A stretch of 64,000 nucleotides of DNA. It comes from Candidatus Bathyarchaeota archaeon (lineage in GTDB: Archaea > Thermoproteota > Bathyarchaeia > 40CM-2-53-6). Of the stretch, positions 1 through 64,000 are shown piece after piece (positions within the stretch are counted from its first letter, which is position 1; each line of letters begins with the position of its first letter). Both the position numbers and the translations under genes were made by a program. The notes under the pieces were generated by a model. It did not search any database and had not been told where the DNA came from. It worked only from the letters and a program-made list of their open reading frames with translations. The stretch covers positions 145,863-209,862 of the forward strand of contig CAVWAQ010000002.1 in assembly GCA_963753065.1 (NCBI GenBank), given 5' to 3'.

Positions 1-28
1 CGTATTTACTGGACATGCCCGCGAACCT

Positions 29-40
29 GATTTATATATG
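29..40 (+). promoter_or_regulatory. Possible archaeal TATA box (TTTATATA) upstream of the geranylgeranyl reductase gene
   Basis: A TTTATATATG motif in AT-rich sequence at the window start. It lies about 100 nt upstream of the first possible start codon, so the assignment is weak. Confidence 0.2.
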
Positions 41-142
41 ATGCGCTTTTGCATTGACCAAATCCAATCCGGAACAGTGCTTAAACATCCAATTCCACAA
101 GTGGTCGAGGCGGACTTTCCTGCGCCGCGGCCTGAATGAGAA

Positions 143-1324
143 TTGGGAGATTCGCGAAGCTTCGAAGTCATCATCGCAGGAGCCGGCCCGGCCGGACTGC
201 AGGCGGCCATTGCTGCGGCAGAGCGAGGAGCGTCCGTCCTTGTCTTCGACAAGAAGACCACAATCGGTACGCCTGTAAGATGCGGCGAGTTCTTTCCCTG
301 CAAAGAGGAAATGCTCGATCTTCTGCCGGGATCCCGGGATTTCGCTCATCTCTTCGAGATGCCGCCTGATGCTATCACGAACACATGTAAAACGCTCCGG
401 ATGTTTTCTCCGCACGGGAAGTGCTGGGAGTTTCCGTTTAGGGCGCATGTCCTTGATCGAGTAGTCCTTGAGCAGCACATGGCAAAGGAGGCGCACAAGC
501 TCGGCGCAGAAATTAAGCTCGGACGTACCGTTCGCATCTTTGAAAGTGACGGTAAGATCAGAGTCGGCGCAAGCGAACAGGAGTCATTTGAGGCTCAAGT
601 GGTTATCGCTGCAGATGGTTTTCCGTCCGTAGCAGCCGCGTCAGGAGGGCTCTCTTGTGATCGCTATGCTCTTCCAGACAACGTGGCGATAAACTACCAG
701 TACGTCATAGATGGCTTGGATATCGAATCGGATGCCACCGAGATGTACATGGGTACCTCCATTGCCCCAGGCGGCTACGGGTGGATAATCCCGAAGAACT
801 CCACAACCGCGAACATTGGGATAGGCATCCGAACGACATTCAAATCCGGAAGAGCAAAGGACCGGCTTGACCACTTCGTACATAGCTATCCTCTCACGGC
901 CGACAAGCTGCATTCGGGCAGGATTCGAACTATGATCGCAGACGTGTTGCCAATTGATGGTGCAGTGTCCAAGACCTATTCTGAAAGAATCCTCTTGGCC
1001 GGAGATGCTGCCGGGATGGTGATGCCGACAAACGGCGGAGGAATCCCGACCGCGATGATATCAGGCCGAATCGCCGGCGAAATCGCAGCCCTTCACGTGA
1101 AGAAGAACGAGCCCCTTTCCACCTACGAGGCTAGGTGGAAGAAAGCCCTTGGACGCGAGCTCACTGCCTCGACGCGAATGAGACGATTTGCTGACGTCTT
1201 CATGCCTCACGATGTACTCTTCGATTGCACTTTGAGAATCCTTGGGACCGCAGGAATCAAGAGGATCGTTACTTGTAAGATACCCAGGCGAGTAGGCATT
1301 CTGATGAGATTGCTCGGATACTAA
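143..1324 (+). CDS. FAD-dependent geranylgeranyl reductase (digeranylgeranylglycerophospholipid reductase family)
   Basis: N-terminal Rossmann motif VIIAGAGPAGLQAAIAAAERG and a length of about 390 aa typical of archaeal GGR. The start is TTG at 143; no in-frame ATG lies upstream of the FAD-binding motif. Confidence 0.85.
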   Translation: MGDSRSFEVIIAGAGPAGLQAAIAAAERGASVLVFDKKTTIGTPVRCGEFFPCKEEMLDLLPGSRDFAHLFEMPPDAITNTCKTLRMFSPHGKCWEFPFRAHVLDRVVLEQHMAKEAHKLGAEIKLGRTVRIFESDGKIRVGASEQESFEAQVVIAADGFPSVAAASGGLSCDRYALPDNVAINYQYVIDGLDIESDATEMYMGTSIAPGGYGWIIPKNSTTANIGIGIRTTFKSGRAKDRLDHFVHSYPLTADKLHSGRIRTMIADVLPIDGAVSKTYSERILLAGDAAGMVMPTNGGGIPTAMISGRIAGEIAALHVKKNEPLSTYEARWKKALGRELTASTRMRRFADVFMPHDVLFDCTLRILGTAGIKRIVTCKIPRRVGILMRLLGY

Positions 1325-1339
1325 GCTGTTGAGGCACGC

Positions 1340-2224
1340 TCAGAGAAGCGCCCTGTCAATGACCATGCTGAGGAACAGCAGGAAGAGATAGGGACTGGAC
1401 ACCTTAAAGGCCCGATAGGCGTTGCCTCGAGTTGGCCTGACGAATAGGTAGAGATTCACCAACAAGACGACAACCCCGAGAACAAGGGCAGACGCAGCGT
1501 AGATCCAGCCAAATCCCCCTTCCAAATAGACAGCCAATGAGAAGGGAATCATCAGAATCACAGTCGCCACAATACATCGCAGGGCCGCCTTCTCTTCCAT
1601 CACGACTGGAAGCATCGGTACACCTGCGCGAGCATAATCCTCCTTGCTGAGAATGGCTAGACTCCAAATGTGGCTGGGGATCCATAGGACCACTAGCCCA
1701 GCAAGCAGGACCGGCAGAAGACCAATTGTGCCAGTGACCGTGCTCCATCCGAACATCGCTGGCAATCCTCCGCTGAAACCGCCCAAGACTATGTTGAGTG
1801 GGTTTCTCCTTTTCAGCAAGAGGCTGTAGACGACGACGTTATCGAGAACGCCAAGCAGCAGAATCACGAAAGATATGATATTGATCCATAGGCCCAGCAC
1901 AAGGCCTACTGCGATCAAGAACAGGCCCCATCCCAGTGCGCGCTGTGGAGGGGCGATGCGGCCAGTGGGAATTGGTCTGTGACTCGTCCGGTGCATGATG
2001 GCATCGATGTCCCTGTCGATGTAGCATGTTACCGTGTTGCATCCGGCTGTTGAGGTCGTGATCGCGATCAAGCCTGCCAGTATCGGGAGCAGTGCGAACC
2101 ACTTTTGTGAGAGCGCCGAGATCGCCATCGCCGCGACAGATGTGAACACAAGGAGCGCGACGGTCTTAGGTTTCGTTACTTCAATGTAGTCTCTTAGAGT
2201 GAGAAGAAGCGTCATCACGATCAC
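1340..2224 (-). CDS. UbiA-family prenyltransferase, most like protoheme IX farnesyltransferase (heme O synthase)
   Basis: Polytopic membrane protein with the UbiA signature YIDRDIDAIMHRTSHRPIPTGRI (D-rich motif followed by RT..RP). Confidence 0.65.
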   Translation of the reverse strand: MIVMTLLLTLRDYIEVTKPKTVALLVFTSVAAMAISALSQKWFALLPILAGLIAITTSTAGCNTVTCYIDRDIDAIMHRTSHRPIPTGRIAPPQRALGWGLFLIAVGLVLGLWINIISFVILLLGVLDNVVVYSLLLKRRNPLNIVLGGFSGGLPAMFGWSTVTGTIGLLPVLLAGLVVLWIPSHIWSLAILSKEDYARAGVPMLPVVMEEKAALRCIVATVILMIPFSLAVYLEGGFGWIYAASALVLGVVVLLVNLYLFVRPTRGNAYRAFKVSSPYLFLLFLSMVIDRALL

Positions 2225-2392
2225 GAAAGATTACTTTGATCCTCCTTGGTGAAACAGTCACGTTCGCAAACCCGCGTTGGATGCGAGACACCTCACTTAA
2301 GTCTTCAGCTCCCGATTGCCCAGGTGGATGCTCCATCACAGGTCGACACCTGTAATTCCCGCACCCAGCTGGAGTCTCTTCCGCGATGAAAC

Positions 2393-3856
2393 CTAGGCTA
2401 TTCCATGGTAGAGTTCTTCGCACAACGCGGAGAGTCTGGGGCTGAGCCGCACAGGCGCCTCGGCTACAACCGCAGGATCCCTGAATTCCTGCGGGACACT
2501 GTCCATCTGTTTCTTTCCATACTCGCGAGTTTCGAGCAAGGATGGCACGCTGTATGCCAGTCGTCCCTTATCGATCACCTTTGTAAGAAGTGGGCGAGCG
2601 ACAAGGCCTGGGAAGATCTCCTCGTCTATTGCTACGATGTCTTCCTTGATTAGGCCTGAACTGTCGTAGGCGCGATGTATCTGCTTGAGTTCGGGAATCG
2701 TGACCTTCGCTGGGCTCAGTTTCACCCGAGGAATACTTTCCGAGCCCCGGCGGAGTTCGACCAGCTTGTAGATGCCTGGTAGAGCCGGGTCCTCTCTTGA
2801 TGTGGTAAGTTCTGTTCCGACGCCGAAAGAATCGATCGGAGCTCCTTTCGCGATCAGATCCCGGATCTTGTATTCGTTGAGGTCTCCGCTTGCGAAGATC
2901 TTCGTGCTCTTGTGTCCTGCTGTGTCGAGGATCCGTCTGACCTTCACGCTCAAATCAAGGAGGTCGCCGCTGTCGAGACGTACGAGCGTTGGCGAAACTC
3001 CGAGATTCACAGCTGTCTTTGCTCCTTCGATCGTGTTGTAAGTGTCGATGAGAAGTGCCATGTTATCTGGGAAGGCTTTCTTGTAGGCTAGGAAAGCCTC
3101 TCGTTCTGAGTCGAACGTCATTATGAACGAATGGGCCATCGTTCCGAAGGTCGGTATACCCAATTCGTATCCAGCAAGCAGATTGGAGGTGCCCGTGCAG
3201 CCCCCGATGTACGAAGCTCTTGCTGCGAGAAGTGCGGCCTCTGGGCCATGCGCTCGTCTGGAACCAAACTCGACAACATCTCGGCCTTTCGCGGTCTCGA
3301 CGACCCTAGACGCTTTGCTAGCGATTAGAGTCTGGAAATTGATCATTGTCAGCAGATATGTCTCAACAATCTGTGCTTCAATGATACTCGCTTCAACTTG
3401 GACGAGAGGTTCTCCTGGGAAGATTACGGTGCCCTCTGGAACTGCCCAAACGTCGCCCCTGAATCTGAAATCCTTCAAGTACTCGAAGAATTCCCGGCTG
3501 ATGTGACGGAAGGATGGATGCTGTCTGATGAATTGTATCTGCTCATCGGTGAATCTCAGGTTGAGAATGTAGTCAAGAGCTTGCTCCAGCCCCGCCGCGA
3601 TTATGTAGGAGAAGTTCTTCGGGAGATGCCTGACGAATAGCTCGAAACCGGCCTCTCCAGGTATATTGTTCTCGAAGTAGGCGGCGGCCATGGTCAATTC
3701 GTAGAGGTCAGCAAGCATTGACGCGTTGGAGGCTGTGACAAATAGGCCGCGCGGTCTCTCCAGCTTCACCATCTCGGGCACCATCGGCTGACAGAAATCA
3801 TACATAAGAAGCACATAAGGCCGCAGATTGCGGAGCCCAAACGCTCGGCAAGCCAC
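2393..3856 (-). CDS. Nicotinate phosphoribosyltransferase (NAPRTase)
   Basis: The N-terminal motif ASMLADLYELTMAAAYF and a length of 487 aa are characteristic of the PncB family. Confidence 0.85.
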   Translation of the reverse strand: MACRAFGLRNLRPYVLLMYDFCQPMVPEMVKLERPRGLFVTASNASMLADLYELTMAAAYFENNIPGEAGFELFVRHLPKNFSYIIAAGLEQALDYILNLRFTDEQIQFIRQHPSFRHISREFFEYLKDFRFRGDVWAVPEGTVIFPGEPLVQVEASIIEAQIVETYLLTMINFQTLIASKASRVVETAKGRDVVEFGSRRAHGPEAALLAARASYIGGCTGTSNLLAGYELGIPTFGTMAHSFIMTFDSEREAFLAYKKAFPDNMALLIDTYNTIEGAKTAVNLGVSPTLVRLDSGDLLDLSVKVRRILDTAGHKSTKIFASGDLNEYKIRDLIAKGAPIDSFGVGTELTTSREDPALPGIYKLVELRRGSESIPRVKLSPAKVTIPELKQIHRAYDSSGLIKEDIVAIDEEIFPGLVARPLLTKVIDKGRLAYSVPSLLETREYGKKQMDSVPQEFRDPAVVAEAPVRLSPRLSALCEELYHGIA

Positions 3857-3924
3857 GCCTAATCTCAGAACGTTGGCTCCTTCCCTGGCGCGCGTTGTTC
3901 CATTATGAACTGAGCATCGTCAGC

Positions 3925-4278
3925 TCAGATGGTTTGGTCGTGATGACCCGATTGGGTTCTGGTGGACAGTTTGAACTCTACGATAGCACGTATTCTCTGC
4001 TCAGGATCAGGCATGGCTCTGACTCGCGCTTCGAGTTCTGCCGGTAACTCCGAGGTCTGGACAGGACGTGCTGATGCTGTTTCCCGCTCGAGTATGAGCC
4101 TCGCTTTCTCGAACGCGGCTTCCAAGCTTCGTTCAGTGTCCAATCTCCTTCGTTGCGCTATCTCAGCTATTGCGACGAGCTCGGGGTCTCGAGAGGGCGA
4201 CGCACGTGGCGGTGTATTGTTGACTCCGTGGCGAGCAGTCGACCATATCTTTCCCCAGAGCCACAGAATCCCACGCAT
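3925..4278 (-). CDS. Hypothetical helical protein
   Basis: ORF with protein-like composition and no recognisable motif. It overlaps another minus-strand ORF (4167..4415) that encodes a Cys-rich peptide. Confidence 0.3.
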   Translation of the reverse strand: MRGILWLWGKIWSTARHGVNNTPPRASPSRDPELVAIAEIAQRRRLDTERSLEAAFEKARLILERETASARPVQTSELPAELEARVRAMPDPEQRIRAIVEFKLSTRTQSGHHDQTI

Positions 4279-4661
4279 GTCTCGTCACACAGATTCAAGT
4301 CACCGAGCTGAACATTTCTGCTTCGTGGACAGTATCTGGTCACATAAGGCTTGACTCGATTGTACGCATGGGAGAATGTGTTGGTGACGCGGACATTCTG
4401 GTTTGTCTTGCCCAATTGCGAACTGTCGCCAACGTCATGACTCCGTGGACGAAGCGGCTAGAAAGACATAATTATGTCACATCCGTATCCGCTTAGAAAA
4501 CTCTGGAAGGACCTGAAGTTTAGTGAAGGGAGCCACTTGAAACGAGTCATCGCATCATTTGTTCTTCTCTTGGGGCTTACCTTCGTGACGCTGACCTTGT
4601 ATCTAGGCAACGTGGAGGCTGTTGTGAAGGTGCTGCAATCATATGCCGTGTCGTTTCCATA

Positions 4662-5637
4662 GTGGAAGTTGAGAGCTTCATGGCTGAGCAAAAGAAAAAG
4701 CGGTTCAAGTTCAAGTACGGCACACCCCGTTTCCTTGTCCAGCTCGTGTCGCTCCTGCTTCTGAACGGATTACTGCTAGCGGAACTCTACCCTAACCTGA
4801 ACCTTCAGCGGTATCCTGTGACTCTCCCCATCCTACTGAGCATAAACGCACCAACTAATCTCGCATACGGGAGCCTAGACGTGATCCAAGTAGCTCTAGC
4901 TAGTCCGGTTGTCCCTTGGGTTGCACTGGCTTTCGTGTTCGTGATCGGGGCAGTGCTAGGCAGAGCGTTCTGTGGTTGGGTTTGTCCGATGGGGTTCATT
5001 CAAGACATGGTCACGATCGTAAGAGGCCCGTTTGGCCAAGTCGACGTACGAATGCACGAGAGTGGGAAACGATTCAAGTATTTTGTGCTCGGGGTCGCGC
5101 TATTGGTCAGCGTATCGCTAGCCATATCGCTTTCAATGGGAATCGGAGCCGATTACAAGAACTCACTAGGGATCTTCGCAAACGGACTACTGATTCCCTT
5201 GGCACCTGAAGGCACTCTATTCTCAATGATTCCGCGAGCCATAATGTATCTAAGGCTGGAAGTGGCCCCGACGTTCCTGGACAAGATTTCCGCGAATCAG
5301 TTGGTAACGTGGATCCGATCAGTCCCGCTCATGATCTACGCCGGACTAATACTCCTGTTCGTATTCTTCTACGGCGCATACAAGGTCCCACGCTTTTGGT
5401 GCAGATACTCTATGTCCAGTCGGAGCCAAGATGGCTCCGTTCCAGAAGTACAGCTTCTTAGGCATGAAGAGAGATCCCGTGAAATGCAGCAAATGTCCAC
5501 ACTGCGAGGCAGCCTGCCCAATGCAGATCCGAATCCTATCGCTGCCTTGGGAGAAGTTCAACGATCCGGAATGCATCCTATGCGGGGAATGCGCAGACGC
5601 ATGCGCCAACAACTCGTTGAGCTACAAATTCCCCTAA
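4662..5637 (+). pseudogene. NapH/MauN-like membrane polyferredoxin (CxxCP motifs plus a C-terminal 2x[4Fe-4S] ferredoxin domain), apparent +1 frameshift near 5406-5412
   Basis: Frame 0 encodes transmembrane segments with GRAFCGWVCP and PRFWCRY. The expected continuation LCPVGA...CSKCPHCEAACP...CILCGECADAC is in the +1 frame (ORF 5431..5637). One extra T in tggtgcagatacTctatgtcc breaks the frame. Confidence 0.6.
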
Positions 5638-5768
5638 GCGCCCGAGTTGGCAAGACATCGGGTTCAGTCACAGATTGGAGCCTTAATAGCTAAGCCATCA
5701 TATCGCTTCGTGAACAAAGTTGGGACCGAAACGACGCGTTTCCCTGAAGGACTACTACTCACGACAGG

Positions 5769-6779
5769 TTGTCATGCGAGAGCTCGGTCAAGCAAGGCCA
5801 AGACAAGCTGACACACGCATCAGTCGCGATAATTGGACTCGGCGGCTTGGGTGCGGCTGCTGCAGCGTATCTCACAATGGCAGGCGTCGGGAGGATACGA
5901 TTGGTTGATCAGGATACGGTTGAGACTCACAATCTTCAGAGACAGATACTCTATGGCATAGATGACGTTAGGGCGCCGAAGGTTGAGGCGGCAGCTCGAA
6001 GACTCAAGACCCTCAATCCTCAGGTCCGCCTTGAACAAGTCGCAGAGAACGTCCGGGAAGCGAACGTTGACGCAATAGTCTCCGACTGCGACTGCATCGT
6101 AGACGGACTCGATAACATGGCGACGCGATACATAATCAATCGCGCGTCCGTGAAGCATTCTATTCCGTACGTCTTCGCAGGCGCAATCGGGATGGAAGGG
6201 AACATCTCAGTATTCAGACCACCAGCAACCCCATGCTTGGAGTGCATAATGCCGGGTCTCGATGATGCCTCTTTGCCGACCTGTGAGACGCGAGGAGTGC
6301 TTGGAACAACTACGGGAAGCATCGGTGCACTCGAAGCGGCGGAGACGATCAAACTGCTTGCCGGGATTCAGCCGTTGCTTGAAGGGAAACTACTCATCTG
6401 CGATCTTCGTGAGATGGATTTCAGAGCAATAGACATCCAAATCAGACGAGACTGCAAGGTGTGTCAGCTCAAGCAGCCAATTCGCGAAGTCGAGCAGGAA
6501 AGACTAAGCTGGCTTTGCGGCGATAGCACCGTGAACGTAAATCCGTCGAAGCAGTTGAAGATAGACCTGAGATCGGTCCCCCGGCGCCTCGGCAAGAGTG
6601 CTAGGGTTCATCTGAGAACTCCGATGGCTCTAGTCTTCCAATATGATCAATACGAGGTCACTCTTTTCACCCACGGCAGAATGCTGATCAAGGGCATCAG
6701 TTCTGAACAAGATGCAATCGAAGTCTATCGAAAAATCATGGACAAGGTTAGCGTGAAAGGAAGGAGCCGATCCGCGTGA
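5769..6779 (+). CDS. E1-like ThiF/MoeB/UbaA family adenylyltransferase with a C-terminal extension of about 100 aa
   Basis: Nucleotide-binding motif VAIIGLGGLGAAAAAYLTMAGVGRIRLVDQDTVETHNLQRQILY and CxxC pairs (CLEC, CKVC). The stop overlaps the start of the next gene (ATGA). Confidence 0.8.
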   Translation: MSCESSVKQGQDKLTHASVAIIGLGGLGAAAAAYLTMAGVGRIRLVDQDTVETHNLQRQILYGIDDVRAPKVEAAARRLKTLNPQVRLEQVAENVREANVDAIVSDCDCIVDGLDNMATRYIINRASVKHSIPYVFAGAIGMEGNISVFRPPATPCLECIMPGLDDASLPTCETRGVLGTTTGSIGALEAAETIKLLAGIQPLLEGKLLICDLREMDFRAIDIQIRRDCKVCQLKQPIREVEQERLSWLCGDSTVNVNPSKQLKIDLRSVPRRLGKSARVHLRTPMALVFQYDQYEVTLFTHGRMLIKGISSEQDAIEVYRKIMDKVSVKGRSRSA

Positions 6780-7465
6780 GCGTCACAGAATCAGTCATTC
6801 AGAGCTCAACTCGAACTGTCTTTCGAGGAAGAGCAGTGTGCTTGATCTCAGGAGGCATGGACTCCCCTGTCGCTCTCTGGCTGACAATGAAGGCTGGCAT
6901 GGCTCCAATCGCTGTCTTCTTCGACAGCTACCCGCTGGCAGACAGAAGAGGCAGAGAGATCGCTCTGCTCAGCATCAAAAAGGTGCGGGACTACTTGGGT
7001 GCTCCTCCGATCAAAACGTACGTCGTCGGGCACTCTCCAGACCTGTCAGAGATCGTTTCCTCCTGCCAGCGGAACTTGGCGTGCGTGATCTCGAGACGAA
7101 TGATGTTCAGAGTCGCGAGCGAGATCGCGCACAGGGAGATGGCGGACTGCATAGTCGCAGGAGATGTCGTGGGACAGAAAGCCAGCCAGACACTGCACAA
7201 CCTGTTTGTGACAGATGCGACCACAGATGGGCTTCCCATCATCAGACCTCTTGTCGGCATGAACAAGGACGAAATCGAACGACTCGCTAAGACTATCGGG
7301 ACGTTCGAACTCTCAACAAGCCCCGGCGTAGCAGCTTGCGGCATCCCGACACGCAAGCCTAGGACGCACTCTCGATCTGAAGAGATAGCGAAGTCCGAGA
7401 CGTACCTAGATCTGGATCATATGGTTTCACGTGCGCTCGAGAACGCGCAGATCGTGGACGCATAG
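6776..7465 (+). CDS. PP-loop ATPase resembling the C-terminal catalytic domain of tRNA sulfurtransferase ThiI (mini-ThiI with no THUMP or rhodanese domain)
   Basis: SGGMDSPVA PP-loop, a GDVVGQKASQTL motif and a conserved Cys in CGIPTRKP (as in ThiI CTIFTP). Translationally coupled to the upstream E1-like gene. Confidence 0.7.
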   Translation: MSVTESVIQSSTRTVFRGRAVCLISGGMDSPVALWLTMKAGMAPIAVFFDSYPLADRRGREIALLSIKKVRDYLGAPPIKTYVVGHSPDLSEIVSSCQRNLACVISRRMMFRVASEIAHREMADCIVAGDVVGQKASQTLHNLFVTDATTDGLPIIRPLVGMNKDEIERLAKTIGTFELSTSPGVAACGIPTRKPRTHSRSEEIAKSETYLDLDHMVSRALENAQIVDA

Positions 7466-7466
7466 G

Positions 7467-7793
7467 TTAGCGTTTGCTGGCCGCTAACTCAGGCAATAGG
7501 GTCTCCGCGATCTTCCGTGCAGCCTCTTCGTCGGCAACGTTCCTGATGATCAGGCGACCATCATCAACAATCGTGATCTCCGTCGCATCTCTTCGCTTCA
7601 CAACCATCAGCTGCCGAGTCCACAGAGTAGTCTCGCAATTCCACCCGCGCTCAAGAGAGCGCCTGAGTCTTGCTAGATCTACTTTGAACTTGCTTCTTGG
7701 AACGGCTTCATAGGCTGCCTTGTCGGAACACAGCCTGATAATGAACGCCGCTCCCTGTTCCATCGCGGACATCTCTCGACCATCAAGAGACAA
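7467..7793 (-). CDS. Hypothetical small protein
   Basis: ORF of 108 aa with plausible composition and no motif. Confidence 0.3.
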   Translation of the reverse strand: MSLDGREMSAMEQGAAFIIRLCSDKAAYEAVPRSKFKVDLARLRRSLERGWNCETTLWTRQLMVVKRRDATEITIVDDGRLIIRNVADEEAARKIAETLLPELAASKR

Positions 7794-7907
7794 TGATCAA
7801 ACAAAAAGCTGATGCCCCATGTCAGCAGAAATCGCAGCGTTAGTTCTCATTCTTGGTTCAATAGACTTATACGGCAAGAATCGAAGTTTCGGTTGCCGGG
7901 GGAAGAC

Positions 7908-8009
7908 GCCGGGGTCGGTCAGATGTGATGCGACCACCGAAGGCCGAACGGTTCAGGCGGCAGCCTGCAGAGCTGCAGTATATGGGTTCGACTCCCATCC
8001 CCGGCTCCA
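7908..8009 (+). tRNA. tRNA-Cys (anticodon GCA) with a 26-nt intron between positions 9 and 10
   Basis: 5' exon GCCGGGG-TC, intron about 7917-7942 (GGTCAGATGTGATGCGACCACCGAAG), then D arm GCCG/AACGGTTC/AGGC. Anticodon arm is GCAGC-CTGCAGA-GCTGC, variable loop AGTAT and T arm ATGGG-TTCGACT-CCCAT. The acceptor 3' strand CCCCGGC gives a perfect 7-bp stem with the 5' strand, followed by discriminator U73 (the Cys identity element) and an encoded CCA. The spliced length would be 76 nt. A second copy of GCCGGGG lies 13 nt upstream (7895-7901). Confidence 0.6.
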
Positions 8010-8082
8010 TCCTGACCCTCCTTACGAAGAATATGGACTGGTCGTATGGGCTGCATTGTGAAAGCCTTAAGTCGGGCAAATC

Positions 8083-8892
8083 ATGCCGGGTCGAGCACGT
8101 CCAACGATGTCTTTCAAACGGGCCTTGGTCGGCTGGCAGCGCAGATACATCATTCCAGTGCTGATCTTGGCGCTCATAGTCAACCTAGCACTCCATACGC
8201 AATTTGCGCAAGCAAACGCAACTGACCCGCAGACCTCTCAGCCGAGTTTTGTCAAGATGAGCTTTCACATATACGGGAAGGTGTATAGTAACTCGAACTC
8301 ATCGATATTCGTCTACAATGGCGCGGACACGAATGCTCCGACCTATGCAACCGCCCTGACCGCTCCAGTATCCTGTGCCATTCATCAGAGTACTCAGATC
8401 TGGTTCGCTGGCGTTGACGTCTGGTTCGGTGGCGTCTCATGGATCACTCAGCCACTGGCTGAGGAAATGACGATTCAAGGGAACATGAGCATGACTGTCT
8501 GGATGAGCGCAGTTGATTCACGTCCAATCGCATCAGGGTACGCGTTCGGTCTGACCGAAGTTGACAGCAAGGGGAACCCGATCGGCAGTCAATTCTACGA
8601 ATACACCTATGGTACCGGGAGCGTCCTCAGCCAATCTCCGACACGATATACGCTAGTTTTCGGCGTCAATCGAACCTTCGCAAAAGGCAACATCTTGGGC
8701 TTCTTCGTTATCGTCGGCTCGACCACTGAAGGATGGCGCTATCAAGCCTACTTCGATAGTCCCAGCAAGGATTCGTTCGTGGAGCTGCCAACCATGAGCA
8801 CGCCTATCCCGGAGTTCTCACAGCTCGGGACAGTAGCTTGCATGATGCTGACAGTGCTTTGTTTCGGCATTATCCATCGCCGAAAGCGCTAG
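8083..8892 (+). CDS. Secreted protein with an N-terminal signal or transmembrane segment and a C-terminal PEF-CTERM sorting signal (putative archaeosortase ArtE substrate)
   Basis: The C-terminus reads ...STPIPEFSQLGTVACMMLTVLCFGIIHRRKR: a PEF tripeptide, a hydrophobic helix and a basic tail. The N-terminus has a hydrophobic segment (IIPVLILALIVNLAL). Confidence 0.6.
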   Translation: MPGRARPTMSFKRALVGWQRRYIIPVLILALIVNLALHTQFAQANATDPQTSQPSFVKMSFHIYGKVYSNSNSSIFVYNGADTNAPTYATALTAPVSCAIHQSTQIWFAGVDVWFGGVSWITQPLAEEMTIQGNMSMTVWMSAVDSRPIASGYAFGLTEVDSKGNPIGSQFYEYTYGTGSVLSQSPTRYTLVFGVNRTFAKGNILGFFVIVGSTTEGWRYQAYFDSPSKDSFVELPTMSTPIPEFSQLGTVACMMLTVLCFGIIHRRKR

Positions 8893-9082
8893 GCACTCAT
8901 GATGCCGTAACTGCTCCACTTTGAGGCTGATGATGTGTTGGCCGTGCAAAGCTAGATACCCAGCATCTTGCGGAGATTTTTCTGACGGAGCGCTTTGAAA
9001 TCAGTCTCTACGGCCCAAAAGATGACACAACTCTCCCCGTTCGGAAGATCACATACCGATCATTTGCGGTCATTTACGGTTA

Positions 9083-9193
9083 TGGCGGGCGGGGCAGGAT
9101 TCGAACCCGCGACTCCAGGCTCCGGAGGCCTGTGCCCTATCCTGGCTAGGCGTCGGGAGAAACTACGCAGTCTATACCCGCCCATACCCGCCC
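9083..9193 (-). tRNA. tRNA-Arg (anticodon CCG) with a 23-nt intron between positions 9 and 10; the upper coordinate includes an upstream duplicate of the acceptor segment
   Basis: Read on the minus strand: acceptor GGGCGGG-TA (9183..9175), intron about 9174..9152 (TAGACTGCGTAGTTTCTCCCGAC), D arm GCCT/AGCCAGGATA/GGGC with A14, G18G19, A20 and A21. Anticodon arm is CAGGC-CTCCGGA-GCCTG and T arm GCGGG-TTCGAAT-CCTGC. The acceptor 3' strand CCCGCCC is followed by G73 and an encoded CCA ending at 9083. The spliced length would be 78 nt. A second GGGCGGGTAT copy lies immediately 5' (9193..9184). Confidence 0.65.
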
Positions 9194-9390
9194 GACATTG
9201 CAGCCAATAGCAAGCGAGAGCACATCATTTCTCCAGCCTGCGATCGCAGGCAGATACTTTCGTGAAAGATACTTAAGTTACGTCATTGACCAATCAGCCG
9301 AGTCGACATTCTCAGTGTCTCCCCAAATCTATTCAACAAGTTACATCTGTACAATGCCCATCCATACGCGGTGACTCGGCGGAAGCACAA

Positions 9391-11334
9391 ATGCCCTCAA
9401 CTCTCACGAGATTCAAGGAGCAATGCAATCAAGCCATAACATCGTCCGTTCAGCAACTCTATCATCTCGACTGCCCGGACCCCATGCTTGAGGAGCCCCC
9501 ATCACAAGAATTCGGTCAGTTGGCCTCTTCTATCCCGTTTGAACTTGCAAAAACACTGAAGACCAGTCCCCCGGAAATCGCAAAGAAGATAGCAGGTCAG
9601 ATTGTCCCATCCAAGTTTGAACTATTAGGCCGAGTTGAACCCGCAGGATCAGGATACGTGAACTTCCATTTAGATTTCAGCAAGGCCGCGCGGGAGATTC
9701 TCACGGTCGCGGTGTCGGCAGGAAAGAAGTATGGACTGGATGCGACGGCAGAACCGAAGAGGATCGTGGTCGAGCACACCAGCGCGAACCCAAGTGGCCC
9801 ACTTCACTTGGGGCACGCAAGAAACACTATCCTAGGTGATGCGCTCGCTAGGCTTCTGAGAGCTAGAGGTCATAGAGTTCAGACAAGGTTCTACGTCGAC
9901 GACGTGGGAAAGCAGGTCGCAATGCTCGCTTATGGGTACTCCCTCCTAGGCGAGCCTAAGCCCATCGGAAAACCAGACCAATGGTTGGGTCTACTATATG
10001 CATGCGTGAACTGCGCGGTACAAATCGAAACCCTGAAAGCTGAGATTTCACGTCTTCGCGAAACCTCCGATCCTGAACAGAAAGCTCCAGAGCTGACAAA
10101 GGAACTCGACGACTGGACAACAGTAGCCAAAGAGCTCGAGTCCATCGACTCGACACTGTTCTACAGGACTGTCGAAGCGGTTCGCTCAAGAACTGAGCCA
10201 ATGCGGGAGGTTGAGCAGATCGTCGTCCGATACGAGAAGGGTGACGAGAAGACGCGGAGGATCGTGAGGGGAGTCGCCGAATTGTCACTCGAAGGCATTC
10301 GCGAGACTCTCAAGCAGATGGAGGTCACCTTTGATGAGTGGGACTGGGAGAGCGAGTTGGTTTGGAGTGGCGAAGTCCGAGATTCGATGAAACGATTGTC
10401 CTCGACTCCATTCGCGATCACGGACGGAACATCGCTCGCGCTTGATGTGGACAAGATCGCGAAGACTTACGGACTGGACCGGACGCTCGGATTCGCCGAG
10501 AATTACGAAGTGCCCCAGGTAACACTTGTCAGGAGCGACGGGACGACCCTCTACGTTACGCGCGACATCGCCTACTCGATCAAGAAGTTCCGTGACGCTG
10601 ACATTGTTGTAAACGTGATAGGCTCGGAACAGAAACTCGCCCAGCTGCAGCTGAAACTGGCCCTCTATGCGCTGGGTGCCAAGCATATCGCGGAGAATCT
10701 GATTCATTACGCATATGGAATCGTCGAGCTGCCAGGAGTGAAGATGTCCAAACGCAGGGCACGATACATCAGTGTCGATGAAATCATCAACCAAGCCGTT
10801 TCGCGCGCGCAAGAGAAGATATCGTCCAGAGAGGAAACCCTGTCTGAGAAAGATCGGACGAACATCAGCAAGACAGTGGGACTGGCCGCGATAAAATACG
10901 CCATGCTCTCGACATCGAGTGCGAAGACTATCACGTTCACTTGGGATCGTGTGCTAAGCTTGGAAAGGAACAGCGCCCCTTTCATCAACTACGCTTACAC
11001 TAGGGGAGGCGGAATACTGTCCAAAGCCGGCGAGGTCCAGGAAGACCCAGACTACGCTGCCTTGACTGACCCATTGGAACACCTACTGATCCTCCAGATA
11101 GGCAAGTTCCCTATGATCTTCGCCGAGTCTGCAGATAGACTGAGACCTGAGCAGGTCGCCGCCTACGCAAATGTGCTTGCTGAGAAATTCCACGAATACT
11201 ACGAGAAAGTGAACGTCCTTCGAGCGGAAACACCAAAGCTGAAAGCCGCGAGGCTAATGCTGATTCGTGCGTTGAGGATCGTTCTAGCGAACTCGATGAA
11301 TGTGCTTGGTATGGATTTGTCTGAAAGAATGTGA
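9391..11334 (+). CDS. argS: Arginyl-tRNA synthetase (class I)
   Basis: HIGH-type motif HTSANPSGPLHLGHARN and a KMSKR-type motif GVKMSKRRARYI, with Arg-tRNA synthetase domain order. The ORF opens at 9286, but the conserved N-terminus begins at Met 9391 (MPSTLTRFKEQ). Confidence 0.9.
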   Translation: MPSTLTRFKEQCNQAITSSVQQLYHLDCPDPMLEEPPSQEFGQLASSIPFELAKTLKTSPPEIAKKIAGQIVPSKFELLGRVEPAGSGYVNFHLDFSKAAREILTVAVSAGKKYGLDATAEPKRIVVEHTSANPSGPLHLGHARNTILGDALARLLRARGHRVQTRFYVDDVGKQVAMLAYGYSLLGEPKPIGKPDQWLGLLYACVNCAVQIETLKAEISRLRETSDPEQKAPELTKELDDWTTVAKELESIDSTLFYRTVEAVRSRTEPMREVEQIVVRYEKGDEKTRRIVRGVAELSLEGIRETLKQMEVTFDEWDWESELVWSGEVRDSMKRLSSTPFAITDGTSLALDVDKIAKTYGLDRTLGFAENYEVPQVTLVRSDGTTLYVTRDIAYSIKKFRDADIVVNVIGSEQKLAQLQLKLALYALGAKHIAENLIHYAYGIVELPGVKMSKRRARYISVDEIINQAVSRAQEKISSREETLSEKDRTNISKTVGLAAIKYAMLSTSSAKTITFTWDRVLSLERNSAPFINYAYTRGGGILSKAGEVQEDPDYAALTDPLEHLLILQIGKFPMIFAESADRLRPEQVAAYANVLAEKFHEYYEKVNVLRAETPKLKAARLMLIRALRIVLANSMNVLGMDLSERM

Positions 11335-11416
11335 TGAGGCCCATGACCGCCAGTAGGTTACAGCGCGCAGGGAAACGATTCACAACCCGACGAATCTCCG
11401 AGGAGCGAGGGCATCT

Positions 11417-12688
11417 TTGGTCAGTCTGAGAGGCATCTTTGCGGTCGATTTCCATCCGAGAAGAAACCAATACGATCACGCTTTCATGTATCTCTTCGTC
11501 ATTAGTGCTGCGCTTAGACTCATCTGGCTCGATAAGCCTCCGGGGCTGCTCATCTTTGACGAGTCATACTACGTCAATGTCGCGAGAATCATCCTGAGGC
11601 TGCCTCAGCAGCCGAACGTGTTTCCGAATGCTATTCCTGGAATTGATTCCGTGAACCAGGAGCATCCGCTCCTCGCGAAACTGCTGATCGCGCTTTCGAT
11701 GAGTATCATAGGAGACAACGGATGGGGGTGGAGAATCCCAAGCGTTGTGTTCGGTCTGCTCTCGATCTTTGTCCTCTATCTCCTTCTGAAGAAGACCGCA
11801 AAGAATCCGCTGATTGCTCTGATGGGGACGTTCCTCTTCAGTTTCGATACGTTGGTCTTCGTGCATAGTCGAATCGCGACATTGGACATATTCGTTCTAG
11901 GATTCATGTTGCTGGGCTTCTATTGGTACTTCTCTAATAGAATGAACCTCAGCGCTCTCGGAATGGCGTTGGCTACGCTGTGCAAGATATCTGGGCTCTA
12001 TGGAATTCTAACTCTCGGAGCTTTCCACTTGGGAAGAGAACTCCTCTCAAGAGGCAGGAAAGTTGATTGGCAAAGCCTCTTGAGCGTCTTCGAGAAGTAT
12101 GCCATCGTCTACTTGGTTTCTTTCATAGGTCTGATGGCTGTGCTTGATTTCTTCTGGGCAGGCTACAAGAATCCGTTCGAGCATCTGTCCCACATCTACA
12201 GCTACACTTTCGCACTTCGTGCCCCTGATGTTCGAAAGCCGACCGACATCTGGAGTTACCCTTGGGAGTGGCTGGTTGATCAGGTGAGGATTCACTATGC
12301 GACCGTGAATGTCTCAGTGTTCACGGATCATAATGTCGCCCGAACATATCCGAGCGTGGACTTCATCGGGGCGATGAACCCAACCATAGTGTTCCTGACT
12401 ATTCCGGCGATGGCGTACAATGTATACCGATACCATGAGACTAAGAGTGAATTCTCTTTGTTCATGCTCGTATGGTTCGCGATGACCTATCTACCCTACT
12501 TCCCCGCGGCGATCTTCGGGCACCGGATAATGTACATCTTCTATTTCCTCAACACAGTGCCAGCCGTCGCCGCGTCAGTGGCGGGTATGATCGTTGATCA
12601 GAAACCGCCAAGAATAATCGTAGTGTTCTACCTCGCTGCCGTAATCATAGGTTTCTACATAATGTTCCCATTCAAGGTCATTCCATGA
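11417..12688 (+). CDS. GT-C-type integral membrane glycosyltransferase (PMT/ArnT-like, dolichyl- or undecaprenyl-phosphate sugar dependent)
   Basis: Polytopic membrane protein with a conserved DE-containing first loop (LIFDESYYVNVARII), typical of GT39/GT83-like enzymes. Confidence 0.55.
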   Translation: MVSLRGIFAVDFHPRRNQYDHAFMYLFVISAALRLIWLDKPPGLLIFDESYYVNVARIILRLPQQPNVFPNAIPGIDSVNQEHPLLAKLLIALSMSIIGDNGWGWRIPSVVFGLLSIFVLYLLLKKTAKNPLIALMGTFLFSFDTLVFVHSRIATLDIFVLGFMLLGFYWYFSNRMNLSALGMALATLCKISGLYGILTLGAFHLGRELLSRGRKVDWQSLLSVFEKYAIVYLVSFIGLMAVLDFFWAGYKNPFEHLSHIYSYTFALRAPDVRKPTDIWSYPWEWLVDQVRIHYATVNVSVFTDHNVARTYPSVDFIGAMNPTIVFLTIPAMAYNVYRYHETKSEFSLFMLVWFAMTYLPYFPAAIFGHRIMYIFYFLNTVPAVAASVAGMIVDQKPPRIIVVFYLAAVIIGFYIMFPFKVIP

Positions 12689-12800
12689 TGAGGCTCTGGG
12701 GCGCAGCTAGGGCACATGCACGGTCCGAGTAGTCCGGTGCAGACCTTAACGTGGGCAAGCTGGATGGAAAGTGTGGGTTTGAAAGGGCTCGTATTGGCGA

Positions 12801-13115
12801 TCAGTCGCTCTTCTCGATCTTGATGTCTATGGTGGAGACGTTCCGCATGTCTCCTCCTTCGCCGATCACTTGTGTTCCGATCGTGATCTCCTTGACGGAC
12901 AGTTTGCCGCCGAAGAATCTCCTCCTGACAACCTCGACAACATCGACCGCTGTGCTAATCGCTCTTCCTCGAGCTTTAATGGTCAGGATCTTTGCTCCGC
13001 TCTGGTAGTGCATCATGACCGCAGTCGCGTAGGCCATTACGGGTTTCTTCCCGATGAGTATCGTATCAGGGGGGATGGGCTCTCTCGGGGCAATCGGCGC
13101 TGGCTTTTCTGTCAT
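12801..13115 (-). CDS. albA: Alba DNA/RNA-binding chromatin protein
   Basis: Core sequence DTILIGKKPVMAYATAVMMHYQSGAKILTIKARGRAISTAVDVVEVVRRRF...RNVSTIDIKIE. The ORF extends to 13226, but the Alba domain begins at the internal Met (MTEKPAPIA). Confidence 0.85.
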   Translation of the reverse strand: MTEKPAPIAPREPIPPDTILIGKKPVMAYATAVMMHYQSGAKILTIKARGRAISTAVDVVEVVRRRFFGGKLSVKEITIGTQVIGEGGDMRNVSTIDIKIEKSD

Positions 13116-13624
13116 GCAATGCTCACCTCCGAAACAGAGTAATCTTGGGGTAAGTGCAAGCCTATGCTTTCGAGAAGTTGACTTAAGCCTTACCATCCCA
13201 GGGTCTTCAAGCGTGAGGCAAAGCACGAGAATTGACGCAGTTGAGTATATTCGACGTGCTTCGTGAATGTCGTATTCTCCTCATGCTTTCACTGTATGGG
13301 CTTGTTCAGTGTTTCAGACGCCATTGTAGAATCGTCTGTAAAGACCTCAAATCATTCGATGGAGACACACAACGAGCGCCACTCCGCTGTGGTCTCTCCA
13401 ATGCGTCTCTTGAAAAACACAAGAATGAATCCTATTTAAGCACCGGATTTGTGAGTGGTTCCAACTTTCGCTCCTGCCTCATGATATGTTCGTTCTCTTG
13501 GACCTGAGAGGGACTTGTTGTGAGAAAGCATCTCTTGGGATCATACTCTTTTTGACAGCTTTCTTTCCAGAAATCTAATGGCACTAGGACCCCTAAACGA
13601 CGAACTCACAACTCAATTTGTGGG

Positions 13625-14293
13625 TTGCACAATCTAGGAGAGACAATCTTGTCATATGGCTTCAGCAACTGGGATGAACCACCGCTTCGGACGCGAATAA
13701 CAGGCAAGATCCATCGCGGTGAATCGTTGAACGAAAGACTGGCCGAGGCGATCTTCCGTCTGCAAGCTCAAGAGAATAGGCTCGCAGGGGCAGCGGCTCG
13801 GATGCAGCAGCACGACAAGGAGATGTTTGACAAGTGCGTGCGAGCTCAAGTTGCCAAGGATAATGCCCGAGCAGCAATGTACGCTAACGAGTGCGCGCAG
13901 ATCAGGAAGATGGCCAAGATAACATTGCAGTGCCAGCTGGCACTCATGCAGGCTTCCCTGAGACTCGAGACTGCTCGTGAATTCGGGAACATCGCTTCCA
14001 TGATGGCCCCTGTCGCATCGGTTGTCAAGTCAGTACAAGGGCACATCACTGGAATCATCCCTGAAGTGGGATTCGAGCTCGCCGAGATCGGAGAGGTGTT
14101 AAACAATGCCGTGTGCGACATTGGCGGCCCTCTCGGCTCAGATTCAGCAGTACAAGCCTCTGGTGAAGATGCACAAAAGATCCTCTCAGAGGCCAATGTC
14201 CTAGCTGAACATAGAATTCAGCAACACTTCCCAGAGATACCAACGGCTCCGTCTCCTCTGACTCAGAGGACAGCAGAGCAGGGATTCCAGTAG
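13625..14293 (+). CDS. ESCRT-III (Snf7/CdvB) family protein, paralog 1
   Basis: Helical-hairpin core ANECAQIRKMAKITLQCQLALMQASLRLETAREFGNIASMMAPVASVVKSV, followed by an acidic MIM-like C-terminal region (SGEDAQKILSEANVLAE). Paralogous to ORFs 15029 and 17474. Confidence 0.75.
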   Translation: MHNLGETILSYGFSNWDEPPLRTRITGKIHRGESLNERLAEAIFRLQAQENRLAGAAARMQQHDKEMFDKCVRAQVAKDNARAAMYANECAQIRKMAKITLQCQLALMQASLRLETAREFGNIASMMAPVASVVKSVQGHITGIIPEVGFELAEIGEVLNNAVCDIGGPLGSDSAVQASGEDAQKILSEANVLAEHRIQQHFPEIPTAPSPLTQRTAEQGFQ

Positions 14294-14322
14294 CAGTACC
14301 GAACCCTTCATGGTGGATACTG

Positions 14323-15015
14323 ATGGTAATGCTCGTAGAGGATGTTGGAAGATACCTAGGCAAAACGGTTCAAACCCCCTACAACACCCCCGTCGGAAAA
14401 CTGATTGGTGTAGACACAAACATTCGCAACGAAGTAACTCAAGTCAACGTCGAGCAGGAATCAGGAATCCTCGCGAAATACCCCGCCACGCAAGTGAAGG
14501 TGGAGAACGGGTCTGTCGTGGTTACGCCTGCGTGGAAGCACGAAGCTTCGGACTTAGAACGCGAGTACTCGACCGCGTCGAAGCGTATTACCGCGCTAAA
14601 GTCCCTCCTCTCCGACGGCGATATCGACACAACAGCGTATAGAGAAATGGCCAGCGAATATGAAGGCGCCATACATGCAATGGAAAGTCGCCGTATTGCG
14701 CTTGTTGATTCGCTCAAGGAAAGAACGCTGAAGCTGGAAGATGAAATACGAAGACTCCAGCTAGTATTGACAGACAACAAGCTGCTCTATTCGTCTGGGG
14801 TGGTTGAGGCGATTGCGTACAAAGACGCCTCTCAAATCATACACGGGATGCTGAACGGGCACCTTACTGAGAAGAAGGACGTTCAGGCAACGCTTGAGAG
14901 CTTGACCTCCTTGGAAAGAGGTCCGCAAGTACAAGACCAGACTTTGCCTCGTAGAATTGACCAAGGGATCCCAGATTATGTTGTTGTGAAAATCAACGAA
15001 GAGATGCCTGCATAG
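14323..15015 (+). CDS. cdvA: CdvA-like protein (N-terminal PRC-barrel-like beta domain plus coiled coil)
   Basis: The N-terminus LGKTVQTPYNTPVGKLIGVDTNIRNEVTQVNVE...VKVENGSVVVTP resembles the PRC-barrel of CdvA. A long coiled-coil segment follows. The gene sits immediately upstream of the CdvB and CdvC homologs. Confidence 0.6.
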   Translation: MVMLVEDVGRYLGKTVQTPYNTPVGKLIGVDTNIRNEVTQVNVEQESGILAKYPATQVKVENGSVVVTPAWKHEASDLEREYSTASKRITALKSLLSDGDIDTTAYREMASEYEGAIHAMESRRIALVDSLKERTLKLEDEIRRLQLVLTDNKLLYSSGVVEAIAYKDASQIIHGMLNGHLTEKKDVQATLESLTSLERGPQVQDQTLPRRIDQGIPDYVVVKINEEMPA

Positions 15016-15028
15016 GCAGTGGCACAAT

Positions 15029-15802
15029 TTGACGATAGTCGATAGAATCGTTCCGCATCTCCATCAGGTCCCCCTCAAGGATCAAATCGTCAAAGCGAGG
15101 TCTAGACTTGAAATTCAAAAAGATAGACTTGAGGGCATGGCAATCAAGATCCAGCAGAAGGATCAGGAGCTTCTCGAACGATGCGTTGGCGCACAGGCGA
15201 ACAATGATCTTGCTCGCGCACGATTGTACGCGAACGAGTGCGCCGAGGTAAGAAAGATTGCTCACATAATTATCAGCGGCCAACTCGCGCTTGAGCAGGT
15301 TGTCTTCAAGCTCGACATGGCGCTTGAGTTCGGAGAACTCTTGGGCGACATGAAGCCCATTGTCGGCATTGTGGCTGAAACAAAAGGAAGGATCTCCAAC
15401 GTTGTTCCGCACATAGCGAACGAACTTGGAGAGATAAACACCATGCTACAGGACCTCAGCGATGAAGCTGGTCCGGTTCTCGACAACGCAGGAGCTGTCC
15501 AGACAACCAGCGAAGATGCGAAGAAGGTCCTTGAGGAGTCGTCTGTGATTGCACAGGAGCGGCTGTCTCAGACATTTCCCAAACTGCCGGAGCTTACTCT
15601 CGAACACAGGAACGCTTCGCCTGAGCCGATGCCTGCTGCGGCGAGCGAGACAGAAGTGGACCGGCGCGTCTACGAGTACATCAAGAGCCACCAAGGGAAC
15701 CTTCACGTATCCGATGCAGCACGCCTCATCGGGATACCGTCAGACAGAGTGAAGATCGCCCTCGACCGGCTGGAAAGTGAGGGAAAGGTAGTTGTCGAGT
15801 AG
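15029..15802 (+). CDS. cdvB: ESCRT-III (CdvB) family protein with a C-terminal winged-helix domain
   Basis: ESCRT-III core YANECAEVRKIAHIIISGQLALEQVVFKLDMALEFGELLGDMKPIVGIV plus C-terminal RVYEYIKSHQGNLHVSDAARLIGIPSDRVKIALDRLESEGKVVVE, a wH domain like that of crenarchaeal CdvB. It overlaps the cdvC start by 11 nt. Confidence 0.75.
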   Translation: MTIVDRIVPHLHQVPLKDQIVKARSRLEIQKDRLEGMAIKIQQKDQELLERCVGAQANNDLARARLYANECAEVRKIAHIIISGQLALEQVVFKLDMALEFGELLGDMKPIVGIVAETKGRISNVVPHIANELGEINTMLQDLSDEAGPVLDNAGAVQTTSEDAKKVLEESSVIAQERLSQTFPKLPELTLEHRNASPEPMPAAASETEVDRRVYEYIKSHQGNLHVSDAARLIGIPSDRVKIALDRLESEGKVVVE

Positions 15803-17009
15803 CACTCCACACAGGAGCCCGAGCAGCCTTCAGACAGTCGGATCTCCTTCTCCCTTTCGTTCTGAGACCAGATCGGGTTCGGCCTCTGAAGAGCTCGAGA
15901 GCTTAGCCGTCCGCTACGCGAACGAGGCGATCCAATTTGACCGACAGGGTTCGAAAGGGATGGCCATATCACGCTATCAGAGGGCATCTGAGGTGCTGCT
16001 CAAGCTATGCTCGCTGTACCCCGAAGCACCAACGAACAAAGTCTACATGGAGCACATCGAGAACTTCCGGCGAAGAATCAAGGAACTGAACGATCAAGGC
16101 TCGCGTGTTGGTGTAAATCCCTCCTCGCAGCTCGCTGTTGAGCAGATAGAGCATTTCGCTCCTATCCAGAAGCCGAATGTTAGATGGAACGACATTGCCG
16201 ACCTGCGCGACGCTAAGATGGCTGTTGAGGAATCTGTAGTCTATCCGGCTAGGCGTCCGGACTTGTTCCCGCTGGGGTGGCCTCGGGGGTTACTGTTTTT
16301 CGGCCCTCCAGGCTGCGGCAAGACCCTTCTAGCGGCTGCAATTGCGACTGAAATCAATGCCGATTTCTTCTGTGTCGACGCCGCAACTGTAATGGACAAG
16401 TGGCTGGGTCAGTCCGAGAAGAATGTCGCGAATTTGTTTCAGGACGCTAGGCGGGCGTCGGGTTCGGGGCGCCCTGCGATAATCTTCATCGACGAAGTGG
16501 ACTCTCTTGTTGGAATTAGGGGGGACGAGGTGGGCGGAGAAGTGCGTACCCGGAACCAATTCCTCAAGGAGATGGATAGCATTTCGGACAAGTCCAACCC
16601 ATCCCATGTGTATGTTGTTGGTGCAACAAATAAGCCGTGGGCACTTGACGAGGCGTTCATCCGCCGCTTTCAGAAGCGAATATTCGTTCCGTTGCCTAAC
16701 GTTGAAGCGCGAACTGAACTCGTCTCCATATACTCGAAAGACCTGACCACCAGTGGTGATGTTAGCACCGACGAGCTAGTCCATATGACAGAAGGCTACT
16801 CTGGAAGCGATATACGCGACATACTACAGGGAGCACAGATCAAGGTCGTCCGGGAGCTTTTTCAGTCTCAGAAGATCACAGAACGTTCACGGCCGAGAGC
16901 CATCTGCATGGAAGATATTCGAGAGGTCCTTCGCAAACGACGTCCAAGCGTGTCGCCGGAGATGCTTCGATTCTATGACAAGTGGTTTGAAAGGTACAAG
17001 GCGTTGTGA
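15792..17009 (+). CDS. cdvC: Vps4/CdvC AAA+ ATPase (MIT domain plus meiotic-clade AAA)
   Basis: N-terminal MIT-like helices (AVRYANEAIQFDRQGSKGMAISRYQRASEVLLKLCSLYPEAP), Walker A GPPGCGKT, Walker B IIFIDEVD and a Vps4-type C-terminal helix. Confidence 0.9.
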   Translation: MSSSTPHRSPSSLQTVGSPSPFRSETRSGSASEELESLAVRYANEAIQFDRQGSKGMAISRYQRASEVLLKLCSLYPEAPTNKVYMEHIENFRRRIKELNDQGSRVGVNPSSQLAVEQIEHFAPIQKPNVRWNDIADLRDAKMAVEESVVYPARRPDLFPLGWPRGLLFFGPPGCGKTLLAAAIATEINADFFCVDAATVMDKWLGQSEKNVANLFQDARRASGSGRPAIIFIDEVDSLVGIRGDEVGGEVRTRNQFLKEMDSISDKSNPSHVYVVGATNKPWALDEAFIRRFQKRIFVPLPNVEARTELVSIYSKDLTTSGDVSTDELVHMTEGYSGSDIRDILQGAQIKVVRELFQSQKITERSRPRAICMEDIREVLRKRRPSVSPEMLRFYDKWFERYKAL

Positions 17010-17559
17010 GGTCATGCAAATGTCAGCAGATTCAACCGACCTGAAGATCCTTGCAGAACTGGTGGAGAATGCGAAATCATCGTTCGTAGATATCGGCAAG
17101 AAGCTCGATCTTCACCCGAACGTGGTTGCATACAGAGTAAGCAAGCTCGAACGTTTAGGGATAATCAAGGACTACACGACTCGGCTCGACTTGGAGAAAC
17201 TCGGCCTTTCGGAGCAGGTCTTTGTTGCTGCGAGCTTACCAGGCAACTCCCAGCGCGAGCAAATCCTTAAAGAGATCGCCTCAATGCCTCAGACAATCCA
17301 AGTTGTGAGCTCCCTAGGCGAACCTGGAAACATCGTGTTCCTGGCTGGAAAGAACAAGGCTGATGTCGACAAGACAATGTGGAGGCTCAGAAACATGAAT
17401 GTGAAAATCGAGTACACCGGCTCGATAGTGCGCACCTATGATGAGGGAGGCCTTTGCAACTTCCTGAAACTTCTTGCGAAAGAATTCGAGGAGTCGAGGA
17501 GCCTTTCCAGACAGCCGGTCCCGGATCAACCTTGGGAAGGGGGGAAAGAGAGTGTTTAA
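16975..17559 (+). CDS. Lrp/AsnC-family transcriptional regulator (HTH plus RAM domain)
   Basis: HTH segment DLKILAELVENAKSSFVDIGKKLDLHPNVVAYRVSKLERLGII followed by a RAM fold. The true start is probably the internal MQMSADS. Confidence 0.8.
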   Translation: MTSGLKGTRRCEVMQMSADSTDLKILAELVENAKSSFVDIGKKLDLHPNVVAYRVSKLERLGIIKDYTTRLDLEKLGLSEQVFVAASLPGNSQREQILKEIASMPQTIQVVSSLGEPGNIVFLAGKNKADVDKTMWRLRNMNVKIEYTGSIVRTYDEGGLCNFLKLLAKEFEESRSLSRQPVPDQPWEGGKESV

Positions 17560-17572
17560 GGAAAACAGATCG

Positions 17573-18160
17573 ATGATGGGCAAAGTCAAGGAAGCTTTTC
17601 ACCCCACACCAGTCCGCAAGCGGATCATGGATGCGCTGCTAAGCCTCAAGATGCAGCTTTCACGCTTGGACAGGACAGCTCAGAAGATGCAGCAACGTGA
17701 CGCTACACTTTACAGCAAGTGCGTAACGGCGGTGCAGCAGAAGAACACAGAACTCGCGTCCATATATGCCAGCGAATGCGCCGAGATACGCAAAGTCGCG
17801 AAGGTCGTCCTGCACAGCCAACTCGCGTTGGAGCAAGTCGCTCTGAGACTGGACCTAGTCCGCGAATTCGGTGATGTCGCGCAGACCATGAGACCTGTCG
17901 CATCCGTTGTCAGGACGATCAAGACGCAGCTCCAAGGCATACTCCCTGAAGTGTCGCTTGAACTTGCATCAGTGAACGAGTCACTCGAAGACCTCGCATC
18001 ACAAGTCGGCGACGCCGCGGAGGAATCCTTTGCGGTACCCGTTTCAGGCGAGGACGCACAGAAAATCCTCAGCGAAGCAAATATCGTCGCAGAGCAAAAG
18101 ATGCGTGAACGTTTCCCAGACCTGCCCCCTGTTCCTGTGCAAGAAGCCAGAATCCAGTGA
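17573..18160 (+). CDS. ESCRT-III (Snf7/CdvB) family protein, paralog 3
   Basis: Core ASECAEIRKVAKVVLHSQLALEQVALRLDLVREFGDVAQTMRPVASVV and C-terminal SGEDAQKILSEANIVAE. The ORF opens at 17474, but the likely start is MMGKVKEAF at 17573. Confidence 0.75.
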   Translation: MMGKVKEAFHPTPVRKRIMDALLSLKMQLSRLDRTAQKMQQRDATLYSKCVTAVQQKNTELASIYASECAEIRKVAKVVLHSQLALEQVALRLDLVREFGDVAQTMRPVASVVRTIKTQLQGILPEVSLELASVNESLEDLASQVGDAAEESFAVPVSGEDAQKILSEANIVAEQKMRERFPDLPPVPVQEARIQ

Positions 18161-18255
18161 GATCCGAAAGCTCCTGGATTCGTCTCCTTTTTTCAACCCT
18201 TTTTTCGAAAGGCATATAGCCTGTCCGTTCACGCTCGCCCACATTGTGGGAATGA

Positions 18256-18669
18256 ATGAAGAACTTCGCCAAAGCCATCACTCTGTCAACAAGGGAGAAG
18301 TATCAACTTGTCGATCTCACGGAGATGGTTGAGGAGATCGTATCCGAGTCTCAAGTTGCAAATGGCTTATGTTTGGTGCATGCATCGCATGCAACCGCCG
18401 CCATAATCTGCAATGAGCATGAGAGCGGATTGATTCACGACCTTCTCAAGAAGGTGAAGGAGATCTTCCCTCCCAGTGCCGGATACCTGCACGATAGAAT
18501 TGACGACAATGCATCCGGTCACATAGCTTCAGCGCTGATCGGTGCATCACGTACGTTCCCAATCGAGGATGGGCGACTCGTCCGTGGCACTTGGCAGAAT
18601 ATCTTTCTCCTGGAACTTGATGGCCCAAGATCGCGACGCACGGTGAATGTGCATATCATTGGCGAATGA
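18256..18669 (+). CDS. YjbQ/UPF0047 family protein (secondary thiamine-phosphate synthase-like)
   Basis: 137 aa, with motifs LCLVHASHATAAIICNEHESGL and DGPRSRRTVNVHIIGE typical of YjbQ. Confidence 0.7.
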   Translation: MKNFAKAITLSTREKYQLVDLTEMVEEIVSESQVANGLCLVHASHATAAIICNEHESGLIHDLLKKVKEIFPPSAGYLHDRIDDNASGHIASALIGASRTFPIEDGRLVRGTWQNIFLLELDGPRSRRTVNVHIIGE

Positions 18670-18874
18670 GAAGGCGTTCCGTTGAACGATTGCTTTGGCA
18701 TTGATGGGCCATGACACCGATTGAGCAGCTACTGGTTGTTGACATATCCGCTGGTCCAGTGCAGAAGTCCAGCGAGTTGCTGTTGGTTTCCGCGTATCCC
18801 TTAAAGGGCGCTATGGGGTCAGGAGGCGTCGTACCAGAGAGCTTGGGAAGCCAAAGGGCTCCTACACATGAAGC

Positions 18875-20806
18875 GTGACAGAGTTGTCCAATGAAGGTGA
18901 GGAGCATGCGCTCAAACGTGAGGTTGGCTGGTACGGTTCCTTTGCAATGGGGTATGCCGATGTCGGAGCGGACCTCTATGTTGCGATTGGCCTTGTGGCG
19001 TTCTATGCCGCAGGCGCCTCACCGATCGCATTTGCGATCGCTTCGATAACCTATGTCTGCACAGGGCTTGCCTACGCGGAACTGGCAACGGCTTATCCGT
19101 ACGCCGGCGGGGCTCACGTCTATTCAATGAAAGCTTTCAACGACATCACCGGGTTTGTGGCGGGCTGGGCGGTGATGCTTGACTACACGGTGGACATCGC
19201 ACTGTTTTCACTTGCGAGCGCAGGCTATCTCAGCTTCTACCTGCCTTGGCTGAAGAGTTCGCACTTTCTATTTTCCCTTCTTGGTTTTCAGCTCAAGATA
19301 TCGTATATTGGATTCACCGCCTTCTTGCTGGTCATTGCTTTGTTGCTTCTCAACTCAGTCGGAATAAAGGAATCCTCGAAATTCAATGAAATCCTTGTGT
19401 CGCTCGACCTTGTTGTTGAGTCATCGATTCTGATAATAGGTATCTTGTTGGCCTTTGGTCTGGCGCTATTCCTGAGTCAGGTCAAGGATTTTGGTGCCAC
19501 TTCAATATTCTCGAACATTGTCTACATTATGCCACAGTATGGGACTCAGACACAGAATTTCATCTACGGCGTCACTCTCGCCATGACCTCGTTCATAGGC
19601 ATCGAATCCATTGCACAGGCTGCGGAAGAGACAAAGAGGCCTCAGCGGTGGATTCCACGGGCAAACAAGCTCTCGATAATCGCGGTTGTTATTTTCGCGG
19701 TTGGGCTTTCAACCTTGAGCATGGGGTTGATGCCGTGGCAAGATCTTGCCGCCGCCCAAACAGACCCAATGGCTGCTATCGCATCAAGAGTCCCGTATAT
19801 CGGACACCTACTCGCACCAATCGTCGCATTGACAGGCTTCACTATCTGTTATGTGTCCACTAACACGGGAGTGATCGGTGCATCTCGTGTCGTCTTCTCG
19901 ATGGGCCGCTTCTCGCTGATGCCGACTTGGTTCTACAAGGTTCACAAGAGATTTCGCACACCGGTTCGCACGATAGCCGTTTTCGGACTCATTGGTGCAG
20001 GGATGGCGCTTCTCGGCGAGCTTCATTTCGTTGCGGACTTGTACAACTTCGGGGCTCTTCTCTCGTACGTGATCGTGAATGTTTCGTTGATTGTTCTAAG
20101 AAACAAGGAACCTGACGCATATCGAGCTTGGAAGCTGCCGGGCACATTGAAGATTCACGTGGGAGCAAAAACAATTTTCATCCCTGTTGTGAGCGTGATC
20201 GGTGCGATCGCAACAGGAACAATGTGGACGCTGGTCGTCGGATTTCATGCTGAGGGACGAATAGTGGGGACGATCTGGCTCATTATCGGGGTCGTAGGTT
20301 TCGTCGCATTCAGAAGATCCCGTAAGATGAGCCTCCTCGGAAATGAGGTCGGCAAGACCATTGCCCCCGGCGCATATATGATGAATGCCACAGTTCTTAT
20401 CAGAACCCCTGAAGACGAGGATGCGGTTGTGAAATCTCTCAAGTACGAGCTTGACAACCGCTTCAGGGTCAGGCTCTTGAGTATCGTAGATCCACGAGAC
20501 TTCGGCCTAAGCACTGAGAATGTTCATGACTACTCCCAGCTGAAACAATGTCAAGCAATATCGTTAGACGAGTTAAGACGCGTGGGAAAGGCTCTCGCTT
20601 CAGAAGGATTCGACGTAGTCTCGCAAGTCGAGATCGGATCGACCACATCCATCGTGGAAAGAGAGATGGAATCACGCGATAACGATCTTATCGTTCTCAT
20701 CAAGAGAAAGACGTTAAAGGGCCATCTTGAAAAGAGAGAGGACACAGCGTACGCGATAGCGTCAAAGTACCCGGGCAAGCTCATGGTCGTCAGAAGAGGT
20801 GATTAG
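18875..20806 (+). CDS. APC-superfamily amino-acid permease fused to a C-terminal cytoplasmic UspA-like domain
   Basis: About 12 transmembrane helices with APC-type composition, then a 150-aa C-terminal extension (ATVLIRTPEDEDAVVKSLKYELDNRFRVRLLSIVDP...) that resembles a universal stress protein. Confidence 0.75.
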   Translation: MTELSNEGEEHALKREVGWYGSFAMGYADVGADLYVAIGLVAFYAAGASPIAFAIASITYVCTGLAYAELATAYPYAGGAHVYSMKAFNDITGFVAGWAVMLDYTVDIALFSLASAGYLSFYLPWLKSSHFLFSLLGFQLKISYIGFTAFLLVIALLLLNSVGIKESSKFNEILVSLDLVVESSILIIGILLAFGLALFLSQVKDFGATSIFSNIVYIMPQYGTQTQNFIYGVTLAMTSFIGIESIAQAAEETKRPQRWIPRANKLSIIAVVIFAVGLSTLSMGLMPWQDLAAAQTDPMAAIASRVPYIGHLLAPIVALTGFTICYVSTNTGVIGASRVVFSMGRFSLMPTWFYKVHKRFRTPVRTIAVFGLIGAGMALLGELHFVADLYNFGALLSYVIVNVSLIVLRNKEPDAYRAWKLPGTLKIHVGAKTIFIPVVSVIGAIATGTMWTLVVGFHAEGRIVGTIWLIIGVVGFVAFRRSRKMSLLGNEVGKTIAPGAYMMNATVLIRTPEDEDAVVKSLKYELDNRFRVRLLSIVDPRDFGLSTENVHDYSQLKQCQAISLDELRRVGKALASEGFDVVSQVEIGSTTSIVEREMESRDNDLIVLIKRKTLKGHLEKREDTAYAIASKYPGKLMVVRRGD

Positions 20807-21077
20807 CATGGCACCAGGCGTAGTCGTGATACTCAATATCTTCGTGCAGTCAAAAGAGTTGGATAAAGTGACGAAGAAGCTCCTTGCGCTGCCTGAAGTA
20901 AAAGACTTGTACGAAGTCACGGGAGAATATGACATAGTTGCCACGATCGAAACGAAGGACATTGCGGCATTCAGGATATTTATCAAGGAGAAGATTCTTG
21001 CCATCGACGGTATCCGAAGCACGGTCTCGGCGGTCATTCTCTACACACACAAGAAAGAAGGGAAGCCTGTATCCTGA
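20799..21077 (+). CDS. Stand-alone RAM (AsnC-type ligand-binding, ACT-like) domain protein
   Basis: 92 aa; VVVILNIFVQSKELDKVTKKLLALPEVKDLYEVTGEYDIVATIETKD matches the RAM-domain pattern. It overlaps its neighbours at both ends, which suggests an operon. Confidence 0.6.
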   Translation: MISMAPGVVVILNIFVQSKELDKVTKKLLALPEVKDLYEVTGEYDIVATIETKDIAAFRIFIKEKILAIDGIRSTVSAVILYTHKKEGKPVS

Positions 21078-21544
21078 TGCGAGGCAAGACTCAGAAGCCT
21101 CCAGTCAAGATACTGGTCCCAATTGCCACAAGCGCGGATAGGAAGCTGATGACAAGGGCTCTGTATGCCTTGTCGGCTTTCAAGGACCCAGAGATCGTTC
21201 TGTTTCATGTTGTGGAATTGCCGAGTCGCACTGTGCCCATCGAGGTGGTTTCGCATAGGGAAGAGATCACTCTCGCTGACGAGGTCCTGTCCCCGATTGC
21301 TGAATGGCTGAAGGAACAACGTTGCACTAGCCGTAAGAAGATCGTGGTAGCTCGCGACATTGCAGAGGCTATTGTCAACGAGGCGAATGCTGAAGACTAT
21401 GCTTTCGTAATCATGACGAAACGTCACCCGAAGAAAGGGGTTAAAGGGCTTTTTCATCATAGTGTCAGCGAGCGTGTGATCCGGGAGACTAGGTGCATGG
21501 TGCTCACAACACTGACGAACGGGTCGGACCTCCCGGATAGTTGA
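21077..21544 (+). CDS. Universal stress protein UspA
   Basis: 155 aa Usp fold (ILVPIATSADRKLMTRALYALSAFKDPEIVLFHVVE...). Confidence 0.75.
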   Translation: MRGKTQKPPVKILVPIATSADRKLMTRALYALSAFKDPEIVLFHVVELPSRTVPIEVVSHREEITLADEVLSPIAEWLKEQRCTSRKKIVVARDIAEAIVNEANAEDYAFVIMTKRHPKKGVKGLFHHSVSERVIRETRCMVLTTLTNGSDLPDS

Positions 21545-21710
21545 ACAATTTCGGCAAACACTAAATAGATCGGTACGAGGGTAGAGGCCGAAATAGTGCG
21601 TTTGAGGGAACAGACGTGAGGGTGTCAATTATCGCGGGTGGCTCTGTTCCAGAGCCATAGCGCTTGTTGCATGCTACCTCGAACGTTCTACCGCACGTGG
21701 TGTTCTGCAG

Positions 21711-23153
21711 ATGAGCAAAGAGATTGGAATCACTGTCTCTAAGAAAGACGATCTGTCCGAGTGGTACACTCAGGTCGTCACGAAGTCAGGGCTTGCTGAT
21801 TACGCTAGTGTCAAAGGATTCATGGTCCTGATGCCGTATGGCTACTCGATCTGGGAGAAGATCAAGGAATTCCTTGACAAGCGTCTCAAGGCAATGGGTC
21901 ATAGTAACGCCTACTTCCCACTGTTGATACCTGAGAGTTTTCTCAGAAAGGAAGCTGAGCACTTCTCAGGTTTCACACCTGAAGTCTTCTGGGTGACCTC
22001 GGCCGGAAATGACAAGCTCGGAGAACGGTTAGCAATTAGACCTACCTCTGAGACCGTCATCTACGACTCGTATGCAAAATGGATCAGAAGCTGGAGGGAC
22101 CTACCGCTCTTGATCAACGTATGGAACTCAGTACTTCGAGCTGAGATCAAGATGACCAAGCCGTTCATGCGAACTTCGGAATTCCTCTGGCAAGAGGGCC
22201 ACACTGTCCACGCCGACAAGGAGGATACCGACGCGGAGGTCATGAGAATCTTCGAATTGTACAGACAGCTCATAGAGGAACAGCTTGCCATTCCGGCGCT
22301 CGCTGGGTCCAAGACGGACCGAGAGAAATTCGTTGGCGCGCTGTATACAATGACTCTCGAATCCATGATGCCTGACGGAAAAGCGCTCCAGATGGGCACA
22401 TCGCACAACTTGGGACAAAACTTCTCAAAGGTTTTCGAGATTAGGTACCTGGGCAATGACGAGGAAACGCACTACGCCTGGAACGCTTCATGGGGCGTCT
22501 CTTGGCGACTGATCGGAGCAGTCATCATGCTTCATGGAGATGATCGAGGCTTAGTAATTCCACCGCGCATCGCCCCGATACAAGTTGTTGTCGTACCGAT
22601 TCCTTACAAGGCAGAGGGAGTCGACATTTTGGGTCGGGCCAAGTCACTAGCGGACAAGCTGCAGGAAGCCGGCATCAGCGTAAACCTCGACGACCGGGCG
22701 CAGTACACACCTGGGTGGAAATTCAACGAGTGGGAGCTGAAAGGGGTCCCTGTCAGGATTGAGATTGGCCCTCGAGATGTCAGCCGTCAGCAGGTTACGA
22801 TCGTCCGTAGAGACACATCAGAACGCTCAGCGATTCCTGAGATGGATGTGGTCAATGAGACGAAGAGATTGCTCGACGCTGTTCAATCATCCTTGTTCGA
22901 GAAGGCCAGTCGTGCACTCAAGCAGGCTATCCACGACGTTCACACTTACGACGACCTGAAACGGACCATCGAGACCGAAGGCGGGTTTGTGAGGGCCTGC
23001 TGGTGCTCGGAGACTGCGTGTGAAGACCGAATCAAGGACGAGACTGGCGCCACTATTCGTGTGGTTCCTGTACATGATGAACAGGTCTTCTCGGAATGTG
23101 TTTGCTGTGGAAAGACCGCCAAGAAGGTCGTCTACTTCGCCAGAGCATACTGA
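21711..23153 (+). CDS. proS: Prolyl-tRNA synthetase, archaeal/eukaryotic type
   Basis: Class II motifs (FRAEIKMTKPFMRTSEFLWQEGHT; GTSHNLGQNF) and the archaeal-type C-terminal zinc-binding domain that ends in Tyr. Confidence 0.9.
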   Translation: MSKEIGITVSKKDDLSEWYTQVVTKSGLADYASVKGFMVLMPYGYSIWEKIKEFLDKRLKAMGHSNAYFPLLIPESFLRKEAEHFSGFTPEVFWVTSAGNDKLGERLAIRPTSETVIYDSYAKWIRSWRDLPLLINVWNSVLRAEIKMTKPFMRTSEFLWQEGHTVHADKEDTDAEVMRIFELYRQLIEEQLAIPALAGSKTDREKFVGALYTMTLESMMPDGKALQMGTSHNLGQNFSKVFEIRYLGNDEETHYAWNASWGVSWRLIGAVIMLHGDDRGLVIPPRIAPIQVVVVPIPYKAEGVDILGRAKSLADKLQEAGISVNLDDRAQYTPGWKFNEWELKGVPVRIEIGPRDVSRQQVTIVRRDTSERSAIPEMDVVNETKRLLDAVQSSLFEKASRALKQAIHDVHTYDDLKRTIETEGGFVRACWCSETACEDRIKDETGATIRVVPVHDEQVFSECVCCGKTAKKVVYFARAY

Positions 23154-23235
23154 CAGCCTGTCGCGATGCCTGCTTTACGGCGGGCACAAGGTTTAAGCGA
23201 AGTCTCTTAGAACTAGGCCGTAGTCGTGGATACGA

Positions 23236-23514
23236 ATGGGAAAGAAAAGGAAATCCGGAGGACGCAAGGGAGGCTCAAGAGGCAGCAGCACACTGGTACA
23301 ATGCACCAACTGCGGGATGCAGGTGCCACGTGACAAGGCAAAGCGAGTCACTAGCTTCGTCTCATTAGTGGAACCATCCCTTGCTCGGGAGCTGCGTGCC
23401 CACGGCGCTTACATCGCTCGACAGAAAGTCTTCAAGTATTACTGCATTTCATGCGCAGTTCACTTCGGAGTGTCCAAGGTCCGAGCACGTGACGAGAGAC
23501 GATTCGCGTACTAG
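23236..23514 (+). CDS. rps26e: Ribosomal protein eS26
   Basis: MGKKRKSGGRKGGSRGSSTLVQCTNCGMQVPRDKAKRVT...YYCISCAVHFGVSKVRARDERR aligns to S26e, including the CxxC...CxxC zinc ribbon. Confidence 0.8.
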   Translation: MGKKRKSGGRKGGSRGSSTLVQCTNCGMQVPRDKAKRVTSFVSLVEPSLARELRAHGAYIARQKVFKYYCISCAVHFGVSKVRARDERRFAY

Positions 23515-23531
23515 ACGCTCGAAGCAACTGC

Positions 23532-24449
23532 CTAGGCTTCTCTGATCTCGCCCATTAGCTTAGTCCTTCTTCTCACCTCTTCATCAGTGAGGATGAAGTT
23601 TGGCCGCAGACTCTCAACCATGATCGACGCTGCGGCGGAAGCATAGAGGCACGAAGAACGAATGTTTTCTGTTCGACTGAACTCTGCCAAGAAGGCGCCA
23701 GCGTAGAATTCCCCTGCTCCGGTTGGATCGACTGCCATGGTCTCGAAGGCGGGGACACGGAAGCACGTTCTTCCGTCGCAGACAAGCGACCCGTTTGCTC
23801 CAAGGGTGACGATTGCTGTTTTAGCGCCCCATTCGACAAGCTTCTTCGCTGACTCCATGTGGTTCTGCAGACCGGTAATTACCTGAGCCTCCAGCCCGTT
23901 CGGTTTGACGAAATCCACCCGCTCTAAGAGTTTCTTGAGTTGTCCTCTTTCACAGAAGTGTTCCACTTCTCCGTCCTTTCCGAGGCGGCGAAGCAGACCC
24001 TGTGGGTCTAAGAATACCTGGCTATGCGATGATTCAACGAGACTGGTAATCTCAGGGACATCAATCTCAGAGAATACTGGACCAAGCAGGAGATAGCGGC
24101 TTTGCTGACACTCTGACCAAACACCTCTGAGTGATATCTTGCCCGCGTCGGCTATCAGTCTGAGCGTGCGTTCCCCGTTTTCAGCGTTCTTAATGCTGAA
24201 GCCAGTGGTTCGATCTGTCGTTCTCGTGTTGATCACCTTGACTCCATGGCGTCTCATTATGGTGTGGAAATCGTGGCTGAAATCAGTTCCAATGTTTCCA
24301 ACAAGTGCTACTTTCTTCATGCCGAGCCTTTTTGCGGAAAGACACACGTTCGTGCTGCATCCAGACAATATCCGCCGGTTGCTCCTCGTTCGTAGGGTGT
24401 TTATGAAGTCGTACACGGGGTTCCCTATGGCGACTAGGTCGTATGTCAT
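23532..24449 (-). CDS. PfkB-family carbohydrate or nucleoside kinase (ribokinase fold)
   Basis: N-terminal GNPVYD and VGNIGTDFSHD, and a C-terminal GAGD-like anion-hole motif (DPTGAGEFYAGAF). Confidence 0.75.
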   Translation of the reverse strand: MTYDLVAIGNPVYDFINTLRTRSNRRILSGCSTNVCLSAKRLGMKKVALVGNIGTDFSHDFHTIMRRHGVKVINTRTTDRTTGFSIKNAENGERTLRLIADAGKISLRGVWSECQQSRYLLLGPVFSEIDVPEITSLVESSHSQVFLDPQGLLRRLGKDGEVEHFCERGQLKKLLERVDFVKPNGLEAQVITGLQNHMESAKKLVEWGAKTAIVTLGANGSLVCDGRTCFRVPAFETMAVDPTGAGEFYAGAFLAEFSRTENIRSSCLYASAAASIMVESLRPNFILTDEEVRRRTKLMGEIREA

Positions 24450-24626
24450 CTTAGGTAGCTCTCATGTTTCCTCTGTACATGATGAAGTTCCCGAAATCAA
24501 TCTGGCGATTACTGCTAGATCACACTTCTTATGAGCCTTGAATGCAAGGGGTTTGCTGTGGTCAGACGTGAGGCCGGCGGCTGAAAGAATAGTGTGCTGC
24601 CTTTGTGAGTCCTGCGTGGGGTTCGC

Positions 24627-25223
24627 TTGATCGGTAGACTGTCGCGATTCGTGGAGCCTGGATTAGGTCGGCTTGCGAGAGGCCTTCACGGTCTCGGTCT
24701 GAAACCAAACCACATCACGCTAATGTCCTTTTGCTGCAGCGTGGCTGCGGCTATCGCATTTGTCGTTGTGGCCGAACCTTCCCTCAAGGGAGTCTCCGCA
24801 GGTATCCTTCTTCTCTTGTCCGGACTTCTTGATGCGACGGACGGTGCAATGGCTCGACTGTACGGTGAGGTATCGCATTTTGGTGCATTCCTAGATTCGG
24901 TGCTCGACCGAATTTCTGAGATCGTCGTCTACTGGAGTCTTGTCTACTCGAAACTCGTTGACTGGCCGATCGGATTGGCTGCTCTTTCGGGTTCTCTAAT
25001 GGTTAGCTATGCTCGCGCGCGTGCCGAGCAGCTGGGGGCTGAGATGAAAGGAGTCGGTATCGCAGAACGTCCAGAACGTCTCCTCATTCTGATAGTGGCG
25101 GCTTTCGTGGGTCAACTCGACGCAGGTGTTTTCCTGATAGCTTTGTTCTCTGCAATAACGGTGGTCCAGAGAATCAATCACGCAAGATCTACCATGACCG
25201 ACGCTCAGCGTCCGGCCAAGTAG
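24627..25223 (+). CDS. CDP-alcohol phosphatidyltransferase family enzyme
   Basis: Membrane protein with a DGxxAR...G...D...D signature (LLDATDGAMARLYGEVSHFGAFLDSVLDRISE). Confidence 0.75.
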   Translation: MIGRLSRFVEPGLGRLARGLHGLGLKPNHITLMSFCCSVAAAIAFVVVAEPSLKGVSAGILLLLSGLLDATDGAMARLYGEVSHFGAFLDSVLDRISEIVVYWSLVYSKLVDWPIGLAALSGSLMVSYARARAEQLGAEMKGVGIAERPERLLILIVAAFVGQLDAGVFLIALFSAITVVQRINHARSTMTDAQRPAK

Positions 25224-25378
25224 CGGAGGACAGAGCACCGATTGTGGAGCGCCTGCCTTGAAGGCACGCCGTGGACCGTCTCGCAAGCGTTGCGAAGAAT
25301 GCCGGAGACGTCGCAAGCGGGACAAGCAGAGAACCTGGCACGCCAGGCATCCTGAGTACTACCAGATGAAAAACATGG

Positions 25379-25416
25379 GTGTAGCACACTGTGTGCTACA
25401 CAGAGAATTCTTACGG
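25379..25416. repeat. Palindromic element R1 (GTGTAGCACAC-T-GTGTGCTACAC) followed by AGAGAATTCTTACGG
   Basis: A 23-bp near-perfect palindrome plus a conserved tail. A second copy with a compensatory-variant palindrome lies at 25657. Confidence 0.6.
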
Positions 25417-25656
25417 CTACGCATTCATGGTAGGCGATGAGTCACGCCTTCACCGCGTTGCTCAGGGCTCTCAAACGGGCCCCCGTTTCCCTGAAACGGG
25501 CCCCCCTTTGGGGGATATGATCGTGAACCACCTCTTCCATGGAAAGCGGCACCTAGTGTCCTAAACTCTGCAGCGTATAGATGTGCTGATCAAGACCCTT
25601 GAATTGCAGATCTTCCGCGTCGGCATAGCAGGCCTGGACATGCAGGAGAATGCAGG

Positions 25657-25693
25657 TGTAAGACGCAGTGTCTTACACAGAGAATTCTGACGC
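25657..25693. repeat. Palindromic element R2 (GTGTAAGAC-GCAGT-GTCTTACAC) followed by AGAGAATTCTGACGC
   Basis: The outer GTGTA/TACAC arms and the AGAGAATTCT tail are the same as in R1. The inner arms differ from R1 but remain self-complementary. Confidence 0.6.
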
Positions 25694-26057
25694 ACATGCT
25701 CCCCGACTAGCGAGCGTAGGGGGTACCGGGCTGCTCGGCAACCCGGTTACCGGGGATACTATTGTGGTCAATTTGCCTCTTACCGAGGATCAAATCGAGA
25801 GAACCCGCGGCACTCCCAAGAGAGCGCGGATGCCGTTTGTACTGCAGCTTGCGCGCATACCGGCTCTGAACATTTGCGGCCGAGCGCTAGCGCTTGCTTC
25901 TCCTGGCTCCTACGGAAGGTCGTCCTCTCGGATTTGTTGCTAAGACGAGCCTCTCGACTGAGACGGCTTCCAACTGTGGTTACCCAAGGAAAACGCAGAC
26001 ACGCTTGAATAGGTCCTAAGCACGAAGGTTTGCGGCACAGGAGAGGGCATCTCAGAA

Positions 26058-26264
26058 TTGGGCAAAGTCTCGAAAGGGGTCAAATGCAACGTCACTGGAT
26101 GCACCCAGACTGCCTTGCGTTCCGTTTCACCAGATGCGGTGGCGCAGGCGAAGATGGACGTCGGAGGCGCCAGACGTGCATACCTGTGCCGAACGCACTA
26201 TAAAGAGATGAAGAAGCGGTCAAAGAAGGACCGACAGATAGAGAGATGGCGCCTGTCAGGATAA
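26058..26264 (+). CDS. Small basic putative zinc-binding protein
   Basis: 68 aa with C-x4-C ... C-x2-H (KCNVTGC ... CRTH) and a Lys/Arg-rich C-terminus. No family assignment is possible by eye. Confidence 0.3.
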   Translation: MGKVSKGVKCNVTGCTQTALRSVSPDAVAQAKMDVGGARRAYLCRTHYKEMKKRSKKDRQIERWRLSG

Positions 26265-26280
26265 TGCGGAGTGAGTATCA

Positions 26281-28134
26281 TTGCGAGTCCTATTGATCCA
26301 CGCTGAGTCCTTCGAGTATCAAGTGCGGGAGAAGGCAGTTGAAGAACCAGAGAAGTTCGAGACTTCTCGTTCTCACGGCCAGATGGAGAATGTCTTGGTC
26401 GCGTTTTGCACGATCGAGAAGGACGATGAGAAAGACCCGGTACGGGTCGCGGCAAACGGGTCCGAAGCGGTCAGAGAGGTTGCCGATCAGGTCAGAACCA
26501 AGAACATTATGGTCTACCCATATGCGCACCTCTCAAGTAGTCTAGCCTCAAGAGATCCAGCAATCAAAGTAGTCGCGACAATGGAAGATCTTCTCAAGAA
26601 GATGGGCTTCACAGTTCAAAGAAGTCCGTTCGGCTACTACAAGAGCTTCCGATTACATTGCTTGGGGCATCCTCTGGCGGAGCTGTCCCGAACCATAACG
26701 GCGGAGAAGAAGCCTGAGGAACGTGCGCCGATTCAGACGGAATACATGATAATGGATCTTGAAGGCGGCTTGCACGCTCCAGGGGAGTATCGCTACTCGA
26801 AGGGAGAAGAGGAGTTCAGAACGCTCGTTGAAAAGGAAGCCCTCAAGAAAGGGCTTGCTGGCGGCGGCGAGCCGCGTTTCCTGGACTACTGCAGGAAGTT
26901 CGGAATCGAGTGGGAGCCGTATTCGGATGTCGGCCACATGAGATACGGTCCGGAAGCTACGCTCATCTTCGATCTGATTGCCGATTATTCGTGGGCCATT
27001 GCAGGCCACGTAGGTATACCAGTCCTTCAGGTTCGCGGGACAAACTTGTTCGATCTCTCTGTGAGACCCGTGAAGGAGCATGCAGACCTATTCGGCGCGA
27101 GGCTGTACAAGGTCGACTTGGACGAGAAGAGCTTCGTCATGCGGTATGCCGCTTGTCACCAGCAATTCGCGATGGTGAAGGACTGGACTATCAGCTATCG
27201 GAACGTCCCATTCGGCACATTCGAAGTTGCAGATAGCTATCGACTTGAGCAAAGCGGAGAACTGCTGTTATGCTTCAGAGTGAGAAAACTGCACATGCCC
27301 GACCTTCACATCTACTGTCGTGATCTAGAGAACTCGAAGAATGTCTCCATCAACACGCACAAAGTCATCTATGAGGAGATAGGGAAACTCGCAAGAGACT
27401 ACGTCTCAGTATACAACACGACAAGGAGTTTCTTTGAAGGAAACAAGCCATACTTCATTGAACTCGCAAAGCTCGAAAGAAAGCCTATACTCCTCAACTT
27501 TGTGCCAGAGGGGATCTACTACTGGGTCCTCAACATCGAGTATCATATCATCGATGAGCTAGACCGGCCTAGGGAAATAGCCACGTTCCAGATCGACATG
27601 GGCAACGCCAAGAGATTCAACATCTCATACGTTGACCAGAACGGTGCGAGACAGTTCCCGCCGATAATTCACACCGCACTCATTGGAACCGTTGAGCGTT
27701 ACATCTTTACGATCTTGGACAGTTGTGCTAGGATGGAGAGAGAGGGCAAGAAACCTCAACTCCCCCTCTGGTTGGCTCCAAGCCAGGTTAGGATCATACC
27801 CGTAACAAGAGAATTCTTGCCATATGCTGATGAACTCGCCAAGAAATTGAACGATGGAATAGTCAGAACCGATGTCGACGATTCCGACGAGACTGTTGAG
27901 AAGAGAGTGCGGGACGCCGAGATGTTGTGGGTTCCGTACATCATAGTCGTCGGAGCCAGAGAGAAGGGAGTGACTGAGTTGCCGGTTCGTGTCAGGGAAA
28001 TAGGTACGCAACCCAGAATATCGATAGAGAAATTGGCGGCTGAGATTAGGGAGAAAACGGCAGGGTATCCATTCCGGCCCCTCACGCTTCCTCTTCACGT
28101 TAGTAGCAGGCCAGGTTATCGATCATATCAGTGA
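26281..28134 (+). CDS. thrS: Threonyl-tRNA synthetase, archaeal type with the N-terminal archaea-specific editing domain
   Basis: The N-terminal MRVLLIHAESFEYQVREKAV editing-domain signature, the class II catalytic core and the C-terminal anticodon-binding domain. Confidence 0.9.
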   Translation: MRVLLIHAESFEYQVREKAVEEPEKFETSRSHGQMENVLVAFCTIEKDDEKDPVRVAANGSEAVREVADQVRTKNIMVYPYAHLSSSLASRDPAIKVVATMEDLLKKMGFTVQRSPFGYYKSFRLHCLGHPLAELSRTITAEKKPEERAPIQTEYMIMDLEGGLHAPGEYRYSKGEEEFRTLVEKEALKKGLAGGGEPRFLDYCRKFGIEWEPYSDVGHMRYGPEATLIFDLIADYSWAIAGHVGIPVLQVRGTNLFDLSVRPVKEHADLFGARLYKVDLDEKSFVMRYAACHQQFAMVKDWTISYRNVPFGTFEVADSYRLEQSGELLLCFRVRKLHMPDLHIYCRDLENSKNVSINTHKVIYEEIGKLARDYVSVYNTTRSFFEGNKPYFIELAKLERKPILLNFVPEGIYYWVLNIEYHIIDELDRPREIATFQIDMGNAKRFNISYVDQNGARQFPPIIHTALIGTVERYIFTILDSCARMEREGKKPQLPLWLAPSQVRIIPVTREFLPYADELAKKLNDGIVRTDVDDSDETVEKRVRDAEMLWVPYIIVVGAREKGVTELPVRVREIGTQPRISIEKLAAEIREKTAGYPFRPLTLPLHVSSRPGYRSYQ

Positions 28135-28483
28135 CAACATTTTATATGTCATGAACAGGCCGTAAGTAGCAGGATAGTGATCTCAAATGAACCGTGACCA
28201 GTTGTACGGAGGTACAATTTTCGCGATCTCACTCATTGTTGCCTTGGGGTACCTTGTTGCTTTCTTCCCGCAGGTCCTTTCGCTGCCAGGATGGTTGCAC
28301 GAGTGGGCCGTGGGGCTGCCTGTGCTTCTTTTCGTGCTTGCCGTCCTCGTGATTGCGATGTGGATTGGATGGACGATGATGACGACTCCTCCTCCAGCAC
28401 CGTTGGAGCCCGAGACGCTACCGGAGACCAAGACCGAACAGAAGAACTGACGATAAGAGGCAATGCCGTCCCACCCCGACTGA

Positions 28484-29020
28484 TTGCATGTCGCGATAGA
28501 GCTAACTACCTTGCCCGCGCCACACTGGGATAGGAAGACGGGGAGGATGCACAGGAAGTTGGATCTCGCATTCTGGGCTACCGTGATACTGATAACTGTA
28601 ATAGGAACGGTAGGTGGTGTGCTGTTCAAGTCAGGTACGAACGTGCTGGGAACCATCGACTTCAAACGACTTCTCGATATCAGAATGTCCACCACCACGC
28701 TTGTCTTTGGTGGGCTGGTTGTGTTCAGCGTCTTCCTATTCTTCTATAGCGGCTACAGCCTGCGGGGTCAAGTCTTTGCCGCAGAGTACCTTTTCACTCC
28801 GATAATCTTCTTGGCTCTAGTAATGATGGCTCTCTCGCGTTTTCTCATCGGGATCCCCATGTCTGTAACGGGGCTGGGACGACTAACCGGACTGCTCACA
28901 GCACTTACGGTGCTAACCACGGCTGTTGCAAGTAACCTCATCTTCAAGGAAACATTCTCCACGCGAGTGCTCGTAGGGATGGCCCTCGCGGTCGTCGCCG
29001 TTGTCCTCATAGGAGAGTAG
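28484..29020 (+). CDS. Small multi-pass membrane protein (EamA/SMR-like transporter fold)
   Basis: Four to five hydrophobic helices; the C-terminal NLIFKETFSTRVLVGMALAVVAVVLIGE resembles EamA/ArnE-type proteins. Confidence 0.45.
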   Translation: MHVAIELTTLPAPHWDRKTGRMHRKLDLAFWATVILITVIGTVGGVLFKSGTNVLGTIDFKRLLDIRMSTTTLVFGGLVVFSVFLFFYSGYSLRGQVFAAEYLFTPIIFLALVMMALSRFLIGIPMSVTGLGRLTGLLTALTVLTTAVASNLIFKETFSTRVLVGMALAVVAVVLIGE

Positions 29021-29101
29021 CGACCCACCACCTACGTGTAATCTTGCATTCAGAATCGTTCGGGAAACATAATATGCCCCGTATGCCTACGAGGGCGCAC
29101 G

Positions 29102-29509
29102 GTGTGGAAGTTGATCAAGGGCCTACACCATGTCGGAGTAGCCGTTTCGAATCTTGATGAAGCCTTGAAGACTTACAAGATGACGCTCGGTCTTGAACCT
29201 AGTTTCGTGAAAGAAGTCAAGGACCAGAAGATTCGCGTGGCAAGCTTCAAGGTCGGAGAGAGCTCGCTGGAGTTGTTTGAACCAACTGACCCAAGCAGCA
29301 CTATTGCCGCCTTCCTCGCCAAGCGGGGCGAGGGGATGCACCATATCGCGCTAGCTGTTGACGATATACGCGCGACGCTGGATGCCGCGCAGAAAGCAGG
29401 AGCGACCGCTATTGACCGGGAGCCGAGAGTTGGAGCTGAAGGTCAGTTGATCGCTTTTCTTCACCCTAAGTCGACTAGGGGAACGCTGGTCGAGCTCTGC
29501 CAAGAGTGA
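29102..29509 (+). CDS. Methylmalonyl-CoA epimerase (VOC/glyoxalase fold)
   Basis: The motifs LHHVGVAV, ...ELFEP... and GEGMHHIALAVDDI are typical of the methylmalonyl-CoA epimerase metal ligands. Confidence 0.75.
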   Translation: MWKLIKGLHHVGVAVSNLDEALKTYKMTLGLEPSFVKEVKDQKIRVASFKVGESSLELFEPTDPSSTIAAFLAKRGEGMHHIALAVDDIRATLDAAQKAGATAIDREPRVGAEGQLIAFLHPKSTRGTLVELCQE

Positions 29510-29545
29510 TTGGGCGAACGCATAGCACTGAGGTCTGCATGCGAT

Positions 29546-29944
29546 CTATGGCTCTGTGAAGAAGTAGCGAGGCCAGCGCGGCCACTCGCTCGGAACGGTC
29601 ACTTCGAAGTCTGTTTGAAGCTCCATTCCGATTTTCAGATTCTCGAGCTTGACGTTTCTTATCATTCCAGGGAGTCTTACTCCTTTTCCGAACTCAACAA
29701 TACCGACAGCGTAGGGAGTTAGCTCTTGGAACTGGACAGGCGATACGTGTATCACAGTGTACGTGACCAACTTTCCCTTGCTTGGCAGCTCGGTCCAGTT
29801 CATGTCGCTACTCCCGCAGTGCGGGCACAGACTCCGCGGGGGCACGGTGACTTTCTTGCATTTGGCACATACAACTCCCATTAGTTTCTTCTCGGCGCAG
29901 AATTTGTAGAAATTCTCTATTGTGGGTGCGAGTGTGGCTGTCAT
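29546..29944 (-). CDS. DUF35 protein (zinc ribbon plus OB fold) partnering the adjacent thiolase
   Basis: CAKCKKVTVPPRSLCPHCGS zinc ribbon and an OB-fold C-terminus. It lies immediately downstream of the thiolase. The ORF opens at 29998, but the likely start is MTATLAP. Confidence 0.7.
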   Translation of the reverse strand: MTATLAPTIENFYKFCAEKKLMGVVCAKCKKVTVPPRSLCPHCGSSDMNWTELPSKGKLVTYTVIHVSPVQFQELTPYAVGIVEFGKGVRLPGMIRNVKLENLKIGMELQTDFEVTVPSEWPRWPRYFFTEP

Positions 29945-29945
29945 T

Positions 29946-31118
29946 CTAGTCACCTCTACTATAGATCTGCACCACAGCGGTTGAAGCTGATCCGCCAATG
30001 TTTTGTGTGAGGCCGATCTCTGCTCCCTTCACTTGGCGCCCTCCTGCCTGGCCAGTAAGCTGCAAGTATATTTCGCAAGCTTGAGCAGTCCCGGTGGCAC
30101 CAACGGGATGGCCCTTGGCCTTCAACCCCCCACTGGTATTAACTGGGATTTGTCCTCCTATTCTCGTGATGCCCTCATCGATGAGCTTTCCTCCAGCCCC
30201 CTCTTTGCAGAAGCCCAAGGCCTCGTATGCCATGATCTCGGCGATTGTGAAGCAATCGTGGGCCTCGGCCACATCGACGTGTTTGGCATCGATCTTCGCC
30301 ATTTCGTAGGCCTGCTTTGCGGCAAGCTTCGTCACATTCATGGTTGTGACATCATCTCTCTCGAATAGGCCGAGGGTGTCTTGTGCTTGGCCTGATCCGA
30401 CGATGTGAACGGGGGTATCAGTGAATTTCTTCGCGAGTTTCGGGTTTGCCAGAACAATGCAACTTGCGCCGTCAGATACTAGCGAGCAGTCGTAGAGTTT
30501 CAGGGGGGATGCGATCGGCCGGGATGAGAGCACGTCACTAACGGTTATCTTCTTTTGCAAATGCGCTTTGGGATTCAGCATTCCGTTCTCATGGTTTTTC
30601 ACAGCGACTTTTGCGAGTTGTTCCTCTGTAGTTCCATACTTTGCCATGTGTGCAGTAGCCATCATCCCGAATATCCCTGGGAACGTGATGCCATGCCATT
30701 GTTCGAAGGGAAAGTCGGAGGCCATACCTAGGTTCTCGGTCACTGTTGCGGTGCGACGATTCGTCATCTTCTCCACACCGCCAACCAGAACGATATCGTG
30801 CATCCCTGACTGGATCGCAAAAATCGCGCACCTCATTGCAACTCCTGAAGAGGCGCAGGCAGCCTCAGTGCGATACGCGGGAGCGGGCAATAGGCCGACC
30901 CAGTCGCTAATCATGGGTGCTACGTGTGCTTGGTGCTCGTATGATTCGCTCATCTGGCCAACAAACAAGCCATCGATATCTTTCTTTGGCGACAGGTTGG
31001 GGCATCTCTCGAAGGCCTCTGAGGCGGCTTCGACGAAAAGTTCGCGAGCATACAGTCCTTCTCTAACGCCGAATTTCGAAAGGCCAGCAGAGACAATAGT
31101 TGCCAGTGGCTTTGTCAT
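29946..31118 (-). CDS. Thiolase (acetyl-CoA C-acyltransferase, archaeal SCP-x-like type)
   Basis: Active-site Cys context YRTEAACASSGVAMRCA and C-terminal GHPVGATG/ GGSASTAVV thiolase motifs. Confidence 0.85.
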   Translation of the reverse strand: MTKPLATIVSAGLSKFGVREGLYARELFVEAASEAFERCPNLSPKKDIDGLFVGQMSESYEHQAHVAPMISDWVGLLPAPAYRTEAACASSGVAMRCAIFAIQSGMHDIVLVGGVEKMTNRRTATVTENLGMASDFPFEQWHGITFPGIFGMMATAHMAKYGTTEEQLAKVAVKNHENGMLNPKAHLQKKITVSDVLSSRPIASPLKLYDCSLVSDGASCIVLANPKLAKKFTDTPVHIVGSGQAQDTLGLFERDDVTTMNVTKLAAKQAYEMAKIDAKHVDVAEAHDCFTIAEIMAYEALGFCKEGAGGKLIDEGITRIGGQIPVNTSGGLKAKGHPVGATGTAQACEIYLQLTGQAGGRQVKGAEIGLTQNIGGSASTAVVQIYSRGD

Positions 31119-31212
31119 GATCTTTCACGATTCCATGGGTGATTGCGATTCGGGCAAGGTTATCGCTTCAATCTGCCTTGTAGCTTCTCGTAGACCGCAA
31201 CTGGCATGAGGT

Positions 31213-31890
31213 CTATTTCTTGAATTTTTCCTTAACCCAAGCGCGTATCGGTTCGAGTTGAGTGCGCATCCGGGCCTTTTGCTCTGCGGATCGCCTGTTA
31301 AGCGGTGGGCCTTCGGGCACGAAGTAGATGTCCATTGGGTTCCCGGAGGGGTGTTCAACGAACTTGATGTTGACCTTCATGTCGCATTCCACGTCTTCTG
31401 GACTCATTCCTACCAATCGGCCAGCGATGAGTGTATTCGCGCCTTCAACTCTCACGTACGCCAATATGAAGGGCAGGTCTGAGAGAAATGCCTCCCCTGC
31501 GAAACCGAGAACTGTGAAACAGTGAAGCATGCCGTGCATGGGCATATCTATCCATTCAGTCTCGGCCAGCTTGCACTTGTTTCTCCAGCAATGCGCTCTC
31601 GGCGGGCAGAAGACATCTCCGCATTTTGGACACTTTGTTCCGACGAGTTTCTTCTCCGTGAGTGCTTCGAAGAATCTTGAGACTAGTCCGTAGCTGTGTT
31701 CATACATTACGTCCCATGGCCTGTTCACGAGCATGTAGCGTGCTCTTTGGAGTTTGTCGGTTCGAGGGCCCTTGTTTCCCTCGATGATCTTGTATCCGAC
31801 AACGTTCCACTTTCCGAGTCTGCCCCAGTCTGACCATTTCGAGTCCGGCTTCTTTTCCTTGATGATTTTGTCAGGTTCCATTTCGCTCAT
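31213..31890 (-). CDS. DUF35 protein (zinc ribbon plus OB fold), second copy
   Basis: TKCPKCGDVFCPPRAHCWRNKC ribbon; its start overlaps the stop of the upstream thiolase-like gene by 4 nt. Confidence 0.7.
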   Translation of the reverse strand: MSEMEPDKIIKEKKPDSKWSDWGRLGKWNVVGYKIIEGNKGPRTDKLQRARYMLVNRPWDVMYEHSYGLVSRFFEALTEKKLVGTKCPKCGDVFCPPRAHCWRNKCKLAETEWIDMPMHGMLHCFTVLGFAGEAFLSDLPFILAYVRVEGANTLIAGRLVGMSPEDVECDMKVNIKFVEHPSGNPMDIYFVPEGPPLNRRSAEQKARMRTQLEPIRAWVKEKFKK

Positions 31891-33167
31891 CTCTCCATAA
31901 TCATGACCGAAATCGCGGTCCCAGTTCCTGCGTGACTGTGGTTCAGTCCGACCTCTGCGTCCTTGACTTGGGTCGCGTCGCTCTTGTGCTTCTTTCCAAT
32001 TTCTTGTCTCATTTGCCAGAAGAGTTCCACTGTCTGGCCGATTGCGGTCGAGCCCACGGGGTGTCCAAAGCCTTCTAGCCCTCCGCTCACATTGACTGGA
32101 ATGTCGCCATCAACATAGGTCTGTCCTTCTCTGATGAGCGTCTTGCCCTGGCCTCTCTTGCAGAAGTCTAGGTCTTCGTACGTTTGAAGTTCACTCGAAT
32201 CATATGCGTCGTGTATTTCGGCAATATCTATCTGTTTGAGCGGGTTCTTGATCCCTGCCATCTTGTATGCCATTCGAGCTGCGACTTTGCACGCACCGAA
32301 GTTCGTCATCTCAGGGTATGGCTCCCGGGGTTTCACTGCATACTTTGGGTAGGCTCGGGCCTCGCTCGGGAACATGCCATGGAAACCGGGATTATCTGGG
32401 CGATCTCCGGGTCTCATCATGTCGCTTCCGAGCCCGACTCCCGTTATCCAGATGGGCATATCCGTGATCTTCTTTGCGTACTTCTGCGACGCCAGCACAA
32501 TCACACTTGCTCCCTCGCTTAGTAGGCAGCAGTCTAGCACTTTCAAAGGCCAAGCGATAAGGCGAGAGGATAGTACGTCATCAACTGTGATCTTCTTTCC
32601 TCCACATTCGATAGGCCACTGCGCGTATGGGTTGTCCAAGCTGTAGTTCCGGTTCTTCACCGCGATCATCGCGAGATCCTCTTCAGTCTCGCCGTAGAGG
32701 TACATGTGGCGTGCCTCCATCGCAGCGTAGTAACCGGTGTAGTAGCCGCCTACCGGAAAGTCGAAGTCTGTGTCGCTCGCCAATGCGATGAATTCATTTG
32801 CTTTCGCAGAGGACACTTCTCCCTGCTTCTCGAAGCCGCTCACAAGGCATACGTCGGAGAGGCCGGATACCACAAGTGCCCACGCGGTCCTGATTGCGGT
32901 ACCAGGCCCGGCCCCTCCATTTTCGACCCTAAAGACGGGTTTCGGAGTCAGACCAAGGTAGTCGTTGGGTATCCAAGAGGCCGCAAGCTGTTGCTCGAAA
33001 TGGTCGCTGAAGTAGGAACACACATGGTTGTCTATGTCCTTGATTGAGAGATTGGGGGTGTCCTCAAGCGCCTCCTTCATTGCCTCAGCAACCATCTCTT
33101 CCTGGTTCTCATGTCTTGGTCTTTCATATCGGGAGATTCCACCGGCAACTACCGCCACTTTTCTCAC
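31887..33167 (-). CDS. Thiolase-fold protein that lacks the nucleophilic Cys (Ltp2-like aldolase or non-catalytic scaffold type)
   Basis: Thiolase-like fold (GHPVGSTAIGQ, SGGLEGFGHP), but the position of the catalytic Cys reads VENGGAGPGTAI. Confidence 0.65.
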   Translation of the reverse strand: MRKVAVVAGGISRYERPRHENQEEMVAEAMKEALEDTPNLSIKDIDNHVCSYFSDHFEQQLAASWIPNDYLGLTPKPVFRVENGGAGPGTAIRTAWALVVSGLSDVCLVSGFEKQGEVSSAKANEFIALASDTDFDFPVGGYYTGYYAAMEARHMYLYGETEEDLAMIAVKNRNYSLDNPYAQWPIECGGKKITVDDVLSSRLIAWPLKVLDCCLLSEGASVIVLASQKYAKKITDMPIWITGVGLGSDMMRPGDRPDNPGFHGMFPSEARAYPKYAVKPREPYPEMTNFGACKVAARMAYKMAGIKNPLKQIDIAEIHDAYDSSELQTYEDLDFCKRGQGKTLIREGQTYVDGDIPVNVSGGLEGFGHPVGSTAIGQTVELFWQMRQEIGKKHKSDATQVKDAEVGLNHSHAGTGTAISVMIMER

Positions 33168-33895
33168 GGGTTTCGCCTCGAAGCCAAGAACGTGAACCTG
33201 TTCTACGATAAAGCACTTTGTTCCCCTGTTCGTCTTGGAAGGGCGTAGCGGCCCAAGCGCCGGGTCCTCAGCGGTAGCTGAGCTGTTCCGGCAGCCGTCT
33301 TGTGCAGCCTCGACAGATCAGAAGGGGAAGGTCACTTTGGAGACGTTTGCGGCGCCAATCACATCGCTTGCCTGTTTTCAATATAGGTCTCATGCCGGCA
33401 GGGAGCCTTGCCGCGAACGACAATGGAAAAAGGGCGCGCCGGCATACCCGGAATTGGAGACGAGTGAAGAAGATCCCATCTCCGCTAAGCGACTAGATAC
33501 TACTCGGGACCGCAGCAGAGTGGACAAAGACTAGTTGGGCAGCCTCGGCGCGTGACGCCGACAGTTGCGCTCATACCCTGAGAGGGTGGTGCCCCTGAGA
33601 CGCCTGAAGTGCAACGATGCACCAGGTTCCCCGTGGACATCTGGCCTCTCGGCGTGTCGCAGACCTCGGCCAACAGTCTTGGCTTTTGACTGCCCGAAGA
33701 GCAATTGCCCAATCGTGCCTACAAGCAGGTGTGTGTCACAACAGCTGTGACAAGGGCCGGACAAGCTGCCGCCCAAGTGTGGTTCGCGTTCTGGAGGAGC
33801 GCTGCAAGGCACCGTTGGGTCATCGAACAGCTTGGTTAGAGACTAGACCGCTCAGGGTTTCCGCTTGCACTTGCTTCGAAGAGGCGCTTGCTAGT

Positions 33896-34346
33896 CTACC
33901 TGCGGGGCCCTTCTTCCTTCACCCTCGCAACAATATGGTCGATGATCTCGCTCAGAGGGGTTCCCGGCCCGAAGTTGCCCGTTATCCCTTCTTTCTCCAA
34001 TGTGGGCTTGTCCTCCTCCGGGATTATCCCGCCACCGACCAGAACGATGTCACCGGCACCCTTCTGTCTAAGCAAGGTAGCAACTTTCGGGAAAGCTGTC
34101 AAATGCGCGCCGTTAAGGAGGCTCATCGCCACTACATCCACGTCCTCGTCTATTGCAATCTGTGCCACTTGCTCAGGCGTCGCCAGCAGCCCGGCATAGA
34201 TGACTTCCATGCCGGCGTCTCTGAATGCTCGGCAGAGAACCAGTGCCCCTCGGTCGTGCCCGTCTGGCTGTCTAGATCTGCACTAGCCCGGGTTTGGCGA
34301 CGAGGATCCTGATCCCTACGCCTGACTTCGGTTCTGGTGATTTCAT
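33896..34346 (-). pseudogene. Methylmalonyl-CoA mutase B12-binding subunit, interrupted by a 19-nt insertion
   Basis: Translation from ATG at about 34346 reads MKSPEPKSGVGIRILVAKPGL, then 19 extra nt (gtgcagatctagacagcca) introduce a TAG. The DxHxxG motif and the rest of the domain (DGHDRGALVLCRAFRDAGMEVIYAGLLATPEQV...) continue in the -1 frame. Confidence 0.7.
34266..34286. other. 19-nt insertion that carries overlapping XbaI (TCTAGA) and BglII (AGATCT) sites inside the mutase B12-binding subunit gene
   Basis: Plus strand reads ...ggtcgtgcccgtc[tggctgtctagatctgcac]tagcccgggtttggc. Removing the bracketed 19 nt restores ILVAKPGLDGHDRG. Coordinates are approximate to within 2 nt. Confidence 0.6.
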
Positions 34347-34429
34347 TACTGCCGCTTGCGTGGGAATCCACCTTGACGTGTATGTCTCATCTGGCTCTCA
34401 TAACGTTAACGTCAGTTAGGACTGGGGTT

Positions 34430-36196
34430 CTACAGGATGCCTGGCTCTTTCCAGTCTCCGAAAACCTGTCGGCCAACATCCACAATCTCGCCAAGCGTTG
34501 CGTATTGCTGCACGGCGTCGAGGATCGGAGCGATGCAGTTCGCTTTGTCATCCTCCAACGTGCGGCGTAGTCTTTCCAGTGTTCTCTTGACTCGTGAGTC
34601 GTCACGATGTGCCTTAAGTTCCCTCAGTCTACGTATCTGCCTCTCTTGAGCGGCAACATCGACTTTCAACGTGCTCAGGGGGTGTTGTTCTTTGATCATG
34701 TACTTGTTCACTCCCACGACTGTCCTTTCCCCTCGCTCGATCTGTCTCTGGTACTTGTATGCGGTGTCGGCGATCTCCTTCTGGAAGAACCCGTCCTTGA
34801 TTGCAGGGAGCACTCCTCCCAGAGATTCTATCTTGTCGAAGTACTCGTATGCTCGCCTCTCCATCTCATCTGTAAGCGCTTCCAGATAGTACGATCCGCC
34901 GAGCGGATCAATCACATCCGCAACGCCAGTCTCCTCGGCTATGATCTGTTGGGTTCTCAGTGCGATTGTCGCGGCCTCCTCGGTGGGCAGTGCCCAAGCC
35001 TCATCATATGAGTTCGTGTGAAGTGACTGCGTGCCGCCCAGAACCGCGGCAAGAGCCTCAATCGCGGTCCTGACAATATTGTTCAATGGCTGCTGCCAAG
35101 TAAGCGAAGCACCCGAAGTCTGCGTGTGGAATCTCAATAGCATAGATCGTGGATCTTTGGCTCGAAATCTGTTCTTCATCACGTGAGCCCAGATGCGGCG
35201 GGCGGCTCGAAACTTCGCAACCTCCTCAAAGAAGTCCATTCCGCAGTTGAAGAAGAAAGATAGCCGGGGGGCGAAATCGTCGACACCAAGGCCGGCCCCT
35301 GTGCCGAGCTTGACGTATTCAAAACCATCAGCGAGTGTGAACGCAAGTTCTTGGAGCGCGCTCGATCCAGCCTCGCGGATGTGATACCCGCTGACGCTGA
35401 CGTAGTTCCAGTTGGGTAGATTCTTGGTCGAGTACACGATCATGTCGCGGATAATGCGCAGGTGCGCCTCAGGCGGGTAGTTCCACTCCTTCTGAGCTAT
35501 GTACTCCTTGAGGATGTCCGTCTGAACTGTCCCTCTCAGCTGGTCAGCTTGCACTCCTTGTTTCTGCGCGACCGCGACATACATGCAGGTGAGCACAGCT
35601 GCCGGGGCATTGATTGTCATTGAGGTACTGACCTTGCCCAACGGAATGCCAGCAAAGAGATGCTCCATGTCCTCGAGTGAAGAGACCGAGACGCCGCATT
35701 TCCCTACTTCTCCAAGAGCACGAGGATGATCCGCATCATACCCATAGAGGGTCGGCATATCGAAGGCTATGCTAAGACCTGTTTCGCCATGGTCAAGCAA
35801 GTACCGGAGCCTCCGGTTCGTGTCCTCGGGAGCACCGAATCCTGAGAAGAGGCGCATTGTCCATGTTCGGCCGCGGTACATCGTCGGATAGATTCCTCGC
35901 GTGTATGGGAATTCTCCGGGGAACCCAAGATCCCTGGTGTAATCGCCGGACGCAATGTCTTTTGGAGTGTACATCCGATTCAAGGTGATGCCGGACAGAT
36001 TCTCGGATACGTTTCTTCGTTCCGGTGTGTCCGAGAGCCGCGGGCGCAGAAGCTTCCTTTCCCATCTCTTCTGTGTGGCCGCTAGAGTTCTCCTCTGAGA
36101 CTTCGAGAGCGTACCTGATCGTGATCTGCGTCTTGCTTTCAGTTGTCGTAGAGTCGCTTTCCAGAAGTCCGTATTGCCCGACGGGGACATTGTCAC
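34430..36196 (-). CDS. Methylmalonyl-CoA mutase large (catalytic) subunit
   Basis: [60 protein letters not shown], a hallmark of the mutase N-terminal (substrate-binding) barrel. Length 588 aa. Confidence 0.85.
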
Positions 36197-36292
36197 GTCC
36201 TAGCCTCCTGGTCTCAAATCTGGGGCATAAGCTATAAGCACTTTTTCTAGCTGTCTCTCTGACAACGTAAGCTGCGGAAGCGTGCAGAAAAG

Positions 36293-37879
36293 ATGGCCTC
36301 ATCAAAAGAGACTCGGACAGACTCCGGAATTCCAGTAGACCCTTGTTACTCAGGATCGCCGGCTGCCTCCGAAAGCACTGCTGGTTCCAAACCAGGAGCG
36401 TATCCATTCACTCGCGGGATCTACCAGACCATGTACAGAGAGAGAGTCTGGACGATGAGACAGTACAGCGGTTTCGGCAGCGCTGAGGAGACCAATGAAC
36501 GATTCAGATACCTCCTGCAGCAGGGACAGACAGGACTAAGCGTCGCGTTCGATCTTCCCACTCAACTTGGGCTTGATGCAGACAGCCCGCGTGCGCGCGG
36601 CGAAGTCGGCAAGGTCGGAGTTCCCATCAACACGATCGAAGACATGCGTACTTTGCTGAACGATATTCCTCTTGACAAGGTGAGTACTTCAATGACGATC
36701 AATTCGACGGCCCCGACACTCTTGGCGATGTATGTGGCTGTGGCTGAAGAGAGGGGCGTTTCACCCGAGGCTCTGAGAGGAACAACTCAGAACGACATTC
36801 TGAAGGAATATGTTGCCAGGAACACGTACATCTACCCTCCGCGCGCCTCTCTGAGACTCAGCGCAGATCTGATTGACTACTGTGCAAAGCAAGTTCCGAA
36901 ATGGTACCCTATTAGCATTAGTGGGTACCACATTAGAGAGGCCGGAGCAAACGCTATCCAAGAACTCGCGTTCACATTCGCGAATGCAACTGAGTACGTC
37001 AAGACGTGCTTGGCTAGAGGCATGGCCGTGGATTCCTTTGCACCTCGGCTATCTTTCTTTTTTGCCTGCCAGAACGATTTCTTTGAGGAGGTCGCGAAGT
37101 TTCGAGCCGCCCGCCGCATCTGGGCCAAGATCATGAAAGCCACGTTCAACGCTCAGACAAAGGAATCGTGGATGCTGAGGTTCCACACGCAGACGAGCGG
37201 GGAAAGCCTCACCGCGAAGCAACCGCAGAACAACATCGTGCGAGTCACGCTCCAAGCTCTTGCGGCGGTTCTCGGAGGCACACAATCACTCCACACAAAC
37301 TCCTTTGACGAAGCCCTATGCCTGCCCACGGAAGATGCAGTGAAAATTGCCCTACGGACTCAGCAGATCTTGGCGCACGAGTCGGGAGTAGTGAGGGCTG
37401 TTGATCCACTTGGAGGGTCATACTATGTTGAGTATCTGACCGATGAAATCGAGAAGAGGGTGAATCAGGAGATCGCGAAGGTAGACGCAATGGGAGGTGC
37501 TCTTGCAGCGATCGAATCAGGATACATGCAAGATGAGATCCGACGAAGTGCGTACGACGCAAAACTGCGTCAGGACAGTGGCGATAGGACGGTTGTGGGG
37601 ATAAACAAGTTCACCGACAAGGGGACGATGGATTTCGCCATTCATCGAGTTGACCCAAAGGCGGAAGCGAGGCAGCTTGAGAAGCTTCAGAGATTCAAGA
37701 CCTCGAGAGGTGTGCAGGGTGTCGACCGTGCCCTGCAGAACCTAAGGTCTGCCGCGAGTACCTCTGAGAATCTGATGCCTAGCATACTGAGCGCGGTGAA
37801 GGCGGGTGCAACGAATGGGGAAATCAGTAACGTTCTCAGGGAAGTCTACGGTGAATACAAACCGAAGTTGTCGTTCTAG
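36293..37879 (+). CDS. Methylmalonyl-CoA mutase-family large subunit, paralog 2 (possibly an acyl-CoA mutase of different specificity)
   Basis: FTRGIYQTMYRERVWTMRQYSGFGSAEETNERFRYLLQQGQTGLSVAFDLPT; 528 aa, transcribed divergently from paralog 1. Confidence 0.85.
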   Translation: MASSKETRTDSGIPVDPCYSGSPAASESTAGSKPGAYPFTRGIYQTMYRERVWTMRQYSGFGSAEETNERFRYLLQQGQTGLSVAFDLPTQLGLDADSPRARGEVGKVGVPINTIEDMRTLLNDIPLDKVSTSMTINSTAPTLLAMYVAVAEERGVSPEALRGTTQNDILKEYVARNTYIYPPRASLRLSADLIDYCAKQVPKWYPISISGYHIREAGANAIQELAFTFANATEYVKTCLARGMAVDSFAPRLSFFFACQNDFFEEVAKFRAARRIWAKIMKATFNAQTKESWMLRFHTQTSGESLTAKQPQNNIVRVTLQALAAVLGGTQSLHTNSFDEALCLPTEDAVKIALRTQQILAHESGVVRAVDPLGGSYYVEYLTDEIEKRVNQEIAKVDAMGGALAAIESGYMQDEIRRSAYDAKLRQDSGDRTVVGINKFTDKGTMDFAIHRVDPKAEARQLEKLQRFKTSRGVQGVDRALQNLRSAASTSENLMPSILSAVKAGATNGEISNVLREVYGEYKPKLSF

Positions 37880-37933
37880 GAGCTGCGTTTGTTCTGCCCC
37901 CAAAGCTGGACATCTAAGGTATCGTGACGCCAA

Positions 37934-38899
37934 GTGGATCCAAGTAGAGAAGAAGATCTCAATCAACTCATAGCAGACGCCTTGCATGGTGATCGAAGAT
38001 CACTTTCTCGTTTGATCTCAAAGGTCGAGAACGATCGAGATGCAGCTAAGCAAGTAATCAGAACATTGTTTCCGCAGACTGGACGTGCCCGTGTCGTCGG
38101 GGTTACCGGGCCGCCAGGTTCCGGGAAGAGCACTCTAATCGCAGCTCTGGCCAGAGAACTAAGTAGGACACAACAAAAGATCGCCGTTGTCGCCATCGAC
38201 CCCAGCAGCACATTCTCAGGCGGCGCGCTTCTGGGCGACAGGATAAGGATGAAAGATCTGACAGAAGATCCAAACGTCTTCATCAGGAGCATGGCAACTC
38301 GCGGAGCTGTAGGAGGACTCTGTCGCGCAGCTATGGATGCCGTGAGGATACTGGACGCTGCGTCTTGGAACTACGTCATTGTGGAGACGGCTGGTGCAGG
38401 CCAGACCGATCTAGACATAGTTGAGCTGGCCCAGACTGTGGTGGTCGTTCTATCTCCCGGAGCGGGAGACGAGATACAGGCGTTCAAGGCTGGTCTTATG
38501 GAGATAGGCGATGTCTTTGTCGTGAACAAGTCGGATTTGCCGGGTGCGAACAGGACTCTACTCGATATCAGGAGCATGCTTCAAACCTACGGCTCCGAAC
38601 GCCCTTGGCATCCTCAAGTGCTTCTTGCAGATTCTCTCAAACCTAACGGAATGCATGAGCTGATAACTGCTATCACAGAACATCAAGCATATGTTGCGAA
38701 CTTTCATATCGCTAAGCGCGGACTTGCAGACGGTGAGGCTCAACTTCTGGCTGCTGTCAAGCAGGAGCTGGAGTTCGAATTCTTACCCGATCTGCAGACA
38801 ACACAAGCTTTCATAGAGTACGGGAAGAAGGTAGCGAATCGTACGATTGATCCCTACACGGCTGCCTCAAGCCTTATCCACTCCCTGAAACGCGAGTAG
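37934..38899 (+). CDS. meaB: MeaB/ArgK-like mutase-associated GTPase (G-protein chaperone)
   Basis: P-loop GVTGPPGSGKST, D...GxGQ and NKSD motifs; 321 aa. Confidence 0.85.
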   Translation: MDPSREEDLNQLIADALHGDRRSLSRLISKVENDRDAAKQVIRTLFPQTGRARVVGVTGPPGSGKSTLIAALARELSRTQQKIAVVAIDPSSTFSGGALLGDRIRMKDLTEDPNVFIRSMATRGAVGGLCRAAMDAVRILDAASWNYVIVETAGAGQTDLDIVELAQTVVVVLSPGAGDEIQAFKAGLMEIGDVFVVNKSDLPGANRTLLDIRSMLQTYGSERPWHPQVLLADSLKPNGMHELITAITEHQAYVANFHIAKRGLADGEAQLLAAVKQELEFEFLPDLQTTQAFIEYGKKVANRTIDPYTAASSLIHSLKRE

Positions 38900-38941
38900 G
38901 TGTCAGACCGCACAGGATCAGTTTCCCGGCAACGTGATTCG

Positions 38942-39514
38942 TCAACTTCCGATCTGAGCGAGAATCGCTTTGTGTTGATCGTCCTCGATCACTCCTGACT
39001 CATGTAGACGGCGAGCGATTCTTGTCACTGTCGTGAACGCGCATAGTTTTAGTTGCGCTTGCGCGAGCGCGGCTGCGCCTCCTTCCTGTCTATCTATCAG
39101 CACAATGACGTCTTCCACTTTTCCGCCCTCTGCTCGGATGGCTTCTGCTGCCTGCAGCGTGTTCTTCCCTGTCGTTATGAGATCGTCAACCAGCACCACA
39201 CGCTCTCCGGGGAACAGTTGTCCCTCGACTCTTCTTTCTCCTCCGTGCGTTTTCGTCTCTCTTCTCACGTACAGGAAAGGTTTCGAGAGTGTGTAGGCAA
39301 GGATCGAGGCGTACGGAACTCCTGCTGTGGGCACGCCCGCGATTCTATCAAAGGATGTGACGCCTATCTTTGACCTCGCCATCGTCTCGTAGATCTCGAT
39401 CACTGTCTGGAGTGCCTTGGGGTCTCCAGGAATCATTCGGAGATCGATGTAGTATGGGCTCAGCTTTCCGCTAGAGAGCTTGAACAGACCGAACTTTGTC
39501 GCGCCAGTCTTCAC
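38942..39514 (-). CDS. pyrE: Orotate phosphoribosyltransferase-like (type I PRTase)
   Basis: FGLFKLSSGKLSPYYIDLR and the PRPP-binding motif VVLVDDLITTGKN. Confidence 0.7.
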   Translation of the reverse strand: MKTGATKFGLFKLSSGKLSPYYIDLRMIPGDPKALQTVIEIYETMARSKIGVTSFDRIAGVPTAGVPYASILAYTLSKPFLYVRRETKTHGGERRVEGQLFPGERVVLVDDLITTGKNTLQAAEAIRAEGGKVEDVIVLIDRQEGGAAALAQAQLKLCAFTTVTRIARRLHESGVIEDDQHKAILAQIGS

Positions 39515-39701
39515 AAGGATCTTGGAAAGCTCAGCCTCAAAGTCCCGTGCAGTCGTGGCTCGAGTCTTCCTTCTTCCGCAAGCGGGTCACCGCGCTTATA
39601 CACCTGAACCGGTATTGTCGCGGTGCTTTAATTAGTTCTGTCGTCTCTCAATGGAGGCGCCTCCAGGATACGTGCCTAGTGTTTGACCGGTTGATGCAGA
39701 A

Positions 39702-40932
39702 TTGGAGTTCTGGCTGCCATATGGAGCAACGGATGTCGCGGTTGCTGTTCCGGACGAGAATCTGCTTGGTTACCTGTCGCCTCTTGAGGATTCGACGAGT
39801 CAGAACATCGATGAGATAGTCTCCGCTGGTTTGCAGCACCAGATGGGCGAGAAAACCCTCCTCGAGGCTGCTAGCCACGCCGAGAAGACAGTAGTGGCAT
39901 TCAATGGAAAATCGATGGCATGTACCTCGATTGCGAATCGGCTCGTGGAGGAACTCCTGAAGCGCGGCGTTCACAGTGTTGAGCTGCTTGAGGGCGCCCC
40001 TGATGCGACAGCTGCCAAGATCAGGCGGAACATCTGCTGACAGCAACTCACTGCCCCTCGGTACGACGATTAGACATGACACCAGGACCTCCCCGGTTGC
40101 CAAAGTGGGGCAACTAGAGGATGGAACCGAGATACTGCTGAACGAGACATTTGCGAGTGCTGACCTGAGATGCGTAGTAGCGGATGTTACCATCAATCCG
40201 TTCTGGGGATACAGTGGGGGACCGAACTTTGTGATCCCTGGGCTGGCATCAGAAAAGACAATCAAAGCCTGTCTCGCTCCCAGCCTAAGGACCGAAAGGC
40301 TGCCGGGAATCCTGTCGGGTAATCCCACATATGAAACGCTTCTTCGTGCGTCGCAGACAACGCGGATTGATTCTGCGATTCACCTCTTGGAGCGTCCAGA
40401 TGGAAAAATTGCAGGTGCCTTCACAGGCGACTTCACGGGAACATTCGAACAGGCTTGTGCTCTGGCAGCAAAGATATTCAGGCCATCCTTGCGGCGAAAG
40501 GTTGACATCGTGATTTCGAGCGCTGGCGGCGCTCCGTGGGATCGCTCCCTTTTTGAAGCATCTTCAAGCACCGTCATGGCAGCGAGTATCTGCAAAGACC
40601 AAGGAATAGTCATTCTAGTGGCGGAATGCTCGGGTGGGCTCGGCGGGTTCCCATCAGGCGGACTGACAGGCTCCGAGTTGAAAGCTCGACTTGCGCATGC
40701 GCGGAAGTTCTTCTCCGTTGACATGTTGCTTGAGCATTCATTCCGGAAGGTCTCTGGCGAACGCCGTACGTATCTAGTGTCCACGCTGCCTGAGCACCAA
40801 GCTTCGTCGTGTGGGCTCCTAGGGGCGAAGAGTGTAAGAAGTGCCCTGGAGCGAGCGATCCGACACGCCGGGAAAGATGCCACAATTGCACTAGTGCCAT
40901 ACGGTTCGCACACCGCTCCAATGCTCGAATAG
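39702..40932 (+). pseudogene. LarA (nickel-dependent lactate racemase, DUF2088)-like protein with an apparent frameshift near 40030-40045
   Basis: N-terminus LPYGATDVAVAVPDENLLG...KTVVAFNGKSMACTSIA in frame 0 (stop at 40040). The continuation ...LPLGTTIRHDTRTSPV...INPFWGYSGGPNFVIPGLASEKTI is in the +1 frame (ORF 39976..40932). Confidence 0.5.
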
Positions 40933-40998
40933 GAATACTGCGATCGCTCTAGGCGCGATTTATTAGCCCGAACTTCGTCTTGCCTAGGCGATCCGCTC

Positions 40999-43006
40999 TT
41001 GAGAGTCAGTAGCTTATTCTTGGTTCTCGTTCTGATTTTGGTGGTCTCTTCTCCGTTCCCTAGTGCCCTGGCTGACCAGCAGACTGTTCCCAGCACTGTG
41101 GCAACACGGACTGCTTCGCTCGACATCAAGGTGGTGCTGGTCGGATTCGATGAAAAACTGATAGACAAAGACTATCTGAAGTGGAATTCTCCCACGATGC
41201 GATACCAGCTGTTTCAGAATCCTGGCATAAGCACGAACACGGAGTACTCTCTAACATACGATTACGTCTTTCCCGGCAAAGCTTTCACAGATGAATTTGT
41301 TCAATTTCTCCAGTCCGTCGGGAAGGAGGAGCCTCGCCAAAACGTCATCTGGAACATTTCATATTCGAAAATCAGGACTGCCTACTTACTGGAACTACAC
41401 CCACTTCGCCGCACAGAGCACAAATACCTACTACCCGGCTGATGATGCAGAAGCATGGCTGATTCAGCATGACTCCGATTACGGAGGATTTCCCAAGAAT
41501 GGATACGTCCTCGTACTGGCTGATCTGTCGACCCGGCTTCCTTCAGCGACACCTGCTCAGTTTGAGCTCGCGCTGCAACGCAAGGAAGCTGTGCTAACAC
41601 CACACTTCTACAACAAGACATACGTGGATAGCGACCTCGGAATCGTCCTGAACCGGCGGTATATGACCGCTTGGGGTGGCCATTCCAGGCTCTTCTTTGC
41701 CGACCTGTCAGCAGGGCCTGAGCAAACGGCTGAGCAATTGCCAATACAGCTCGCATATGCCGCTAATTCCGTCGACATCTCGACGACGTATGGGAAAACG
41801 TGGGTCAACCAGTTCCTCTCGGACTACATCAGCGGAGCCGTCTACAATCTGTTCACCCCAGACTTCGTTTACCCGATCAACTTTTCATACTCATACAAGA
41901 TGAAAGTCGTTGTCATCGACAACCGAACCGACGGGCAGGATCCCCCCATCGCGAACACATTCGATCAGCATATTGCGGTCAGAGAGTGGCAGGCTCTGGT
42001 TCCATGGGCCAATGTCACTGCCGAAACACGATATGTGAGCATCAGCGACTACCCAGACCTCCAAAAGATTGTTGTAGATGCAAGAAGTTCTGCCAAGTAC
42101 GGATCTGAACCAGGTGTAGCGGCCGTAGACGCGCGTCCTGTCTGGTACTGGCTTAGCGAACAAGGTCAGGGACACATCAAAGATTTCATGAATGTCACAC
42201 GAGACTTGAACGAGTTTGACATCCCAGTCTTTGTATTTGCGTTCACAGGCGACTATGAATTCGGTTTCACGTTCAAGGAGTCAGTTTCAGAAGACTTCGA
42301 CAGAACGATCTGGGGAGTAGCGCTGTACGATCTTGTCCTGATCAGTCACTCCACAGACGACTTCAGAAGAGGAGACACTTGGATGTCGGATCCACGTCAA
42401 CCTGGAAAAGGCTTCGGCTTCACCAACACAGTCATCCACGAAGTTGGTCACATGCTGGGCCTGATGCACCCGTTCGCGACACTATCCGACCCAACCGAGA
42501 ACTTCGTAGCGTCAGTGATGGCGTACTATCCATATGATAACAGTTTTAGCGTATTCGATCGGGATGCGCTTGGTCGCGGCCAGGCTGATCAACTGTTGCG
42601 TGTGACCGCACAGCTACTTGGCGACACCCCATCCATTCTTGTCAACCAGGGAGACATCTCATCCGCCAAGGCCAGCGTGGCGCGTGCAGAGGAGGCTTAC
42701 TCTTCTATGAATTACACGGACGCGATCAAGAACAGTCTAGATGCTTTGCTCTCGGCGGCTAGGGCTAACTCGATTGGGGGCGGATTCATTCCCGCGTCAG
42801 CTTTCGGAGCGATCCAACTGATCGGCAGTTTCATCTTGGGCGTACTAGTCACTTACCTCGTACTTCGAAGAAAAGGAAGAACTAGAACCCCAGCCATGCA
42901 GACTCAGACTGCACATGTGAGCTATTGTGCAACATGTGGAAAGCCACTCACCTGGATCAACGAGTACAGCCGATGGTACTGTTACAACTGCCGGAAGTAT
43001 CAGTAG
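40999..43006 (+). pseudogene. Secreted metzincin-like zinc metalloprotease with a C-terminal transmembrane helix and cytoplasmic zinc ribbon; apparent frameshift near 41365-41375
   Basis: Signal peptide MRVSSLFLVLVLILVVSSPFPSALA in frame 1 (ORF 40999..41442). The body is in frame 2 (41291..43006), with HEVGHMLGLMHPF (HExxHxxGxxH) and a downstream Met (SVMAYYP). The C-terminus has a TM helix and CATCG...CYNC. The frame switch falls at the run ttcgaaaatc. Confidence 0.55.
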
Positions 43007-43055
43007 TCCTGCCGCGAGAAAACGCCATATATGATGCACATCAATAGTTCAGGCT

Positions 43056-43619
43056 GTGATAGTTTTGCCGCGAATGGTCAAGGCATTCGAATTGATTCGG
43101 GCGCGAACAGGCAGCGAAGATGCACTTATGCAACGCCTGATGAAGTTGCCCCAAGTGAAGGAAACTCACCTTCTTGCCGGCACTTGGGATGTCATGGCAA
43201 CGCTGGCTTTCGAAGAAGAACCAGTTGACCCGAGGGAACGAATGCTTCACGTTGTGACAGACAAGATACGAAAGATGCCTCTCGTCAGGGACACAAACAC
43301 GATTGTGCCGGCAATGTCCAAGATGCGAGAGATGCACTTGGTTCATCCAGAGCGACGAGCATACGCATTCGTCTTCATAAGTGCCAAGCTAGGCAAGAGC
43401 CAAGGCGTAATGAATCAGGTCATGAGGTACAGCGCAGTCATGGAATCGCACCTTCTGCTTGGAAAATCTGATGTCCTTGCAGTGCTGGAGTTCGAGAAGG
43501 GGATTGTCCCGTCGGTGCCTGAGAGAGTTGCTCGTATAGTGACGGAAGAGATTGCCAACATTAAGGACATCACTGGCACAGAAACGTTCTGCCCAATAAG
43601 ATCCTTGGTAAAGGACTAG
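43056..43619 (+). CDS. Tandem RAM/ACT-like (AsnC ligand-binding type) domain protein with no HTH
   Basis: Two repeats of the RAM pattern (MVKAFELIRARTGSEDALMQRLMKLPQVKETHLLAGTWDVMATLAFEE and YAFVFISAKLGKSQGVMNQVMRYSAVMESHLLLGKSDVLAVLEFE). Confidence 0.55.
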   Translation: MIVLPRMVKAFELIRARTGSEDALMQRLMKLPQVKETHLLAGTWDVMATLAFEEEPVDPRERMLHVVTDKIRKMPLVRDTNTIVPAMSKMREMHLVHPERRAYAFVFISAKLGKSQGVMNQVMRYSAVMESHLLLGKSDVLAVLEFEKGIVPSVPERVARIVTEEIANIKDITGTETFCPIRSLVKD

Positions 43620-43650
43620 CCAATTCTCGCCGAACTGTTTCCGCGAACGA

Positions 43651-44277
43651 TCAGCGCATTTTCTTTAGAAGACCGTGCAAACCTTCTTTTCGAAAGCCAA
43701 GTTCGCCGCTGTCGGTGAACGGTCGTTTTGAACTATTTGGGAAGCCGCCTCTAGGCGGATGGAGCCGGAAGCATGGCTCGATGCCCATTTCCCGCAATTT
43801 GGCAAATGGAACTTTGCCCGAGTAGAGCCCTGAGACAAGTTCACTCATCCCTGAAAGGTCCGATTTCTCCTTCACGAGCTTCGAAGTCAACCCCAGACCA
43901 CTAGGCGTTCTTGCTCTGTTTGATAGCAGTAGCTCGATGTCTTCTTTCCTAGCTTCAGCCCAAGTGACGTGATCTTTGATACGTTGGAGCATCCCTCTCA
44001 CAGACGGGTCATCTCGAAGCAGGACCGTACTGAATCGGCTCTTCATCCTCAGTGAGTTGAGCGTCAGCTCTTCAGGATGCTTGACGTTTGGTGTACCGTC
44101 GAGACGGATCGCAACAAGGTAGCGTTCAGCAGGCTCTTGTTCCCTTTCAACTGGTTTCTCGGCTGGTTTGGATGGAGGAACCTTCGGGGGTGCACGTCGT
44201 GGCCTTGCAGTCTTCCTTGCGGGTTTCTCGGCCTTCTTCTCTCGACGGGGATGTGCCGTCTTCGTTTTCTTGCTCAA
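43651..44277 (-). CDS. rpl30: Ribosomal protein uL30 with a Lys/Pro/Ala-rich N-terminal extension of about 50 aa
   Basis: Core ERYLVAIRLDGTPNVKHPEELTLNSLRMKSRFSTVLLRDDPSVRGMLQRIKDHVTWAE...FRLHPPRGGF. The N-terminus reads MSKKTKTAHPRREKKAEKPARKTARPRRAPPKVPPSKPAEKP. Confidence 0.8.
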   Translation of the reverse strand: MSKKTKTAHPRREKKAEKPARKTARPRRAPPKVPPSKPAEKPVEREQEPAERYLVAIRLDGTPNVKHPEELTLNSLRMKSRFSTVLLRDDPSVRGMLQRIKDHVTWAEARKEDIELLLSNRARTPSGLGLTSKLVKEKSDLSGMSELVSGLYSGKVPFAKLREMGIEPCFRLHPPRGGFPNSSKRPFTDSGELGFRKEGLHGLLKKMR

Positions 44278-44283
44278 TTATCT

Positions 44284-44880
44284 TCAGGCCTTCTTCTCAA
44301 AGGAGTGTGCAATCTTCTCGGTCACTTCGTCAAAATGCAGCGGGATCTCTTCGGGTTTGAGTTTGTTCTTCAAGTAAGTAGCGAAGCGTTTTTGATACAA
44401 GTCGGGTTTCTCAGAGAGCAGTTTGCCGTAGGCTGCTATGTGTTCTCCTCGTAGCCGTTCTTTGGCTGGAATCGTATCGTCGCCGTGGGGTATCTCCATT
44501 CCGGAGTCCACGGCTCCGCTCATTGCCGCATACAATCGTGATCCTGTGCTGACTGGTCTTGTCCCCACATCTAGTACTGCCTTCGCGATTCCCTTGCTCT
44601 TGGCTCTGTACCCGGCCAAGCGTCCTGTGAGATATGCGGCAGGAACGTTCCCTCCCGCTCCCTTCCAAGCGTATTTCTTCAACTCAGATGAGTGCGCAGA
44701 TGCGAGGACCAAGTCTCCAGTGGCTTTCGCCTCGACCACCTGTACTGTAACGTGCTTGTTAGCAGGCCGCACAACTAGTCTAGGTAGGCCGGATAAGACT
44801 AGGCGTTTTCTCTTACCGTAGTCGGTTCTTGCGTCTCTTCTTCTTCGGTACGACAGGTTGTATTGCGAGCCTTTGACCAT
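44284..44880 (-). CDS. rpl18: Ribosomal protein uL18 (L5e)
   Basis: YRRRRDARTDYGKRKRLVLSGLPRLVVRPANKHVTVQVV is the archaeal uL18 N-terminal signature. Confidence 0.85.
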   Translation of the reverse strand: MVKGSQYNLSYRRRRDARTDYGKRKRLVLSGLPRLVVRPANKHVTVQVVEAKATGDLVLASAHSSELKKYAWKGAGGNVPAAYLTGRLAGYRAKSKGIAKAVLDVGTRPVSTGSRLYAAMSGAVDSGMEIPHGDDTIPAKERLRGEHIAAYGKLLSEKPDLYQKRFATYLKNKLKPEEIPLHFDEVTEKIAHSFEKKA

Positions 44881-44904
44881 CTTCAGTCTACTTCCGTCAA
44901 TCTT

Positions 44905-45339
44905 CTAGTATACATATGCTAGTAGTCTGCCGCCGACCTTGCGTTCCTTTGCGTCCTTTTGTGAGATAACCTCGCCTGGGCTACTTACAATTAGCAGCCC
45001 TACTTCCTTTGAGGGCAGAAATCGTTTCTCCCAATCCTCGATGGCGGCGGACTTGACGGAATACCGAGGTTTCACGACAGCACAGCTGTTGATGCGGCCG
45101 AGGAGCTGGATTCTGAACTTGCCCGAGCGTCCATCATCGATGTATTCGAACTCTCCGATGTAACCGTTCTTCTGCATCACGCGCAGGACTTGACCCATCA
45201 GCTTGGACGCCGGCCACACAAGACATTCGCGCTTGTGTCTGCGTTCATTATTACTGATTGTGGAAAGTGCATTAGCCAGAGGATCTAACAGCGTCAATTC
45301 AAGTCTACTCCGTGCGGATTCTCCTCTTCGACCGGCCAC
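44905..45339 (-). CDS. rps8: Ribosomal protein uS8
   Basis: [16 protein letters not shown]...PASKL...[27 protein letters not shown]...GGRLLAYVY. Confidence 0.85.
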
Positions 45340-46048
45340 TCTGTCTGGCTGCTATTAGTCCTACCTTACGTCCCGGAGGCGTGTTCCTACCGACAGTCGT
45401 CGGCTTGCCAGCGTGCTTGTGACGCCCACCACCGTGCGGGTGTGAAGCTGCGACCATGGCTTGTCCCTTCGTAATGGGCCACAGTCGCCCTTTCGGCAAT
45501 AGCCAAGCCCTTCTTGTTCCAGCTTTCATGAACGGCTTCTCAGTGCGGCCTGCACCGCTCACGACACCGATCGTGGCTCTGCAGTTGTCCGGCACAGAAA
45601 CCGAGGTTCCTGAAGGCAACCGTAGTTCCGTTTTGCCTTGTCTGTGTGCGACGACCATCGCGTAGCTGCCTGAGGCTTTTGCCATCTTGCCGCCGTCCCC
45701 CGGTTCTCTCTCAATACTGGAGATCATTGTTCCTTCGGGTATCTTGCCTACTGGGAGTATGTTGCCGATTTCGGGTGGTGATTCGGTGCCCCGGGAAACT
45801 GTCTGGCTGACTAAGATCCCTTCTGGAGCGTTGAGGCAACACGACTTTCCGTCGGAGAACTGCACAAAGGCTAATGGTGACCCCCGGCCTGGGTCGTGAA
45901 TGATGTCGACAATTGTACCATCCACTCGTCCGGCACTGTCTGTGGGTGTCAATGGGGGATACGAGGCAGGAGCGATTCTCCGATAGATGTGGGCCCTGAA
46001 TACAGTGCCCCCTCGCCCTCTTCTCTGAACACGTATTCGTTTACCCAT
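45305..46048 (-). CDS. rpl2: Ribosomal protein uL2
   Basis: [14 protein letters not shown]... and the C-terminal ASHPHGGG motif. The ORF opens at 46135, but the likely start is MGKRIRV at 46048. Confidence 0.9.
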
Positions 46049-46356
46049 CCGTTTTTCCTCAAGACGACCTGTACCTTCTTGGCTGCGAGCCGTGGCTTGC
46101 TCCAGAGGAGCGGTAGCAGAGTCTTTCGATGTCACCCTTCGGACTCAAAATAAACGTTGCGGTCGATGGTTCTGTTGCATCTATGGGACACATCCTTTCC
46201 TGTTCTCGGTGTTGCGTGTCGGGACATGACCGTTCTTCTTACTGGCGTTTTGGATTAGGGTTAGCCACTTGTTTTCTCGGTTCTGTCAAGTCTGCGTCGG
46301 ATCAAGCAAACCTCAAGAAGTGTCAAAAAGCGTCGGTTTTGGTGGGTCTGTTAACT

Positions 46357-46800
46357 TCAGGTGATGTGACACCAGCAATCGCAATCAGTTGCGGCTCTCG
46401 GACAACCAAAGTGAAGGAATGCGTCGGCTAGACTTGGTCCAAGGCGTTCTGCTTGGGCTTGGTTATCTCTTTGTACTGCATTGCAGTGCTCAGTATGCTT
46501 ACGTTCCACTCCAATCTGGAAGTTAGTTTGACCCGGCCCGATTACAACAGTAGCCCTTCCGCTACCTTGGCCTACTCCAGTTGCCTTCATCGACTGGATA
46601 AGTTCGTTACGTTGAATCTTGAGTCCAGCATAGATTCCAACTACGACACAAAGACAACTGATAACTAGACCTAGAACAACTTGGGCAAAATACACAGAGA
46701 GAATTGTCGAACCCGCACTCCCAATGATCCCAACAAGAACAGCTACAAAGAATGCTTTCCAGTCTGTTGTTTGCTTTTGCTGGACACTTACTAGGCCCAT
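46357..46800 (-). CDS. Hypothetical small membrane protein
   Basis: Two to three hydrophobic helices. Its start abuts the putative IS end. Confidence 0.3.
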   Translation of the reverse strand: MGLVSVQQKQTTDWKAFFVAVLVGIIGSAGSTILSVYFAQVVLGLVISCLCVVVGIYAGLKIQRNELIQSMKATGVGQGSGRATVVIGPGQTNFQIGVERKHTEHCNAVQRDNQAQAERLGPSLADAFLHFGCPRAATDCDCWCHIT

Positions 46801-47540
46801 AAATAGGGATAATTCGCGGTTAGTATTTGCGGCTTGCGTTCTGAATGAGGGTCAACCACCTATCTTTGCCCTTAACTGCGATCCCTGCTTTCTCGCTAGG
46901 TGTCTGTCCGTCTAATCCCGTATGTGGTCTGATGTAGTTGTGGAAGATTTGCATACCCGTTAGGATCGGTGTGTCCTCTTTCTTGAGTGACCGCATGACC
47001 TTCTCTCGGTCTCTGATCTCGCCGTTGAGCCGTTCCATCTTGTTGTTATTGTGCTTGCCAGTGAGGGTGATTTGGCGTATGTGGACTGTGTTGTCCACAT
47101 TCTTGTTGGTTCGGAACTCTTTGAGCCATGCGTCGTGATATGACCGCAGGCCATCGGTGATGAGTACGCCGGGTTTCTTTCCTGCCCTATCCCTCGCCAT
47201 TTGGAACAAGTGCCTAGCATCGTGCGTATCTTTCGTATCTGCGACCTCTTGCGCTATCCAGAATCTTGTCTCGTCGTCCATCATGGCGAAAACGTATTTC
47301 ATGTTACCCTTGATCTTCACGTACAGTTCATCGGCTCGCCAAGTGTCGCTGACCTTGGGAGTTATCTTGTCTAGGTACTTCTGCATGAGGGCAGCATACC
47401 GCTTGATCCAGTTGTGGGCCGTAAGAAGCCGGTCGATCAAGATATCACATAAGGTAGGGCTCGGTTCTGGTTTCAACGATCACAAGCTTCTCCAATACCA
47501 GCTCTCATCATCGCCCCGCAATGCCTATGTTCGAATACAG
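46795..47540 (-). mobile_element. Putative IS6-family insertion sequence (about 0.75 kb) with imperfect terminal inverted repeats
   Basis: ATAGGGATAATTCGCGG near 46797-46815 pairs imperfectly with the reverse complement of CCCCGCAATGCCTATG near 47515-47535 (ATAGGcATTGCGGGG). The boundaries are approximate. Confidence 0.35.
46820..47476 (-). CDS. IS6-family DDE transposase
   Basis: WRADELYVKIKGNMKYVFAMMDDETR...VLITDGLRSYHDAW...RLNGEIRDREKVMRSLK...FHNYIRPH aligns to IS26/IS6-type transposases; 218 aa. Confidence 0.8.
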   Translation of the reverse strand: MKPEPSPTLCDILIDRLLTAHNWIKRYAALMQKYLDKITPKVSDTWRADELYVKIKGNMKYVFAMMDDETRFWIAQEVADTKDTHDARHLFQMARDRAGKKPGVLITDGLRSYHDAWLKEFRTNKNVDNTVHIRQITLTGKHNNNKMERLNGEIRDREKVMRSLKKEDTPILTGMQIFHNYIRPHTGLDGQTPSEKAGIAVKGKDRWLTLIQNASRKY

Positions 47541-47672
47541 CAAAAAGTGTGTCGGAGTCTGATTGACGGGAGCCTGCACGTTTTTCCGTCGGCCGAACTT
47601 GTCGGAAAGGTTGTTGTTTGTCCGTGGAACCCTTGAATCTAGAAACCTATGTTGACGCTATAGCAGGGGCTT

Positions 47673-48806
47673 TCAGATTCCTATCAATTCAGTTGGCATC
47701 CTAGCTAGAGGATAATCGTAAGTAACAACCAGCCATGAATCGAGAATCTTGTAGTCTCCAGCATTCTTGTAGATCTCATGCGCTTGGTTCCAGCGTGCTA
47801 GGGCGATGTCAGATGTCGGAAAGAGAAGTGCTCTTGACACTGAAATGGAATCGCCATTGCCAATTACAGATTTGATTATCATCTGCGTATCGTTCAGTTG
47901 AGTTGGAAACATGCCTATGAAGAGAGCCACGTAGCTTTGATCCGAGACTCCGGATGCAAACACGCCTTTTCTGACGCTGAGTTCGTCGAACAGGCCCTCA
48001 CTGTGCGAGCTCACTTGATCAACAATCGCTTCTACGTTCTTGAGGGAAGCGGACATGTCGTTGCTGAGAATCAAGTCATGATTGATCACAGTCAAGTATC
48101 CGAGGTTTGAATTTTGATCTCCAAACTTGCGCATCAGGAACTGATAGATCGTGTATCCGCTGTAGTTCAGAGTATGCATCTTTGCCAGACTGGCGGAAGT
48201 GATATCGTTGACGAGGTCAGACTGTGCTTGGGCGGTCAATTGGAGGACTGTCGCGGACCCGCTGTATTTCGGCTCCGGCAACTGGATTTCTAACTCATAA
48301 GTGAGGTCATTTGGAACGATCTTGAAGCCCAACTGGGGGAGTTCAAAGACGGTCTTCGACCCGAAGAGCGATGAGTTATCGCTCACGTAGAACGCTTGTC
48401 CGTAGTTCACATATCCGACATATTGTGCATCGGTGGGAACGTACGGCATCCATTCCTGCAGTTTGAATTCAAAGTTTGCAGGAATATGCTCGACCGTCGG
48501 GAGGGATAAATAGTACGCTCCGGCTATGGCGATCATTATGACAATAGTCGTTACTGCGAAGGAGTATGTCCGAAGCCGAGTCCGGTCTCTTTTGTTTGGT
48601 CGATCTCCTTTGCGCTGTTTCAAGGCCTTGGCACGCGCTTGATTCCTCGTAACGAATGGTGGTGCTGAAGGGCTTATGTTAAGCTTTCCGAGAATTGTAC
48701 GTCGATCTGTCCAGCTTGCCACGGGTATCCTCGTCGCTGACTCTATTGTGGGGTTTCTTCTAACATTTCTCAGGTTCACTTTCGTCGAGGTTGTGGGGGA
48801 CCTCAT
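47673..48806 (-). CDS. Membrane-anchored extracellular protein of unknown function (basic cytoplasmic N-terminus, one TM helix)
   Basis: Basic stretch KRDRTRLRTYS followed by TM FAVTTIVIMIAIAGAYYL and a 300-aa extracellular domain. Confidence 0.4.
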   Translation of the reverse strand: MRSPTTSTKVNLRNVRRNPTIESATRIPVASWTDRRTILGKLNISPSAPPFVTRNQARAKALKQRKGDRPNKRDRTRLRTYSFAVTTIVIMIAIAGAYYLSLPTVEHIPANFEFKLQEWMPYVPTDAQYVGYVNYGQAFYVSDNSSLFGSKTVFELPQLGFKIVPNDLTYELEIQLPEPKYSGSATVLQLTAQAQSDLVNDITSASLAKMHTLNYSGYTIYQFLMRKFGDQNSNLGYLTVINHDLILSNDMSASLKNVEAIVDQVSSHSEGLFDELSVRKGVFASGVSDQSYVALFIGMFPTQLNDTQMIIKSVIGNGDSISVSRALLFPTSDIALARWNQAHEIYKNAGDYKILDSWLVVTYDYPLARMPTELIGI

Positions 48807-49088
48807 CTTAGTTGAGGTTGCGGTCTTGTTTATTACAGCAGGTCTAATTGATTTTGCGTCTTCGATAGGCGTCGCTCAATTCAGAAAAACCTTCTTGGCT
48901 TCGAAACAGGGATATTCATCGTCGGAACACAAGATGTCAGAACGGAGGGCGTCTGTGCTGTTTCTAGCGGGGGTAATCTTGTTCTCAATATTGATAGCCG
49001 TGTCAATTTACATGCACCTCTAGGATCAGAGGGATGTAAGAAAAAACGTGGGAGCTTGGAGGGGTTTCCCTCCAAGCGCTTGTGGCGA

Positions 49089-51507
49089 CTACTTGGTAGT
49101 GGGTGCGGGTTTCTTTCGGCTTCGCCAGACCACTGCGCCTACCAGTGCAATGATGACTACGATTACGACGCCGAGCACCGTTGCGTCGGTAGACGTGGAC
49201 GAAACCGCGATGGGATCTGTCATGGTTTGTGGAAGCAATTGTCGACCGTTAAGCCAGTCATCTCTTCGTCGCTGGTTATTTCTTGGAATTTCGCATGGGT
49301 CGAGTTTGATTGTGCCATTTTGTATTGCCTGCACCAAGTCCGGGGCAGGGACGATACCAGTGAAGTTTGCCCGATACCATGTCGTGCCAAAGGCTGGTGG
49401 TGCGGGTGCTGCGAGTTGGTAGTTACTTGCGTTGTCGCTCATTGCTGGCGCGAAGTTGGTCCATGTGTTGCCACCATCTGTACTCTGCTGGATCATTACT
49501 AGCACGTTCGCCACCGGGGCGCGTCCGGTGATGGTGACGGAACCAGTGCCCAGCATTGGGCTACCAGCGTATGCGATCTGCGCTGGAGGAGGTCCGACTT
49601 TGACCGTATAGCCGGCTTGCTGCAGCAGAGTTGCTGCGGCGTTAACGTCGTAGCTGTCCGGTTTGAGGGTCGGGTCGTACCACTGTCCCCAGCCTGGACC
49701 AAGGAAGGTCGCCAATGGGTATGCGGATCCAGCCAGGAGTTGGCTTACGATCAGGTCCCTCGGGATGAGGTGACTGATTGCCTTGCGTATCAGGCGAGCG
49801 GCTTCGCCTGCCTGCGAGGGGTTACTCTTCCCAAGGGGCGTATCGACACCTGTACCAAAGACAGGATTGTTCATGTTGAATCCCATCTCCTGCCAGCCCA
49901 GCTCAGTTGCAGTTATGATGTTGATATTGGGAATCTGCTGTAGTGTTGGCTTGTCTTTGGCGAGTGCATAGTTGTAGTCCAACAGGTCCACTTGACCGTT
50001 CTTCAATGCTGCGATAGCGGCGTCCTTGCTGCCAATCCATTGCACTTTGTAGGTGTTGACCGTGAATTGGCCGAGAGCTTGCAGGCCAGTAGCGTTCCAG
50101 TATCCCGGATACTTCACTAGGGTTGCAATATTGTTCGTAAAGTCATAATCCTTAAGATAGTATGGACCAGCGCCGACGGGACCAACTGCAGTGTAGCTGC
50201 CTGAACCGCCGTACCGTGTCGCATCCCACTTGTACGTGTAGGGCGCGGAAGCGGTGCTGAACGGTGCGCTGTCCCAGCCAGCGAATGGAAAGCCTCTCCA
50301 TTATGTGCATAGGTAGCGGTGCGAACGCGGCGTAGACGGTGCTTGTGAAAGCATAGATTGCTGGTATATGGAACTGGAATTCATATTTGCTAATCGCTTT
50401 CCACGAACCATCAGTCTCAGGAACCTGCGGGCCGGTGTTGTCATCTATTCGGGAGGTTCCGTTGAGGAATGTGAATGTGACTTTGCTGCCAAGGTATTGC
50501 ACGTTGCTTCCCAGTCCGACCGATGCGGTGTTGGGGTTGGTCAACGCATATTGTGTGTAGACGAAGTCGTCTGCGGTGACCTCAACTCCGTCTTGGAATG
50601 TGACGCCTGGCTTTATGTCAACAGTCCATGTCAATCCGTCTGCACTTGGAGTGATCCTCTGTGCCGTGCCCATTATGTAGCTGGAAGTCCGCGGATCTGG
50701 TTCCTGTAGGTATCCTCCCATTATTTGGAACCATACGTAAGCTGCGTAGAAGCTGTTTGAGGAAGCAGTGTTTGCGGGATTCAGCGTGTTGCCCGGGAAG
50801 ATGTTGCTTCCTTCAGCCATAGTGAGACTGTCTGATCCTGCCCAGTGCTGAACGTCGGGGAAAGTAACCTCACTGTAGACGTTAGGGTCACCCCAAGCCG
50901 TAAATTTCGCGGCTCTCGGGACGGGGTCAATTGTCTCGTAGATATAGTTGTACGGGGCGTCGTTGAACACGATCTCTTGGAACTGATGAGTCAGTTGGAC
51001 CTGGGTCGCGGGATCTGTTGAGCTGTAGAGCTTGTCAAATATGGCGTTCACTTGAGGGTTATTGTAGTACGCGTAATTGCTCCCGGAGGGCGGGAGATAC
51101 GCGGGCCTTCCGTCAAAGTTGGCTCTGAAATCTGGCACGAATGCGGTATAACCCCATCCTATGAAGCCGATATCGTAGCCACCTTGGCTGAACGATGATC
51201 CCGGAGGAGCCGTCGCGGCGAACAGTCGATTCGAAAGCTGGTCGAAGTTTACGTAGAACAGTTTCGCATCGATTCCTAGTGAGATCATGTTGCTGGTGAT
51301 GATGCTGGAGTACTGTCTCCTAACGGTATTTCCGCCGGTCGGCGCGATTAGCGTCACCGAAAACAGACTTGGCCCCTGGGCGTATGCAGTTGTGAAAAGA
51401 CATGGCACTGCACTTGAAGCAATAACGTATATCAGGAGTGCCATAGCTATGCCTTGAACAATATACTTTGCTGATCTATCCGACATTTTCATATCACGTA
51501 AGCACAA
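49089..51507 (-). pseudogene. ABC transporter substrate-binding protein (family 5, oligopeptide/dipeptide/nickel type) with a C-terminal TM anchor; apparent frameshift near 50300-50315
   Basis: The N-terminal half (ORF 50152..51507) has a signal or TM segment and SBP_bac_5-like sequence that ends in out-of-frame residues. The second half (49089..50117) continues upstream in its own frame to a stop at about 50303 (…FAGWDSAPFSTASAPYTYKWDATRYGG…) and ends with the TM anchor VVIVVIIALVGAVVW. Confidence 0.65.
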
Positions 51508-51694
51508 GTTCTGGCTATCAACTCTATTTATGTCTTCTCAGGAAGATAGAGAGGAACTGGATTTCCACTCGCCTCTGCGCGAACCACAGGAAGGCGCTTT
51601 GTGTTGCCTGAGGGGAGGGCATTGAACCGATCCCTAATCGAACGCAAACGTTAATTGCGTAGTGGCCTGACCACTTCGAGTTTAGGGGTAGCAT

Positions 51695-52664
51695 TTGGCT
51701 AGCCTCATCCGTTACATCATTCGCCGCTTGCTCTTCATGATTCCCGGTATTCCTGGGTGTTGCGATCCTGACCTTTGGTGTCGGAAATGCGGCGGGAAAC
51801 CCGCTGGATCTCATTCGAGCAGGCCTAAAAAACCCGAGCCCCGCAGTGCTGGATGCGCTCAGGCACTACTACCACCTTGACCAGCCCCTTTGGGAGCGTT
51901 TCCTTCTCTGGCTTTGGGATCTGTTGCACGGGAATCTTGGCGTGTCGATTTCTGGAAGGCCTGTAGCTTCTTCGATTGGTGCATGGACTGTGACTACGTT
52001 GGAGCTGCAAATTCTAGCGCTGATACTTTCAGTCGCTATCGGAGTGCCAGTTGGTGTCTACTCCTCGAAGCATCAGTATTCGAAGACTGATTACGCGATC
52101 ACTTCAGTCGCGATTTTCGGGTATTCGATGCCAACTTTCTGGCTCGGGATTATATTGGTTATAATCTTCTCATTCAACTTGGGCTGGCTGCCTAGCAGCG
52201 GAGCGGTCAGCGTAAGCTACATGTGGTGGGGAACACCTCTTCTCGACTGGATTGCGCACCTGATTCTACCTACGCTCGTTCTAACGTATGTGAGCTTGGC
52301 TACTATAGTTCGTCTTGTGCGAGCCAATATGCTTGAGGTAATGCGACAAGACTACATCCTGGCAGCTCGTGCGAGTGGCCTCAGTGAACGTACGGTTACC
52401 TACCGCTATGCGTTGAGAAATGCGATTAGTCCAGTGGTGACAATTATCGGACTTGGATTTGGCGCCGCGCTCGGTGGCGCGCCTGCACTTGAAACCACTT
52501 TCTCGTGGCCGGGATTGGGTTACGCGTTCACCCAGGCGGCCCTCACCTTGGACATTCCTCTTGTTGAGGGAATAACAATCGTCATCACGGTGATGGTCTT
52601 GATCGCTAACTTGATCACGGACTTGTCATATGCTTTGCTTGATCCACGCGTAACGATAGATTGA
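51695..52664 (+). pseudogene. ABC peptide transporter permease (DppB/OppB-like) with an apparent frameshift near 51745-51760
   Basis: N-terminus MASLIRYIIRRLLFMIPGI (frame of ORF 51695). The continuation FLGVAILTFGVGNAAGNPLDLIRAGLKNPSPAVLDALRHYY... is in the frame of ORF 51846..52664. Confidence 0.65.
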
Positions 52665-52668
52665 GGAA

Positions 52669-53565
52669 TTGTGTTTGTCTGAGAAACAGCGTACCCGAGG
52701 AGCTAGTACGTGGTCCCTTGCGTGGCGTCGGTTCAGGAGAAACAAGTCCGCTCTTGTCGGGAGTGCAATTGTTGTCTTCTTCATTGCAATTGGCATATTC
52801 GGACCTTATGTTGCCCCTTACCCGGCTCGAAGTTACCTGTCATTATACACGGGAGATGCCGGGTCTCCTCCGTCATTTAAGCACCCATTCGGAGTTGAAG
52901 ACTCGGGCATAGATGTCTTCAGCGAGACTATTCATGGGACTAGGAACGATCTATACGTCGGGCTTGCGGCCACTCTTGTTACGATGATTATCGGAATCGC
53001 GGTGGGCGCTGTCGCTGGATACTTCAAGGGCGTTGTATCGGATATATTGCTCGGGGTAATACAAGTCTTCTTCGTCATTCCGGTTCTACTGCTCATTCTC
53101 CTATTCGCGAGAGTGTTCTCCGTGTTAGTTTTCAAGGGCTTGGGTCTGACGCTGATTGTCCTCATATTGGCGTTTTTCGGATGGTCTCAAATTGCTTTCA
53201 TCGTCAGGGGAGAAACGCTGAGACTGAAGGAGATGGAGTTTATTCAAGCGGCCCGCTCTCTGGGAGCAGGCTCCTTCAGGCTTCTCTTCCGCCACATTGT
53301 TCCGAACATCTTGTCACCAGTCATCGTGATTGCAACGCTTGACATCGCAGGTTTCATCTTGACAGAAGTGGTTGTGAGTTTCCTAGGCTTTGGCGACCCG
53401 AACACCTCAACGTGGGGTCTGCTTCTAAACGAGGGTTTCTCTTTCGTCAGGACTACTTGGTGGGTTTCGCTGTTTCCTGGTTTGGCCGTAGTGATATGTG
53501 TTTTAGGGTTCAACCTGATGGGCGATGGATTATCGGACGCGCTAAACCCTAGGCTGCGTGAATGA
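52669..53565 (+). CDS. ABC peptide transporter permease (DppC/OppC-like)
   Basis: N-terminal WRRFRRNKSALVGSAIVVFFI, an EAA-like loop (IQAARSLGAGSFRLLFRHIVPNI) and six TM helices. Confidence 0.85.
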   Translation: MCLSEKQRTRGASTWSLAWRRFRRNKSALVGSAIVVFFIAIGIFGPYVAPYPARSYLSLYTGDAGSPPSFKHPFGVEDSGIDVFSETIHGTRNDLYVGLAATLVTMIIGIAVGAVAGYFKGVVSDILLGVIQVFFVIPVLLLILLFARVFSVLVFKGLGLTLIVLILAFFGWSQIAFIVRGETLRLKEMEFIQAARSLGAGSFRLLFRHIVPNILSPVIVIATLDIAGFILTEVVVSFLGFGDPNTSTWGLLLNEGFSFVRTTWWVSLFPGLAVVICVLGFNLMGDGLSDALNPRLRE

Positions 53566-54568
53566 GAGGGGCCACCTGTTGACAGAAAGACTCCTGGAAA
53601 TCTCCGATTTGCGCACCTACTTCTTCACGGAAGCAGGCGTGGTAAAGGCATTGGATGGAATGTCCCTGGAAGTCAACAAAGGACAGACAGTCGGCCTTGT
53701 GGGGGAATCCGGGTCAGGCAAGTCTGTAACTGCTCAATCTGTGCTGCGTATAGTTCCCCGGCCGGGACGCATAGTGGATGGATCAGTCAAATTCGAAGGC
53801 GAAGAGCTCCTTTCGAAAACGGAAAATGAAATGCGAAAACTTAGAGGCCCCAAGATGGCTATCGTATTCCAAGATCCAACTACGTCACTTAACCCTATCT
53901 ATACTGTGGAGAAACAGCTCACGGATATTTTGACACTCCACCGAGACCTGGGGAAATCCGAAGCTTCCGAGAGAGCATTGTACCTTCTGGAACTCGTTGG
54001 AATTCAGGAACCAGAGAAAAGACTCAGGACTTACCCTCATGAATTAAGCGGCGGCATGAAGCAGCGTGTTGCAATAGCGAGGGCTTTGTCATGCGAACCG
54101 ACACTCCTCTTCGCTGATGAACCAACAACGAACTTGGACGTCACTGTCCAGGCTCAAGTCCTAGAATTGCTTAAGAAGTTGCAGAAGGAGCTGAAAATGA
54201 CTATGGTTATGATTACCCATGACATGGGGATCATAGCCGATATGGCCGAACATGTCACCGTCCTCTACGCAGGCAAAGTCTTGGAGGTCGCCGACACGGT
54301 CACACTATTCAAGTCGCCGAAGCATCCATACACCGAAGCACTTCTCAAAGCTGTCCCCAGTGTAAAGCAGACGCGTACGCTTGAGGTCATACCCGGCAAC
54401 ATCCCGAACTTGATAGAACTTCCTACTGGCTGCGTGTTCCACCCCCGATGCAAGTACGCCAAGGATGTTTGCGTGAAAGAGGAACCTTCGTTGGAGAAAG
54501 CAGAAGATGGACACTACGCGGCATGTCACCTATGGCGGGAATTGAAGCTTGAAGGCAGAAGTGGCTGA
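53558..54568 (+). CDS. ABC transporter ATP-binding protein (DppD/OppD-like)
   Basis: Walker A GESGSGKS, signature LSGGMKQR, Walker B LLFADEPTTNLD and the oligopeptide C-terminal domain. Confidence 0.9.
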   Translation: MNERGHLLTERLLEISDLRTYFFTEAGVVKALDGMSLEVNKGQTVGLVGESGSGKSVTAQSVLRIVPRPGRIVDGSVKFEGEELLSKTENEMRKLRGPKMAIVFQDPTTSLNPIYTVEKQLTDILTLHRDLGKSEASERALYLLELVGIQEPEKRLRTYPHELSGGMKQRVAIARALSCEPTLLFADEPTTNLDVTVQAQVLELLKKLQKELKMTMVMITHDMGIIADMAEHVTVLYAGKVLEVADTVTLFKSPKHPYTEALLKAVPSVKQTRTLEVIPGNIPNLIELPTGCVFHPRCKYAKDVCVKEEPSLEKAEDGHYAACHLWRELKLEGRSG

Positions 54569-55586
54569 GATGCAGGCATCGACGGATCCGAAAGGGCTGA
54601 TCCTCCAAGTGAGGTCCCTCGTTAAGCATTTCGATGTCATTGAACGTGGTATCCTTCGAAAGAAAAAAGCGGGTGAAGTACACGCTGTTGACGACGTCTC
54701 GTTCCATATCCTCAAAGGCGAGACACTCGGACTTGTTGGAGAAAGTGGATGTGGCAAGACAACCGTTGGCAAGGTAATCCTTTACCTTGAAGAGCCAAGT
54801 TCAGGTTCAGTGATATTCGAGGGCGAGGATGTTTTCGAAGTCTTCGCAAATGGGAATCAAAACGAATCAAAAAGGGTTAGACGCAAAATGCAGATGGTGT
54901 TTCAGAACCCTTACAATTCTCTGGATCCACGTATGACTGTCTACGATATCATAAGCGAAGCATTTACGATCCATAAGAATCTACCGAAAAACGAATGGAA
55001 AAGTCGCGTCTACGAGCTTCTGAGGATGGTGAATTTAGAAGAGTACCACGCAGAGCGATATCCACACGAGTTCAGTGGCGGTCAGAGGCAGAGAATCGCA
55101 ATCGCGCGTGCTCTGGCAGTTGATCCGAAGTTCGTCATTCTAGATGAACCAGTTTCGTCGTTGGATGTTTCGATCAGGGCTCAAATCCTGAATTTACTTA
55201 TAGATCTGCAACAAAAGAAACATCTGTCTTATCTTTACATTTCGCACGACTTGAGTTCAGTTCGTCAGATCAGTGAGCGCGTTGCGGTCATGTACCTTGG
55301 GGAAATTGTTGAGTTGGCAGGCTCAGAGCAGTTGTTCGACAAACCCTTGCATCCATACACTCAGGCTTTGATTTCCGCGGTTCCAGCCCCGGACGTTGAT
55401 CACAAGACAACTCGAATTATCCTTCCAGGCGAGGTACCTAGCCCGATCAATCCTCCGCAAGCGTGCAGATTCCATCCGCGGTGCCCACACGCCACGGACA
55501 TATGCAGACAGGTTGCCCCAAGACTTGAGGACAAGTTGGTCAAGGAGCATTTCGTTGCTTGCCACCATGCGGATAAGTTCATCTAG
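54549..55586 (+). CDS. ABC transporter ATP-binding protein (DppF/OppF-like)
   Basis: Walker A GESGCGKTT, signature FSGGQRQR, Walker B ILDEPVSSLD and the oligopeptide C-terminal domain. Confidence 0.9.
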   Translation: MKAEVAEMQASTDPKGLILQVRSLVKHFDVIERGILRKKKAGEVHAVDDVSFHILKGETLGLVGESGCGKTTVGKVILYLEEPSSGSVIFEGEDVFEVFANGNQNESKRVRRKMQMVFQNPYNSLDPRMTVYDIISEAFTIHKNLPKNEWKSRVYELLRMVNLEEYHAERYPHEFSGGQRQRIAIARALAVDPKFVILDEPVSSLDVSIRAQILNLLIDLQQKKHLSYLYISHDLSSVRQISERVAVMYLGEIVELAGSEQLFDKPLHPYTQALISAVPAPDVDHKTTRIILPGEVPSPINPPQACRFHPRCPHATDICRQVAPRLEDKLVKEHFVACHHADKFI

Positions 55587-55595
55587 GGTGCAGTC

Positions 55596-56171
55596 TTGCG
55601 AGTTAGAAAAGGACAAGCGACAGGAATCGTTCTTTTTACTCTGGCCCTCATTTTCCTGTTTGTCGGAACAGTGATGCCATATTACAAGTCGCCGCAGCGA
55701 ATTCAAGGAAGTGGGCCTAAGGTGGAGTTCACTTCTTCCCTTCCGTATTGGATTGACACTTACTTCATACCACCAATTGACGTAGGAACCCCAATTAGCC
55801 TAAGCGTGTCCAGTGATCGAACGGGAGCCACGACAGTCTTATTGGCGTCCTATGATCAGGATCGTCAAACGATAATAGGGCCACCATTGGTTAACGTCGT
55901 TTTTGCGTCAGCCGAGAAGGGTCTCGTCGTCTTCACAAATGCAGGTAGATCTGGACCATACCTCCTGACGATTACTAGTTACAATAGCTCATACACATTC
56001 TATCTAAGTTCTGTTTGGTCACCTTTCTATGCGCTCAGAAGCCTGACCATCTATGGTCTCGGGCTTCTCCCACTTGGGGCAGCCACCTTGTACTATGATA
56101 GGATAGTCGAAGGGCGTGAGAAAATGGCTGAGGAGGCTCTGAGGGGGATCAAGAAAACTCGACAACCTTGA
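55596..56171 (+). CDS. Hypothetical membrane-anchored or secreted protein downstream of the ABC operon
   Basis: N-terminal TM (IVLFTLALIFLFVGTV) and a Ser/Thr-rich beta domain. Confidence 0.35.
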   Translation: MRVRKGQATGIVLFTLALIFLFVGTVMPYYKSPQRIQGSGPKVEFTSSLPYWIDTYFIPPIDVGTPISLSVSSDRTGATTVLLASYDQDRQTIIGPPLVNVVFASAEKGLVVFTNAGRSGPYLLTITSYNSSYTFYLSSVWSPFYALRSLTIYGLGLLPLGAATLYYDRIVEGREKMAEEALRGIKKTRQP

Positions 56172-56178
56172 TGGTTTC

Positions 56179-57405
56179 CTACGAACCAAGAAAGGATTGC
56201 GTCATTCTTGAATTGATTAAGATCCAGTTGGGCCCTCTAATTGAGAATTCGAAATTGTCCTCAGCTTCAATCAGGATATGCCAGATAGATTCGTCACTTG
56301 CATTTACTTTCTTGAGTTTTGACCTGGATCTGCGCTTCCGCGTTAGCAGGAACAAGAAAGCCCCCACGATAAGTAAGGCTGTAGTCAGGAGCGTAGGTAC
56401 GGTGGTATCTGTAGTCCATCTTGCTCGGATGCTCTTACTTGAATCCATAAGCACCCGCACGGTCGAGTTTCTTGATTGGATGCCGTCTGTCCACTCCTGA
56501 AACTGGTCATTCGCACCGATGAATCCTAACCCGCCGGGAGTACTCGCCGTGGTAGCTGATAACGAAACGTAAGCAAACATGTCTTTAGGAAGCTTAACTT
56601 GCGCACTCTCATAGAAGGAATTCGTCCCGAGAACCGACGTTACTAGAAATCGAACGTTAGGGTGAACACTGACGTTGAGTGTCACATAGTCGCTCGTCCA
56701 TAGAATGACGCCGTCCCTGGATCTTGGCACCAATGAACCCGCTAGCAACGTGTTCGCTTCAACAACCTTCACTCCGTAAGGGTTTTCCACGCAATACGCA
56801 TTCGTGCGGCAAGTGCTGATCGTAACCAGCGAGTTCACACAGCGCCATTCACCTGCATTGAGGTAGGCTACATGCCTGAATTCTACTGGACCCAGCTCCA
56901 GTGTCGCGTTGGAGGCGGAATTTTTCTCCGCTACAACGAAAACTGGGTCTATTGAATAATCCACGGAGAAACTTGTGTTTGCGACCACTTGTCCATCGAT
57001 TGCAAAGCGCCAGGAGCCTGAGACACTCGGATCTATTGTGTAGACGTGCCAAGTGCCATTCTGCCCAGCAGAGCCGGCCGGGCCTATCTGATAGTAGAAG
57101 TCGGGCCCAAGGCGATTAGGCCAGTACTGCCACTGCCAACGTGCGTCCGAATCCGTTATGAGTTCCGATGACCCCACGCAACTGAACGTACCTGCGATCA
57201 GGGCGCCTTTGAGACAATAGACTCCTGGCTCCAATGAGTATCCAAATTGTATGAACGATCCATCGCCTAAATTGTCCCCAACCCAGAAGTAGTCTAGCAC
57301 ACCTTGGTAAGACTCGTACGCGTGTGTCTCGATCTCCGCTTGGACGCCGCGATTAGATCTTGATTCATCATCGCCCCAAGCACCAACTTTGAAGACGGCC
57401 GCCAT
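56179..57405 (-). CDS. Extracellular beta-rich protein with a C-terminal TM anchor (unknown function; lectin or glycosidase-like jelly-roll composition)
   Basis: C-terminus PTLLTTALLIVGAFLFLLTRKRRSR. A hydrophobic segment (EWFIVLLLLNPIILASAP) lies in-frame upstream of the annotated Met but has no standard start codon. Confidence 0.4.
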   Translation of the reverse strand: MAAVFKVGAWGDDESRSNRGVQAEIETHAYESYQGVLDYFWVGDNLGDGSFIQFGYSLEPGVYCLKGALIAGTFSCVGSSELITDSDARWQWQYWPNRLGPDFYYQIGPAGSAGQNGTWHVYTIDPSVSGSWRFAIDGQVVANTSFSVDYSIDPVFVVAEKNSASNATLELGPVEFRHVAYLNAGEWRCVNSLVTISTCRTNAYCVENPYGVKVVEANTLLAGSLVPRSRDGVILWTSDYVTLNVSVHPNVRFLVTSVLGTNSFYESAQVKLPKDMFAYVSLSATTASTPGGLGFIGANDQFQEWTDGIQSRNSTVRVLMDSSKSIRARWTTDTTVPTLLTTALLIVGAFLFLLTRKRRSRSKLKKVNASDESIWHILIEAEDNFEFSIRGPNWILINSRMTQSFLGS

Positions 57406-57911
57406 CTGGCGTGGAGCTGAAGCAAGGATGATGGGATTAAGAAGAAGGAGGACAATGAACCATTCCCCATACGGCAGGATGTCTCAACTCGGTCAATTGA
57501 AACTATATTCATCACTTAAGGTAACCTGGGAATAACTCTGCTTCCATTTGTGACGACGCTGAGGGATGCGTCGGACACAAGTGAACATTGAGCCGCTTGT
57601 AATGTTGTGTTTACCGTCCTAGCGGGTCGCATATCGAAGACGCTCGCCAAACGGTGATCACCATTTGCTAAAACATGGCGTAGCCGATGGATTCTATCGC
57701 ACGCCGCGGAAAGGCAGGCAAGAATGCCCGCAAGTCGAACACATTACCTGAACTGGATCCGAAATATCGTAGCTCTTTGCCTTACAAGGTACTCATTATG
57801 TGGTACAGAGCCTTCGAAGCAACAGACAGAAAGTTGATGACGCGAACTTCAGAGGATTACATGCGATGGACCCTGCACCAGAGCTCTCCTCAGTGCGTGA
57901 ATGATAGGCCT

Positions 57912-59465
57912 CTAGATCGCAGAGGACGATGCGCAAGGGTTCAAACTGCTCTCTTGGGAATCGCTTTGTTTCAGAACTTTGGCCAAGCTGTTGATATCTC
58001 TTGATATCTCTCGGTCTTCTTGGAGTTTCGGAACAACTTTCCTCACAAATCCGCATGTCTCCATATTCGCTGGACTTAGGTTCTCGATTCCCCGAGTCTC
58101 TGCGGCTTCAGCAGCGCACAGGAGTTCGATCGCAACGATGATACGGACGTTCTCCTCGATGCGCATCAACTTGAGTCCTGCCGTCGGACCCATGCTGACG
58201 AAGTCTTCGAAGTCAGCAGATGTCGGTATCGAGTCCACGCTGGCTGGATGAGCCATGACTTTGTTCTCCGAGGCCAGTGCAGCTGCAGTGTATTGGATAG
58301 CCATCAGGCCTGAACTCACTCCTGGTTTCGCGCTGCGAGGAATAAGGAACGCAGGCAACCCAGAGTTCAGCTTGGGATCAAGGAGCCTAGCGATCCTTCT
58401 CTCAACGAGGTTGCCGATGGTCGTAGCTGCTATCGCCAACATGTCCAGAACGATTGCTACTGGTTGTCCGTGGAAGTTGCCGCCTGAGAGAACCTCGCGG
58501 TCCTCCGGAAATATGAGCGGATTATCATTTGCCGAGTTGAGTTCCGTCTGAATCGTCTTCGATGCATAGCCAGTTGCGTCGCGTGCTGCGCCCATTACCT
58601 GAGGAACACATCTTAGAGAATACGGGTCCTGACGGTGCATTCCTTTCAGGATGCGATGTTCACCGGAGCTAACGAGTTTGCTCCCAGCAAGCAGCTCTGC
58701 CATATGCTCGGCGCTTGAGACTTGGCCCATGTGGGGCCGGGCTTGATGCAGTCTCTTGTCGAAGGGCTCGGTGAGGCCCTCCAACGCCTCAAGTGACAAG
58801 GAAGCTGACCGCTCAGCAAAGTCAATGAGTCGCGTGATATCGTGGATCATGAGCGCACCGATGGCGGTCATCATCTGGGTTCCATTGATCAGTGCCAGAC
58901 CCTCCTTTGCTTTCAGACGCACAGGAGCGATCGACGCTGTGCGGAGAGCTTCAGAGCCAGTCATAGTCTGGCCCGAGTGTTCGGCGTAGCCTTCTCCAAT
59001 CATCACAAGCGCCAAGTGCGCCAGTGGCGCGAGATCGCCGCTTGCACCGACCGATCCTCTTTCAGGTATTATCGGGTGGACTCGGGAATTGATCATGGCG
59101 ATGAGTGTTTCGAGTGTTGGAAGCCTTATTCCGGAGAGTCCCTTCGCTAGGGTGTTGGCCCTGTGGAGCATCATCGCTCGGGTTACATCCGTAGGCAAGG
59201 CTGGCCCGACACCTGCCGCGTGACTTCTGATTAGATTAAGCTGGAGGTCCTCCAGATCTGCTGACGAGACCATTATGTTGCTCAATGCACCGAAACCCGT
59301 GTTTATGCCATAGATCACCTTAGAGTCTGCAAGCTCTTCTAGCACGTTCCGGCATCTTACAACTTTTTCTCGAGCAACATCTCCGAGCGCGACGTGCTCG
59401 TAGTGTCGTGCGACATGAACGACATCGTCAATTCCTAGAGAGGCTCCGTCAAGCACAATGGTCAT
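57912..59465 (-). CDS. hutH: Histidine ammonia-lyase (MIO-dependent aromatic amino-acid lyase family)
   Basis: MIO precursor motif GSVGASGDLAPLAHLA, 517 aa and HAL/PAL architecture. Confidence 0.85.
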   Translation of the reverse strand: MTIVLDGASLGIDDVVHVARHYEHVALGDVAREKVVRCRNVLEELADSKVIYGINTGFGALSNIMVSSADLEDLQLNLIRSHAAGVGPALPTDVTRAMMLHRANTLAKGLSGIRLPTLETLIAMINSRVHPIIPERGSVGASGDLAPLAHLALVMIGEGYAEHSGQTMTGSEALRTASIAPVRLKAKEGLALINGTQMMTAIGALMIHDITRLIDFAERSASLSLEALEGLTEPFDKRLHQARPHMGQVSSAEHMAELLAGSKLVSSGEHRILKGMHRQDPYSLRCVPQVMGAARDATGYASKTIQTELNSANDNPLIFPEDREVLSGGNFHGQPVAIVLDMLAIAATTIGNLVERRIARLLDPKLNSGLPAFLIPRSAKPGVSSGLMAIQYTAAALASENKVMAHPASVDSIPTSADFEDFVSMGPTAGLKLMRIEENVRIIVAIELLCAAEAAETRGIENLSPANMETCGFVRKVVPKLQEDREISRDINSLAKVLKQSDSQESSLNPCASSSAI

Positions 59466-59546
59466 TCGGGAATCATTTCACGAGTATGACGCAGAATAGG
59501 GTCTAAATGTATCGGTCTCTCGCCTAGTCGCATCGCGCGGCCGCTC

Positions 59547-62447
59547 TCAAAGGAACCTTCTCTTCAAGGCGTCACGCTCAGCCTGCATAATCAATTCGAA
59601 TATCTTGTCTGAGATCCGCTTCTCTTTGCGGAGTATCTTCTTGGCGTCCCCCGGTCCGAGTCTGCGTCCCGCCTGCACCACAACGGCTGCCCTTCCGTAC
59701 TTGCGTATGACTTCTGCGGATTCCAAGAGCTGATCGAGTATCCGCTTGTCGGCCTTGGCGACTACCCTGCCCTTCCTACGCATAATTACCTCCACATCGT
59801 TGGGATCACGGGAGAGAGCACCAACCGATTTTGACCCGCACTTCGGACAGACAACAGAGTTCTCTAAATCGCTGATGCGTACGATCGCGCCATAGTTCCA
59901 ACATGACGTGCACACTAGCGTCATAGATTCACCCAGTATCCTCGCACGAGCAGAATCGATCAGGATGCGCTTCATCTTATCTGATGGGATCAGGTCAGTT
60001 TTCATGCTGATGCGTTCTATTCCAAGTTTCGCCACGGGGCTGAGTTCCTGCAATCCACTCTGAACGGTTAGCTTGATTCGTTCGTCGCGTATGTCAAGGA
60101 GCACCCGTCTGGTGTTGGGGAGATCCAGATCCTTTCTCAATGTCTCATTGAGCGTCTCTTCAGAGATCACGGTGCCTTCGAAGCTTCTCATCAAGCGCCC
60201 AAGTCGCACGCTACTAAGATCTGCCCACTTAGATATCGCTCCAAATCGCTTCGCGACATGAACCATCCGTCGCTTGTACATGCCTGTCTTGACGGAAGCC
60301 TTCCTAGCCAAGTCCTCAAGGTCCATCTTCCCGAGTCTACGCAACACGGCCGCAATTCGAGCCGCATCTGCAACGCCAGCAGATTGGATGACAATCCTGT
60401 ACGCGTCTTGCTGAACTCCAACTGTGGATCCGGCTTCTTCAGAGAGAATGTATCCGACAAGTCTGGCGAGCGTGCGGTTGACAAGCAGTCCGAAGTGACA
60501 GCAGATCACCACGTACTCATCCCAATCTTCCAATGTGACAAGCTGGTCTGTTGGGACATCAATCTCCAGTGCGGCCTGATCGATTGTCTCTGAGAGGGCT
60601 GAGTGCATCGTTTCTGTGTCGCAAGGGTACTCATGCAACAGTTCGATTGCTATTGCTTCTTTGCCCTTGCCGCTTCGCAGTGCTTCAACAACACGTCTGC
60701 GAATTGCTCCGACCTCGATTCCCACTTCGTAGGGGACAGGGATCTCTTCTCCGATCCAGCTGGGTATGGCTCCTGTTGGGTCGGTTATTGCTCGCACGTA
60801 GATCGTTTCGCCCTTGATGCTCTCCATCTTCCAGGGGCTTCCGCGCACGATGAACTTGGTTCCGGGTGTGCCGTATTCCGCAACGAATGCCTCGTCAAGG
60901 ACACCAACTGGAGAGTTCCCGGACTTGTCGACAATTAGGTACTGTTTCTCATCCGGGATCATCGAGAGTTTCCCGAAATAGTAAGTGTATATGTCTTTGA
61001 GTCGACGCGGTCTGAGCAGGACCTGGTCCTGAGGGGAGAACCAGCAAAGCCTAGGGTAACGCGAATGCATGTACTCGACTACGCGCGTTAGATCAGACTC
61101 GCTTAGATTCTTGTAGGGTCCGGCGTTCTTGAAGATGTCAAGTATCTCGCGGATGTACCAGCGACTCTTCTGTATCAATAGACCAACGATCTGGTGTGTT
61201 AGCACATCAAGTGGTTTTTCAGGCACCTCCACTGGCTCGAGCTCCTCCTGCATCGCCCGACGGGCTATTACCAGTGCCTCGAGGGCATCATCTGAATCCA
61301 TTGCGATGATTACCCCCTCCGCAACGCCCCCAACGCTGTGTCCGCTTCTCCCTACCCGCTGAATCAGCCTGGTCACTTGGCGTGGGCTCATGTATTGTAT
61401 GACGAAGTCAATCCTCCCAACGTCTATTCCAAGTTCAAGCGATGAGGTCGCAACAAGTCCTTTCAGCTCACCGCTCTTCAGCCCTTGCTCAGCGGACACG
61501 CGTGACGGTTTTGCCAAGGATCCGTGATGGATCGAGATTGGGAAGTTCATGTCCCAGATCTTGAATCGACTTGTCAAGACCTCGGCGACCGCACGAGTGT
61601 TCGTGAATAGAATAACTGACCGGTGTTTGTCGATTAGCTCTCGCATCAGCCTCAAGCGGGCAGCGACGTCAGGATGAGTATACAGTCTGGCCGCAAGTCG
61701 CGAACTCTCCGCGTCAGACTGAGGCAGTTGGACCTTCACGTCCATCTTGCGCCCCACTGGAACGCGCACGATAGAAACAGGTCGAGCGGTTCCCGCAAGG
61801 AACTCTGCAACTCTTTCTGGAGTTCCGATCGTCGCTGAGAGACCGATTATTTGGAAGTCTCTGCCTGTTATCCATCGCAACCTTTCCAATCCGAGTGAAA
61901 GCTGGCTTCCTCGCTTATCCTCCGCGAGCTCATGCACCTCGTCCACTATGACATAGGCGACCTTCCGGAGATTCTTTCGCATTATTCTTCCTGGCATTAT
62001 CGCTTGCAGAGTCTCAGGGGTTAGGATTAGCATGTCGGGTGGGTTGCGTGACTGCAATCCGCGTTCCTTCGTCTCCGTATCTCCATGCCTGACAGCGACC
62101 CTGACGTCTATGCGGTGGCACCACCACTCCAGTCTCTGTAGCATGTCGCGATTCAGCGCACGCAGGGGGGAAATGTACAGGATCGCAATCCCGGGTTCAT
62201 CCGTCTTCGAGGTGATGAACCGGCTTAGGACGGGAAGAACTGCTGCCTCCGTCTTCCCAGAAGCGGTGGGCGAGATCAGGAGGACATTCTCTCCATCTAC
62301 GATCTTTGGGATGGCTTGTGCCTGAGGTTCTGTCGGTTCAGTGAAGCCGCGTTCGCGCACTGCCTCAAGGACCGGTCTCGCGAGCAGAGAGAAAACGTCG
62401 CTTTCAGCAGTGCTCATGTTAGCGTGGCCTCGGCTGCAAGAGAACAA
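59547..62447 (-). CDS. lhr: Lhr-type large ATP-dependent helicase (SF2, DEVH box)
   Basis: Motif I SPTASGKTEAAVLP, motif II DEVHEL, an SAT-like motif, and a long C-terminal Lhr-core extension ending in a zinc ribbon (CPKCGS...C); 966 aa. Confidence 0.85.
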   Translation of the reverse strand: MFSCSRGHANMSTAESDVFSLLARPVLEAVRERGFTEPTEPQAQAIPKIVDGENVLLISPTASGKTEAAVLPVLSRFITSKTDEPGIAILYISPLRALNRDMLQRLEWWCHRIDVRVAVRHGDTETKERGLQSRNPPDMLILTPETLQAIMPGRIMRKNLRKVAYVIVDEVHELAEDKRGSQLSLGLERLRWITGRDFQIIGLSATIGTPERVAEFLAGTARPVSIVRVPVGRKMDVKVQLPQSDAESSRLAARLYTHPDVAARLRLMRELIDKHRSVILFTNTRAVAEVLTSRFKIWDMNFPISIHHGSLAKPSRVSAEQGLKSGELKGLVATSSLELGIDVGRIDFVIQYMSPRQVTRLIQRVGRSGHSVGGVAEGVIIAMDSDDALEALVIARRAMQEELEPVEVPEKPLDVLTHQIVGLLIQKSRWYIREILDIFKNAGPYKNLSESDLTRVVEYMHSRYPRLCWFSPQDQVLLRPRRLKDIYTYYFGKLSMIPDEKQYLIVDKSGNSPVGVLDEAFVAEYGTPGTKFIVRGSPWKMESIKGETIYVRAITDPTGAIPSWIGEEIPVPYEVGIEVGAIRRRVVEALRSGKGKEAIAIELLHEYPCDTETMHSALSETIDQAALEIDVPTDQLVTLEDWDEYVVICCHFGLLVNRTLARLVGYILSEEAGSTVGVQQDAYRIVIQSAGVADAARIAAVLRRLGKMDLEDLARKASVKTGMYKRRMVHVAKRFGAISKWADLSSVRLGRLMRSFEGTVISEETLNETLRKDLDLPNTRRVLLDIRDERIKLTVQSGLQELSPVAKLGIERISMKTDLIPSDKMKRILIDSARARILGESMTLVCTSCWNYGAIVRISDLENSVVCPKCGSKSVGALSRDPNDVEVIMRRKGRVVAKADKRILDQLLESAEVIRKYGRAAVVVQAGRRLGPGDAKKILRKEKRISDKIFELIMQAERDALKRRFL

Positions 62448-62507
62448 CGCTGAATAAAAGTGCGAAGCGTATCTTCACGTGGGTCTCGCTTGACGCTAGC
62501 TGGCTTC

Positions 62508-62530
62508 GTTGTGTCAAATGTTTAAGAGAG
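62508..62530 (+). promoter_or_regulatory. Possible BRE/TATA element (AAATGTTTAAGAGAG) about 45 nt upstream of aIF5B
   Basis: AT-rich TTTAAG motif in the divergent intergenic region between lhr and infB. Confidence 0.2.
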
Positions 62531-62569
62531 ATTGTCTTCATGAAGCGCCTGCCGGTCGTGTGATGAGAT

Positions 62570-64000
62570 ATGCCTTTGCGACAACCAATTGTGGCCGTGC
62601 TTGGCCACGTAGATCATGGAAAGACGACGCTTCTTGACAAGATCAGAGGCACATCTGTCGCATCCCGGGAACCAGGGCAGATAACTCAGTGGATAGGGGC
62701 AAGTCTGCTGCCGTCCTCAGTTATCAAAGAGACCTGCGGTACCTTGTTGGATCAGTTCAAAATCACGATACAGGTACCAGGACTGCTATTCATCGACACC
62801 CCTGGGCATGAGACGTTCTCCAACCTCAGACGAAGAGGTGGCTCTGCAGCTGACATAGCTATTCTCGTCATCGATATTTCGAAAGGTGTTGAGCCCCAGA
62901 CAACTGAGTCCCTGAATATTCTGAAGAGCAGGAAGACGCCTTTCGTGGTGGCCGCTAACAAGGTTGATCTCATAAAGGGATGGAAATCCACGGCAGATGC
63001 CTCGTTCGTGGCCTCCTACAAGCAACAGGCGCCTGAGATCCAGACCGAGCTTGATAATCGAATATACACCATAATGGGCACTCTCTCGAGACTCGGTTTC
63101 AGGTCAGAGCGGTTTGACAGGATCACAGACTTCACGAAAGATGTTGCGATAATTCCAACTTGCGCCCGCACGGGTGAGGGAATTCCGGAGCTATTGGTTG
63201 TTCTGGCGGGGCTAACACAGGCCTACATGCATGACAAACTCGAGACCAGAGCTGGGCCTGCAGTTGGAACAGTCCTTGAGGTCAAGGAAGAACCAGGTCT
63301 GGGCATGACGATAAACGCCATTATCTACGATGGTGTCCTCAAGGTGAACGACACAATTGTACTCGGAGGAAGACAAGGTCCACTGACAACGAAAGTTCGT
63401 GCACTTCTTCTTCCCAAGCCTCTTGACGAAATTCGAGATCCCAGAGAGAAATTCGTGAACGTGGAACGAACAGCCGCCGCGTCAGGAGTAAAGATCGCTG
63501 CCCCGAACCTTGACGACGCCTTGGCGGGATCAGCTATCTACGCCGTCCCTCATGGCAAGAACGCAAAAGAGTATGCGCGAATGATAGTGGAAGAGGTTGA
63601 GAAACTGAGAATACAGACCGATCGAGACGGTGTCATTCTCAAGACTGACACTCTGGGCTCACTCGAAGCCATAACGGCATCGCTATCAAACTACGGTATC
63701 CCACTTAGACTCGCCGACGTGGGTGATGTTTCGAAACGCGATATAGCGGAGGCCGAAGCCGTCTGGGTCGACGATAGACTGCATGCCGTGGTGCTAGCGT
63801 TCAACGTCAGAGTGCTTCCGGATGCCCAGCAAGAGGCAGCCAGTGCAGGGATTCTAATCTTCAAGGCCGAGATAATCTACCACCTGCTCGAGGACTACCT
63901 AAAGTGGTTTGAGGACCAGCGGGCGGCAGGCGTGAAAGCCGAGCTGGACAGTCTGATCAGGCCAGGATCGGTCAAGGTGCTTCCTGGATTTGTCTTCAGA
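62570..64000 (+). CDS. infB: Translation initiation factor aIF5B (IF2 homolog), 5' partial (continues beyond the window)
   Basis: MPLRQPIVAVLGHVDHGKTTLLDKIRG (G1), DTPGHETF (G3) and NKVD (G4). No stop codon before the window end. Confidence 0.8.
   Translation, partial: MPLRQPIVAVLGHVDHGKTTLLDKIRGTSVASREPGQITQWIGASLLPSSVIKETCGTLLDQFKITIQVPGLLFIDTPGHETFSNLRRRGGSAADIAILVIDISKGVEPQTTESLNILKSRKTPFVVAANKVDLIKGWKSTADASFVASYKQQAPEIQTELDNRIYTIMGTLSRLGFRSERFDRITDFTKDVAIIPTCARTGEGIPELLVVLAGLTQAYMHDKLETRAGPAVGTVLEVKEEPGLGMTINAIIYDGVLKVNDTIVLGGRQGPLTTKVRALLLPKPLDEIRDPREKFVNVERTAAASGVKIAAPNLDDALAGSAIYAVPHGKNAKEYARMIVEEVEKLRIQTDRDGVILKTDTLGSLEAITASLSNYGIPLRLADVGDVSKRDIAEAEAVWVDDRLHAVVLAFNVRVLPDAQQEAASAGILIFKAEIIYHLLEDYLKWFEDQRAAGVKAELDSLIRPGSVKVLPGFVFR

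Follow-up and report, generated by a model that had tools for sequence, protein, structure and literature searches.

The order of the genes in the S10-spc supercluster is a textbook case of conservation across Bacteria and Archaea, and their contiguity is usually explained by co-regulated, stoichiometric expression and by co-translational assembly. In Archaea the canonical order is L3-L4-L23-L2-S19-L22-S3-L29-S17-L14-L24-S4e-L5-S14-S8-L6-L32e-L19e-L18-S5-L30-L15-SecY. Split clusters are known from the Heimdallarchaeote bin6, where there are three segments, from the thaumarchaeote N. aquarius AQ6f, and from Micrarchaeum ARMAN-2, the 14-gene core cluster being otherwise near-universally contiguous in Archaea (Tirumalai et al. 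2023, PMC10833476). These known splits consist of contiguous blocks such as uL22 to uS14, uS8-uL6, and L32e to uL15 (PMC10833476). The word Bathyarchaeia has no occurrence in that paper, which was the closest to emerge from a full-text literature search; the search returned no description of a two-operon arrangement in Bathyarchaeia.

The locus described here lies in a 64-kb stretch of DNA, hereafter the window, the features of which are listed in Table 1. On its minus strand the genes for uL2, uS8, uL18, and uL30, as identified with Pfam and NCBIfam models, follow one another from position 46048 down to 43651 with spacers of 7, 24, and 6 nt. Both the contiguity of the four genes and the limits of the cluster had been recognized in an earlier, sequence-only reading of this DNA, and both are confirmed. 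All four proteins are matched over the full length by NCBIfam models for archaeal equivalogs and pass the curated cutoffs; against a second archaeal model, TIGR01309, uL30 scores 124.7 bits, below the cutoff of 150. An overlap between uL2 and uS8, which had been thought possible, amounts to 35 nt and arises only with the GTG of the longest open reading frame. The TTG at 45297, from which the spacer above is measured, is supported by homology; a uS8 of 130 residues is also called in three relatives (L001, L019, and L023).

Table 1 Features of the uL2-uS8-uL18-uL30 locus and its surroundings (positions in the window)
Feature	Position	Strand	Description	Model
AsnC/Lrp-like gene	43056-43619	+	convergent with uL30	Pfam AsnC_trans_reg
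uL30 gene	43651-44277	-	208 aa; TTG start, 6 nt past uL18 stop	NCBIfam PRK06049, 136.3 bits (cutoff 130)
uL18 gene	44284-44880	-	198 aa; 24 nt past uS8 stop	NCBIfam PRK08569, 251 bits (cutoff 143)
uS8 gene	44905-45297	-	130 aa; TTG start, 7 nt past uL2 stop	NCBIfam PRK04034, 192.8 bits (cutoff 126)
uL2 gene	45305-46048	-	247 aa; ATG at 46048, first in operon	NCBIfam PRK09612, 300 bits (cutoff 265); Pfam Ribosomal_L2_C
Putative BRE/TATA promoter	46144-46163	-	ACCGCAACGTTTATTTTGAG; starts ~115 nt before uL2 ATG (46048)	
Secondary insertion, ~1.29 kb	46168-47455	-	IS6-like transposase ORF, membrane-like ORF, single terminal repeat	
IS6-type terminal inverted repeat	46168-46186		GGTTCTGTTGCATCTATGG; sole copy in window	
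Membrane-like ORF inside insertion	46357-46800		147 aa	
IS6-like DDE transposase ORF	46820-47476		~42 N-terminal residues missing	Pfam DDE_Tnp_IS240 (PF13610)
C/D-box sRNA candidate	47456-47517	-	62 nt; original upstream neighbor of operon	

The window was searched by tblastn with the 35 proteins of a canonical archaeal L3...L13 cluster. No other ribosomal protein gene of the S10, spc, or alpha groups was detected in the 64 kb, and the genes that normally separate uL2 from uS8, uS8 from uL18, and uL18 from uL30 have no homologue anywhere in this stretch. Likewise, uL3-uL4-uL23 and uL15-SecY gave no match within the window, which bears out the earlier remark that L3/L4/L23 do not precede the cluster and that L15/SecY do not follow it.

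Upstream of the operon lie, in order, the putative promoter, an IS remnant, a small RNA candidate, and Opp genes. The promoter motif, ACC[GA]CAA[CTG]GTTTAT[TG]TT, occurs once in the window and is invariant in eight of eight aligned loci of the Bathyarchaeia clade that carries the uL2-uS8-uL18-uL30 operon, referred to as type A, including the distant L023 and L025. Judging from its resemblance to BRE/TATA elements, it probably acts as the operon's own promoter. The leader from this motif to the uL2 start codon is also conserved; an RNA structure is not claimed for it, the covariation term from RNAalifold being +0.31 with compensatory change in one of 20 pairs. At the other end, the AsnC/Lrp-like gene is syntenic in L001-L006, L019, and L020 and forms a conserved downstream boundary. 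The uL30 of all type-A relatives carries an N-terminal extension of ~50 residues, rich in lysine, arginine, and proline, which is specific to the clade and is missing from canonical Bathyarchaeia and from Methanosuratincola. That it might be the remnant of a deleted uS5 or other neighbor was considered and rejected, as no significant similarity was found.

The same operon, with the same flanking genes, is present in 10 further independent assemblies (L001-L006, L019, L020, L023, and L025) drawn from four data sources, namely NCBI, ENA, JGI, and Logan. The uL2 proteins of L002-L006 are 83-98% identical to that of the window, and uL18 identity falls to 56% among the assemblies that share the operon (56-59% for L023 and L025). 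Purifying selection on each of the four is strong: dN/dS is 0.02-0.10 across them and 0.05-0.09 for uL2, with dS saturated in the comparisons with L006 and L019. Because the operon recurs at such divergence, with a conserved motif and with these dN/dS values, the suspicion that the contig is chimeric can be set aside. Close relatives thus have exactly the same arrangement, so that any view of it as a recent accident falls and the underlying phenomenon stays. Canonical clusters were observed in L008, L021, L026, and L029, and canonical spacing is found in the outgroups, that is, Methanosuratincola, Methanosarcinaceae, Thermoplasmata, a nanoarchaeote, and the Bathyarchaeia L021, L026, and L029. 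The nearest relatives of the four proteins are those of other Bathyarchaeia and of Methanomethylicia, and homologue searches place the organism in Bathyarchaeia, not in Thaumarchaeota as had been assumed. The split is an old, inherited feature of a broad peat and soil group of Bathyarchaeia, and it predates both the divergence of uL18 to 56% identity and the saturation of synonymous sites.

The rest of the supercluster was sought in metagenomes. A query with uS5 from a canonical Bathyarchaeon gave 7,734 matches, the best 120 of which were all ~70% identical; the protein is too conserved for the window's lineage to be recognized among them. Individual candidates for the complement were also discarded: one found through uS5 (P0148) and two found through uL4 (P0312 and P0360) proved canonical, and a further uL4 candidate (P0250) turned out to belong to type B, which is described below. 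The complement was reached by a tblastn scan of 80 uL4-anchored metagenome loci with the proteins of L021, and then through P0347.

In the peat and soil contigs so identified, the main cluster reads (L3)-L4-L23-S19-L22-S3-L29-Rpp29-S17-L14-L24-S4e-L5-S14-L6-L32e-L19e-S5. This is the canonical order minus uL2, uS8, and uL18; its last gene is uS5, and uL30 does not follow. Four loci (L044, L048, L053, and L062) run from L4-L23-S19 through L5-S14-L6-L32e-L19e, and two of these, L048 and L053, also include the next gene, S5. The L048 cluster then stops against a convergent gene, and in L053 a tail of 1,750 nt past S5 has no ribosomal protein matches. Another contig, L110, was annotated with Pfam as Archease-SPOUT-L3-L4-L23-S19-x-x-L22-S3-L29-Rpp29-S17-L14-L24-S4e-L5-S14-L6-L32e and ends with the first 23 codons of the following gene; L111 and L112 have the same order and are shorter, ending at S4e and L5. 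The absences of L2 and S8 are fully coupled, both being missing from five loci and both present in eight, with no mixed case. A permissive tblastn search of the complement loci revealed no remnants of uL2, uS8, uL18, or uL30.

Some of the contigs with the main cluster resemble the window in tetranucleotide composition. Proven members of the clade correlate with it at 0.94-0.96, L054 and L042 at 0.92-0.94, and L110-L112 at 0.915-0.92, whereas every locus of the canonical type lies at 0.86 or below. Only L048 and L053, whose composition is further from that of the window (r = 0.67-0.73), showed the L19e|S5 junction and a cluster that ends after S5; the junction was not seen in the window's own subclade, in which L110 ends too early. 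On the basis of jigsaw complementarity, composition, and essentiality, we infer that the minor operon and the main cluster belong to the same genomes. Very probably, then, the uL2-uS8-uL18-uL30 operon is the sole source of these proteins, all four of them essential, in the large type-A clade, and the rest of the supercluster stands elsewhere in canonical order, ending at uS5 without uL30. The sequence-only reading was correct in proposing, as one of two alternatives, a fragmented S10-spc supercluster in this lineage; the fragmentation is older and more orderly than it supposed. Of the remaining genes that it had wished to see located, the main cluster is now accounted for on peat and soil contigs, some of them of window-like composition. 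uL15 and SecY were found at neither type-A locus, as far as the loci extend, and uL3, which is gone from the main cluster in some type-A lineages, was not located there.

The colinear subset found in a sister clade, type B, is another one, eS19-L3-L4-L23-L24-S4e-S8-L18; the S8|L18 junction is common to both types. None of the loci examined proved to be the main-cluster complement of type B. In a neighbor-joining tree of uS8 and uL18, type A is monophyletic with 89-91% bootstrap support, and the node uniting types A and B receives 50-82%, the lower figure once L027 is included.

These arrangements would be best explained by an ancestor with two copies of the supercluster, generated by segmental duplication or, if the cell was polyploid, by unequal recombination between copies of its chromosome. 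Genes thereby made redundant would then have been dropped from one copy or the other, and types A and B would have settled the same redundancy in different ways. Gene order and strand would be kept in both loci because duplication followed by loss preserves them. To such an ancient duplication with reciprocal loss we assign roughly an even chance of being the origin of the split. The fuller proposal, namely that the duplication took place in the ancestor of a major Bathyarchaeia clade, possibly enabled by polyploidy, with types A and B fractionating differently thereafter, is put forward more tentatively, at a little under even. No lineage with redundant cluster copies, the intermediate expected from duplication, was found, nor were there remnants of flanking genes to show that the minor locus was once complete.

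The lack of a redundant intermediate is also what would be expected if the four genes had been excised singly, or uS8-uL18 first, and reinserted side by side elsewhere without any duplication of the cluster. Piecemeal breaks do occur in other Bathyarchaeia, in which L3-L4-L23-L2-S19 or L4-L23-S19 stand alone or insertions separate L23 from L2, and the departure of L3 from some type-A main clusters is of the same kind. We nevertheless regard serial relocation as unlikely. It would take four independent moves, all ending up in canonical order, on one strand, and with spacers of 6-24 nt, the order alone having a chance of 1/24, and the junctions left behind at S14|L6 and L19e|S5 would need to be scarless, at 1-10 nt. 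The type-B subset is colinear too, and every move of an essential gene requires a transient duplicate in any case. Improbable as well is a xenologous variant in which another archaeon was the source of the second copy of the cluster, acquired horizontally, with reciprocal loss thereafter. It predicts the same colinear, complementary pattern as duplication within the lineage, but the closest relatives of the four proteins, as given above, fit vertical descent, and type A lies beside other Bathyarchaeia on the uS8 and uL18 tree.

The region upstream of the promoter bears on the suggestion that an IS6 element brought about the rearrangement. A DDE transposase gene does lie ~770 nt from uL2, as the sequence-only reading had noted. 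It scores 65.8 bits with PF13610 (cutoff 27) and 84.8 bits with the NCBIfam model transpos_IS6, below the cutoff of 125, with profile positions 1-42 unmatched. The element resembles the IS6 family (IS26/IS257 type) in having a transposase apparently of the IS240/IS6 type, and the start of its terminal repeat, GGTTCTGTTGCA, is similar to IS6-family ends. It differs from that family in its one terminal repeat, N-terminally short transposase, and extra internal open reading frame. The left end of the element is missing: no second repeat was found near the other end with up to three mismatches allowed, and no second copy of the element was found in the window. The insertion is missing from L006, L019, and L020, in which the small RNA sits ~35 nt from the promoter, and L005 has a homologous right end. 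The element is, accordingly, a one-ended, decayed remnant that was inserted later between the small RNA candidate and the operon promoter.

A recent IS6-mediated rearrangement or deletion in the window genome would find some encouragement in this proximity of transposase and repeat to the operon, in the L003 contig, which ends precisely where the terminal repeat lies and so suggests a multi-copy IS, and in the Opp block upstream, which is inverted in the window relative to relatives. It is nonetheless exceedingly improbable. L006, L019, L020, L023, and L025 carry the identical operon without the IS, and the remnant lies upstream of the conserved promoter and at no gene or rearrangement junction; the IS therefore played no part in the split. 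With dS saturated, the arrangement is also far older than the insertion. As little credence is given to an assembly chimera, or to the four genes being paralogues additional to a canonical cluster that is still intact, for which only the prior expectation of a near-universal canonical cluster speaks, against the agreement of 11 independent assemblies (the window included), a composition that is even across the junctions, composition-matched main clusters without L2 and S8, and the purifying selection on the four genes.

The small RNA candidate shows the C-box sequence ATGATGA together with a terminal stem of 5 bp, GGGGC/GCCCC. Where a D box is expected, the window and near relatives have CCGA, and L023 has the canonical CTGA. 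Of the 62 positions, 3-4 are changed in L005, L006, L019, and L020 and 11-12 in the distant L023 and L025, both guide regions being preserved. C/D-box families are the sole Rfam matches to this interval, and they are sub-threshold (sR44 at 15.5 bits and SNORD115 at 17.7 bits, far under the gathering scores of 45 and 39). The D' guide may match the 530-loop region of 16S rRNA; neither the window nor any other locus examined contains an rRNA gene that could serve as a target.

A deep and abundant archaeal clade has thus long kept an interleaved, two-operon version of the supercluster, which means that contiguity is not strictly required. Type A can be viewed as a natural experiment in ribosomal protein stoichiometry without a single operon, in which the conserved promoter and leader of the minor operon are candidates for new regulation. 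There is a practical consequence as well. Since uL2, uS8, and uL18 lie on a contig separate from the other markers, methods that assume synteny will break up or under-represent these Bathyarchaeia; scaffold trees built from 16 ribosomal proteins are an example, as are some of the tests used to detect contamination or chimeras.

In yeast and in other genomes, whole-genome duplication has been described as being followed by reciprocal gene loss. As there, two colinear regions hold complementary subsets of an ancestral order, and sister lineages, here types A and B, differ in what they retain. Unlike there, a single segment of ~12 kb would be involved, in a prokaryote and in its most conserved operon set, and the duplicated intermediate is unobserved. 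If the duplication and loss model is true, type A would provide a prokaryotic, operon-scale analogue of the fractionation that follows genome duplication, in the most rearrangement-resistant genes known. When compared with the canonical supercluster, type A keeps the genes, their relative order, strand, and tight, operon-like spacing, but interleaves them over two loci, uL2, uS8, uL18, and uL30 in one and the others in the second. Whereas the splits described previously separate contiguous blocks, here single genes have been taken out of four separate positions and rejoined, and the resulting comb-like pair, a rare footprint of the dismantling of an essential operon, is conserved throughout a deep clade.

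The ribosomal-protein supercluster was long ago partitioned like a comb throughout a clade, and the window carries one of the two halves. Four minus-strand open reading frames were identified with Pfam and NCBIfam as uL2, uS8, uL18, and uL30, each full length and above the curated cutoff of an archaeal equivalog model, thereby confirming the four contiguous genes described in the sequence-only reading. With the start codons fixed by homology, the intergenic spacers are 7 nt (uL2/uS8), 24 nt (uS8/uL18), and 6 nt (uL18/uL30), and thus the overlap of uL2 with uS8 that had been considered possible is absent. A tblastn search with all 35 proteins of the complete Methanosuratincola L3...L13 cluster revealed no other gene of that cluster in the 64 kb. 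Purifying selection on all four is strong (dN/dS of 0.02-0.10), and their synonymous sites are saturated relative to those of the related loci L006 and L019.

Coordinates of the features discussed (window positions unless a locus is named)
Feature	Position	Strand	Basis or remark
Four ORFs of the operon	43651-46135	-	uL2, uS8, uL18, uL30
uL2 start	ATG 46048	-	homology; gene calls in other assemblies
uS8 start	TTG 45297	-	homology; gene calls in other assemblies
uL18 start	ATG 44880	-	homology; gene calls in other assemblies
uL30 start	TTG 44277	-	homology; gene calls in other assemblies
uL30 N-terminal extension	44110-44277	-	first ~55 codons
BRE/TATA-like motif	46144-46163		
IS6-type terminal repeat	46168-46186		single copy
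147-aa ORF	46357-46800	-	predicted membrane character; between transposase stop and terminal repeat
IS6-like DDE transposase ORF	46820-47476		Pfam/NCBIfam
C/D-box sRNA candidate	47456-47517	-	62 nt; conserved
sRNA candidate in relatives	L005 5994-6055; L006 1407-1468; L019 6337-6398; L023 2243-2304; L025 2433-2494		
Opp-type ABC transporter block	49089-56144	binding protein -; permeases, ATPases +	
Rfam tRNA match	7942-7998	+	anticodon loop GCA
Rfam tRNA match	9094-9151	-	anticodon loop CCG
Type-B partial cluster	L017, L018, L024 ~5.8-10.6 kb; L027 8.5-13.2 kb		

Bathyarchaeia metagenome-assembled genomes from peat and soil projects (e.g., SPRUCE, Microflora Danica) account for all of the nearest uL18 homologues and for the five nearest species-representative genomes; the earlier assignment to Thaumarchaeota was wrong. 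The same gene order occurs in eight Logan, NCBI, and ENA assemblies (L001-L006, L019, L020; uL18 72-100% identical to that of the window); in these, the next genes encode an AsnC-like protein (convergent), a zincin-like protease, and a LarA-like protein. Two much more distant loci, L023 and L025 (uL18 59 and 56% identical), have the order as well, together with the upstream Opp-type ABC transporter genes. Outgroup loci retrieved in the same manner, namely Methanosuratincola, Methanosarcinaceae, Thermoplasmata, a nanoarchaeote, and the Bathyarchaeia L021, L026, and L029, display the canonical spacing. Given this recurrence and a base composition that is uniform across the operon region, the suggestion of a chimeric contig is refuted; the arrangement is neither chimeric nor recent. 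The alternative suggestion, fragmentation of the S10-spc supercluster, was right in outline, and it is lineage-wide. Members of the operon-bearing clade are referred to as type A. In all type-A lineages, uL30 has a K/R/P-rich N-terminal extension of ~50 residues that is not present in canonical Bathyarchaeia or Methanosuratincola. It showed no similarity to uS5 or the other ribosomal proteins compared, and it recalls the basic extension at the N terminus of uL30 in eukaryotes.

Starting ~115 nt upstream of uL2 in the window is a 17-nt motif, ACC[GA]CAA[CTG]GTTTAT[TG]TT, that resembles a BRE and TATA box and is invariant across every aligned type-A locus, L023 and L025 included. Downstream of this putative promoter lies a conserved leader with GAGG positioned 10-13 nt before the uL2 ATG; covariation did not support an RNA structure for it. 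In the IS-free relatives L006, L019, and L020, a conserved 62-nt element is located ~35 nt upstream of the motif, and in the window 1.29 kb has been inserted between the two. The IS6-like element, whose transposase was noted earlier near uL2, is thus a secondary insertion, now decaying, that lies upstream of the promoter; it is not, as had been considered possible, the cause of the cluster reduction. The insert carries the DDE ORF, whose homology to IS6 transposases begins at profile position 43, and a single terminal repeat; a search for a second one was negative. The 147-aa ORF inside the insert, a possible gene, gives a weak TauE match below the cutoff and has no counterpart in the L005 copy, which has a homologous right end and a frameshifted transposase within a 2.6-kb insert. 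The L003 contig starts precisely at the terminal-repeat boundary, a sign that its genome may hold several copies of the IS.

The 62-nt element is a candidate C/D-box sRNA with the layout GGGGCG-ATGATGA-GAGCTGGTATTG-GAGA-loop-TGTGATCG-nTGAAACCAGAA-CCGA-GCCCC. Both guide regions are conserved even where uL18 is only 56-59% identical, and Rfam yields nothing beyond sub-threshold CD-box matches. The D' guide might target the 530-loop region of 16S rRNA. The annotated transposase start overlaps this candidate and is probably spurious. Farther along, the Opp block and the uL2 operon are co-oriented in L005, L019, L023, and L025 but not in the window, where the block has undergone a local inversion next to the IS remnant; no further IS copy was detected at the distal end of this inversion. 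Elsewhere in the window, two tRNA matches exceed the Rfam gathering score but cover model positions 9/10-63 only, and ARAGORN reported neither; introns or atypical acceptor stems are thus possible.

The whereabouts of the remaining genes emerged from a uL4-anchored metagenome scan, whose 80 resulting loci were annotated by tblastn with proteins of the canonical Bathyarchaeon L021. Approximately 60 are canonical (L3-L4-L23-L2-S19...). A set of peat/soil contigs of 47-54% G+C reads (L3)-L4-L23-S19-[~1 kb]-L22-S3-L29-Rpp29-S17-L14-L24-S4e-L5-S14-L6-L32e-L19e-S5. The junctions in L048 are tight (L23/S19, 78 nt; S14/L6, ~10 nt; L19e/S5, 1 nt), and its cluster stops after S5 with a convergent gene next. 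In L053, the 1,750-nt tail past S5 has no tblastn match to ribosomal proteins. As the cluster ends after uS5, uL30 is likewise missing, and the absent genes (uL2, uS8, uL18, and uL30) are the four of the window operon. No remnants of them were detectable in these complement loci. Independent Pfam annotation of L110 reproduced this order over the stretch between Archease-SPOUT-L3 and L32e, as did that of L111 and L112 up to the points where they break off sooner (S4e and L5). Wherever a locus was long enough for a verdict, L2 and S8 were either both missing (five loci) or both present (eight). The ~1-kb insertion between uS19 and uL22 (L029-L032, L035, L036, L048, L053, L110-L112) contains two small minus-strand genes where gene calls exist (L029, L110-L112), one being HTH-like in L029. 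As this insertion occurs in canonical and complement-type Bathyarchaeia clusters alike, it links the latter with this section of the class. In the complement-type contigs L045, L049, and L052, L4-L23-S19 stands alone, followed by ~2.6-9 kb without ribosomal-protein genes, and several contigs of this type (e.g., L044, L048) lack uL3 upstream of uL4; these observations point to ongoing fragmentation within type A.

Tetranucleotide signatures were compared with that of the window minus the operon: the correlation is 0.94-0.96 for proven clade members, 0.92-0.94 for the complement-type L054 and L042, 0.915-0.92 for L110-L112, and ≤0.86 for every canonical-type locus. This match, the essentiality of the four proteins, and the exact fit of the halves argue strongly that both reside in the same genomes.

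In a uS8+uL18 neighbor-joining tree, type A is monophyletic (89-91% bootstrap). Its sister, type B (L017, L018, L024, L027; node support 50-82%), has a cluster that is likewise non-canonical but colinear, eS19-L3-L4-L23-L24-S4e-S8-L18, with unrelated genes beyond it. The S8/L18 junction is common to both types. The complement of the type-B cluster was not recovered among the loci examined.

The partition is interleaved, complementary, and order- and strand-preserving, the pattern that deletions on two redundant copies would leave. The favored explanation is therefore that the ancestral supercluster was duplicated and underwent reciprocal gene loss, which took different courses in types A and B. 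We hold this at about even odds, since neither a redundant intermediate with two copies nor flanks marking a former copy were seen among the loci. Serial relocation, for which we see a rather small chance, would demand four single-gene translocations that reproduced the canonical order and operon-like spacing and left scarless gaps behind. Horizontal acquisition of a second copy of the supercluster is less likely still. Inversions keep blocks contiguous, and an interleaved partition is hard to obtain from them.

A 2023 survey reported that, outside the Asgard group, every archaeon it covered had a contiguous 14-gene core except for one thaumarchaeote; Bathyarchaeia were not mentioned (PMC10833476). 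A full-text literature search found no description of the type-A arrangement, which is not proof of absence. Cluster fragmentation as a kind of event was already known; a comb-like, clade-wide partition is new, with relevance to genome evolution and a practical bearing on marker-synteny methods. The splits reported for a Heimdallarchaeote and ARMAN-2 are breaks into contiguous blocks (PMC10833476), whereas that of type-A Bathyarchaeia is interleaved like the teeth of a comb.
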